A DNA stretch of 64,000 nucleotides from Moniliella sp. 'wahieum' (Eukaryota): assembly GCA_003971905.1 (NCBI GenBank), contig RSEE01000040.1:248001-312000 (forward strand), written 5' to 3'. Under the pieces are notes generated by a model, which saw only the letters and a program-made list of their open reading frames with translations, searched no databases and was not told the origin of the DNA. How positions within the stretch are numbered: position 1 is the first letter of the stretch; every line of letters begins with the position of its first letter. Shown in pieces: positions 1 to 64,000 of the stretch. A program made the translations under genes and the position numbers.

Positions 1-115
1 GAGAGGCTGAAGATGGGCGTCCGAGCGGATGGACTGGTGCTTAATGCTTGAAGCGCGACATGACGACGAGAACGGAGTACTCAAACCTCGATTCATTTCA
101 AACCCAAAGGGGCTT

Positions 116-164
116 GAAGCTTGAAGCGTGAAGCTGGAAGCGTGAAGCTGGAAGCGTGAAGCTG
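116..164. repeat. Heptamer tandem array GAAGC(TT/GT/TG) x7 upstream of beta-tubulin
   Basis: Read directly: GAAGCTT GAAGCGT GAAGCTG GAAGCGT GAAGCTG GAAGCGT GAAGCTG. Confidence 0.9.
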
Positions 165-508
165 GAGGCAGTTGGGTTCTCGCTTGCTGGTACATGGGGC
201 GGGATGGGAGGCTGCCCCCGTGCGGGTGCTCCTGCGTCCAGTCCAACACGGCTGCCCTTCAGGGGGAAGCGCACGCTGGTGGGGGGGGCGGGGGGTGATG
301 GCGCGGTGGGAGGGCGCTCGCGGGAGCGGGAGCGCGGGCGCAGTGTGGGGTCCGCGCAGCGCCCAGTGCCAGCCAGCTGTCCGGCCGCCGCGTGGAGCTG
401 GCGCACAATTAATAAGGCACCCCTGCCCCGTCTTGGCGCCCTCGGCCTGCGCCCCCTTCGCCTCCTCCGCAACGCCGTCTCCCGTGTCCTCCACCGCCCA
501 CCCCCACC

Positions 509-1917
509 ATGCGCGAGATCGTTCACCTGCAGACCGGCCAGTGCGGCAACCAGATTGGCACCAAGTTCTGGGAGGTCCTCTCGGATGAGCACGGCATCGA
601 TGGTACCGGTGCCTACGTCGGCAACTCGGACCTTCAGCTGGAGCGCATCGACGTTTACTAGTACGCCCCCCCCCGCCCCTCCGCTTCCCTCGCCGTCCTC
701 TGCTCACCGCTTCCCATCTCTCCAGCAACGAGGCAAGCAATTCTCGCTTTGTCCCCCGTGCCGTGCTCGTCGACCTCGACCTGGCACCATGGACTCCATC
801 CGGTCCGGCTCGATGGGCGGCCTGTTCCGCCCGGACAACTTTGTCTTTGGTCAGTCGGGTGCCGGCAACAACTGGGCCAAGGGCCATTACAGAGGGAGCT
901 GAGCTTGTCGACTCGGTGCTGACGTGGTGCGTAAAGAGGCGAAGGGTGCGACATGCTGCAGGGCTTCCAGATCACCCACTCCCTGGGCGGTGGTACCGGT
1001 GCCGGAATGGGTACCCTCCTCATCTCCAAAATCCGGGAGGAGTTCCCGGACCGTATGATGGCCACTTCTCCGTCCTTCCTCGCCCAAGGTGTCGGACACG
1101 GTTGTCGAGCCATACAACGCTACCCTCTCGATCCATCAGCTCGTTGAGAACGCAGACGAGTCGTTCTGCATTGACAATGAAGCCTTGTACGACATTTGCT
1201 TCCGCACCCTCAAGCTCAAGGCTCCCGGATACGATGACCTGAACCACCTCGTTTCTCTCGTCATGTCGGGTATCACTACCTGTCTCCGTTTCCCTGGGCA
1301 GCTCAACTCGGACCTGCGCAAGCTCGCTGTCAACATGGTCCCCTTCCCTCGTCTCCATTTCTTTATGGTCGGCTTTGCCCCGCTTACCGCACGCGGCAGC
1401 CAACAGTACCGTGCCGTCACTGTGCCCGAGCTGACGCAGCAGATGTTTGAGAGCAAGAACATGATGGCTGCTGCCGATCCGCGTCACGGCCGGTACCTGA
1501 CTGTCGCTGCCTACTTCCGCGGCGCTGTCTCGATGAAGGAGTGGAGGACCAGATGCAGGCGACTCAAGCCAAGAATGCCTCCTACTTTGTCGAGTGGATT
1601 CCCAACAATGTTCAGACCGCGCACTGCGACATTGCTCCTCACGGAATGAAGATGGCAGTCACGTTCATTGGAAACTCGACGGCGATTCAAGACTTGTTTA
1701 AGCGGGTGTCCGAGCAGTTCTCGCCATGTTCCGCCGCAAGGCCTTCCTCCACTGGTACACCTCCGAGGGCATGGATGAGCTCGAGTTTACGGAAGCCGAG
1801 TCGAACCTGCAAGACCTCGTGTCTGAGTACCAACAGTACGCCGAGGCTGGCATTGACGATGAGGACGAGTACTTGGAGGAGGAAGGTGAATATGAGGCCG
1901 AGCCTCAGGAGGAATAG
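509..1917 (+). CDS. TUB2: Beta-tubulin (one intron 661-725; several apparent frameshifts)
   Basis: [17 protein letters not shown] start, [30 protein letters not shown] signature, [11 protein letters not shown], acidic tail ending EPQEE*; GTACGC...CAG intron. Confidence 0.98.
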
Positions 1918-2322
1918 ACGCCTCCCTCTCACCTGCCATCCCAGTTGGTCGCAGTAGGAAGCGACACCCCTCTAGATTCCCACCTCGTTTTCCTGCATGT
2001 CTTTATCTTTTGGCTCACTCAACGTCCCTCCTTTCCCCTCAGATACTTTGTTGCTAGTATGCGGGAGTCCAGAGGAATCCAAGGGTTTGGGTGGAGATTT
2101 TCTGCAGAGGTAGAGCGATGCAATCGCGAAGGTGGGGGTGTTGGGATCACAGTCTTCTCTACACTTGCAAAAGACAGGGCTTCGAACAAGCAGAAGTATA
2201 CAGGTGGGGACATCGGAGGTGAAAAAAGGGGCAAAGGGGTGATATACTACGTACAGGACCGCAGGTCCCAACAGCCTGTCTGTCTACTTCGACTTACACA
2301 GAATGGCAGAAAAAAAAAACAG

Positions 2323-3751
2323 TTAAGCCACCTCACGGTACACCTTGATGGTCTTGTCTGCCCCGCCGGTGATGAGCCGCGTGCCTGATTGGTCAAATGT
2401 GGAGCAAAAGACACCAGCCTCGGCATCAAGCGAGCCAGGTTGCGGAACATCATCAACGCTTTGAAAGGGGGTCCCCGTATCATAATCGTAAAACTTGAGC
2501 TGCCCATTGTCGCCTCCGGCAAACAAAACGCCATCGGCATTGCACGCAAGTGTGTTGACAATGGCACCATGAGCCACAGAGTTAAGGAGAGTGCCCTCGG
2601 GACATTGCCATGTCTTGATGTTGCTTCCCATGGCCGACCCGGAAGCAAAGGAGAACTGGGTAGGGTGTAATGCCAAGGCTCGAACCGACTTGTGGTGTTG
2701 CGTCAATGTCTTGAACGTCTTGCCCGCCGCCAAGTCCCAAAGGCGCACTGTCTGGTCCACCGATCCAGTGATCACTTGCGGATCCGCCTCTTGACACACG
2801 GCACTTGTCACCGCATGGGTGTGCCCACGAAGTACATGGATTTCGGAACGGGTGCGCATGTCCCATACCCGCGCCACACTGTCTCGGCCACCACTTACAA
2901 GGACGTCCAGCGTCGGATGGAGAGAAAGACAGTAGATCCCACTGCGATGGCCCGTGTACTTGCGAATTACCTTGTTCGTCTCCAAATCCCAGCACTTCAC
3001 CTCCTTGTCTTCTCCAGCTGAAAAGAGATAAGGATGCCGCGAGCTGATGGCCAGGCCACGTACCGTCGCCTTGTGGCCTGTCAGACTCAATTTGAGCTCG
3101 CCCGAGGCCAGGTCCCAAATCTGGTCCAGCATGTCAGTATGGTCGTTCAGAGGGAGGAGAGGCAGGTACACACTTTGATCATTTGGTCACCTGCTCCCGT
3201 AGCAAACCATTGGTTGTTGGGTTCCACCGCCACCGCACACGTACCCAGCCGTTGTGGCCAGAGAGGACGCGCATCAGCCTCCAGTCGGGGTGGAAGGCAG
3301 GCTGGTCGTGTCGCGCCTCCAGCTCCTTTTTGCGCACCAGGGCAGTGGACAGGCGCGTGCCACTGCTGCTAGCCAACCTCTCTTCGCTGCGGAAGGCAAC
3401 AAGTGCGTCCGAGGGAGGTGGGGCGGAGGGTGCGACCAACGCATCCGAAGTGGGCTGCGAAAGGGCAGAATTATTATCCGAGGAGGACGCCTTGCGCTTC
3501 TTGTTGTTGGACTCGGGGCCGCGTCCTGCGGCGGCCTGCTGGGCCAACAGAGCGGGAGGGAGTGTTTGCGCCCACGCCCACTCGGAACCAATTTTGCTGC
3601 CTAACTGGGCTCGCACGGCACCTTCTTCGGCCGAAGGCCCTGCCGACACGGACGCAGAGAACAATATGCGGGCGCGCTTGGCACTCGAGTCGGCCAGGCG
3701 CTCGAGCGACGGCTGTGGGGGAGCCGCATTAGGAGGAGGGTGAGCGGACAT
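2323..3751 (-). CDS. PRP46: Pre-mRNA splicing factor Prp46/PLRG1 (WD40 repeats); intron 3121-3173
   Basis: [81 protein letters not shown]. Confidence 0.95.
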
Positions 3752-4454
3752 GGCCACTAACGTGAGCGTCGGGGAGATGGAGGCAGCTAATACACGGCCT
3801 GGCTGTCGATTGGCCAGCTATTGGAGCGGCCTCTCTGTCCATGTTCCGCTCGGTGGCGGAATTGAACTGGCTTAACCGTTTAATTGATCCGCTTGTCCGC
3901 TCGCCTGTCTGTTGGAGCTGACGATCCAGTTTAGTGTGGCCGCCGCTTGTGTTACTTCGTGCGCTACCCGGGCTCGCTGGCATCTCTTAAGGAAACTGCC
4001 CATCGAACGTGCGCCCGTGTCAAACGAACCACAGAGGTGAAGGTGTATCATTTAGGGGAGAGTACGCAGCGTAGTAGAAAACATGATCAAGGCGTTGGGC
4101 CAGGGCCTAGGAGGCCACCATTCTCACCATCCGGAGGTTGGACAGCTTCAATACAGAAACCCCATATCTTGTCATGAATCGCGCCGAGAAAAAAAGTGGC
4201 ACGAAGCGGCTACTCGCATCCAGGTATAGGAGGTCAGTGACGCTTTGAGGCAAATAATCTGGTGAACGGGAAGACAACTCACCCATAGCTAACATGTCCG
4301 CTCCCTGAAGAGAAAGCGTACACAATGGCCATGCGGACTATGCCCCCCCCCCCGAATAGTCCAAAGTAATCGGAAAGAAGAAGTGAGCAGAGATGATGAT
4401 GGATGAAGCACAATCCAGCCTGGACCAAGGAAGGATGGGAACCCAGACATATAG

Positions 4455-4925
4455 TTACATGGCCTTGGCCACCAGCTCACCGCCGCAGCCAACGCGCACA
4501 GCGTCCTTGATCTCCATAAACCCTCTTGGCCCCGTGTTGATAATGCCAACCTCACCAAGGCGGAGGGGGGGCATATACTTGGCCCGCCGCCCCGTAGCCA
4601 GCTTCATCAACTCGTCCCGCTCAAAAATAAGTTTCCTTCCCGGCTTGGAAACCATCTTGAAATACTCCAGTACGGCGCGGTCATCCGCACGGTATTTGAG
4701 GTCGATCCAAAACCTGCGGTCGCCATGGGATGGCGCATGGATCCAGGCGGTTGGGCTGTGCGGGACCTGGTTGGTGCCGCGAGAGATGTTGGAGAGGAAG
4801 CCTTGGTTGAGCAACACCATGGCCATGCCCAAGTTGTCGTGGGTGGCAGCAACGGGCAGCGTGCGGACCCCGCGCCGCGCACCATTCTGAATGCGCAAGA
4901 CAAACTCGGCAATGGGGGCCAGCAT
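4455..4925 (-). CDS. MRPS8: Mitochondrial small-subunit ribosomal protein uS8m
   Basis: RIQNG...LLNQGFLSNISRG...RRFWIDLKYR...VSKPGRK...LGEVGIINT...MEIKDAVRVGCGGELV, typical of fungal mitochondrial S8. Confidence 0.88.
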   Translation of the reverse strand: MLAPIAEFVLRIQNGARRGVRTLPVAATHDNLGMAMVLLNQGFLSNISRGTNQVPHSPTAWIHAPSHGDRRFWIDLKYRADDRAVLEYFKMVSKPGRKLIFERDELMKLATGRRAKYMPPLRLGEVGIINTGPRGFMEIKDAVRVGCGGELVAKAM

Positions 4926-5197
4926 GGGAGAGCACCGCAGGCGCCAGCGAAAAGGTGGGGATGGGGTGCGGAGCGAGTCGGGCGGCCGTCCGCGTTGTGG
5001 GGCCAAGTCCAACAAGAAGGATCAGGCGGCGCGGAATGGGGATCCGCATGGAGCGGAATTGGGCGGCGAGCCAGAAAATGGCCTGCGCAGGTCGTGTTGG
5101 CCCAAGTCGTCTCAGGTCGTCCCCGCCCTGGTTGGTACGCGACCTCGTTTGCATCACCACCGCGTTGGCAGTGCCTTGGCCTGCTACCTCGCCTGCC

Positions 5198-6480
5198 ATG
5201 CCGCTTTCGTTTGAGGAGATGCGCGAGAGTGCCAGCGCTCTGAGCAAGAGCGTGAGCGCCGGTGCGTGGAAGGACGTAGAGGCGTTGCTCAAGCGCCTGC
5301 GTGACCATGCCGAGCCGACCGAGGACCAGATCCGTTCCACCAAGTTGGGCAAGACCATTGGCACGCTGCGCAAGTCTGCTGAGCCCCATATTTCTGATCT
5401 GGCCAAGGCTATTGTCAAAAAGTGGCGTAACAAGGTGGAAGCTGACAAGGCCAAAGAAGGCAAGAAAAAGCACGAAACCAAGCGTACGTCGAGCGATCTA
5501 TCCGGCCTGCTCTGTCTGTTGCGTTGATACTGATTCGATCGATGTGCGGGCAGTATCTACCTCTTCCAAGACAGATCATTCCAAATCGGGCTCTCCTTCT
5601 TTGTCCGCTTCGCCCTCCAAGCCATCACCTGCCCTCACAGCCGCTTCGCCAGTCAAAGCAGCCACATGCTCCTTATGCTCCAACGTCCAAACCTGTTGCT
5701 GCTCGGAGCACAACGAAAATTGACTTTGATGTGCTTGGAGACCGCGTGAGGAACGCGTGCCTCAAGCTCTTGTTTCAAGGTCTCGAGGTTGACTTGAAGG
5801 AAGGTATGTTGTGCTCCCCATCTCGAGTGTGGCAAAGAAACTGACGAGGATGATCGATTATTGATTGCTGCTCTCCAGACAAGGTTGTTGCCTACGAGAG
5901 GGCACTGGAGATTGAAAAGGCCGTCTTCACCAAATGCGGCCACGGAGAAACGAATGGGGAGTACAGAACCAAGGTGCGGTCTCTTTCGCTCAACCTCAAG
6001 GACAAGAACAACCCTGCTTTGCGCCAGGGTGTGCTGGATGGACAAATCGATCCTGCTGCGCTCGTGACAATGTCACCGGCTGCGATGGCCTCGGACGCGC
6101 GCAAGGCCGAGCGTCAGCGGCTTCAGGCGCAGAACTTATTCAACGCCCGGGCTGCGGAGCCCCAGGAGGCCGAGACGGATATGTTCGAGTGTTCTCGCTG
6201 CCACCAGCGCAAGGTGCGCTACTTTGAGAAGCAAACACGAAGTGCTGACGAGCCCATGACCGGTACGCCCTCTCTTTTCCTCGGGTTGGTTGTGCGATGA
6301 CGATGCTGACGTGTGCCTTGTTGAGTGTTCTGCACCTGCACCAACTGCAACTTCCGGTATGCTAAGTTCCTGTCCTTTTTCCCGGTTGCCTTGCGAGAGA
6401 TACTGACCGGCCTTGTGGCATTTCCCTGCGTGTGCACGCTTCTTCTTCCTTGGTTCTCCTGTAGGTGGAAGTTCTCTTGA
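5198..6480 (+). CDS. DST1: Transcription elongation factor TFIIS (4 introns; last exons 6326-6356 and 6465-6480)
   Basis: N-terminal STKLGKTIGTLRK...LAKAIVKKWR; central RSLSLNLKDKNNPALR; Zn ribbon FECSRCHQRKVRYFEKQTRSADEPMT+VFCTCTNCNFRWKFS* after splicing. Confidence 0.95.
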
Positions 6481-7794
6481 GTATGGTATCAACTCCGCTC
6501 GGCTTGAGGCCCAGGCTGCGCTTGGGACTTTCTCTTTCTCTTGGTGCCTGTGTTTATTTGTATCACGTCGTCACGTCCTGCATTTCTCTTTCGTGTGCGG
6601 GGCGGATCTTAGTGGTGAGGTGAGGCCTGATATGGAGTGCCAGACTGCAAAAGAGGGGTGGCGAAGCTTGAAGCACCGGTAGTAGTGTATAGTGCTCTTA
6701 CGCGTTGAAGGTGAGACGTAGGTGTTCCAAGTGGAAGGGTGTGTTGATGTGGTCGATGGATGTCGAAGGGATCGCGAGGATCAATAACGCGTAACGCGTA
6801 ACGCGAGATGGCGCGTGGCGGGAACCTGTGCATGCTAGAGTGCGACTTGGGAGCACTCGCGATCCTATGGATCAGCTGCAAAGCAGCCTTCAGACAAGGC
6901 GTGAAGGCAAAGTGGTGAGCCACAAGTCTTCAAGCAACGTCTGAAGGGAAGGAGAAAGGAGAGAGAGAAGGGAGATGGAGCGAGCAGGGCGTGCGCGGCC
7001 TGCGAGCGGAACGCTTCCGCTCGGCTAGGCGAGCGTCACCGATCCATTGAGGGCCGCGCAGGAGAACCCTAGCAGTACCCTCTAACAGTGCAGAGAGAGT
7101 CCTTATAAAGTTCAACATCCAATCCGTCGTTGTCACTGTCATGGAACACTGGGATGATGATGACGGAATACTGAGCGATCCTGCTCTGCTGCGCCCCCAC
7201 GGGGGGGCGGCTGGAGCCGTGGAGGAGGCGTGGAGGGCGGGGGGGTCGATGGGCGAGACCCAGGCATGCCAACACGGGCCTTCCGGCCGGCGGTGGTGGA
7301 CAGTCCCATGTCCCAGCTGGCCGTCGGCAGTCGATCGTCGATAGGCGTGGTTGCCGCATGGCCCACCCAGTTCACGCCGGTTCGGTGCATCCGGGGGCGT
7401 CGCACGGGGCCAGCGTGCCCATACGCTGTGACGTCACAGTGCGAATGCTGGGCCCCAAGCAGACTCAGCCCGAGTGCTGAGCTCAGCTGAGCGCTGAGGA
7501 CCGCGTGGGCGCACACTGGGCCAGTGCGCGGCGGCTGAGCTCCCCGCTGCGCTCAGCCGCTGAGCGCTGACCAACGCTGAGTTAGTGGCCGCTGCCGCAG
7601 GGCATGCCGCAGGCCGTGCACTGCGTTGCTCGATCCAATATCCAGCCCTGATTATGAGTGCCAGTGATTGGTGATTACCAGCTCCTCGTTACTACGTGCT
7701 GTACTGATTGCTTGCTTGGTGCCTTGCCTCTTGCCTCCCTCCCGCTACCTCTCTCCTCCCCCGCCCCCTCCCCTCCCTTCTCCCCGCCACCACC

Positions 7795-8749
7795 ATGTCC
7801 GCCTCCACCGACGATGCCAAGTCCATCCCTACATCTCGCCCCTCGGCTACGCCCGCTTTGGCGCCGCGGGCGCCATTGCCTGCGCCCTGACCCACGGTGG
7901 CATGACTCCTGTCGATGTGATCAAGACGCGCATCCAGCTCGAGCCCAAGGGATCGGCCTACAACTCGATGGGCAAGATGCTGAAGCACATTGTTTCCACC
8001 GAGGGCCCGCACGGCCTTCTGACTGGCTTTGGCCCCACCGCCGTCGGGTACATGGTCCAAGGCGGGCTCAAGTTTGCCGGCTTTGAGTACTTTAAGCGCC
8101 TGGGCGTTGTCTTGGCCGGCGGGCTGAAAGAGGCGAGGAATACCGCACTGCCATCCACGTCCTGGGCGCCTCGGCAGCCGAGGTGATTGCGACCACCGCC
8201 CTGACCCCGCTGGAAGCGGCGCGGATCCGGCTGGTGAGCAACCCTTCGTATGCGTCGGGCCTGGTGGGCGCGATTACGCGCATGGGCAAAGAAGAAGGGT
8301 TGCGAGGCTTTTACGCTGGCTACACGCCCATCTGTTCAAGCAAGTTCCCTATGCGATTGGCCAGTTTGCCGTCAACGAGCAGGCGCACGAGATTGTCAAG
8401 AACACGCCCTCGCTCGACAAGCTCGAGAAGAGCGGCAAGGCGGGCCAGGTGACAATCCAACTGGGCTGTGGTATCGTGGGGTATCGCGGCTGCCGTGCTC
8501 TCCCATCCGGCCGACACGCTCTTGTCCAAGATCAACCAGGGCGGCGGCGGATCGGGCTCGCGCGCTGAAACGTCTGTTTGTGCTGGCCAAGCAGACTGGC
8601 CCGATTGGTATCTGGGCCGGGCTGGGCGCACGTACGGTGATGACCGTCTGCTCGTCTCGGGCCAGTTCTTGCTGTTCCAGCAAACCACGGCCTTGCTCAA
8701 CGCACCCAAGGGCGTCGAGATTCACAAAAAGACGGTGCAGGTCGAGTAA
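7795..8749 (+). CDS. Mitochondrial phosphate carrier (Mir1/Pic2 family), intronless, frameshifted
   Basis: Carrier signatures TPVDVIKTRIQ, TPLEAARIRL, HPADTLLSKIN; GFGPTAVGYMVQGGLKFAGFEYFK. Confidence 0.93.
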
Positions 8750-9366
8750 GGCTTGGGACGGCGGCACTGTTGGTTCAACTGGTTCACGCTATTCTATCCA
8801 CTTACTTTATTCACATCTGGCCAATCCCAAGCGGGGGAGCATTGGTAATGTGACAGCTGCTTTCGTTGTTGACGTTTTCTCCTATTGTCTGTCTTCGTTC
8901 TGAGCTGGCGGCTCCATCTACAACAGACGTGGTAGACAGGAGAGAGAGGGGTAGTAGATAACACCGAACCGTATCGTCGCAATCTTAGCGTCCAGGGAAC
9001 CAGCATCCAGCCAACAACGACTGGGCAAGTGGGGAGGGGGGGGGGGGGGGCGGGAAGGGAGGAAAGAGGCAGGGCTAATCATTAGGCTATACAAGTTCCA
9101 TATACGCAAGGGAAGGGCAGAGAAGATCATGTTCACAACAAGGATACAGGAGCAGGCCACTGCGACGGGACCAAAACAGGAGGGGGCACCTTTACAAAGG
9201 GAAGTGGGTTAAGTGGGTTAAGTGGGCGATAACCAGCAAGTGCGAGAGGGGCAAGCATCGTCTCCATAGCAATAAAAAGCGACAAGGTTAAGAATCGAGC
9301 AATTCCCCTTCCTCTGCCTCTCCTTCTTCTGGCTCTGACTCGGCCATCTCCATCCGTCAGACGCAG

Positions 9367-9904
9367 TCACGAACCTGGCGGGGGCAGGTCCAACGTTTTG
9401 GGCTCCGTCTGGACGGGCGAGCGAGAGCGAGAGCGGGAGCGGGAGCGCGTTGCAAACGTGCGCTTTGCCATTCGGCTTGGGCGAGTCAGGGTTGTCGCTC
9501 GACGACCCAGCCCCTGCGGCGGGAGAGGGACTGGCTGCCGTCTCAGACAAGGAGCCCCGCTTGGGTTCAGGCTGCCCAGACACTTGCGCTTCCTCAGTCT
9601 GCCCCGCTCAGTCTGTTCTTCCACGGGCGCGGACGTAGCTTCAGGCTCTTGTCCAGGCTCCTGGTCAGGCTCTTGTTCAGGCTTCTGTTCAGGCTCCTGT
9701 GCAGGCTCTTGCTCAGGCTCAGGCTCGGGCTCTTGTTCATGGTCCTGTTCAGGCTCAGGCGCAGACACCTGTTCAGGCTCCTGCTCCGGCTTCTGCTCGG
9801 GAGCGTGCTCCGACTCCGGCTCAGGCTCAGACTCAGGTGGAGGCTCAGACCGAAGGCCATGCTCGGACCCAGACACCTGGTCAGGTCCCTGCTCCTTCTC
9901 CTGT

Positions 9905-9986
<82 letters not shown>

Positions 9987-12900
9987 TGCTTTGTTCCTGT
10001 TCCTGCTCCGGCTGGCGCCCAGTTTCCTGCTCGTGGGAAGGCTCGCCCCCTCTTCCGTCGAAGGCGACGGCACAGAGGCCGGCGGGGGCTGCGCCTCGGT
10101 GGCCGGCACGGGGGCGGCAGAACGCGGCGGCGAGGGCGGGTCCATGTCCATGCCCACGTCCTCGTCCACGTCCATGTCTACGTCCATGTCCATGTCCTCT
10201 TGCTTGTCCTCTTGCTTGTCCTCGTGCTTGTTTTCGTGCTTGTCCTCTTGCGTGTCCGACGACGGCGCAGCGGCACGAGGCGCGTCCCGAGGTGCTGCCT
10301 CGGTCCCAGACGGCCCTCGAGCGTCCCCTGCGGGACTGGCGTCCCGAGCGCGGTCGTCGGCCCGGGTGCCGTGCGGCAGTGACGACGGCGTCGCTGGCTC
10401 CTGTTCCGGCTCGCGTTCCGCCTCTGGTTCTGGCTCTGGCTCTGGCTCTGGCTCTGGCTCCAACGTGGGCGAGTCGCGCAGCTCATCCGACTCTTCCGTC
10501 TGGCCGCGCGGGACGGGGACGGGCGTGGCGCGCTTCTTGCTCGGCTTGGGGGTGGGCTTGGGGGGCGGGGAGGCGGTGGGCACGCCCGCCACGGGTACGG
10601 GCGGCAGATCAGCCGCTTTGGACCCGCGCGGCTTGCTCTTCGTCCCCCCCGACGACCTCGGTTTCTTCGCTACGCTCGCCCCCGACGCCGCCGCATCCGA
10701 CGCGCCGCGTTTCTTGCTCCCCGGCCCCGAAGCGGGGGGAGGCAGACCCGACGCGGGAGGCGGTGCCACCCCCACGCTCATGCCCATGCCCATGCCCATC
10801 CCCGCACCGCCAGCGCCAGGCCCAAGAGCGCCGCTGCGCCATCATCTTCGCGCGAGCGCGCCGTGGTACGCACGGAAGACGTGAGCGGGGTGTCCGAGTC
10901 GCTCTCCCACCCGCCGCGGGGCTTGGCCGCCGGCCCAGGCGCCGACTTGCGCCCGGCCGTCTTCTTCTTGCCCTGTGCGGCGGGGGCTGCGGTCGGGGTC
11001 GGGGTGGAGGCCGAGGCCGAGGCCGAAGCCGAGGCGCGCGGCTTGCGTTTCCGGCCCGAGCCGGCGGCCGGCGAGGCGGGACCAAGCTCAGTTGCGCCTG
11101 CGCCCGGGCCGGACGGGGTCTTTTTGCGCGTGCGTTTCTTTTTGTCCTTGTCGTCCTTTTTCGTCTCGGCGCCCGGCCGGTACCCGCACCGGTACCCGCA
11201 CCCGCGCGCGAGGGCGACGACGCACCACCCACTGCTCGCTCCGAGCTTTCGGCCACCGACACGGCCGCCGAAGGAGGCCGGTGCACCGGTTCCGTTTCCG
11301 GCGGCCGCGGCGGGAAGAAAGGAGCGCGACCGAGGCCCATCGCCCCTGACCGAGCTCCGCCCGGCGGCGGGCAGGGGACGAGGCCCAGTCGGCTCGGCTC
11401 GGATCGAGCGGCGGCGGCGCATCGTACCCGCCCGCGGGTAGGGCGGCGGCGGGAAGGAAGACGGAGAGCCATATGGCGGAGGGTAGGCAGCTGCGGATGG
11501 AGCGGAGGCGGGGGCGGGCCCATGGGGTGCGAGCTGCCGAGGCGATGAGATCCATCTGCCGGACGCGGCGCGCCCAGGGCCGACACGCCCGGCGGTCCCG
11601 AGGGCGCGTACGCCGGTCGAAATTCGCGCTCGGGCGGCGGGAAGCGGTGGAGGTCCATGCTGGGGTGCTCATGCTGCGGAGGAGGTAGTCGGACTCGGTA
11701 GAAGGAGGGTAGCCGTTGGAGCGTCGCGGAGGAGGCGGGAGCAGAGGACCGTTGCGCCCGACGGGAGGCGGCGAGGCAGGCGACGCATGCAGGCCATTGG
11801 CCACAGCGGCCGAGGCCGTGGGCAGGGGACTGTAGTCGCACACCGACGCCGGTGCCCGAGCCGAGGGCGAAGTGGATTCCGCCGGCTCCCCTGGCGCAGC
11901 GCAGCAATGCGTTTCCTGAATATAAAGGTTGTTGGGTCCAGGTTGAGAGCGCGCATGTACGCGTCGAGCGCGTCGGCGCGCTGTGTTGCACGACTCGTAG
12001 AGGTGGCCCAAGTCGACCAGATCTCGGGGATGTCGGGGTGAGACGAATGGCGCGCGAGTACGCGTCGAGCGCGTCGCGGTACTGGTGGATGGTGTAGCAA
12101 TGCGCCGATGGACGACCAAAATTCGGGATCCTTGTTGTTGCGGTACACGGCTTGCTGGTAGGCCTCGTACGCCTTTTCGTAGTTGTTCGAGGCCATGTAG
12201 GCGCGTCCGAGGAAGTACCAACTCTTGGCGTCGTCGGCGTCCGATTCGAGCGAGGCAGTCAGCAGCTCCACCGCACGGTCTTGGTCGGTGAAGCCAGTGT
12301 GGGGCTGGTGGTAGAGCCAACCCAGCTGTTGGAGCACCTTGGCATGGGTCGGGATGCTGGCCAGCACATTCTCGTACGCCTCTTTGGCGGCCACAAACTG
12401 CCGGTCCATCTCGCACACATGGCCGATTTGGAACCAAATGTCGACCTGGGTCAAGGGAGGCGGTGGGTTGGGGAGGATGTAGCGGAAGCACTCGTTGGAG
12501 GCGGCGTATTTCTCCTGCTGTTTGTAGATGATGCCGAGGCGGAAGTAGATCTCGTTGGCCTTGTCATAGTCGGGGTCAATGCGGACGACGGAGGCAAAGG
12601 CCTCCTCGGCATGGTCCAGACTGCCGTATCGGTCGTAGAGGATGCCAATGCCGTACCAGAGGCGGGGCTCTTTGGGGTTGGGGAGGTGGTAGAGGGCTTG
12701 CTGGTAGGCCATGTAGGCCTTCTGGAGGTCGTCGAGCATCAGGTAGCAGTGGCCCAGCGCGCCCCAGGCCTCGCCGTCGTCGGGGGCGAGGGCGAGGGCC
12801 TGCTGGAAGGCGTCGACGGCGAGGGGGTAGTCGTCGTTGGCGCGGTGGACGGCGGCGACGCCCTTGAGGGTGGGGACCGAGTGGGGGTTGTGGCGGAGCG

Positions 12901-13047
12901 CGTGCTGGTACGCATCGAGCGCCTCGGCGGAGGCGGCCATGGCATCGCGGCGCTGGCGATGGCGAGCCAGGCCTGCTCGTTGGCGGCGGCGAGGCGGGCG
13001 GCAGCGGGGTGGGGGGGGGTGGGGGGGGCGGGCGGCGGCGGGAGCAT
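9367..13047 (-). CDS. SSN6: General transcriptional corepressor Ssn6/Cyc8 (TPR repeats) with long P/E/Q-rich C-terminal tail; 3' end approximate
   Basis: ANEQAWLAI; WGALGHCYLMLDDLQKAYMAYQQALYHLPNPKEPRLWYGIGILYDRYGSLDHAEEAF; NEIYFRLGIIYKQQ; SWYFLGRAYM; YEAYQQAVYR. Confidence 0.93.
9907..9984. repeat. (CTGCTC)13 microsatellite, poly-EQ in the Ssn6 tail; flanked by degenerate 12-nt PEQE repeats (~9640-9850)
   Basis: Direct count of perfect CTGCTC units. Confidence 0.95.
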
Positions 13048-14265
13048 GGCCGGGGGGGGGGTGGGGGGGGGGGGGCACGCGGACGGAGGGATGGTTGAGC
13101 GGAGGAGGGAGGATGGATGATGGATGACGGCGGGGGCTGGCAGCTGAACTTGGGAGCGCAGCTGAGCTGGGCTGGTGTGCTGCGTTGGGGCCACCGCCAG
13201 ACAGCCGGCGCAGGGCACGGCGCCTGTGTGCTGCTGCTCTGAGAGGGCGATGGGGTCGCTGATCGTCAGCGGTGGCCTGCAGGTGCGAGCATGCGCGGCT
13301 GGGCGGCAGCCACTGTGGTGTGATGCCGGCCCTGGCCTGTCCCAGCGCCCGCCTGGCCCAGCGCCCGCCTGGCCACCGTGTCACCCTGGCTGCCACCTGT
13401 CCCATGTGCCCCCCGCGACCAGCACCTGGCCACCCCCCGCCTCGCGCCACCCACAGCGCCCATCGTCCAACGCTTCCCACTGCCAGCGCTCGTCCATTGG
13501 GGCAGCTGTCCTGCTGGTACAAGCGGCCGCAGCACAACATAACGTGTAACATGCAACCGGTAACCCGCTCCGGCAGGAACACTTGCCACCTTGACACATG
13601 CCGCTTAAACCGTACAAAAGCTTCCACTTGCAGCTCGACTGCCGAGAGCGTGAGAGCCTGCGAGATCTGAACTGGCCCAGGCGAGAGTCGCGACGCAACG
13701 ACGGGCGCCAGACACGCCCAGGCGGGCGAGGCGGAGAAAGCGGACAGCAAGGCAGCCCACGCCTCAACGTTCAACCGACGATTTGACTACGCTGTCCTCG
13801 TGCGGCTGCGACGGCGGGGCTTGGCCGGGGTTGCCCCCACTAGCCACTAGCACACTCGGCCACGCTGCCTACGCGCCTACACGCCTACGCCTACGCCTAC
13901 GCCTACGCCCATCCGACGCCCCTGGCCTCCGCATCAGCCATGCGCACACCAGCACATCACGCGACACGCCGCCACTCCAGCGCTGCCCAGCTGCGCTCGG
14001 CCGGTGCGCAGCTGGCGCAGCCTCACACTGCCCCCGCGCCCACGCCCCCCCAAATCCGCCCCGGGCACCAGCACGCCCTCGGCCCTCGGCGCCCTCTTTC
14101 CGCCCGCCGCAGCCGCGTGCCCAGGCGCTCCACCACGGGGCGCTTGGCTGTGCGTTGGCCGTTGCCCGTTCCTTTCCCTCGCCGCCGTCGCCCCGCCCGC
14201 CGTCGCCCCGCCCGCCGCCCTCATGCCGCCCCCTCCGCGCCGCAGCCACACCATTGCGCCGCCCC

Positions 14266-17200
14266 ATGGCCGACCGCCATCCCGCACCCACCCTCGCCCA
14301 CGCCCCCTCCTCCTCGCCCTCGCCCTTGCCCGCACCCGCACCCGCACCCCGCCCTGGGCCTTCCACCCCACCCCCTCCCCCCCCCCTCGGCCACCCTCGA
14401 CCCCCACCTGGCTGCCGTCTTTGCCGCCATCCCCGATGCCGCCGCGCTGGCCGTCGCCTACGACGCCGCGCGCCCCACCCGCGCCACCATCCCCACCGCC
14501 CCCTTCTGGCCTTCCGCCGCCGCAGGGCCTCGGTACCCCGGCGCCGCCCCCACCCTGTCCGCCAGCCCACCCAGTGGCCGTGCGCCCGGACGTCCCACTC
14601 CGCCGAGTTCTGCCAGCAGCAGCTTCAGCCTCCGCACCACCAACACCAACCCCCTCTTCCCGTCCACCACCCGCGCCCAGACCCTCGACCTCCACCCGCG
14701 CCCCCCTCCGCCCGGCGCCCCGTTGGATCTCCCCTGGGCCCCGTCCCCGCCCCCCACCATGCTCACCGCGAGCCCGACGAGGCAGGCGATATGCTTTTTG
14801 GCACCGGCGCTGGCGCTGGCGCTGCCTCGGCCCCTGGCTCGTCCCCTTCTCCCGCTCCCACCGGCACACCGCCTCGGCGGCGGCGCCCGGCCCGCCCCGG
14901 TCGGCTCCGCCCCGTGCCACATGGCCCGTGCGCTGACATACCACAGCCACACCGTCCCCTCACACTCTCCGCGCGCGGCTGCGACAGCCGCAGCATCCGC
15001 ATCGGCTACCGCCGCCAGTGCCTCGGAAACGCACCCGGCCCCGGTCCCCAGTCCCGGCGCTGGCGACGATCTCGCTCGCTCTCCTAGTGGCTACCCTCTG
15101 CCTCCCTCGTCTTCGACGAGCAGTGCCAATGGTGGAATGGGTGCCATTGGCTCCCGGTTGACCTCCCGGCCGACCCTGCCAGCACGCTCCAAACCTCCTG
15201 GCCGATAACTTGGTGCATGCCTTGGGCAGCGTCAGCTTAGCGCCTCCAGTCCGGGATTGGGCCGAGCTGCGTCGATGCGGCTGCCCTCGCGGCGTACCCC
15301 CTCGGGACCGTCCGGAGCGTCGGCGGTGCAGCACGGAGGATCGCCTTCGCCGGTTCGCTTTCGGGCTACGGCGGCTTGGTGGCCGAGCCGGATCAAGTGG
15401 CGGAATTGGCGGGGTCGACGCCGTCGCCGCCGCCGCCGCCGCCGCGCGCGGGCGCCAGCGGTCCGACGGGCCAACTCGCTTCACCTTCCTCCACCACCAC
15501 CAGTCAGTCCGTCTCCCTACCTTCGTCCCGAACCGCCGCCACCGCGTCCGCCCCAACATGCTGCCACCCTCATGCCTGGCGTCGGGCAGGGCGGGATGGA
15601 TGGGTTTGGGTCGAGTGCTTCTCTTCGCCCGTCTCGTCGGCGTCGGTGGCCCCCGGGGGGCAGACGCGCGCGCGATTGGCATGCGGCTCACCACCTCCCA
15701 TTTGCCTACAGGCGGCCATGGAATTGTGTCGGCCGCCGCAGCTGGGCCTTCGCATTCGCTTCTGCCCGACCCCAATCGGGAGAGGCACCGTACGGTCCGA
15801 TTGGCAAATCGCACTACCCACCGCCCTCGCACACGCTGTCTCCCCTTCCACGCCACCGCCCGCGGCGCACTCGGACGAGATGCCTAGCAACTTGAGCGAC
15901 GCTCCTCCCCTGGCGAACGCCACGGTCACGTCGGCCGCACCGAGTGCGGCCCCGTCGTACCCGTATGGCTTTGGTCCCGCCCTCGTACCGCTACCCGCCC
16001 ACGCTGATGGGGGGCCTCAACCCGGGGCCCACTGCCACCTGGCTTCCGCCCTCGACCACCGCCGCCTGCCGCACTACCCGCCGGACCTGTCGCCGGTGGC
16101 TCCCCGCTTTTGGGGCCGTCTTCTACCGCTGTCGCTGCTCTACCGCTGTCACCCCCGCCCCGCCGCCGCCGACGCCTAGCCTCACGACGGCCGGCCCGGC
16201 CAGGGGCAGGCCCGTCAACGGCAACCGAACGTTTCCTCGCTCCCGCACCGCCCGGGACGCGCTACTTTGTGATCAAGTCGTTTACCGAGACGATGTGGCC
16301 AAATCGCTCACCCATCGCATTTGGGCCAGCACGAAAAGGGCAACCTCCGTTTGGACCGTGCGTTCCGGGACACGAAGCGACCGGTTTCGGTTGCCGCTGC
16401 GGGTGCGGGTGCCGGGGCGTCGTCCGAGCCGAGGCGGTGGCAGCGGCGGCGGGGCCGGGGGAAGTGGTGTCGGGCCCGCGATTTGGCTCTTGTTTTCGTG
16501 AATGCGTCGGGCCACTTTTGTGGCGTGGCGGAGATGCGGTCGCCGGTGGACTACGAGACGTCAGCGACGGTGTGGCGCAGGAATAAGTGGAAAGGCACGT
16601 TTTCGGTCGAGTGGGCGGCGGTGAGGATGTCCCAACGCCACGTTTCGCCACTTGCGCCTCACCAATACGGCCGAGCAAAAGCCTGACCCAATCGCGCGAC
16701 ACGCAGAACTGCCGACCCAGGCTGGACTCACCATGCTCCACCTCTTTGCCGAATACCGGGCCAAGACGTCCCTTGTTGCATGTAGAGTACTACGCTGCAG
16801 CACCGCCAGCCGGCCGGGCGCCTACCGCTTGGGCACCGCCCCGCCCTGATACGGCGTTGCAACCTGCCTCATCCCTCTCTGTGCCGCCGCAAGCACAAGC
16901 ACAAGCACAATCACCAAGCACAATCACAATCACATGTGCCAGCTCAAGCCCAGCCCAGTCCAAACGCCCGACCAGGACCGGTGCGCCCGCCGGCTGGCAA
17001 GCACGACGCCCGTTGGGAGCCACGCGCATGCCGGCGGAGCGTTTTGGGCCGCCGCCTGGGCCTGCGTACTCGGTCCCACCCGAGTACGCGGCGGCGATCG
17101 CGACGGCGCAAGCGCAACTGCAAGTGGCGCAGGCGCATGCGTTGGCGCACGCCCAAGCGCACGGCTACCCGGCCTACGCGGCCGACGTGGGCGCCGCCGC

Positions 17201-17440
17201 ACGCCTCGCGGCGCCCTTGCCGCCGCTGGCCAACTTGCCCGGCATGCAGGGCATGCAGGGCATCCAAGGCATCCAAGGCATGGCCCCGGGCCTCTTCCCG
17301 CCGCCGCCTCCGTTTGGCTTTGCGCCCCCGGCGCCCGGGGCCATGGCACCGAGCTTGCCGGCTCGCCTGCGCCGTCGGCGTCGGCACCACGTACGCCGCG
17401 CGTGCGCATGCGTGGGTACGCGGCGGTGGCGCAGCGCTAG
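14266..17440 (+). CDS. YTH-domain RNA-binding protein (YTHDF/Pho92-like) with low-complexity arms; domain ~16255-16780; ends approximate
   Basis: Reassembled across frameshifts: [10 protein letters not shown](D)[23 protein letters not shown]...[36 protein letters not shown]...TQSRDTQ. Confidence 0.85.
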
Positions 17441-17846
17441 TCCTTCGATCGCGGGACGGGGGATGGGAGGAGGAGGAGGAGTAGATGGAGAATGAGACTG
17501 CGAACCGAGCAAGGTGGGGGCGGACAGGCGTGCGTGTAGGCAGGACCCACTGGCGGAGTGGTGCAAGTGTGAAGTGATGTGATGTGTGTGGGGCGTTAGG
17601 TAAGCACAGGGACGCAGGGCTGGCTCGTGGCTCGTGGGCAGCACTGGCGCCGTGCGGGCGGCGGGCGGCTGCCGGGGGGCGGTGGTGATGGGTGACGGGT
17701 GACGCAGCCCCCGTGGCGCTGTGCGTCTCCGCGTCCCGCGCACTCCCCCTCGCCGCCTCACCAGCCTCACCAGCCTCACCAGCCTCACCACGCCCGACGC
17801 CCCGCTGAGCGTCTGGCCGCCCGCCGCCCCCACCCCCACCGCCGCC

Positions 17847-19790
17847 ATGCCCGCCTCCACCGCCGTGGCCGTGGCCAGCACCTCCCTCGGCCCACCCCCT
17901 CGGCCCGCCCCTCCGCCGCAGCGTCTCTCGCCCCACCGCAAGCCCGTCCCGTCCCCGTCCCCGTCCCCCGCCCCGCCCCCTGTCCCCGCCCTGCCCCCGC
18001 CCCTGCCTCCGCCCCTGTCCGCCCCCGCCTCCGCTTCCCCCCGCGCACCCTCGCCCCGCCCGCCCGCCGCGGGCCCGCACGCGTCCTCCGTCTCCTATGC
18101 CGCCGTCGCTGCTGGTCGCGCTCATCCGGCGCCCCTCCGGACCCCGACCCCGCCCCATGCCCTCCCTCCACCCTCCCTCGCCTCCTCCGACTCGACCGTG
18201 CCCGCCCCCCCAATTGCCATGCAATCCGCACCGAACTTGCGGCCGTCGCAGCCGGCGCGCACCGTCCCCACCTCCGCGGCTGAGCCTCCACTGGGCGCAC
18301 CGAACGGATCAGCGTACGCGCGCCGCACGCCCGGCCCCGCTGGCGCCAGCTCGGGCAGGAGGATCTTTGATCGGCGGTTCAATGCGTCGACGGACAATGT
18401 GTCGCTTTCCTCGCGTCTGTCCATCAGTTCTACCATCTCCACTGCCTCGGCTGCGTTCCGCAAAGCCGCCCGGCTCGGCTCGCTCGCCAAAAAGTCCCGC
18501 AGCCTCTTCCGCTCAGCCTCCACCACCCAGCTCAACCAACCACCGCCGCACGCGCCGCTCGACTCGGTCCCCGATGCCTCCCAGATCGAGCGGGGGCAGG
18601 GGCGCAACCAGCACCAGCGCCCGAGGTCAAGGGTCCCCGGCGGTGGGCCAAAGCATTGCGCAAAGCCGGTGCCTCTGCCTCTGCCTCTGCCTCTGCCTCT
18701 GCCTCTGCCCCGGCCGCCGGTCTCACCTCCGGCCCACACCCGGCCTCGGCCAGCGGCGCGCCGGCCCCCGATCCTTTGCCGCTGCCGCTGCCGGTGCGAC
18801 GCGCGGGCCTGCCGCCCAGCACTGCGCCCGTGGGCTTGACTCCTGCGGAGCTGTACCGGCGTCAAGTGGCGGAGCGGACGGATCTGGGCCAAGGCCTGCC
18901 GCGGCGGGACACCGAGGTGCGTGAACGGGAACGGCTCGAGCCGAGGCGGGGCGAGTTGCCGAATGCAGAGGAGGAGGAGGAGGAAGATTCGGACGATGAG
19001 CTGGGCGATCCGTTGGCCGGGTCGGTACCGCTCAACTCGGCGGCGCTGCGGGCGCTAGCGCAAGCCGAGCGAGCACGACCCGCACCGGTTCGCGCTCCCG
19101 CTGCGCGGGCATCGCAAGACCGACTCGGGCGAGTCGTACCCGCCTCTGGATGGCGAGCCTCCGCTCGCGCAGGCAGGACAGGAGGAGGTGGACCTGGACC
19201 AGGTGGCGGACGAGTTGAATGCGCGAGGCGGGTGGGACCAAGGCTGGGACGATGGCGCTTCGGCCCACTCCTCGTCCTCCCTCACGCCCTATGCGCACGA
19301 CGAGGAGCGTGCCGGCCAAGCGCTCGAGCTCAAACGCTGGGCGCAGGCCTTGGCCCTCTCCCGCCACCGCGCCGCCGAAGAAGCTAAGCTCACCCCGCCT
19401 CGACCGATTTTGAAACACGCCAACTCCACCTCGGCCCTTGCGCCCGACGCGGCGGCGCCATCGCTCGCGCACCCCGACCCGCGCTCTCGCTCCACCAGCA
19501 ACGTCGCCAGCGCGCTCCTGCCGCGGCTCGGCGTACCACTCAGCACGAGTACCGGGACCAGTGCGAGTGCGGGTGCGAGTGCGAGCGGTGGCAAAGTGAT
19601 GTTTTCCGATGCGGACCGCACGCATGCCACGTGGCCGGCAGACGTGTACGATCGCCGCGGCGCCCCGTCGACCTGCAACTTGCTCACGCCCCAACTCGCC
19701 CAGCGCATCAAGGAGGAACTCAACACGTTCAAAATGGAGGAGATGGTCGTCGCTCCCTCGTCCCGAATCTTTACCCAGTTTTTTGTCTGA
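17847..19790 (+). CDS. Bni4-like PP1 (Glc7) targeting protein; start approximate
   Basis: C-terminal KVMF (RVxF-type motif) followed by TWPADVYDRRGAPSTCNLLTPQLAQRIKEELNTFKMEEMVV..SRIFTQFF, the Bni4/phactr-type C-terminus. Confidence 0.8.
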
Positions 19791-22042
19791 TGTCACATGG
19801 GGGACGTCGCATGTTGCGTGTCTTGCGCCCATGTCCCAGCCTCACTTCGCCTCACCTCGCCTCACCTCGCTTTGCTCTGCTTTGCTTTGCTCTGCTCTGC
19901 TTTGTTTTGCTTTGCCCTCCATTTTTTTGCGTGCCAACCCCGGTTGGTACCCGTGCGGTGGGCTGGGGGGCGGGGGGCATCGTTGTTCCGATACCAGCTC
20001 CTTCCCACAACCTATAGGGAACGTAGACGACCCCTCCCCCCCCCCCCTCCCACCCTTTGCCGCGCTCGGGATTGCCTCCAAAAGGCCATGGCCATCCACA
20101 GCTCGGCGCCCCAGCGTGTGCGACCCTGACATTACCTTCCTTCCCTGCCATTGACGCCTGTTGACCGTTTTCCCCCCTTTTTTTACACCGCCCCCCCCCT
20201 CCCCCACCGCCTCTCCCTTGTTCTTTGCCCCTTTTCCCCTGCCCCACTTTCCCCCACCACCTCGTTTGAGCTGCTGCGCCATTTTCCACGACCCCCCACG
20301 CCCCACTCTTTTGTCTTTTGTCTTTTTCTCCCCCTGGCATAATCACCCCCATACACCTAGCTGCTCCTCCTCTCGCCTTTCTAGCCATTAGCCTCCCTTG
20401 GCCCGCACACCTGCCGAGCCAATGCGTGGGTTCAAGCCTGAGCACGCGGTGCAACGGGGCACGTCCCAGCTGCGGCCACCTGCGTCCGACCCTCCCCTCC
20501 CGCAGCTAGTACCCCCCCCCCGCCCTCCTGCCTGGCCAAGTGGCTCGATGGCCCACCGGTACTGCCCCGACCACCCCGGGTGGTACCATCATTCCCAACC
20601 GATAGAGTGTACCAGCGCCTTCCAGCGTCTCTCCCTGTGTGTGCTTTGGTGTCTCTCTCCTCTCGCACTCGCTCTCCCACTCGCACTCACTCTCGTTACC
20701 CTTCTTCGCCTCCTTCCCCCTTCTCGCAGCTCCCGGACGTGGTGAATGAATGGTGGCGTGCGGGGCCAGGTGGCTCGTCACCGTTTCGGCTTGGTTCGGT
20801 CGTCGATCAGATCGATGATTAAGATGAATGGTTCGCGTCATAGTGGGATGCATGGCACAGGTCGCGCAAGGCGGGCACATGACAGCCAGGCAGAATTCCA
20901 AGCGACCCCCCCCCCTCCCGAGCGCGGTTGTGGTTGGTCCGTGAATATGGAATCAGGATGGAGCCCTCACGCGCTGGGAGGGCACCCGGGACCAAGGTGG
21001 AGAGCTGGACGGAGTTGGTCAGATATGGACCGACTGGTAGCTGATGCCGATCCTATGTTGTGCTGGGTGAGCTTGGGACTACTATACAGCTGTGCGTTCC
21101 GCAGGGTTGGGTTCCCCTCGTTGCGCTGTGCACCTCATTGGGAGGCGCGGGGGGCGGAGGGACGTGATTCGGGGCGCGGGACGGATCGACGCTCAGCGCT
21201 CAGCCGCACAGCCTTGGTCGGGTCAACGCTCGGTGTTGGCGGCGGCTTGGACCACTTGGGCCAGAGGGCGGGGTCCAATCCATATCTCCTTGCGCGGGCG
21301 GTTTCCCATCCTGTCCAAGTGGGCTGTGATCCGCGAGTGCAATCAATAGAGACGCTAGAGAAGAATATTGAAAAGTCGGTCCAACACCCGCACGAGTGAA
21401 CCACCATGGTGGGGAAAGAGACATGACGAGGACCAGCAGGGTTATAGACCTCTGAGATCTGACCATTGATCTCATGATGTGGTCACCAGCGTTCGGCCAG
21501 TTCGGGTGGGTGTGCATCCAGCCCGCTTGGATCCTTATTCGACCCGTACTCTCACCCCACAAAAAGAAGAGAAAACGGGCAGCAGCTATATCTGCCCCAT
21601 GAGTACCATGAGTAGTCGTTGATGGTGTGCATGTTCTCCTCCTTTGGCCGTGTAGTCGAGCCACTAGCGTACAGGTCCCAGAGGAGAGGCAAGGTAGCCG
21701 GGTCCAGGCCCTGGGGTTGCGGGGATGGCCTGTGATGGTATGGTACGGCATAGGGCCTTACATCGTTCAGGCAGCTCTCGGCATGGGCGGGTGATTTGGC
21801 AGGCGGGTGCGGGGATGGCTGCCACAGCACGGCAGCAAGCGATGGTGTACCCACATTGGACCAGCAGCTATGGGGTGCATCTGGAGTATATCCCCGGTGT
21901 GTAGTGTGCATGGAAGAGAGGCCGGCAGCCCACCACGCCATCTGCATCTACGCGCCGCGCACGGGCCCCTCCCACTGCGCCAGTGCCCCGTGCCCGGCGA
22001 CACCGCAGCGGAACCAGCGGCGGAACCAGCAGCGAGGCCTGA

Positions 22043-23884
<1,842 letters not shown>

Positions 23885-24569
23885 ATAAGCACTCAGCCAT
23901 GCCCCTCTTGTTCTCCCGTGGGAGTGACAGGCGCGCATCGTCGAGCGGTTGCCAGTTGGGTCGGCCGTGTCCCATGTCACGGTTCCGAATCTTGATGTAT
24001 CTTGCTTTCGTTTCAGGATCCATGCATTCTGCCCTCTTCTAGTGTTTGCGATGCGTACTACAGACAGGTCAGCGGTCAGCCAGCCCTGCCCCCTTCGTTT
24101 GGCCAGCCGTCGCCATTTCCGCTAGCATAACCCGTCCCAGTATGGACAGTGGATCTGAGATCCGAGATCCCCCTGGCAGGCCCGACAGTCACGCGAAACC
24201 AGGCGCCGTGCGGTGTGACGGTAGATGCGTCTCGAAATGATCAGATGCCGCGCAAAGAGGAGGAGGAGCACGACGTGGAGCCACTGTGCCTTGGTGGATA
24301 CGAGGGGCGAATTGCCCAGCTGCAACGCGCCACGCAGCCGAGCAGGATCGAGCTTACGTAACCCACGCGGCTATCTCACACGATGCGACGCAGCTGCTGC
24401 GGCCGATGGCCAGACCACGACCGGCCCCCAGCCTGATTGGCCCCGATGCAACAGGATCCATTCTGCCTTGCCGCCCCTCCGCGAGCGTGGGCTACGGTCT
24501 ACAGCACGTGGGACCAAGGGCTGGATAGAGGTGGGGAATATACAATGCGCGCAGAGCGAGGCTGACAGG

Positions 24570-25037
<468 letters not shown>

Positions 25038-25522
25038 TTAGATCGCCGCACGCAGGCAGAGGCAGGTAGGACGCAGGTGGGGCACGTACGTTCCAAGTGT
25101 CCGCAACGGTGGTAGTGGTAGGTGGTGGTGTGGTGTGGTGGTGGTGGTGGGTGGAACGGGGCGTGGGCTGCGCCATACGCACTCGTCTGGGCTTGCCAGC
25201 TGCTCTGAGCCAGCGTCGGCGCTGGGCCACCGCTAGGGTTGCCCCTGTCCCGGGCACAGCGGCGCTGTTGGTGGACAGTGCCGGGTGGGTGCGCGTCGAC
25301 ACGGAGACACTGCCCCCGCGCCAGGCAGCCGCGACGAAGCAGCCCGAACTGGCTCGATGAGTTTAACTTTCAATGTTGCATCTTGTCTCGCTTGCGTGCC
25401 CATTTGCCCATTGCTGCGCAAGCGTCACTACCTCCTCCTCCGGTCGCAACCTCCTCCTTCGGCCCAGCGCCCGGACGCAGGCGCAAGGCACGCCCAATCG
25501 TATCGTAGCATCATATTTCTCG

Positions 25523-28298
25523 TTAGATGGCTGTGTCGGGCAGCACTCCGAGCCATTGCTCGCCCCAGTGGGGATCCAGCCGGCACCAGCCCTGGGCACC
25601 GGTCCAGCCAGGGTGGCCGGTAAAGAAGCGGTGGGTGCACACCTGCCGCGCGCTCGGCCGCGCCCCTGGGTCGACCGCGAACAGAGATGGATGAGCTCAA
25701 TCGCATCGGCCACGGTGCCTCCGCCATCAGCTTGCCCATCTCGCCCGTCCCCCTGGCCATGGCCGATATCCCCCAGACCCCCCGCTTGCGTAGCGTTGAG
25801 CCGGGCGCGAGGTGGGATCCTGGAGCGCACCCAGTGCCTCCTCCCCGTTCCAAAATGGACATTCGCCACACAGCAGCACATACATCACCACCCCCCAAGC
25901 CCATATATCTTGGGCCGGGCCATCGTAGCTTTCTCCGCGCAGGATCTCCGCCGCAGCATACTCCAGCGTGCCCGAGAAGGTGTCGAAGCGCTTGCGCAGC
26001 GACCGACTGCGGTGCGCGGCCGAACCAAAGTCGATCAGCTGCGCATGAAGCGGCGCACCGTCCAGAATCACGTTTTCGTCCTTAATGTCGCGGTGAACCA
26101 TGCCATGCTCATGCAGAAAAACAAGCGCCGCGGCCAGCTGCCCCGCAATGCACCGCACCTCCCGCAACCCCAACCCACCGGCGGAGGATTCGATAAAGTC
26201 AAACACATCCTGCCCTTCCCCGAACCGACGCATGACCAAGTAGTAGTACTCGACGTCCTCGAAGAAATCGAGCATGTGGGTCAAGTTGGGGTGGTACAAT
26301 GGCTCGCCCACTTGCACCCCTTGGGCCGGGACAAACTCTCGGCGGACTGAGTATTTCGCTAAAACGCTCGGGCAGGAGCATCTCAGGGCTCCAGGGTGGC
26401 CATGAACGAGGCGGAGGATAAGGCAGCCGTCGCAGCTGATCCATCACATGGATCTCGGTGGGGATGGTGCCAAGCGTACGATGGCGCCGCCAGCAGTCAG
26501 CGAGGATACGGCTCTTGACAATGTACTTGATCACCACGGTCTCCCCACCGCGCCTTGGGAAGGGGGGGGCTGCCCGCGTAAGGGATCACTTAGGCGAGCT
26601 AGCTGAACAACACCATAGGCTCCACGGCCAATCTCCTTGATCAACGTGTACTCCCCTATTCCCCGCTTCTCCCCCGGTGGTTTGGCCACAAAGGGAATGA
26701 CCTGCGCACCCTCCGGTACGGGAGCAGGCGGGTCGGGAGGAGGGGGGGCAGGTAAGCGTGTGTCAGGGGTGTGGTGTTTCCAATGGGTTAACGACCTGGC
26801 ATCGTCCTCCTCTTCCACCTTGTCCAACAGCGGTGTACTGGTTGGACCAGACAACTTGGTAGGAGCAGGGGGCTCTTTCCGTGTCAGGAACATGCTCAGT
26901 TCGCTGGTAGTGGGTGTACGAAGGACCAGACCTGACTTCCTCTTCGGGGTTGAGGCTGAAGCGGCACCTCTTCCCCGCCCGCCACCGCGGCCTGCAGCCG
27001 AGCAATGAGCGAATCGATGCATAAGGGGTTCTCTGGGTCCCGGTCCTTGAGGGAACTCGGACGCGAAGGCGATTCAGACGGGGTGGAGAGCGAGGTTAAC
27101 GGGATGGCTGTCAAGTTGCTGCCCAGGCTCGGCACAACATGGCCCCATGGTGAGGAAGCGTCATTCAGGGGGCATCCGCCTCCCTAACCGCCTTGGGAGC
27201 AATCCGTATCCTGCGCAGGCGTGGCTGTTCGATAGTCTCCCGAGGTGGAATGTCGCTGAAGAGGGGTCCACTACGGTTGGGCCCACGGGGGGTAGGGAAG
27301 CGGGGGGCTCGGAGAGTTTGAGACAAGGTGCGGGCCAAAAACCGACCCGAATGCCGGCGGCGAGAAGCAGGGGGTACTACAGAGGAGTAACGATCAAACA
27401 CCTAATGGGCGGGGTGTATACATACCTTGCAAGGGATGGCCTCCGAGCTGGCCGAGACGGATGCACGCCGGTTGTGGGTGGTGCGGATGAGAGGGTGTGA
27501 GAGACTGAAGCAATGGCTCACTGGGCAGGCGTTTGCGTCGTAGGGGTGGTGGCACAGGCGGTGGAGGTGAGAAAGGATGGAGTGAAGATGACCCTGGGGT
27601 AGATCTGTCCCCGCGAAAGCCTAGCGGGTTGCGGCCCGTTTGGCGCTGCGGGGCCGTGATGGGGGAAGGGGCTGGCGCAGCAGGCGGGAGGGGAGGACTG
27701 GGCGGCGGAGATAGGGACGGGGGAGAGGGGACCATGCTGGGTATGGCTAAGAGGTCGCGATCGTCCTCGAAAGCTTTGCGGGTCTGGCGGCCCGGGTTGA
27801 GTCGCTGAGGGCGGACAGGGACGGCGGGCTGGGGAGGAAGGAGGTCCACATTTCCCTGGCTGCTGCGGGGATTGCCGATGCTAGACACACGCGGGTAAGC
27901 AGCGGCGCCGGGGCGGGGAAGGAGGGTGTCCTCCGTCGAAGAAGCAGGCGATGGCGAGGCAGAGGCAAAGAATGGCGAGGCGGGTCGGTTGTAGGGGATG
28001 CGAGGAGCGCGGACGGGACGGTAGAGTCGAGCGCCCGGGCGGGCTCGAGCGGGCGGAGGATGTCGCTGGTGCGGCCGCCAAAGCTGCGGAGCGAGTAGGC
28101 ACTGCACAGAGCTACCGGAGCGCGCGAGGGATGCGGGGCCGGCGGAAGCGGCATCTAGGCTGGCGGGGCGGCGGGGTGGGGCGGGGGGGCGGAGGAGGAT
28201 GGGGTGGCCGACGCCGGCGCGGGCACGTGGGCCGACGAGGGGACGGACACAGGCCGGCCATCGAACGCAACGCTGGGCCCGATGCGTTCGAGCGGCAT
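25523..28298 (-). CDS. PAS-kinase-family (CAMKL/PASK, Psk/Ppk6-like) Ser/Thr kinase with disordered N-terminal region; ends approximate
   Basis: IGRGAYGVV, VIKYIVKSRILADCWRRHRTLGTIPTEIHVM, HRDIKDENVILD, LIDFGSAA, FDTFSGTLEY, QDIWAWGV. Confidence 0.85.
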
Positions 28299-28852
28299 GG
28301 GGCGGTGGTGGGGGGAGAGCGAGGGCGGCGGAAAAAATATCAGGGCGAGGCGAGCGGGTACGTGGGCGGACCAAGCAGCGGAACACGACGAGCAGGGCCA
28401 AGTGAGCCTAGCGCGCTCCAGCTGGCTTACCCACGCCCACCAAGCTTCACGCCCGCTCCCAGCCTTGGAGCGTTCAACCTGAACTTGGACCGTGAGTTCA
28501 AGCTGCCGCTGCATGCGCTCCTGCCGGCATGCCGCTGCAAGCCTGCACGTCTGCCCCTGCCCGAGCCTGCCCGCTCCCCCCACCCCACGCTCCCGGCCAG
28601 TGTCCCGCCGCAGCCCATCATCCATGGCCTGCGGTCATCGATCCATGTCACATGTCACATGTCACATCCTGTTGAACGTTCAACAATCTCATCCTTCCAG
28701 CTTCAAATCACACAGCAACCAACTGTTCGAGGTTGAAACTTGCACTTTCCCACGCGTTCCGCAGCTGCCTGGGCCTGCTCTTGCCCTCCCATCCGCGCGC
28801 CGTTAAACGACCCCCCCCCCCCCCACCCCCTTCAGCCGTGTCCCTGGCCACC

Positions 28853-30370
28853 ATGCGCACCTGGATCGACACGCTGCGAGGCCAGCAGCATGTCGCCTGC
28901 TTTTTCTGTCGCACCCCTGCCATCGTCGGTGCCCACGCGGTTGACTGGGTCTGTACTGCCTGTGGCGAGTCCAATGGCCCGCGTCGCATGGCCGGCGTCC
29001 TAGACCCCTCGACCCTGCCACCCAAGCGTCTGCCCCAGTCTCGCCATACCACCCTTGCACGAGTATCCAGTCCCAATCCCTTCTGCCGCACATGTCTTCG
29101 CAACCAGCAGATTGTCTCTGCCCTCCTCGCTGACTTTGTTCCACCCGACGACCCTGCCGACGCCAGCAAAGCCGCTGCCACATACCGTGCTCAACTCGAG
29201 GCGAGTTATCCGCCCGTATGCTCTGCGTGTGCCTTTGGTCCAGGAAGCCATTGCCCAAAATACCCGCCGGGCCAAGATGTCCATGTACGCTGCCGCTACA
29301 GCGGCCGGACCGTCCTGCCGCTGCGTGGACTGTGGAGGAGGGCACCACTTCTGCATGGTTCGCCATGCAAGGCTTTCCTCTTGCGCTGACCTTGATTTGG
29401 CTCGCTCATCTTTACAACCCCGAATGGGTGAAGGTTGATCTGCCGCTTAACCCCACCTACTTTCTTGTTGCTGCCCAGTGTCTGGCTGTCTTGTACGGGG
29501 GCCGGGGACGCCGACGTCGAATTCTAGTGGCTGGAGCTGGGTTGGTTCAGATCCTGGCTCTCTTTAGCCCACACATTCTGCAGCTGTACTTCCAATGGGC
29601 GCAGCCAGATCCCCTTTGGTACCATGGTGCCATTCAACGAGCTTCATCTGCCCCAGCCTGGCTCCGTGACTTTTCGGACCTGCCTCCCGGCCTGGAGTGG
29701 GTGGTCATTATCGCGGGGTTGGTTCAAGGCTGGTACATCCATACTGTTTGATTCGCATACCCTTCCCTCGGTAACTGACATTTCTTTTTGCTTGTCCAGG
29801 CCTTATTTTTTCCTACTCAGCAGTCGCCGTTGCCGCCTCCACCACCACCACCACCATCATCGCTGCCACCACCGCAGGCAGATCGACTCGTCTCGCACCC
29901 AATACAACCTGGCGTCTCTTGTGCCCTCTTCGCCGCCCCCCGCAGCCGACCCGTTGCTGACTTCCTGGGGGCTTTCTGACACACCAGACGAGGCAGATGA
30001 GCCCATGGACTGGGAGCCTGATCCTAATGTGCGGCGACGGCGTCCCGCTCCGGTTCTGCGCCCCCAGACCTATTTCCCCCGGCACGATCCAGGGCCAGCA
30101 GACGGGCTGGAGGATGTTTGGACGAGCCGTGGCGTTGCAGGATGCGAACCGTCCGGACGCCGACCGCGGCTATCGCACCTCGCGCTCTTCCTCGTCACCT
30201 TGGGTCTGGCCTTGGCGGTGGGCTTTGTGGGGTCTGTAAAAAGCGGGGGGGTACACGCGGATGTGCTGAAATCTGGCATCATGCATCAGGCCTCAGACGC
30301 CTTGATCAGCTCGATTTGTGTTGCTGTGTTCAGTCGTTGGTGGCAGCAAGGCCGGGTAAGCACTAAGTGA
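28853..30370 (+). CDS. IMA1: Inner nuclear membrane protein Ima1/Samp1 family
   Basis: Ima1_N cysteine pattern CFFC...WVCTACGESN...PFCRTCLRNQQI...YRAQLEASYPPVCSAC, hydrophobic segments, MDWEP motif, C-terminal TM. Confidence 0.85.
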
Positions 30371-30909
30371 CGCACGTGACCCTGGCGGACATCTCGGCAG
30401 CGGTGGCGAGTTCAGCCGAGAGGGGGATGCTGATGCATGGGGTATGCAGACTGATGCGTGCTTACGTGTGCAGTGAGCCGTGGGAGCAGTGGCTGGTGAC
30501 CGGTGACGAGTGGCGGTGATTTGAACGTTGATACGGACGTCCCGCTGAGTCGAATGGGACGACTGGCGCTGTGCTGTGCTTCCGGGTGCCCGCCACGGCC
30601 GCAACCAGGGTGCCCGCGTGGAAGCCGGGCACGGCGGCGGTGTCGCTCGCTGGCCGACCGCTGCAGGCACGCGGGCACCCTTGGCTGCGCCCAGCACTCC
30701 CAGACTTGGGTCGACCTAGATTCTCCTGCCACTTTTTCCGATTTTTGCCGCCCCGCGACTGGGGTCGTCGTTGGCCTCCGCCTTGCTGCTCCTTTGCTGC
30801 TCCTCTCTGCTGGCTCCCGAGCGCACCATCCTCGGCTGGAGGACGCCCAGCCGACGCCTCTCGTCGTGCCCCCGCCGCCGCCACCCTCGCCCTCGCCCTC
30901 GCCATCGCC

Positions 30910-32223
30910 ATGGCCGAGCCCCCTCCTCCCCTCCTCCCTCAGCCCTCCGCCCGCCTCCGCAGGCACGCCCCCTCTCTCCCTGTCGCCGCCCCTCCACCCG
31001 CTCTGCCACCCACAACTGCCCCCGCTCCCCCCGCCGCGCCAGCACCTGCCGTCGTTCCCGTGGCTGCCTCTTCCTCTGCATCTGCTGTCGCGTCGCCTGC
31101 GGACGGCGCGGCGGCTGCGGCGCTGAGCACGGCATTGCTCCTCACCGAGGCTACGCGTGGCGAAACGATCCAATGCCCGCACTGCCCCAAGTCGTATAGT
31201 GGCAAGCACGCCCGCTCCATCTGGCGGCGCCATCTGCAATGCAAGCATGAGATTCCGCTTGCGCTCCAACCACGTCGGACGCGGTGGGATGGCAATGCGA
31301 ACCGCCCGAAAAACGCCGACGAGCGGCGGGAGCGCATGCTGGAGAGCAAGCGCAAGTGGGCCGCAAAAAGCGGCTGGCAGACAAGATGGGTTCCAACCCT
31401 GCGCCGCCAGCTGAGGCTGACAAGATCCAGACCCCGACCGCGCTGGCGCGCACGTTTCCGCGCCGCGAGGATGACCGGGATAAGGATTTCATCGCGCGCC
31501 GACTGCATGTCATGCGACAGTCGAAGAAAGCGGCCAAGAGCGAGCCGAAAGACATTGAGAAGAGGAGAGGCAGGAGGAAGAGGCGGAAGAGGCGGATGAG
31601 CTACCGCTGTTCACGCCCCCACACCTAGCCGGCCCCTGCGCCCTCGCTGGCGCACCCCCCCATCAGTCCTTACCCGCCCCATCTTCCCCCCGCCGTATCC
31701 ACCAGCTTACAGCCCGCGCGACGAGGTCCTCGAAGAGCTCCACCGCGAAAAGTATGCCATGCTGGCGCGGATGCGGGGCAAGCCTTCGCCCACTGTCGAA
31801 GGGCCATCGAGCCCCGCGCCCGTCTCGTCTTCGGTCTCCGAACGGCTAGTGGGACAGCGTGGCAACCGGAAGAGCCCGAGGACGAGACAGCGGATGCGGC
31901 GTCGCAGTTGCTGGCCTTGGCTGAGGCATCGCCGTTGCGCGAAGCGCACACGCCCATCCGGCCTACAGGTCGTCTTTTGTTCTTCTTCTTTTCTTTCGTG
32001 GTACCAACGTACGTTGGACACTGACGTTTCTTCTGTGGTACCGCGATTGGACCGTCTGCGCCATGCGCCCAGCAGCGCAGAACGCACGCCGCTGTTTGCG
32101 CGTTCCAACCACCCGTTCCCTACGCCGCTCATCACGCCCCGCTGGAACCCGTCGGTGCCGCAGGCCAAGACGGAGGAGGAGCGGGTGGGCATTGTCCTGC
32201 GCGCCGCTGCCGCTCTCCGTTGA
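30910..32223 (+). CDS. Hypothetical protein with one C2H2-like zinc finger and a basic region
   Basis: CPHCPKSYSGKHARSIWRRHLQCKH followed by RRTRWD...RRERMLESKRKWA. Confidence 0.65.
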
Positions 32224-33945
32224 CGGCTGGACACCGTTGCGGGCCAGTGGGCGGCTGTCGGCCGCGCGGGGAACCGCGCAAGACCACGAGGACGGGCTAG
32301 GCAGGCGGAAGGCGCAGGCGAACCCACCAGTCCTCTGCCCTCCAGGGCCGGCGTCCTCTTGGCTCCCTCTCCCTCGCACCCCGTGGCAAGGCGCAAGAGT
32401 GCCAGTCCGCCCGATTCAGCCTCGGTCTGACGTCCGACTCTGACCACGGGAGGGTCGGGTCTGGTCGGCTCGGTGGGCCTCACCTGCCTGGCGGAGCAAC
32501 GCCCGTCCTGCCGTTCGCGCCAGACGGGCGATCATCTACCCCACCCATATGCATCATGAGAAGTCAATTCAATCTGAACTAGCGAATCAGGCGTGGGCTC
32601 TGCAGACCAGAGGGAAGATCAGCACTGGGTTGAGCGCTTATCCGACCAGATGATCGGCGCGAAAGCGACTGCCCTCGCGGCCCTCGGTCTGTGACGCTCG
32701 GGGGGTACGAGGTCCTCCGGTTCAGACAAGGGAGAGGCCCGGGAGAAGAGTGAGCAAGGCGGGTAGGAGGGACACTCACGCTCAGCTTCTCTTGGTCGAA
32801 AGGTGGCCGTGTCAGAATCAGTGTGCGAGATAAAATACGTGGTAAGACGTGCACTGGTGGGTTTGCCTTTAGCGCTGGAGCGCCAAAGGCGGAAGAGGAC
32901 GTGGAGCAGGCGGCGACTTCCATCACAGCGGTAACTCGCACCCCCATCTCGTGCAGAAACTAGAAACTCGACCTCGAACGTAACCTGTACTTTCCGATGC
33001 ATCCATTCCAAAGGCAGGAATCTGCTGCGATGCAACCAGCGCCACGTTGGTCGTACTTCTCCCAACGTGGGTTCGGCTTGTTCCTTGGGGATGCTGATGG
33101 GTCCGCCGTCGCCCCGGACCGAGTCCACCAACAGGTGGAGTGACAGCACAGATATGGGCGTGGACACCTCCAAAAATTGGCCACAGCACGGTGCGTCGTA
33201 AATGCAAAGACGCACTTTCTTGGGTGCACAAAAATCGTACATCAGCGCACCAGCCCCCGTCCTCTTGGTGGTGTATCCCGTCTCTTCGCATGATGAGCAT
33301 GAAGATAAAGTAGTACTGACTGATCTTTTTGACTGCCTTGGCGGCGATGAGCTGGATATGGTCTGTGGCGTTCAGCCTTACGTGCGGTTATTGATAGCAA
33401 CATGCGTCGTGTGTCAGACAGGGTAGACACGGTGAGATGGCATCTGGAAAGCAGAAAAACGCAAGCAAGGGCGCAGTTGCTCAGCTGCTGCGCCTGCCCT
33501 GGTCGGGGAGCACAACGACGCGAGCTTGTCTGGTATGGAGCGAAGGAAATGTAGGCTGCTTCCACGCTTTTCCCTGCTGTGGCCGGGAGGTAAGTCCCGA
33601 AATTGCGCGGATTACTTTTTGTTACCGCACCCCGCAGGTCTGGAAGCTTGACGGGCGCGTGAGGGTTGAACGTGTTGAAGTTTCGTGCTGGGCGGCGCAC
33701 GTGACCCAAGCGTCGCAGCAGCCAGGCTGGGCCACACTGCGCAAAAGGCTGGGCGAGCGGTGAGAAAGTGACGCACAGCCGATGATGTGTGACGTACGGC
33801 CGGCATCATGCGCTCCGGAGACGAGGCAGGACCACAGGCGCCATGCCCTCTGCGCCGTAGGTGGCCCCGTGCCCGGCCCCCGGGCAAAAGCACAGCCCAG
33901 CCTCGCTTCGACCGCACCCCCTGCTGCTCTTGCGATCACCACAGC

Positions 33946-34892
33946 ATGGGCACCGCCTCTGATCCTGCTCCCGCCGCGGGCACCACCCGCGCGCCCCGCC
34001 CAGCGACCTTCCTCCCTCCTACGACGAGTCGGTAGGCCTTGGTCTGGATTCCGCCCCGCCTCCGGCTCCGGCTCAAGCCTCTAGTGCTAGCAGCTCCCAT
34101 CCGCCTCCCTTGCCAAGCGTCCACCCCTCCCACCGTCCCCACAGCTCCACTCCTGCCACACCCCTGGCCGCGTCGCTACCCCCTCCAGCCCTGCTCCCAG
34201 CGCAAACTCTGGCCCGTTCATCCCACCTCCAGGTCCCGGAGAAGACAAGCGCCCGCTTCCGTCTGGGTGGATCCGCCAGTTCGATCCTGCCCGCGGGCAT
34301 CCTTTTACGTCGACCAGCGCGGCAACAATGGTGCAGGTCGCAGCACGTGGGTGCACCCCTTCCTCGATCCACAGTACCTTGCCTCGCTCCCCCCCCAGCA
34401 AAGGAAGGTGATCGAATGGGAGAACACTGTGCAGCGGATGCGCAGTCTGGGCGTGGACACTTCTTTGGCCACGCCACCTCCGGCTGTCAGTGACGCTCAG
34501 GACGCGTTGCATTCAGGCAAGACATCTACCGTGCCTCAGGTGGGAGATCCTAAGCGTAAGATGGGCCGGAAAGAGCGCAAGGCTATGGAACGCAAGCAAG
34601 CGGAAACGTTCGCTCAGGCGCAAGCGCGGTTGAACCGCGCCTTTGTTGAAGCCTCCCGTACTGGCCGAGCCATTTTTCTCCAACGCGATGCGGATGGGAA
34701 AGACGTGGTCGTGTTGCCGCCACGCACCTCTCCCCCCGGTGTACCAGATCAATTCCTTTACTTGATTCAGGACCCGCGCTTGAAGTGCATTCGCTCCGGC
34801 AACGGGCAGCCTATGATTGTGCACAAACACAATAATGGAGCGATCGTTGGCGGCATTGTGGGCGGGGCTATTTTGGAGCTCTTTTGCTTTGA
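33946..34892 (+). CDS. WW-domain protein with N-terminal PPxY and hydrophobic Gly-rich C-terminus
   Basis: RPLPSGWIRQFDP..FYVD...RSTWVHPF (WW, ~34245-34362); LPPSYDE at ~34008-34028; ends GAIVGGIVGGAILELF. Confidence 0.75.
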
Positions 34893-35734
34893 TCGGCCCG
34901 CTTCCCCACCATCTCGATCGTTGTGTTGGCACATTTCCTCGGATGGATGCCCAAGCGGGTGGCCAATTGCGTGGCTTCTGAGCATGCGTCGCGCCTGGAC
35001 TTTTTGTTCTTACTTGCATGGGTTTGGTCCTTCCTCTTTATATCTGGATTGCCGAAGCGTTGTATGCTTTCTTGGCCTGCTCCCGCCGACCTAGTCTCTC
35101 TTCGATTCATCCATGCATGACTTCGTTTACCCTTTCTGCTCATCGTGCGGTGGCTTATGGAGAGCTGGGACCTTGTTGAGACAAAGATGGTGCATATAGA
35201 AGACAGGATCGGGCGCGTGCCGGCGTGGTGGCATGGTGTGCGGAAGACAATACCCTGGGCCACAACCGGACTCTTTCCTTTGCTCAAGCGTCGCCATTCA
35301 ATCCTGATCCATGTGTTTTCGCTTGGTGTGGACTGCATCCGCCCGAAGTGCTGCCCAAAATGCTGCCCAAAACCAAAATGTTGGTCCAAACTCGTCGCGT
35401 CGCTGGCGTGCAATTTGAAACCAAGCGTATGCGACGGACACATCCGTCGCGCTTGCGCACTCGGCGGGCGGGGCACTGGGCGGCTGCTGTGCTGTGCCAA
35501 ATGTGCCGTCTGAGCACGGAAACACGCCGCGTGCGGGACGCGGGACGCGTGACGGGCGCGCGTGATGGTCGCGGCGACGGACCATCAGACAATGGCCGGA
35601 TGGTTGCGCCGGCCACTGGACACTCAGAACTCAGAACCGCCCTCCACTCTGCTCGACCAGCAGAACACCCCCCCACGCCATCGTCTGCGTCGCCCGTGTC
35701 CTCCCAGCGTCCTGGCCACCGCCTGCGCCCAGCG

Positions 35735-38700
35735 ATGCCATTCCCCCCCCGCCCGCCCGCTCCTGGCCCCGGCGCAGACCCCCGCCCGACGCGGACGCCA
35801 TGCCGCGCCGCTCCCCCTTCAGTGTGCCGGGTCTCCCCGCCAGCACCTAGGCGCGGCACGAGGAGAGCGTGCGCCGGCTGCATAAGGAAGGCGTCAACGG
35901 CGTTGGTGCCAGCACCATCGACATGTATCGCTCCAAGGTGCGTGGCTATATCGAGTTTAATCTTCAACTCGCCCTCCACGAAGACAAGCTGCCCTCCCTG
36001 TCTGCGTATGCCGACGACCCCGTGCAGTTCAAAATACAGTTCGAGCAACGGTGCGTTTCCTCCTCGTGCCCCGACCAGTTCTGCCTTCAGTGGTTCGTGG
36101 TCGGCCCATTGACACGCTACTCGGCAGGACACTGGCCACAGACCTCAACCTTGCCACGTTTCTCCAAGCGCAGGCCAAGCACGGCAGGGCCCTGACGGAG
36201 TACCTCAGCACCTGCTTTGACAATCGCATATCCTCAGGGCAGCTTGCGCAGGCGCAGCTTCCCCCTGGGTTTCCAAACCGAGGGATCCTCCCCCTGGGAC
36301 GGACGGGCCGAACAAGCGGCGAGCAACGCAAGCCAACCAGTTCCCTCGGCCCGAGGCGCAAGACGATGGTGGGTTTCAAGAGCCTGAACCCTTCCGGTCG
36401 GGCGCCGGGACCCAAACAGACGTCCATTACGCACCTGCCTCACTGCTCTCCGAGTCAGCTGTGACGTACCTCCACAAGTACCAGGGCAGGTTGTTTGATC
36501 TCAAGGAGGGGTTCACGTGGCTCGATGTCTTCCCCCCCAGCCCGCGTCAAGGTCCCCATACCCAAATGGCTCTCAAGACCGAGCGCAAATCGGACGGCAA
36601 GGCTCAAAAGGAAATCCTTGGGGCCGACCAAATGGTGGGTTGTTTTCTCGCTCCAATTTTTTGTTCGCAGTTGATGCTAACGTGTGTCTCAGGTTCCTCC
36701 CGTGATGGCTACTCGCTCAAGGAGCTAGAGACAATTCTGGCCACTTGCTTGGACAACACGCGTTCGTATACGGCAGGCATTCGGGACCACGCGATGGCCT
36801 GCCTGTCGCATTACTGTCTGCTTCGCGGCGAGCACGTGCGCGGGATTCTGCTCATGGACTGTTTGCCTCTCACTCTTCCTATGTCCGAGGCGCCACTGAG
36901 CCAGCCGAGGCGCTGCAAGTTATGTTGCCGAATGGAAGGGCTACCCGGGGGGTTCGAAACGAGCGATGGGTACGATGCGTCACAAGGATGCCAACCTATG
37001 TTGCATCTCGTCTTTGGCGCGCCATTTTTTCTTCGCTTGCAAGTCTTAAGGGAGCGCCGGCCTAGAGGGTGGGGCGATGGGATTGTCTGCCCTTGACCGA
37101 ACCCGAGTCGTGGCTCACCTACCCGGTTTTCCCGGGCAACGAATCCCCAGGGGCACGCCGGAGCAAGCCTCCCTCCATTGTTATGGAGGGGAACGGTGTG
37201 GCAGACGCTGGGGAGGACATTGTGGATGATGCTATTGAGGACGATGGAGAAGTCGATGGGCAGGATGATCGCGTGGAAGGCGCGGAGGAGGCCCCCGAGG
37301 ATGGCATGCAAGACGTCGATGACACAGAGGACGCCACGGAGGATGGCCCGCATGAGGGGGCCGAGGACGTCGCGGCCACTACTACTACTGCCAAGTCCAA
37401 GCGACCGATTGGCACATCAATAATGACGGACCACGGTTATTATTCCGCGGTGTTGCGGTACCTGACAGTGGCGGGCATCAACAGTGGAAGGAAAACTGAC
37501 ATTTTCCGTTGGAGCGCCGTTCGCATTGCCGATATGCTGGGGGTACCCGAGGATTCCATTCGCAGGGCTGGCAACTGGAATGTCTCGCCCCCCTTGCATC
37601 ACCTTGACAACATGTCCATGCCCTTTGTGCGCGCCTTGAATGGATGGGCTCCCAAATGTGGTGCCTACTTCCTTCCCCGTGCCCAACTCGACCCCCCTGA
37701 TGTTCTGCTCAACCAAATCTTTCCTGACTTGGACGACGAGGAGAAAAAACTTGATGCGGCACTCAAGGGTGGAACCCGTCGGCGCCCAAAGAGGGAAGAA
37801 GCGTACCCACCAAGGAACTGAGGTCAGCACGAGACGAGACCACCTTCTGATGGCGAAAGAGTTTGCCAAATTGCTAAGGATGTTTCGACGAATCATCCTT
37901 CAAGACTCTCCCTTTTGGTCTGACACCAGATGCACCCGCCATATCCTCAAGTTGCGCGTCTTTCAGTCGCCGGAGTATCAGAAGTGGTCTCAGGAAATCA
38001 AGACATACGTCGAGCAGCAGCCTGTGCCGGTGAATCCTTCCTTTGGGCGGGAGGCCTCAGATCACGGCACTTGTGCAGCATGGTTTCGGGCTGGTCAATA
38101 ACCGCTTGGGCGCGATGGAGACTGGGTTGGAGAAGGTGATTGAGGAGCAAGAAAAAAACGCATCTCTGACGAAGCAGACAGCGAAAGTGGTGGGCAAGTC
38201 GCTTCCCAATTTCCAATCGTCAATTGTGAGCCTTGCTCAGGAGACGAATCGGCTGTGCGCACGAGACCATTTCGTTGCGGCACAGGTTGAACACCTTCGA
38301 ACCGAAGTGCAGGACCTCAAGAGCCTTCTGACCACCATCGCGGACCATATCGGTGTTCCACTGGCGGAGGGCAATGGCCCACCGTCCCGTGTACCTCGCC
38401 GTGCGCCACGATTTCCCGCCACCGCTCCTGCGCATACGCCGCATGATTCGCCCGGGCTAGCTGGACGTACGGCTCCCCTGGGCCTGCCACAGAGGGAAGT
38501 GTTCATCCTGCTCCCTTCCCCGATGCAATTCCGGCCCCAGAGGTTACCGCCGCCAACCGTGGAGGCGCCAATGGGTCTTCTCCACCTTCCGGACGTCGTG
38601 GGGAACCCGTTGCTGGTGCCGATGCCTCTCTCCCACCTGCGCCTGCGCACAACCCCGTTGCGGCCGAGTGCGATGCTCTGCTTCAAGCGACTGATCGCGC

Positions 38701-39765
38701 GACTCGGGATCCCTCAGCGCCGCCGCCCTTTTCCTAGCGTACTCACGTTGTGTAAGCGAGTGGGTTGCGTTTCCCAAGTGTGGAGGAGTGGAACAAGGGG
38801 ATGGATGGAGTCCTGTGCTTGCGGGACCAGCTTTTTCCACCTCGAAGCGCGTACCGCGGTCCAAATGGAAAGCCAATGCGTGGCCTCAAGGCACGCAGCA
38901 GTGTCCAAGAAGGACATTTGAAACGCCGTCGCAAGATTGGCGTCCGCATCGACCATCTGATTCGAGCCTACAAGTTCAAACTGACCCCGTCCGAGATTGT
39001 AGGCAGGGTCGAGATCGCCTTCCAGATGCTGAGCACCAACCGGGGCGGATGGACAAAAATCAGCGACAAACTGCACCTGGTTGACGACGCGGATCTCATC
39101 TTACCCCAAGCGGCTTGGACCGCGTCGAAGATTGAGCATGTCAGAACTGTGGCCGAACTGCGAAAAAGAGCACCCCCACCACCTGCTCACACCCCGGCCT
39201 TGACCCCTCCCAGGCCTGCTGCGCATGGCCCCGGCCCCGGCGCCCTCTTGCCCTTCCCGCCCGCCAACGGAGACGTATGGCACTTTCCTTTTCCGGGCGT
39301 CCCCTTTCCTCCCAACCCTGCTCCTACCTTGACCTACCCATCCCGGTCCCTGCCGCATCTCCTGCACCTACCGCACCTCCTGCGCCTACCGCACCTCCTG
39401 CACCTACCACCCCTCTCCCTGCCACCCCTCTCCCTAACACCCACCCTGCTCCGACCGGCCACCCTGCTCCTACCACCCTCCCTGCTCCTACCACTCTCCC
39501 TCCTCCTACCACTTTCCCTCCTCCTACTACCCTCCCTGCCCATCCGCCCCCCCCTGCTCCTACCGCCCAACCTGCTCCCCACCACCCACCCAGCTCCTAC
39601 CACCCAACCTGCTCCTACCACTCTCCTGCTCCTACCGCACCTCCTGCACCTACCGCCCACCCTCTCCCTACCACCCATCTCCCTGCTACCCCTCTCCCTG
39701 CTACCCTCCCTGCTCCTACCGCCACCCTGATCCTACCACACCTGGCCCTGCAGGCTCCTCCCTGA
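35735..39765 (+). mobile_element. Crypton-type (CryptonF-like) tyrosine-recombinase/NDC10_II + GCR1_C gene; a transposon copy or a domesticated derivative
   Basis: DGYS..EL; RDHAMACLSHYCLLRGE (catalytic Arg); MRHKDANLC; AGINSGRKTDIFR..AVRIADMLGVPEDSIRRAGNWN; YFLPRAQLDPP..LLNQIFP; LLRMFRRIILQDS; GCR1_C-like VSQVW-EEWNKGMDG...RRRKI; contains spliceosomal introns. Confidence 0.85.
39340..39730 (+). repeat. Degenerate ~18-nt minisatellite (CCTGCTCCTACCACCCTC-like; PAPTTL units) at the 3' end of the Crypton-type gene
   Basis: Repeated CCTGC(A/T)CCTACC units; translation PAPTAPPAPTAPPAPTTPLP...PAPTTLPAPTTLP. Confidence 0.85.
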
Positions 39766-41020
39766 TTGCGTATGATGGTACACTTTCCTGGCGTTTGAGC
39801 GCACCCCTAGTACATGACCACTGGTCTGTCCTTCCAAAAAGTATCTGCGCGATAATTTCTTCTTGTTGTACTGCTTTTTGCTTAATTGATCTTGTTTTGA
39901 GCAAAGCCGCCGGGTGGACAAAAAGCACAAGCAATACGCCCACAATAAAGCTTGCGCTTCCCTGGGCAGCATAGAAAGCATGTGGGCTATACATTGTCTT
40001 GGGAATGATTGCCGTGTGACATGTGAAGGGCTTGTGCGAAAGGCCATCTGCAGCAAGTAGTAGGTCGGGAGCGTTGAGTGCATGGAACGTTGAGCATGCT
40101 CCGACTGAGTCTGAGTACAGACTGAGTAATGCCCAGCGCCCAGAGTTGCTCTCGCGTGCGACCGAGACTGCCTACTAAGTACAATAGCTGCAACCGACGC
40201 GGCGCAAAGACAGTCGGAAGGAGTTGCTAGTTTGCGGTACGCCGTACGCAGCACGTCCGCCTACCACACACTGCCGCCGGCGCAGTGAGGGTGGGTGGAC
40301 CCGTGTGGGGGTTGCAAACGTCGCAAAGGCACGGTGATAAGATAAGTCGGCCGTTCCCAGCTGGCGTTGGGCGCATTTGTGTTGTCGTGGCGATGCGACC
40401 TGAGACATAACATCTGAGAAATGGGAAATCTACCAGACAGCTGGCGGGGCCTGTATGATCGAGGATCGCATGCATGTGTGTGATGTGGTTTTCAGCGGGC
40501 GCAGCACTCGCCGTTTGCCGGCCTCCGTGCGCATGGGGCCTGGCGAGGCGCCCTGGGACGCGCACTCGGGCGCACTCCGGGCCGAGTCGGGCGGCCGCCG
40601 ACGCAGCGCCCGAGTGGAGGGCCACTGGCCCACAGCCCAGCGCCCAGCCTCCACGGTGCATAACGCATGATGCATGCATGATGCACGCTGCATCGAGTAT
40701 CACACAGACAGGCACAAGGGCGCACAGGGCGACACCAACCGACACCGGCAGGCACAGGGCGGCACAAGCGAGCACAAGCCCGGCCCCGCCGAGAGCATCA
40801 CAGTCGCATGGCGTCAGTGTCTCTTTCTCCGCCCGCCACCGCCCGGCACGGGGGCAGCCGGGCGGCGGCGCCACGCACTGCACGAGCCTGCACGCTGCTC
40901 CCGCCCGAGCCCGCCTGCCGGCCCGCCTGCCTCCGTCTGCTCCCGCCGCCGGCAATGGGCGAGTGCCGCGGACTTGTCCCCCACGCCCACCACCCCCACC
41001 ACTGCCACCGCCAGCTTGCC

Positions 41021-44000
41021 ATGGACGCCGGCCCGCAGGCCCCATCTGTCCCGTCTGCTCCGTCTCCTGCGGCATCTCCACCTGCCGCGCCCCCTCCTCC
41101 CACAGCCCCCACCGCCGCCACCGCCACCGCCACTGCCCCCCGCCCCTCTCGCTCTCGCTCCCGCCTGTCGCCCGTGTCCAAGCGTCAGCTCTCCGAGCGC
41201 GCCATGCACCACGCCGCCGCCCTTCGCGCCGCCCATGCGACTTCGTCCGCACCCTCCGTCCTGCCACTGCCTCCTCGCCTGCCTCACCCTCCGCCACCGA
41301 CCGGCAGGCGGAGGACGACGTGTTTGGCACCATGTCCTTCTCCGATCTGCTCGACACGGATGTTGGCTTGGGCCGCCACCCGAGCAGGACGAGTCGCGCA
41401 GTCCCCTCGCCGCCGAGCACACCCATCCCGAAGCCTCCGCGGCAGCTCCGACCTCAGGCACCCTCGCCTCCGCCCTTTCCCCGCCTGGATGCCAGGCCAG
41501 CACAGCTTCCATCCCTCGTCTTCCCATGCGACTCCCGTGACGCCCCTTCATGCGCCGGGCCCAGTACCCATGGATGCAAACCTGAACCAGCCCTCTGTAC
41601 CAATGCAACAGCCAGGCCAGGGGTTTCCTTTTCCCCAATCGTTGCCCAACTTGGCCAGCAACAGTGTCTTGAATCCCTTTGCTGCTTTGCTCAATGGTCT
41701 CAACCCTGCCTCACAGCCACCAGTAGCGCCACCTGCGCCCGCGACGGCTCCCGGGTTCAACCCATTCCTTGGCTTGCTGCCCGGCATGCTTCCCAACCAG
41801 GCTCCCCTCAACCCGGCCATGCAGCAGCACCAGTATATGGCCGCCATGGTAGCACTCTTGGCCAGCCGCGCTCAGCAAGCTCAGCTGGCGCAGCAGGCTC
41901 AGCAGCAGCAGGCCCAGTTCCCCGCATCTTCTTTCTCCATGCCAAGCTCAGCTGCAGCGCCCGCCACCGCACTTCCACAGGGCAACCCCCTGAGTAATCT
42001 GCTGTTACCCGAGTGGCTTGGCCGGGCCAATGGCCAACCGCCGCTGGGTGCCAGTGGGACCAAGCCCGAGGAGCAGGACCCCGATCTGTACACCTGGCTC
42101 ACTTCTCTTGCCAAGCTGGCCGGAGCGACCCGTACAACAGGAGAGCCTGACTGGTACGCTTTTCGCAGCATCCTTGAGCAAGGCGAGACGGCCGACTTGG
42201 TCGCCACTGCAGGCTTGACGTCCCCGATGGGGCGGGAAACGTAGCGCTTCCCCAGGCAATCTACCGAATGATCCAGGCCAAGGCTTTGGAGGCAGACAAC
42301 AACATGCGGATCGAGGTGTACCGAATTCTCTCCCACCCCCCATTTTACTCTATTACCGAGGGACGGAAGCGCTGACGAATTTGCTGTTGCAATCGGGTTG
42401 CGTGCTGCGTTCATGTAGAATTTAACGTGGCGGTTGATGAACCTTAACTTGCGTAAACGTGATACGCCGCAGACATCCCTCTTTGGTATGGAAGGCTTCC
42501 CTTCAACTTGCCTGGTGCCACCCCCATGTCCGCGCCATCCACGTCACACATGACTCCCTTTACGCCTGCGGCGCGTGCTTCCAACTCGTCGCGTTCTCCC
42601 TCGCGCGGACGCAGCCGTCGCTCGTCACGCGGCGTTACTCCCGATGCACTCGCGGCCTCTTCGCTCATGACGCCGGTACAGCCCGCCCAACCGGCCATCC
42701 TGCTCCGCCCTCTTCGCATGACGAGACAAGCAAGCCAGCAAGCCCAGCACCCCCTTCTCTCGGTCCACATTCCACCAACGCACAGGAGACGCTCCATCCC
42801 CTGGCCCATCTCCCTTGGGCTTCACATCCGCCATCCGCTCCCGCTCCCGCTCGATCGCCTCCCTCTCCACCCGGTGGGCTGGCGCGGCTGACGGATTGCA
42901 CGCTCTCGTTCCCGTCGCCGTTTAGATAGTGGTGACAAGGATCCAACCCAGCTCCTTGATCTTGATAAAGACCACGACGACGAAACTGACGACCCAACAC
43001 GGTACCTCCAAATGATGAGTGCCTCACTCCCTGCGGCCACTGCACTGGCCTTTGGCCAATCCCTGGCTTTGATGAAGGGTTCAAGGCCCCGATCCCGGTT
43101 TGGCAATGAGGATGGAGATGACGATTCCTCCGACGGTGAGCGGGAGCGCCGAAAACGACAAGAGCGCATCCGAGCTGAATTCCGTCGAGCGGTGGTCAAG
43201 GATGCCTTGGAGGTCAACCGTACTGGTCTCTTGTCTCCCACAGCTGGAGATCGACCCCAGCGGACCCAGGCAACTTCTCCAATGTCCCCGACTACGCCCA
43301 CAGCGGGTCAGAGCCATCTCGATGGAGATGGGGCCTGGGAACGTGCTGTTGACCTGCCGACGAGTCTCCTAAACTTGGACGAGAATGGGCACTCCTCCGC
43401 AACAGTGATGGGGATGATGGATCTCAGTATGTTTGAAAACCTGGCTCCTTTGCTTCCTTCCACCCTCCCGAGGCATCCACGGCCTCTCGAGAGGCGCTTG
43501 CATACGGTGCGCCCCCGCGTCTCTTAGCGAGTGTGCCCGGTGCCAACCCGGACGACTTTGCCGAGGCACCAATCAACCATGACCCAGACTGGGACTCCCT
43601 CGTCTGGTACGCAAGACGAGTTTCGATCACAGCCTCTACTCTGCTACGTCTCCCGTGCAACCCTCTCTGCCCCCCATACCCTATCAGGCCAAGCCAGCCC
43701 AGTAGCCTCGCCTGTTATTGGGACAGGCCACCACACACGCGCCCAAAGTTACGCGTTGGGCAAACACGGCCCGCTTTCTGGCCTCCCCGTGCCTTCCTCT
43801 GAACCCCACGCACAAGCGACGAGGAAGCGCTCCCGAGGGGCCATGGATATGGACTTGGATGAGGACATGGGCTCGTCGGCGGTGCGAATTAACAAGGCTG
43901 CCAGGCCACTGCGTCATCTCCCGACCACTGTCGACCAACGTATTGCCGCCGGTCTCAATCGATTTGGCCGACCCATTCCCACACGCCTGCCGGTCAGCCG

Positions 44001-44938
44001 ATTGCGATGCCCAGCTCGACCCAGTCGGGTCCTCTTCCCTCTATGCCCCTCTCTGCCTCGTCCACGGGTGGGTTTAGCACAGGTTCCACAGTGGCAGTAC
44101 GGGCGAGCCCAAGCGGCAGTGGGGCGAGTGATGCCCACACGGCTGCACCACCCTACGGCCTTTTCTGGCCCAGGAGGGTCGGGTTCGCTCCTGTCGCTCT
44201 GGCCATCCGATCCTTTAGGACAGGGGACGAGCGCCGTACCGGATTTGACAGGTTTGAGGAGTATGGTGATGCAAGCCAATCCATCTGCAACGCTTCTTTC
44301 CCTCCTCTCGTCCGAGCCGGCCCGGCAGAGACCACGCCATCGCATTCGCACCCTGCGTCGTCGGATATGGCGACTGTCGACCCTTCACTGCTAAACCACC
44401 CGCGCGCCAAGGACACTACTCCGACGCTGGGGCGTGGAAACGGGGGACGAAGCTTGTTTGCCGAACCCAAGGAGATGGGCTCGCGCCATGGCAGTCCGGG
44501 GCTCGGGGCGACGCACCCGTTGGGAAGAGACAAGGAGTCAGCGGCCTACTCGGCGGCACGGGGGTTGTCCCAGCCCGGCACGCCCAATACGGGAGTTACC
44601 ACGCCGTCGCCCGCGCCAGCTCCGGTAGCGGCGGTGCCCAAGCACCGTCGCGCCCCTCCAGCTCCAAGCCGCTTGCCGAGCGCAAGGGCAAAGCAGTGGG
44701 CGAGGAAGCAACGGACCAAATGACCTGCACCAACTGTCATACGACCAAAACGCCCTTGTGGCGGCGCGATCCCGAGGGCCATCCGCTGTGCAATGCATGC
44801 GGACTGTTCTACAAGTTGCATGGCGTGGTTCGCCCGCTGTCACTCAAATCGGACGTGATCCGCAACGCAACCGTACCTCCACTGTCGACAAAGGTCGACG
44901 GAAACAATCGGTTGCGGCTTCCACCTCCTCCCGTCTGA
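41021..44938 (+). CDS. GATA zinc-finger transcription factor, AreA/Nit-2/Gat1-type finger; internal structure and ends approximate
   Basis: [45 protein letters not shown] near the C-terminus; long low-complexity N-terminal ORF fragments on the same strand. Confidence 0.8.
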
Positions 44939-45851
44939 GAAGAAGTAACCTTGACTGCGCTCGATGGCTCGGCTCCTGTTCACGTTGTGCCTTTTTACTG
45001 TCATTTTCTCGCTTCCCGCGCTCATGTACCATTGATAAATCCTGTTCTCGTTCCCCGCCGGTTCTCTTTTCCCAGTTGCTCTTGCTCCACTTCCATCCAA
45101 GTATCGCATGCACACACACTTCGGTCGCAGTGGGAGGGAGAGAGGTGGATGGTGATAGTGAAGGCCCGGTAAACCCGGTTCCAAATGGGGCCCGTGGGAT
45201 GACGTTGTCGAGTTGGGATGCATTCTCATGGATCGGGTGCATGCATTGAATCGAGGATGAGAGACGTGACCTTTGGGTTGGAAACAGACGGCTGGTAGGA
45301 TTTGCGCGACAGAGATATATTACGCGCCAGCCAACAAGACAAATGGAGGGCCATGATCGAGGAGGCGGATAACAAGCTGGGGCGAATTGACCGGATGCGT
45401 TGCGCGGACGGCGGAGGGATCTGGCGGGGGGATGACATGCTGTGGACGATGATGAAACGCAAGGGTAAATGAGCTACTAGGATTCTGGGTTACAAGACAA
45501 TATACAACAGCGCGTAGGGACAAATCCAAAAGACGCCGTATACATCGGTCCAGTCAGGAGACGGAGATGGGGGAAAGGGTGCAGATGGATTGCATACATC
45601 TATGGACGCACAGGAGGTATATGTACCTCCTCAGGAAGGGGGCACAGTCGAGAGGTGGACACAGGATCTCCCAACTGATAAGAATCACGCCATAGTGCCC
45701 ATACGGGCCTAGTGGGCCAAGGGCCCCCTAGCACGGCGTGAGTCTGACAGGTCCCATCAACTCTGCGCCCTCAATTCAAGCCTGTGGAGAGAGGGAGAGA
45801 GCAGCGCGCCAAGTACCGCTCCGGCGCAGGAGGACGCGCACAAAAAGGGGG

Positions 45852-46263
45852 TTACGACTTGTCGGCATCCAAGTCCTGCTCGGACTCGGTCTGATCACGA
45901 CCCACCTCTGCATTGCGAATAAAGGCTTCCTCTTGGGCCAGCTCCTCTGGTGACAGTTGGTCTCAGCTTGGTCTCCACGCAGATCGGCCTCCGACTCGGT
46001 TGGTTCCTGGGGATTGGGATCATCGGCTTGAGCATGCGTTTGCAGAGTCGACATCTGCCCGGTATATATGCATCAGCAAAGTTGCCATATGCAATTAACC
46101 ATCGCAACGCGGGGAGGACCTTGAGCTGTTCGAGTGGACGTACTGGGACCGCTCGAAGCGGGGAAAGCATGGTGGGGGCAAGCATCGCAGGCCGGACCAC
46201 GGCGCGCAAGCCACCGTGCACGGCGAGGCGAGCGAACATGGGGGTGCGGATGGAGGAGAGCAT
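45852..46263 (-). CDS. Small hypothetical protein, probably mitochondrial (one intron)
   Basis: Arg-rich, acid-free presequence MLSSIRTPMFARLAVHGGLRAVVRP; GTACGT...CAG intron; acidic repeats EPTESEADLRGDQ / DQTESEQDLDADKS*. Confidence 0.6.
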
Positions 46264-46480
46264 GGATCACGGGGCGGGAAATGGGGTGGTAGTTCGAAGA
46301 GGCTAAACGATGGGTTGGGGAGGGCCCCACCCTTGCGATATATATATACGTTCTCCTTGGCTAATGGTGGCGAATGTTGAGCGTACTCCGGCCGAGACCG
46401 GCGTTTTCCGTCTCTGTTGGTCCGTGCATCGGCCGGTCGCAAAGGGTCAGTGTCTGTATAACAGTTCCTGGAAGTTCCTA

Positions 46481-46524
46481 GCTTGATGCTTGAAGCTTGA
46501 TGCACTTGATGCTTGATGCTTGGA
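46481..46524. repeat. Heptamer array GCTTGA(T/A) x~6
   Basis: GCTTGAT GCTTGAA GCTTGAT GCACTTGAT GCTTGAT GCTTGGA. Confidence 0.85.
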
Positions 46525-48917
46525 GCTTTTTAATTTAACACCAGAGTATACGAACTGAGGCAACTGTCGATACTCGGTACCCGGCCTCGGCTAACCGATG
46601 ACCTTCCGCGCCCAGCATGTGGCAAAAGTATATGTCCGGGTCATCCCTATGTGTTAGGCTAACGCGGGGGCCTGTGTGGGATGTCGATGAACGCAGTATG
46701 TCTCAGCCATTTATCTCTCCTGGCCTGACCTTTTTTCCCGCTTCCTTTTGTCACATGACGGGCGACTGTCGCCTATGTTCGCCACTGCATATGCTGCCGG
46801 TCACCGTCTTTTCGACATATATTTGTCAGACCGGGTAGAAGGCAGTGGAAGGGTCAAAGACCGCCACATTTTGATAGTACTTCATAGCCGGGTCAGAAGA
46901 TATGCGTATAATAATTCCCTTCATTCCAAGGATATGATGTTTGAACTATCCCTCACCATGCTCCATTCAAAGTACTCGAGACTCACATATATGATCCGAG
47001 CTCATTTTTGTTCATGTCAGAACCATCTTGCCTTCCCACCCTATAAGAATGTGTTGGCGAACACGATGGGAGGAGTGGTGTTCTGTGAGATGTATAAAAA
47101 AAACGTCTACCGTTATAGCATACTGCAGGATGTTCCTGCATCCTTCCCACACCTCGTCAATGCAGACGTGAACCCTCAGTTCACAAAACATGTGCAACAC
47201 ATCTCATGCGACTTATTCGCTGCATCAAAAGAGATTTGGACGGGTTTGAGGTTTGGCTCCATCGGTATGACACCGTTCGGACCAACAAGAGCGGTAAGTT
47301 AATGGGTTTCGCTGGCCAGAATGTTACGCTGTGTTAATGGTATCATTATGGGACATTCTGCTTCGTCCGAAAGGGGAGAGGTGTGATATGCGAGTGACGG
47401 AAGAAAAAGGGAGAGGAAAAGGCGCATAGTAGTATTATATAGAAACAAACTCGATGAGAAACATGCCATATACCTCTACACCCCCAATGTTCTCTCCTTC
47501 GTAATGGTTCACAGTGGGGGGGAAAGGAGGGGATGTCCCGGGGGGAGAGAGGTGTACGCGAGCAATGATATCGAGAGGTTACTGTTGGGTTCCCATCACA
47601 GGATGGACTATAGTAGTGATGAGGCCGGTAAAAGTATTGCGTGGATTGTGGTTGACGAGCTCGATTCCAATGACTACCGCCATCAATCTAGATTGCAGAA
47701 CATACGCTGGCTATCAGCATGGCTGGCGGCCCTGCATTGAACAGCACCAGTCTGTTCCAACTCAACAAAAACTAATACACGATCCTCCTTAGCTTCTGTG
47801 TTCAGTCCGTCCATAGATGTATATCCAATGAAACCGCCTCCCATTCCTCCGTATGACTACGGTTCCTGGTGGCGCACTGGTTTTGGAATGGTCGCAAGAA
47901 CGGTATTCATGAATGTACATGGTTGAATGTACATGGTGTACTTGGGATTGTTGCTCTGGCCTCTACAAAGAGTGGCACATATCCAACATCTAGACCGCTC
48001 TTGAAAGAAAATCATAAAGGAAGAGAGGAGGGAGGTGATGAGACCTGGAGTCCGGATGGTCCTCGAGGGTGATGCAATCGCACTGATGGTGGTGGTGATG
48101 GTCTAAGCCAACCAGCAACGCCTACTGAGGAACATCAAACAGCGAGTCGCCACCAGGGGCTAAGCTGCGGAACAAGGAAAAACAGGAGAGTAAAACAACG
48201 GAACTCCTAGGCCTGAGGAGGAACTGAAGGGACATTGGCCAAAGCACGAGCCACCCGGTGGCTCAACAGGAGGGCCAGTCGGGAGATCCAAGTGGGCCCG
48301 ACAGAGGGAAACGGGTTGGCTTTCCACTAAATCGGGCGAAAAGTCAGGGATGAGAGATAGGAGGGCCTGATGAAGGAAGAAAGGAAATGGGTGGTGACGG
48401 CCATCTTTGCTCACTCTCGGTCGGGAGAAAAGACTTGTATTTATACCTCCGGAACGAGAGGCTGATGATAGATCTCTCGGGGGGCGTGTGTGGTAGTGAT
48501 TCTATCTGAAGCGGCTTATACGACACTTACAGAAGTACTGCAACCGCCAGCAACCCGGACCAACAGGCGCTACCGGGTCAGGCGTGGCTGCGCAGCACTC
48601 TATGCCTGAAAGGGGGGGGGGGGTTGGCGGACGCGTCGCTTGGCATGCGGGAAGTAGAGTGTCCAGAAGGAAGTTAAATGACTGCCCCTCAATACACAGC
48701 CACAGTGCCTCAGTCTCACCAGCGGCTTCTCCGCTGCGGCTGTAGGGTTACCGGTTACCGGTTACGCGTTACGGCTGGGGATTGCACCGAAACAGGGTTA
48801 CGCCAGATGCTTCTGCTTAGCTCAGCAGCGGCACCCCCGGCGGAGCATCGCGTCGCGCCCCGCGTAACCAAACCACACCACCGCCCTCGCGCACGCTCCA
48901 CCACCCTGCTTCTTCCC

Positions 48918-50946
48918 ATGCCCACTCCCGTCGACGACGCGCGCGACGCACATGTGTCTGCCCTCTTTGGCGCCCAGGAAGCTGCTCGTATTAAGAACGC
49001 GCGCATCCTTGTCGTGGGTGCCGGCGGGATTGGATGCGAGCTGCTGAAGAACTTGGCCATGGTGGGTATGGGCGTGATTGACATTGTACGTTGTTCTCTT
49101 TGGTGCACATTTCTACTTCGTGCGTCCCGTGTCGGTTACTGACGTGAACCCCCTTGAACAGATTGACTTGGACACAATCGACCTCTCGAACCTCAACCGC
49201 CAGTTTCTTTTCCAGAAGCAACACATTGGCCAACCCAAAGCTCTTGTTGCCAAAGAGACCGTGTTGCAGTTCAATCCTGCCATGTCCATTACGGCGCATC
49301 ATGACACGATTTTTGGCCCCCAGTATGGGTACGAGTGGATCGCTCAGTTTGATCTGGTCCTCAATGCACTGGACAACCTCGAGGCGCGTAGGTGGGTGAA
49401 TCGGCTGTGCGTCGCGACCCGCACCCCGCTCCTCGAGTCGGGCACCACTGGCTTCTGGGGCCAGGTCCAACCCATCCTGCCCTATCAGACTGAATGTTAT
49501 GACTGCACGCCCAAGCCTACGCCCAAGTCCTATCCCGTCTGCACCATCCGCTCCACCCCCAGCCAGCCAATTCACACCATCGTCTGGGCTAAGAGCTGGT
49601 TGCTTCCGTACGTACTCCCCCCTCCCCCGTTGTATTTGCACTGGGGACCAAGCTAACGCTCAGTTCACCTATTCCCAGTCAGCTGTTGGAGCAGACGATG
49701 AGACCGAAGCACAGGAGCTGAAAAGGCTTTGGCTAATGGGGAGAATGCAGCGGAGATTAGCAAGTTGCAAGCCGAAAGTGGCGAGATGCTTGCGGTGCGC
49801 GAAAAGTTGACGGAACCTGGGGCAGCGGAGCGAGTGCTGACCAAGCTCTATGTGACGGACGTGGAGCGTCTATTAGCTCGGACGACCATGTGGGCGGGGC
49901 GTACAAAGCCCACTCCACTGAGCTGGTCTGCTACCCCATCGACGCCTTCCACCCCGACACAGGGGCTGAAAGATCACCAGACGCTCAGTTTGGACCAGAC
50001 GGTGAAGTATTCCAGTCTTCGTACGTTGTCATCGATGATGTTTGAGCAGGAACTTGTTGTGCGTGCAGGCGCATGAGCTAACCTTCATTTGTCCCTCTTA
50101 CCACTAGCCTTGCTCGCTTGACTGCCCGGAAGCAAGCCGACCCGGAGCCAATTACGTTTGACAAGGACGATGATGACGTGATGGACTTTGTGTTTGCGGC
50201 GGCCAACCTACGTGGATGGGTGTATGGGATTCAACGTAAGACGCGCTTCGAGACCAAGGAGATGGCCGGCAACATTATCCCTGCCATTGCTTCGACCAAC
50301 GCGGTGGTGGCGGCGCAGCTGGTTATGCAGGCCATGCTGTGCTCAAGGGTGAGCAAGGGCGGTACGTGCACCTGACGCGGATGGGCAATCGGCTTCTGAG
50401 TGGCGCGAAGCCCGCGAAGCCCAACCCCCATTGTCCTACGTGCGGAGAAAATTATGCGCTGCTCAAGGTGCAATCCCTGGATGTTACGTTGGGGCAGGTG
50501 TTGACGGTGGCCCTGGGTCCCCAAGCGGAAGGCGGGCTGGGGATCGAGCGCAACGAGGAGGAAGAATGGGAGGTGGCGGTACAATGGCACGCGTCTTTTG
50601 CTGGATGTGGATATGGACGACAACTTGCCTCGAAGCTTGACCTCTCTCCAAGTGCCGGCCAACTCGCTGCTGACAATCACAGACGAGCGGGATGAGCCGT
50701 TGGCGGCGACCCACCTGTTGTAGCCGTGGACGCGACGCTGACCGTGCCTGTGCAGCTCCTCCACCTTGATGTGGCTGGACTCAAGAAGAAGCCCGCTCCT
50801 CCCGCCCAGGAGGAAAGAGCGGCGACTCGGGGATTGAGTCGGCAGGAGAGGAGGGGGACGTGGTGGTGGTGTTGCCGGAAGAGCCGCGGAAACGCAAGGC
50901 CTCCCCTAACCACGAGGGCGAGACGAAGAAGCCCCGCACTGCCTAA
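48918..50946 (+). CDS. UBA2: SUMO-activating enzyme E1 subunit Uba2/SAE2 (3 introns)
   Basis: [45 protein letters not shown], catalytic [40 protein letters not shown]. Confidence 0.95.
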
Positions 50947-51209
50947 TACTATGTGGATGTTATGGCTTGTACTAAGCTAACCACACCCGTGAACATAAAA
51001 CATCGTTGGAAGGTCAAAGTGAATGGGAGAAGAAAAATGTAGAAAAAAGGAAGAAGGGTAACATTGTGAAGAACGGGGTAGTGCAAGAAGAGTATGAAAG
51101 CAGGCGAAATGAGTTGTATGGAAAGGGGAAGGAAGAGAAAGTACGGAGCAAACGATCCAAGCAAGAAAGTTTTTGTCGTTTCGACCAGCGAAACAGACAG
51201 CGAAGGAAA

Positions 51210-53474
51210 TTAAATGAAGACAACGTCGCCCTTGGTCGCGTGCATGGCGTGACAGCCGCGAAGGCGGTCGAGGGACGAGAGTCCATGCCGGCAGGTGGTT
51301 ACGGGGCGTAGAAGTGTGAGAGGCGGATGAGAAGAAGTACCTCCCAATCCTTGGAGGGCGAGCGAGGTGAGTTCCAATAGACTCTCCTGCTGCGGTGCCA
51401 AGGGAGGCAAGTCTTTTGCTTCCCTCGATAGTGGGGGCAGCGTCAGTTCTTGGCCAAGTTGAAACACATCTTCCCCCTCCGTCCCGGGGAGGGGAAAGAT
51501 ACCGTGAGCCTGGACGGGTGAACAGTAGCCGAGGTAAACGTCCAGTGGGGGTAAAAGTCCTTCTCTCTGGGGACGGAGCGGGCGCTTGTGGCACCAGAAG
51601 AGAGCGGCGTCTTCTGGGTTGCCTTGGATTCAAAGCAGAAAGAGGATGTGCTTCCATCCCTGGTGGGGAACGGTCGAAATGGAGAGATGAAGGTCTGACT
51701 CCGATCCCGACGAGGCGGTTGAGGTGGTGGAACTGCTGCTGCGGGACCTTGGGGTGGATCCGAGGAGAGGCGGATGGGAGTTCGCACGTTCCTCTCGCTC
51801 CTTGGTGAGGGTGCGCGCAAGGGAGAGGATTTGCTGGCGCATGGCGCCCAGGAGCTGGACAGTGGCCTCGGGAGAAGGACCGACAAAAACAGGAATGGGC
51901 TCCGGAAGCGTGGAAGAGAGGAGGAGCGCTCGCACCGTCGCGGGAGAGACACCAAGGCCGGACTCAACTCGGCCGGGGTGAGTTCAGGTGGGACACTGCC
52001 AGCCGGAAGGAGGCTGGTCATTTTCAGTGCCTTGGCAGCGAGACCCGCACGGAGACGAGCTTGGTCATCAGCCCGGTTCGTTTCAGCAGCGAGCTTGCCC
52101 TCCAGATCAGCACAACGTTGCCTCCAACCAGTAATATCATCCAGATACGTATCCCGCTCGTTCTGGGTAAGCGTGAGGAGCTCTTCCAACTGTTCGGACT
52201 TGGTACTGCTTGACTCTTGGAGTGCCAGGGCCTGCTTCAACGACCCTTCGAGTGACTGAATGCGCGCGGCCATCTGCTCCCGTTCCTGTTTCCAGGTTTG
52301 GGCTTGAGTAGCATGCTCCCTTTCGTTTTGCTCAAGGTGGGCTTGTAAGTGAGCATGGTCCCGGGTTAAGGCGAGAGGAGTGACGCGAGAGCGCGGACGA
52401 GAGAAAGACATAAGTGGAGCTGACCGAGACGGACCCCGCTCTTGCTTCTCTTGGTTATCGTCCTCGTCATCTTCTTCTTCTTCAACCAGGGTGTGAAGTC
52501 CCTGTGCAGACGGAGGCAATGGGGCTGGATCAGCAGCAACAGCAGCGGCTGGTACGGCAGCGGTGTGCGGTTGGTTGTCTTGTGCGGGCTCGACCAGCGC
52601 GTTGCGTAGGGAGCGGCCTTCGAGTTTGTCCAAAGCGGATTGGCGATCGCCCTGGTCCAACTCGGCTTCACTGGCGGTGGTGAGGAAGGGCTGGGGCATA
52701 GGCAGCAAACAAAACCGACGCGCTAGCCACAGAGGAGCCTCGGGAGAGACGGAGGGACTTGCGCTGATCGGCAGAGGAGTAGCTACCGGGGATGCTGGCC
52801 AGGTCCTGCTGGCCAGCGAGACTAGCGTGGCGTTCATGGCGGCTCGCGCGCTTGGTGGGGGTGGCGGAGGAGGGAGGGGCGAAGAGCAAGGCCACATCGT
52901 GGACCGACGCACGCGTCGAGGCAGAGCGCGAGTGGCGGAACGACCGGCGTGTGGCCATCACAGCAGCTAATGCGAGTCGGACGCACCAGGCGTGACCGAG
53001 GGGGAGGGGGAAAGGGGGGAGGGTGGTAGTGGTGGAGGTGGTGCGAAGCAAAGACCACATGCGCGCCACCCAATCGCCCGCCAAGCCACATGCCGCACCC
53101 AGGCTCGGCGCCAGTGTTCGCCCCGGGGCTCCACGCAGGCACTGAAATGTTGCAAATTGTGCTGGAGCGCCTCGATTCTTCTTTTCCGCCGCCAGCGACG
53201 GCACTGCCCGGACGCATTCCCATCGGCTGGCTCCTTGCGCTCGTGCTGGATCAGACGCTGCTCGCGACCACTGCCGCTGCCCTGCCTGTCGCCCACTGGA
53301 TCATTCTCCACAGCATCTGCCGTGGGTGGGTATTCGGCTGAAGGGTGAGGCCATCGTCTTCTGCTGCATACCCACCATCAGACGGGGAGCGGTTGTACGG
53401 TCGGTGAATGCGAGTGGTCAACCCCGCCTGATCCCAGGTCACACCAAGCCGAGAGCCGGGGGGGGGTAGAACAT
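51210..53474 (-). CDS. Hypothetical coiled-coil protein; ends approximate
   Basis: Long coding-like minus-strand frames with heptads (LQAHLEQNEREHATQAQTWKQEREQMAARIQSLEGSLK...WRQRCADLEGKL); no recognised domain. Confidence 0.6.
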
Positions 53475-53808
53475 GGTGCCGGCACAGGTAGCGCTAGTAT
53501 GCAGTTAGATTGGCATGCTGCGATCGTATCTCCTCCATGGGCCGACCGCAGTGGCGAGAATGTTCATGCTCGATACCCCTGGTGCGTGCTCTTCGCCGTC
53601 TTCTTTCCCGCTGGTGCGCCCACGCCAAGCAGTCCCAATAGCTGCCGATCGAAGCAATTAATCTAATCGATACCAACCCAAGTCAGAGAGGTCACAAAAT
53701 ACCCTTATTTATTCGATGCAACTGAATTTCCGCTCCTTTCCCCCGTCCCACCACCACTGCACGACTGCACCCATCCAACCAACCACCCAACCGAGTCGAG
53801 CCGAGCCG

Positions 53809-54660
53809 ATGAGTGTACCCGGCGTGACCTATTTAAGCGACGGCGGGGTGTTCTCCGTCAACGAGTTGGGCAACAAGCGGGATGTAGGCTCGATCCCTGG
53901 CACGGAATGGAAGCTGAGCTCGCACAAGCCCGGGGCCGGGGTGGCGGCATTGCGCGATCCCGACCTAACCCAACTCTGGCAATCGGATGGGGTGCAACCG
54001 CACGTGGTGGATATCCTCTTTCCATGCCGAACCGCTGTGACTGTACGTCTTTTGTTGTCTTCTTTGGCATGCTTTCCCCTTGCCCCCCTACTTCTCCTGC
54101 TTTCCCCACTTCCCTAGTTTTCCCAAACTGACGGGCTGTAGCACGTATCAGTGTACCTAGACGCGACACTTGACGATTCCTACACCCCCACGAGGATCGG
54201 CGTCAAGGCTGGCACCTACTTCCACGATCTAGCGGAAGTATGTCGACGTGATCTCGGTCCAAGCAAAGGGTGGGTACATTTCCCCCTTTCCGGTGGATCC
54301 GAAGCTGGGGCCGAAGCTGCAGGGACCGAGGCAGGGACTGAGGCAGGTGCCGAAGCAGGGACGGGAGCGGGGGATACAGGAGGTCTTCTTGCGCCCCCCG
54401 TCCCATCTGGGTGTACCAACTCCAAGTCTGCATCTATGCCAATCATTTGAATGGGAAGGACACACCTTCGCGCGCTTCGCGTGTTTGGCCCGCCGCTTCC
54501 GTCCGAAGGGCGTAGGGAGGCGGAGCGACTGGTTGCCTCCTCCTCCTCTTCGGTTAGGGCGGGCTATGCCGATGCTTACAAGGGGTTGGATGCTGCGCGC
54601 TGCACCAGCACGGTACTCGGCCAACGTGGCCGTCGAGCGGAGAGGAACTGCCACCCCTGA
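53809..54660 (+). CDS. APC10: Anaphase-promoting complex subunit Apc10/Doc1 (one intron)
   Basis: WKLSSHKPGAGVAALRD...WQSDGVQPH, YLDATLDDSYTP, LQVCIYANHLNGKDTHLR. Confidence 0.92.
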
Positions 54661-54880
54661 GTCTGCGTACTCGTGCGCGGTAACCAACTTACGATGAGAC
54701 AAACAAACGAAAACAATGTTATGACCCATGACCCAACCAACCACCAACCGACCAATCGTCGAGATTGTGCATACCATTTTTGTGTAGAGAAACATGCGCG
54801 AGATGCGCGACGCGAGGGGAAGACAAAATAGGCAGAGAGGAGGCAGAGGCAGAAACTGAGAAGAGCAGATATGCACGTAG

Positions 54881-56610
54881 CTACAACACATCCCCCCAAT
54901 CCATCCCCCATCGCCCCATCCCTTTTCATCATCTTCCACCTCGCTCGCCCACTCGTCCGAGTCGACCTCGGCCTCGGGGGTATCCTCGGCGTCCGCCATA
55001 CCCACCCGACCTGAGCGGGAAAAGACGGAACTAGAGACTGCCGGGGCGTCGGGTGTAACAAAAACCAACTCCGTTTCGCCCGCCCCTAGAGCTTGAGCTT
55101 GGGCCTGGGCCTGGGCGTGAGTTTGGGTCGCGGCTGCCTCTGCTTCGGCCGCTACTTCGGCCTCGGCCGCAGCCATGGCGACCAAGCGGGCACGGCGGTT
55201 GCCCTTCACTTTGGGAGGAGGTCTTGGGGGCAACGCAGCCGGGCGCAATTCCGCAGGCACGAGCAACTGCTCGACGCAGCGTTGGGTTTCACGACGAAGG
55301 TGGACGCGTGCGTGCCGCCGAGGTGAGGCGGTGGAACTCAATTCAAGGCGATGAAGTAGTTGCTGTACTTCATCTCCCACCACGGTCGTGGTGGTCGGTG
55401 CGGTGGTGGAATCTTGTTGCGGTGGGCGAGGCGAATCTGGTTCGGGGACCTCTTTGATTGTCGGGTCCCGTCCCGAGTGCGATCGGGACGAGCGAGGAGG
55501 AGGAGAAGGAGAAGGGCGCCATGCACCCAACGTCCATTCAAGCTCGTCGGGTTGAGGAAGGGAGTCCAACCGTTTCAGTCGACGGAATCGACCCATCTGG
55601 ACGGTCATGGTCATCCTGGAACTGCAGTGGCTCCTCCTCCTCTCTCTTCCTCCCCCCTCTCCGTTTCCATATCGAGGGGGTCGGGAACGATCATGTCATC
55701 GTTCTTTGTGTCCAAGGTGGCATCCACTGGGTCCAAGGGGACGGCAGACGGGCCATGATGGACCTTGTCATAATGATCTTCTTCTGTTGATCCGTTTCGA
55801 TGGATTCGTCTTCCTCTTCGTTTTCCTTCGTCCTCTTCCTCTTCCTCATATTCAGAGTTAAACTGCCTTGCTCTTCGTCATGCCTACCACCACGTGGGGC
55901 AGGGGAGGGACGAGGCGGTGGGAGGAGGGTGAGGTGGGCGGCGGGGCCCCGGCACAAGCTGGCCTCCGCCGCGGGAAGGTAGCAGGCGCGGGGGGGTTGG
56001 GTGGCGGGGTGGGGGGCCGAGTTGTTGGTCTAGGTCAACGCGCGGACGCTTGTGGACAGGCGTGCGTGGGACGGGCTCGCCACGCAGACGTTTACGCGCC
56101 TTGGTGCGCGGGGTGAAGGCGGTGTTTGCCCTGGCGTCAGGCGGGAGCGGGGGGGGGGATGGGGCTGGCCGGGAGGTGGAGGCGGAGGGAGAAGGGGTGG
56201 GGGCGCTGGGGGAGCGGCAGCGAGGACGCGTGTCGACTGGCGTGGCGTGCGTGGCGTGCGTGGTGGCTGGGGAGGGGGCTGGGCATGAGATTGAGATTGG
56301 GATTGGGATTGAGACTGGGATTGAGACTGGGACTGGGATTGGGATTGGATTTGGATTGAGATGGGGATTTGGAGGGGCGGGGGCGGCTACTGGTGGGCTG
56401 GAGGGCCAGCCAGGTGGCGTAGACGGAGCGCATGTGGGCATGCTGCTCAATGTCGGCCCGGGCGGGGTCGCGGCCATGCTGGGTGGCCGGGGCAGGATCA
56501 GCGTCAGTGTCAGTGTGCGTGCGCGTGGCGGCGGAGGCGAAGGGGGCACATACCTCGGCGCGGAAGGCGCGGCGCCACTGCTTGAGCTCGGCGCGCAGCA
56601 TGGCCTCCAT
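54881..56610 (-). CDS. SLD2: DNA replication regulator Sld2/Drc1 (intron near 5' end); 3' end approximate
   Basis: Spliced N-terminus MEAMLRAELKQWRRAFRAE|HGRDPARADIEQHAHMRSVYATW matches the Sld2/RecQ4 N-terminal motif; multiple S/T-P-x-K/R CDK sites. Confidence 0.75.
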
Positions 56611-56768
56611 CGTGCCCCGGTGGGAAGGGAGGCGCGGCGCGGCGGCTGGCTGGCGGTGGGGTGCGCGGCGCGGCATGTGCTGTTACGTCATCTGCGCCTC
56701 GTCCCCGGTGGAGCGCTTCTTCTTCTTGTGCCGCCCACCCGCTAACCCCGGCGACCCCCAAGCGAGCG

Positions 56769-59261
56769 ATGCGGGTGCTGCGCTCGCCTGCGCTCGCCCG
56801 GCCGCCGCGCATTGCGGCAGGCCTCCGCGTTGGCCTCGGAGCTGGCCTCGGTCCTCCCCGTCGCCGCGGCCTCGGGTCGCAGGCGGCCCCCTCCCCTCCG
56901 CCGCCTTTGCGACGCCAACTCCGCCTCACCACCCCTCCGCCTCCACCCCGTCCCCATCGCCCCCATGCCTTCTCCCTCGCCCGCCTCTCCAACGGCGCCC
57001 TCGCCACCCGCTTCTGCCCCAGCCCCTCCCAGATTGCCTCCGTCCGCCGTCCCCCCGAAACTGTCGAGCAGCTCTACAATCTGGCCCAGCGAATGCCCGA
57101 TGGTGGCGTGTCCGCCGCCTCTCTTGTCCCGCCTGAAGAGCTGCTGCTCGAGCTGCAGCAGCGCGGCATCCCAGAACGCGAGTTTGTCGGCTGGTGTGTG
57201 GGGCTGACCAACACTACGTTTGACCAGCTGCATCGCACCTTGGTCACCGCCGGCGCTATTGTCTGGCCCTCTTTTCTGGTCAAGCGGGCCATTGAGCTGT
57301 CCCGCACGCCCAAGCACGTGTTGCTCCTGCAATCGTCGTTGGAGCTTACCCTGGCCGCCGAGAGCGATGGCTCCGGGGTGACCAGCACCCACCTCATCCG
57401 CCTTGCTGCTCACCGTTGGCTCGGCCACCACCAGTGGGCTGAATTCGCCCCTTGGCTCACCACCGTAGCTACGCGTCTCCCGTCGTGCTCTCCTTCAACG
57501 CGATCAGCAGTCCATTGCGCTACTGTCTGCGCCCCAGGAAGGCAGCTCACCAATGAAACAACGACGGGAACGGGGACGGGGGAGGAGCCCTTGCGCTTTT
57601 GGACCGCCCCATTATATATGGACGAGGCGGTGCGGGATGATCCAGCGGCACTTGCTCTGCCCGAGCATCCGGCGCCCCCAGCTGTGTCACACGTTTCTGA
57701 TCTGTCTCTCGCACGTCGCTCGACGGTATTTCCGAGCTGCCTATCCGAGATACGTTGGACCCGCACGAGCAGCCGGTTGTCCAGGCCCGCCACACTTTGC
57801 TCCAAGTCCGTGAGACGCTGTTGGGGTTGGAAGGACCGGAAGCTGAGCAGGCGCTTGGCCAACTCGAGGCGTTTACGGCGCAACATACTCAGCTCCGAAC
57901 CAGATCAACGATCGCTTCGCGTCACCTCGTACGGCTCTTGAGCCGCGCTCACCTGCCTGTATCTAACCTGCAACGCGCTTCCCACGGCGACCTAGATAGC
58001 GCAGCAAGGGACCACTTGGTGCAAGAGGTGTTGGATTCGGTGCAGGATTATCTCGCGTCGCCGTCCCGGGCGGATGAGGCGCTAACCCAAGCGTGGGCAG
58101 AAGGGCGATGGAACTGTGCCAAAGTCTCGGGTCACACGATGGTGCACTAAGTGTGTGGATCGTATGGGAAGAAGCCGAGGTACCCCCGACGCTGGAGCTC
58201 GTGACGTTGGCTGCTGAGTCCCTGATCCGGCTGGACCAGTGGGACGAGGCCCAGGCGCTGTTAGCGGACCATCTGCAAGTGGTAGACGCGCCCCCGCGCG
58301 GGATACGGGGCACGGCGCGCTTGCTCCAGCGGACCTTTGAGGCCTTGGTCCTGCACGACCCAGCCTCCGCGTTCCTCTGGTTTGACGAGGCAGTGGGGCG
58401 GTACGGCATTCGACCCGATACTTCATGTCTCGACGGCATGCTCCGAGCAGCCTGCAAACTATCCTATCCCTTTCCTGTCACTTCCCTGCCCCCAGCGAAA
58501 CACCACAGTGGTCCGAACCACTAGCACACTCGGTCGTTCCGTGGTTGACCCGGGCCGGATCGGCGTTCTTGTTGGCCAACCGGGTTGGCTGGCACGAACT
58601 ACCGCCCGTGGCAATGGCAGCCCAAATTTTCCGTACGGCATTGCTGGCACAGGCGCCGCAGCTACCCCAAGTCGTTCATCCTCTCGAGGACGAGCGTGCC
58701 GAGGCACGCGCACGCGCACGACCACGGGCGCCCGTGCCTGTCCCACCGCTGGTTTACAACAGCGATTGTTGATGCCCTCTTCCCCCCGAGGACAAAGGAA
58801 AGTCTGCCTCTCCGTCTCGGTCTTCTGCTGATCCCCAAGACCCACAAGGCACAGATGGCCCCGTACCATCGGAGGCGGTGGCGGCGTTCTGGGCGCGCTG
58901 GCAACGCATCGGGAAGGGCAAAAGCATCAGGGTGGATGCAAGGCTATGCGAAGCGTATGCGCTAGCTATCTACCAACTGGGGCTGAGCATGACGGTGCTG
59001 GAGGCGAGGCAACGGGGGGTTGGTGCGCTCCAAGGAACCGAGCCGGACGAGCTGCTCAGCTTCCTGGGCTGGATGCGACATCTTTCTCTCCGACCCACGC
59101 GATTAACTCTCGTGTTGGGGCTGTTGGAAGCGGAGCGGACCAAGGAACAGGTGGCCTTACGTGGCTGGATAGCTGCCTGGCTTGGAGCCGAGGCAGTACC
59201 TACGCAAGAGGAAGTCGACGCGGTGCGTCACGTTTGGGCTGAACAAGCGCAGCATGCATAA
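56769..59261 (+). CDS. Probable mitochondrial helical-repeat (PPR-like) protein
   Basis: Arg-rich presequence; PPR-like segments VPPTLELVTLAAESLIRLDQWDEAQALL and AFLWFDEAVGRYGIRPDTSCLDGMLRAAC. Confidence 0.55.
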
Positions 59262-59859
59262 TATAATTTTTCGATGACCGACGTTTGCGCGAACGGTACA
59301 CATGTTCAGATGAACGAGACTTGTAGCACAGTCTGGTTTAGGAGCCTAGCTTTCATTCCCACGGTGTATGGTAGGGGAGAGGCAAAAACCACATGAAAAG
59401 ACGGGCATTGCCAGGGCGGTGAAATGCCGGGCAAGATTCATCCCGTGGGGTCTCCCTTTAGTCCATTTATTGGGGACGACAAATTGTCGGGTTAATGAGC
59501 TAGTAGCACCCGCAGACCACAACATATCGCTGAGCGCCCGACAGAGGCGCTGGCCACCGAGAGCGGGAGGGTCCAGGTGGGGCGTCACATGTGACTGTCA
59601 CAGGTGCTCATCCGGCAGCTCGCGAATAATTATCCGGGCGCAGGCCTGTGGCTTGCAGTGGCACCGGCCGACAGAGTGAACGTTCAAATTCAAATGCACG
59701 CGCCCAACCAGATGGAACGTTCAATTTCAAGCTCAAGCCCTGCGTGTTGCTTGCCCCTCCCATGTTGGCTTGATTTCCGGCGACCACGTGCCAGCCAGCG
59801 CTCGCGTTTTTGTTGTTGCTGCCACCACCTGCGTGTCTTGTTGGGTCTGCGCTGCTGCC

Positions 59860-62660
59860 ATGTTGCCCGCCCCCGACACCCCATATCTGCTCCTACGCCC
59901 CCCGACACCGACACCGACACCGACCCCGCCGCCGCCGCTTCCCCTTCCACTCCTGATGCCATCCCCGAGGCCGTCCCTGACCCCCCTCTGCCCCCCGCCC
60001 GCCTTCCCCCTCGCCCGGCCAGCACACTCTGATGAGCGTCGGGTGGAGCTGCAGGTCCAAGAGATTTTCCGCCGTTTTGTCGACAAAAGCCAGCACATCG
60101 CCTCTGATCCCGACGCCAGCACCGATATCGACCCTGACACGAGTGACTTGCCTTCCGGTCACTTGCGCTGCGGCGACCTGCCCGCCATCTTTCGCGAGTT
60201 TGAAGACATGCGCGCTGAGCGCCAAGAGCAAGGTGGCGATGCCGATGTGGATGTGAAGCCGTTGATTCACCCCAACTTACTCCCCCAGATCGAGGCGTTC
60301 GCATCACAGAATGCCTCAGTCGGCATCGAACCTGAGAAACTAGTCGAGATGATCCTTGGCCTTCAACGAGCATTCGAGCAAGAAACCTCCGATTCCCGCC
60401 CTGCCTCGCCGGCTTCCTCGGCCTTGGCCTCGGACGAAGAGGATGACTCGATGCACAAGGCAGCACCTCCTGAACTTTCACTTCCCTCCCACGCCAATCC
60501 TACCGATTGGGAGGACCATTCTATGGACGAGGAAGGGCTGTACCAGCGTGCCTTGGCCTCCTCACCTCCGCCCGAGAACGAGCTAAGCGAGGAGGATATT
60601 GGATTGGACTACAGCGCATCCCAAAGCATGGCCCGACATCGCCCTTCCTCTCTCACTGCATCCACCCCGGCTCGAAGAACATCTGCCCTGGGCTCCTCCT
60701 CTCCCCATTCCCGAAGGCACCGGCTGAGTACGCTGAAACCCGTCGGTGGGGGCAAGAGAGGGCCTAACAGCCCCGGGGAGGAGGACGTGCTGCGAGCGCA
60801 TGGCAAGGCCAATCCCCCCCCGACTTCTTGGGCACGACCCAAATCAGCCCGGCATAGCCGCTCTTCCGATGTGGTCCCTCCTAGTCCTGATACGAGCGAG
60901 AACGATATGGTGTCCGCCATCCGTCGCACTTCCTACCACGCCGGCAGCGACATCCTCAATCGTTCCTTCAGCCCTGAGCTGGACCAGGGGGGAGCAATGT
61001 CCCTATCGGCGATGGGCTATGCAGATGCCAGTTTCGGAGGCAATATGTCTACTACGGCGGAGCTGCTGCGAGAAAACGATCGGCTGGCCCGGGCGCGGAC
61101 GTTGCTAGGCGCACGCTTGAGACGAAAGAAGACGAGCATGAGGATCAAGTTGCCGAGCTGCATGCCCAGCTTGAGGCGGCGGAAGACAATCTGGCGACGA
61201 AGAAACGAGAGGAGCGGGAGGCTTTGCTTAAGGCAGCGCATGTGGCCGACCAAATGGCTTTGCTTGAGGTCGAGCTCGCAGCTTTGACCCGCCGCAATGC
61301 CGACCTGGAAGAGATCCATGCCAAGGTCGGGTCGGGAACAAATGGAGGATCTGATGGGTACGTGGCTCCCTTGGTTGTTACTGAGTTGATACGTATTAAC
61401 TAGCATTTCTGCATGCGCAGTCGAGACGGAGCATCTACGTCGGCAACGGGATGAGCTACGTGATCAATTGTCCAGTCTCAGAGAAAGCGAGGAGCACGAG
61501 CGGGAACGAGCCGAGATGGTGCGTCTCTCCCCTTTCATGGTGCGATCGGTCTAGCGGCCCACTAACCTTTCCCTATTTAACGTTATACTTCAGGCACAAG
61601 CCGAATGTGCTCGGCTCAAGCATGCAATCGAGGAGAAAGAGCAGCGGGTGGAACAGCTGCTGGGTTTGCAGAGTGAAAATGAGAAGCTAGCCCAGGACAC
61701 ATTGGCCCTGCGGACGACGGTGAGCAAACTCAAGGACGAGCTTGCAGAGCGGGCTCGGGCCGCCACGACCGCCAATGGCCTTGGCCAAGGGAGAGGCGCA
61801 AATGGCCCAGCCACCCTGGATGGGACGCCGTCGCGTCGGCTTGCCGCCGAATTGGCCCGCGAGCTGGCCTTGGCCCATGGAGAGGAGGAATCCGGTCCCG
61901 ATTCTGATTCGGATGCGTCCCTTCCCGAGGGCGGGGAGTCCGGGGACAACTCTTTTGTCGAACTAATGCTCACGAAACGATACAAGCGCCGTTCAAAACG
62001 GAAGGGTGCGATTGAGTATGCCGAGCAAGCTACTCAAACCCACTTTGAGCCGAAACCGCCAGTGCAAGAGGTGCCGCCGCCAACGTATGATGAGGCAGCG
62101 CTGGAGAGGACGATCACTGAGCGTCTTCATCCTCACCATCTTCCTTCCGCTGCATTTCAGGCGGCTCATCCGGGTCTGGCCAAGTGGACCGAATATGCCG
62201 AGATGAGTCACCAGCTGGGGCTGCGGTGCACGCTCCTGGAGGAGCGAATGCAAGCTTTGGTCCCACTGCCTCCACTTGGATTGCATGCAAGCTCAAAGAT
62301 TTCTCTCGCCCAGCAGATCCAGGCGTGGGTGGCCCAGACACTCCGGGTTGTGGCCGACATAAGCCAAGGCCGTGCGCCAGAGCAGACGCGGCCCAAACCC
62401 ATCGGTTCGTGGTGCATGTGGGATGGGCTGTGCTCATTTCAGTGTTTCTGCTGGGCATGCTTGTCGCCCATCTTGGCTTCTCCTCGGGTACAGTTCAGAT
62501 TGGCCCTTTTTCTTCTTCGGCTCACGACTTTGCCGCCGCCCATGCGCTCTTTGCCCCGGCTGGTACGACCTACGTCACGTCTCACGAACTGCCCGGGCGC
62601 AGCTGGCTTGGTTCTGCCGCAAGCCTCCGCAGTTATCGCGGCACCACAGTCCCTTTTTGA
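59860..62660 (+). CDS. Tail-anchored coiled-coil protein, KASH/Kms1-like candidate
   Basis: N-terminal helical EF-hand-like region, long coiled coil, single TM near the end (VVHVGWAVLISVFLLGMLVAHL), ~60-aa tail ending TTVPF*. Confidence 0.55.
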
Positions 62661-63404
62661 TCCTGGGACCTTGGGTCCACGCAACCCCCACCTTTGTGTT
62701 GTGTTGCATTCCCTTTTGTTGGTTCTCTTTTTGTTTTGTTCCTACGCCTCCCTCGTCCAGCGCTGAGCGTCGAACGCTGGTGCGTTCTAAGAGGGGGTGG
62801 CTCTTTGCAGGGCCTACGCCACGTCGATACCCTTGTCCCCACGCCTCTCCTATGTCCAGCCCACGACGTCTCCTTCCAAGTCCACACCACTTGGGTCCAG
62901 GCTGGACCTCCTTCCTCTCTGTGTTGTCTGTCTACCCTATATGGTTATCAGTCCCAGTGGCGCTCGCTGCTCCCCTACGCCTTTCTGCGTGGAAGCTGTG
63001 CTTGGGCTGTATCTATCCGCTCTGTATACCTTTTTTCACCTTTTCGCCGTTAGGGTGTACATGTACATTCCCCACTCTTGAGATACAATAGGACAAGGAA
63101 CGAGATGACCGTTACCCCGTACCCACGCCCACGCCCACGCCCACCAAAAGAGCTGGCCACCATCACACCTCTCATTGCCGGAGAACGCCCCACTTCGCCA
63201 TGCAGCGTGCGCTAGTGCTACGAGCTACCGCGACAGGCAGGTGCGAGTCGCGTGATGATAGAAACCAATTCAAAGGCACAGGGAAGCGTTGCTATAATGG
63301 GGGCGATACCGGCAGGGAGGTGTGGATGAAAAACAGAAACATAAGCAAGCCCGCAAGGAGGCCAACAGAGATGAGGATGTTGAGGGGAAGAAAAAGATAC
63401 AAGG

Positions 63405-63983
63405 CTAGAGGATGGAGCAACCAATACTCTTCGGACGCTTACTGGTGACTGGTTTAGCGGACAGAGCGGCGCGGGTGGCCGTCTCAAACACCTCGCGCAC
63501 GCCCGTCCCCAACTTGGCCGAGCATTCAATGTAGGCGCGAGCCCCAATTGTGTGTGCCATGTTGCTGCCCTGTTGAAACGTGACTGGACGTTGGTTGGTG
63601 CGGCGCAGCTCCTCCACAATCCGCGGGTCGTCCCGCAGGTCCTTCTTGCACCCTACCAGCAGGATCGGCAAGTTGACGCAAAAGTGCAGCACCTCCGAGA
63701 TCCACTTTTCTTGCACATTATCCAGCGAGTCGGGACTGTCGACGGCAAAGCAGATGAGAATCACGTGCGAGTCGGGGTAGGAGAGCGGGCGGAGACGGTC
63801 GTAGTCTTCCTGCCCAGCCGTGTCCCAGAGCGCAAGCTCGACGTGCTTGCCATCGACCTGCACATCAGCCACTGCAGCCACAACAAGGCGAGACAGCGGG
63901 GGCAGAGGGGGAGGGGAGAACGTTAGCTCGCGCGGAAGGACACACTGCATTCAGCAACAAGAAGCGATCGACGTGCCATAGTT
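63405..63983 (-). CDS. RHO1: Rho1 GTPase, 3' part (continues beyond the window); exons 63977-63983 and 63405-63871
   Basis: [44 protein letters not shown]...ECSAK...CAAX CSIL*. Confidence 0.96.
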
Positions 63984-64000
63984 CTACAAAGACAGCCAGA

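Follow-up and report, generated by a model that had tools for sequence, protein, structure and literature searches.

A CryptonF-type gene with substituted catalytic residues in Moniliella sp. 'wahieum': a candidate domesticated recombinase

Locus and family membership

The window analysed here, a stretch of 64 kb of DNA, carries a single CryptonF-type gene at 35.8-39.8 kb on the + strand, and no further CryptonF-type locus was found within these 64 kb. Profile comparisons place the gene firmly in the CryptonF-type family. Pfam NDC10_II matches positions 37066-37821 (E 4.2e-8, 33.1 bits, above the cut-off of 26.3) and again, below the cut-off, 37640-38101 (E 1.1e-3). A frameshift-aware alignment of the gene to a profile built from 38 full-length homologs reaches 230 bits. 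The identity as a Crypton tyrosine recombinase, proposed in an earlier note on this DNA, is upheld by the first Pfam match and by this score.

A search of representative sequences returned 330 matches at E<=1e-3, with a top identity of 45% among 1.8 billion representatives. The best 150 of these 330 matches, aligned to the family profile, supply the column counts given below. The homologs scanned with Pfam contain NDC10_II in 10/10 cases and GCR1_C in 9/10. A PDB search with the family profile, in which the window piece is included, reaches yeast Ndc10/Cbf3a at E 1.5e-21; when the window piece alone was compared with the PDB by sequence, nothing matched at E<=1.

The GC content at codon positions 1, 2 and 3 of the gene is 0.65, 0.47 and 0.67. 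The third-position value lies between those of the WD40 gene (0.62) and the TPR gene (0.76), and the composition is both coding-like and host-like. The WW and GATA genes named as neighbours in the earlier note were not recovered, as no WW or GATA domain reached E<=0.01 with Pfam in the flanks scanned; over 58 flanking pieces, no Pfam match of any kind passed this threshold.

Organization of the gene

All parts of the gene lie on the + strand, and frames are named by start mod 3. The 5' end (35735-35850) is uncertain. It holds an ATG at 35735 (frame 2), an ATG at 35801 (frame 1) and a TAG at 35848-35850, the last of these in frame, downstream of the ATG at 35801 and just ahead of where homology begins. 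Exon 1 (35851-36050, frame 1) encodes the N-terminal Crypton motif region (EESVRRL...STIDMYRSKVRGYIEF), placed by a frameshift-aware profile alignment at 20.7 bits, against 13.0 +/- 1.6 (maximum 16.9) for 40 shuffles. It is followed by putative intron 1 (36051-36127, 77 nt, GTGCGT...CAG), read from the sequence, which would connect frames 1 and 0 without a phase shift. Exon 2 (36128-36634) encodes a basic, Pro-rich linker and then a conserved stretch (SAVTYLHKYQGRLFDL), passing from frame 0 to frame 2 at some point in 36300-36430. Putative intron 2 (36635-36692, 58 nt, GTGGGT...GCTAAC...CAG) has homology on both sides, and the exons beside it are one base out of phase.

The first half of the tyrosine-recombinase fold (36693-37096) includes DGY, box I LLRGE, GRAT and MRHKD..C. 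It is recognized by the family's own profile at 36692-36895 (36.6 bits) and 36951-37034 (21.6 bits), and is crossed by four -1 frame changes, near 36897, 36950 (a G6 run), 37033 (a T6 run) and 37070-37092. A loop inserted in the fold follows (37097-37425, frame 1), with an acidic stretch at 37186-37392, where 28 of 69 residues are Asp/Glu; the homologs likewise carry a variable loop at this position. The second half (37426-37758, frame 1) contains KTDIFR, GNWN, HL in place of YL, YFLPRA and DPP..L..IFP, and carries the stronger Pfam match together with 101 bits against the own profile. The end of the NDC10_II-type domain (FAKLLRMFRRIILQDS...VFQSPEY) lies at 37823-38035 in frame 2, corresponding to Pfam profile positions 274-317 (E 1.1e-3) and 39 bits of the own profile.

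Downstream of the fold, a helical, coiled-coil-like segment is predicted at 38055-38360 (frame 0), where the homologs also have one; the profile match is weak (1.2 bits). A Pro/Ala/Arg-rich linker of uncertain frame (38361-38732) leads to a degenerate GCR1_C-like region at 38733-39080, with VSQVWR in frame 0, EEWNKGMDG and KRRRKIGVRIDHL in frame 2 and a break near 38786. The Pro/Thr/Ala-rich tail (39190-39765) includes an 18-nt tandem repeat at 39349-39739 and stops at either 39731-39733 (frame 2) or 39763-39765 (frame 1). The protein path of ~1180 codons compares with 636-864 residues for 20 homologs read. It is ~1.7x the usual length through low-complexity insertions, which suggests long residence. 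Introns proposed by our own alignment program at 37126-37365, 38030-38177 and 38499-38717 were rejected, since they merely let the alignment bypass low-complexity insertions at little cost; the region of the first is open in frame 1.

The GCR1_C-like region has no Pfam GCR1_C match at E<=10. With an X across the frame break, and only then, it gives a weak 13.0 bits against the own profile and an hhalign probability of 57% over 26 columns; the frameshift-aware score is 22.8, against 12.5 +/- 1.4 for 60 shuffles. Of the earlier view that a GCR1_C-like domain persists, the weak profile likeness stands and a Pfam-recognizable domain does not; the weak profile scores suggest a degenerate tail. The 3-4 extra frame changes in this part of the path may be over-fitting, as there are three frames to choose from.

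Catalytic residues

The catalytic tetrad R-H-R-Y of tyrosine recombinases reads R-D-R-H in the window, with an additional Lys to Arg change. Two arginines are kept, that of LLRGE (CGC 36824-36826, frame 2) and that of the HxxR motif (37507-37509; R in 141/142 homologs), as is the Trp at 37576-37578 (W in 148/148). The first catalytic His, present in 134/139 non-gap homolog rows, is replaced by Asp (GAC 37498-37500, frame 1). The nucleophile Tyr, present in 148/148 homologs, is replaced by His (CAC 37600-37602, frame 1). The Lys of the GKTN motif, present in 73/73 homologs, is replaced by Arg (AGG 36937-36939, giving GRAT), a residue read only in frame 1, while both adjoining conserved stretches use other frames.

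The residues beside each substituted site agree with the family consensus in frame. No TAY codon was found in any frame across 37576-37632, so no Tyr is hidden there by a frame error. The earlier note had located the LLRGE Arg, Asp and His codons at exactly these positions. It had also described the catalytic His and Tyr as substituted, the GKTN Lys region as GRAT and the loss as one of substitution, not indel, and each of these descriptions agrees with the homolog columns. The loss of catalytic residues is real, and it is by substitution.

It is very improbable that this is an ordinary active Crypton whose three catalytic differences arose as consensus errors in the assembly. The assembly is demonstrably error-prone, but the errors demonstrated are indels, and three independent substitutions would have to hit exactly three catalytic codons. 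The consensus-matching flanks and the lack of a Tyr codon in every frame of the stretch searched also speak against such errors.

Recombination by tyrosine recombinases needs a covalent link between protein and DNA. Given this established mechanism, the window protein should be unable to form the link, because Tyr is changed to His, His to Asp and Lys to Arg.

The losses are concentrated at the active site. Among the 41 recombinase-domain columns that are >=85% conserved (6 catalytic, 35 others), the window keeps 35. It has lost 3/6 catalytic columns against 3/35 others (hypergeometric p ~0.03), with 32/35 non-catalytic columns kept. This enrichment is modest, and a single sequence underlies the test. 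Selective loss of catalysis with the fold motifs retained, as the earlier note had it, is supported by this distribution.

Relatives and fold comparison

The searches turned up no ortholog sharing these substitutions, and all 148/148 aligned homologs keep the Tyr. A protein search for longer homologs yielded no ortholog among 348 candidates, and a metagenome scan matched 205 patterns, none of which was confirmed. The terminal branch of the window protein is 0.94 (median 0.42, 90th percentile 0.89), a length that fits relaxed constraint as well as new function.

The predicted model of the half-domain 37387-37818 has a pLDDT of 74.7 and a pTM of 0.37. Foldseek returned 0/20 rows at E<=0.001 with this model, and its top VIA-align hit is an integron integrase (Z 3.1), with XerD at Z 2.7.

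These relatives bear on the idea that the gene is no host gene but belongs to a Crypton family that is still mobile and encodes an inactive variant, which could be mobilized in trans as a non-autonomous copy or act as a DNA-binding competitor that dampens transposition. Such a variant would explain why the Crypton architecture is complete, its two putative introns included, and why the DNA-binding scaffold is conserved while catalysis is lost. With Tyr invariant in the 148 homologs aligned there, no such inactive lineage is visible among the relatives, the extended length points to long residence and a second copy was not found in the window. An inactive mobile variant is considered improbable, though less so than an active Crypton misread by the assembly.

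Reading frame and assembly errors

The gene is not one open frame. A path through it needs ~9-12 frame changes, at least 9, so that of the earlier description of an open gene with introns, the two putative introns are retained and the clean ORF is not. The frame changes cluster, with 4 in ~200 nt and possibly 3-4 more in the GCR1_C-like part. No stop lies in frame along the 12 path segments, which together make up the ~1180 codons.

If the frame changes were real, the gene would be a pseudogene. Other genes of the window are broken likewise: the phosphoglucomutase gene has 2 breaks in 1.67 kb, its Pfam domains being cut at the switches, and the TPR gene has 4 breaks in ~170 nt. The breaks in the Crypton-type gene are one- or two-base changes of the same kind, and 3/5 of the best-placed ones sit at 6-nt homopolymers. 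As the two host genes are affected in the same way, the frame breaks fit assembly errors, which are their most likely source. In practical terms, an assembly that breaks housekeeping genes makes a frameshift here no evidence of a pseudogene.

The chief alternative is a relic: a Crypton inserted here, died and has since been decaying. On this view the catalytic substitutions belong to neutral decay, and the frameshifts, like the TAG upstream, would be true features of the genome. The density of breaks speaks for decay, since conserved sequence of ~1.1 kb has 5-6 of them and the two host genes have 6 in ~2.8 kb, but this excess is not significant (P ~0.1-0.2, a Poisson estimate) and the breaks match those of phosphoglucomutase and the TPR gene in kind. 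The TAG at 35848 in frame, the GCR1_C-like region degenerate to below Pfam detection, the long terminal branch and the want of an ortholog in the protein and metagenome searches also suit a relic. However, decay that hit 3/6 catalytic codons should have erased many of the 35 other conserved columns, of which just 3 are lost, and should have left stops, of which the path has none. A relic is accordingly rated as rather unlikely, while being the most serious of the alternatives.

Interpretation

The preferred explanation, held at a probability of about one half, is domestication: the gene would stem from a CryptonF element and now be resident and catalytically dead, its protein retained by the host for a non-catalytic role. 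The scaffold positions kept and the stop-free path make retention of the protein for such a role the most likely reading. Retention by selection and a DNA-binding role of the protein are what these sequence features suggest.

Under this domestication, a CryptonF gene would have lost catalysis through the Tyr to His, His to Asp and Lys to Arg changes while keeping the Crypton layout of N-terminal domain, Ndc10-type recombinase fold, helical segment and degenerate GCR1_C-like region. The protein would have gained the acidic loop and the Pro-rich linkers and tail. DNA contacts may be made by the recombinase clamp together with the C-terminal domain, probably in a multimer, and the protein could serve as a transcription or chromatin factor, like Gcr1 and Ndc10.

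More tentatively, a complete CryptonF protein may have been exapted here independently, in one particular lineage outside the budding yeasts. The gene product would then be a pseudo-recombinase with the whole transposon architecture, extended by an acidic loop and Pro-rich stretches.

Significance

According to the account in PMC3212892, budding yeasts have seen no fewer than four conversions of a Crypton recombinase into a host regulator, and animals several. For fungi other than these yeasts, a 2026 paper describes such cases as little explored (PMC13465315). If domestication is true, the window gene would be a further case that keeps the full transposon layout, and so an early stage on the path from Crypton to regulator. 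It would offer a living intermediate for the origin of Ndc10- and Gcr1-type DNA-binding proteins from Cryptons. As a natural dead-site variant, it would also allow one to ask what the recombinase clamp does without catalysis.

Comparison with known systems

The CryptonF DNA transposons of fungi and oomycetes are described by Kojima & Jurka 2011 (PMC3212892). As they are presented in that paper, the window gene resembles them in encoding one protein in which a tyrosine-recombinase domain of NDC10_II type precedes a GCR1_C-type region, the latter weakly recognizable in the window, and in its spliceosomal introns, which are putative in the window. CryptonF ends are marked by 6-bp terminal direct repeats, a length at which a repeat beside one lone copy looks no different from chance. 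Its nearest sequence matches are proteins of CryptonF architecture. It differs in its R-D-R-H residues with Arg for Lys, its length of ~1180 codons and its degenerate GCR1_C part.

Yeast Ndc10/Cbf2 (CBF3 subunit A) is similar to the window protein in that it has a Crypton-related fold, no working active site and a GCR1_C-type C-terminus, of which the window shows a degenerate likeness. The window protein lies nearer to live Cryptons, with which it shares 38-45% identity, than to Ndc10, and a kinetochore role as in Ndc10 is implied by no result for the window gene.

Gcr1, Msn1/Hot1 and Cdg1 of Saccharomycotina are reported as host regulators derived from CryptonF, with GCR1_C as their shared DNA-binding domain (PMC3212892). 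In the account given there, GCR1_C is the sole domain common to all of them, whereas in the window the recombinase fold is well kept and the GCR1_C-like part is weak. The animal DUF3504 genes (KCTD1, KIAA1958, ZMYM2-4, QRICH1, WOC) are listed in the same source as domesticated Crypton recombinase domains in which the catalytic Tyr is lost and the His mostly lost (PMC3212892). As characterized there, they belong to the CryptonA lineage, have also lost the second Arg and are without GCR1_C, whereas the window gene keeps both Arg residues. If domestication is true, Gcr1, Ndc10 and the DUF3504 genes are its precedents.

Family membership and anatomy

The Crypton-like gene occupies 35.7-39.8 kb of the forward strand without a single long open frame; successive stop-to-stop frames of 110-325 codons occur in all three phases. 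Pfam places a match to NDC10_II, the Ndc10/Crypton recombinase-fold family, at 37066-37821 (E 4.2e-8, 33.1 bits against a cut-off of 26.3), so that the HMM search proposed in an earlier note on this DNA bears out the recombinase family. A second match lies under the cut-off at 37640-38101 (E 1.1e-3), and the six remaining pieces of the region had no relevant Pfam match. The 144-residue core (37387-37821), searched against 1.84 billion representative proteins, returned 330 matches at E≤1e-3, of which 21 reached E≤1e-10 and none reached E≤1e-30, with a top identity of 45%. The relatives are CryptonF-type proteins, as NDC10_II was present in all 10 matches scanned with Pfam and GCR1_C in 9 of them. 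This agrees with a feature search, in which the closest protein-atlas clusters were NDC10_II (0.97-0.98). No ortholog was found in protein and metagenome searches.

A profile of 20 full-length homologs yields four significant segments on the forward strand, at 36692-36895 (frame 2, 36.6 bits; frames are named by start modulo 3), 36951-37034 (frame 0, 21.6 bits), 37426-37758 (frame 1, 101 bits) and 37823-38035 (frame 2, 39 bits). A custom frameshift-aware alignment to a 38-homolog profile reaches 230 bits, with four -1 frame changes, near 36897, 36950, 37033 and 37092, and one +1 change near 37756. Further changes on this strand were placed by eye: 0 to 2 between 36300 and 36430, a shift by one base at the intron 2 acceptor, 2 to 0 near 38040, 0 to 2 near 38786 and 2 to 1 near 39330. 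Two plausible introns lie at 36051-36127 (GTGCGT...CAG, in phase) and 36635-36692 (GTGGGT...GCTAAC...CAG, with homology at either side). For the N-terminal motif region the score is 20.7 bits, versus 13.0 ± 1.6 in 40 shuffles. Extra relative to the homologs are an acidic loop (37186-37392, 28 Asp/Glu per 69 residues), Pro-rich linkers and a Pro/Thr/Ala-rich tail based on an 18-nt tandem repeat.

The GCR1_C part of the gene as first described, and the claim that this domain persists, stand only as a weak profile likeness; Pfam detects no GCR1_C in the gene region at E up to 10. Any one frame alone gives nothing. Joined with X across the break near 38786, the region scores 13.0 bits against a purpose-built C-terminal profile, with an hhalign probability of 57% over 26 columns. 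Frameshift-aware scores are 18.5 bits at penalty 9 (null 12.6 ± 1.9, maximum 20.6) and 22.8 bits at penalty 5 (null 12.5 ± 1.4). These values weakly suggest a domain that is degenerate or heavily garbled.

Loss of the catalytic residues

The active-site columns were read from the 150 best of the 330 matches, aligned to the family profile. The box I Arg (36824-36826, in LLRGE) is kept, as in 58/58 homologs, and so are the HxxR Arg (141/142) and the Trp (148/148). The Lys of the GKTN region (36937-36939), invariant in 73/73 homologs, is Arg; the first His (37498-37500; 134/139) is Asp; and the nucleophile Tyr (37600-37602; 148/148) is His. Since the in-frame neighbours of each changed site agree with the family consensus, and no TAY codon occurs in any frame of 37576-37632, the changes are substitutions and not frame artefacts. 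The loss of catalytic residues reported in the earlier note is thus confirmed. That the gene is an active element with sequence errors is very improbable: assembly substitutions on exactly three catalytic codons are less likely even than the three chance hits on them that a young dead copy would require. Tyrosine recombinases link covalently to DNA through the Tyr (PMC3212892, PMC13465315). By this established mechanism, a protein without it would be unable to form the link.

Frame breaks and assembly errors

Indel errors elsewhere in the window, from which these substitutions had been distinguished, are indeed present. In the phosphoglucomutase gene (22214-23881, forward), 2 nt are lost at 22623 and 1 nt at 23063, which spreads the coding sequence over three frames with overlaps of 2 nt and 1 nt. 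The switches interrupt its Pfam domains: PGM_PMM_I ends at profile position 119/138, PGM_PMM_II at 93/103, and PGM_PMM_III begins at 6. The split gene demonstrates that the assembly consensus contains indel errors. A TPR gene (11672-13786, reverse), which presumably resembles the Cyc8/Ssn6 co-repressor, has four frame changes inside ~170 nt, at about 12100-11980. Its PDB TPR alignment ends at residue 562, and the next frame supplies 21 residues (12034-12096) that match TPR_1 positions 15-30 (E 0.003). Despite these changes the gene remains a single ORF of 705 codons, since its alternative frames are GC-rich and open as well; its errors are not restricted to homopolymers.

Both genes are surely functional, yet broken like the Crypton-like gene. 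Host coding DNA has 6 breaks per ~2.8 kb in these two genes, against 9-12 per 3.9 kb in the Crypton-like gene (5-6 per ~1.1 kb in its conserved part), a difference that is not significant (P about 0.1-0.2, our Poisson estimate). Homopolymers of at least 5 nt number 18 in the Crypton-like gene versus 1 in phosphoglucomutase, and 6-nt runs lie at 3 of its 5 best-placed breaks. For these reasons the breaks are uninformative on pseudogene status.

Across the window, G or C homopolymers reach 15 nt (12982-13075 and elsewhere), and consensus errors are likely to concentrate in the 25 runs of at least 8 nt. A WD40 beta-propeller gene (2326-3186, reverse; Pfam E 5.5e-44) served as a composition reference. 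Imperfect long repeats of 12-nt period (CAGGCTC/CTGCTC type) occupy 9617-10040 and 10369-10464, and the 771-codon open frame enclosing them has no Pfam match. The neighbours previously named as WW and GATA genes (34036-35094 and 40459-42244, both forward) had no Pfam match at E≤0.01 in the pieces scanned. Three long overlapping frames at 40.4-42.2 kb suggest either more frame errors or alternative frames that are open and GC-rich.

Retention or decay

The window gene keeps 35 of the 41 recombinase-domain columns conserved at ≥85%. The six lost are L198C, K242R, N244 (gap), H333D, Y368 and P456C; that is, 3/6 catalytic columns versus 3/35 others (hypergeometric P 0.031, our arithmetic). In the GCR1_C part, all three conserved columns are changed on the alignment path, and two are kept under an alternative frame-2 reading. 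The coding route stitched across breaks and introns, in 12 segments of ~1180 codons in total, is free of in-frame stops. Upstream of these segments, TAG 35848-35850 separates ATG 35801 from the first residues with homology; it may be a genuine nonsense codon, or a frame error may follow it.

A decaying relic of a Crypton insertion is a less likely reading, as neutral decay that replaced half of the six catalytic residues would be expected to remove many scaffold positions too and to create stops, neither of which is seen. In a tree built from 131 sequences over 106 columns, the gene's terminal branch (0.94; median 0.42, 90th percentile 0.89, maximum 1.25) is long, not extreme, and its sister is the homolog P0057 (support 0.77). 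An inactive variant borne by a transposon is less probable again than a relic.

The best fit, with a probability of about 0.5, is a dead derivative whose protein would be retained in the host for a non-catalytic role, because the scaffold loss and stops expected from decay are not seen and chance hits on catalytic codons are unlikely. The host-like codon composition and low-complexity expansions suggest long residence. The proposal of domestication is partly supported, by the dead site, the kept scaffold and the stop-free route; arguing against it are the numerous frame changes, the TAG, a weak C-terminal domain, modest statistics and the lack of an ortholog in the searches.

Comparison with known Crypton-derived genes

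According to PMC3212892, Crypton-derived precedents exist among yeast genes (Gcr1, Msn1/Hot1, Cbf2/Ndc10 and Cdg1) and among animal ones (the DUF3504 genes). A literature search, with subscription journals outside its coverage, found no paper on a host gene of Crypton origin that combines NDC10_II and GCR1_C beyond Saccharomycotina. If retention is true, the Crypton-like gene would add to the known Crypton-derived host genes. The profile of its family matches yeast Ndc10 (E 1.5e-21) and, far more weakly, Cre, at E 0.32 and over Cre's His-to-Tyr region.
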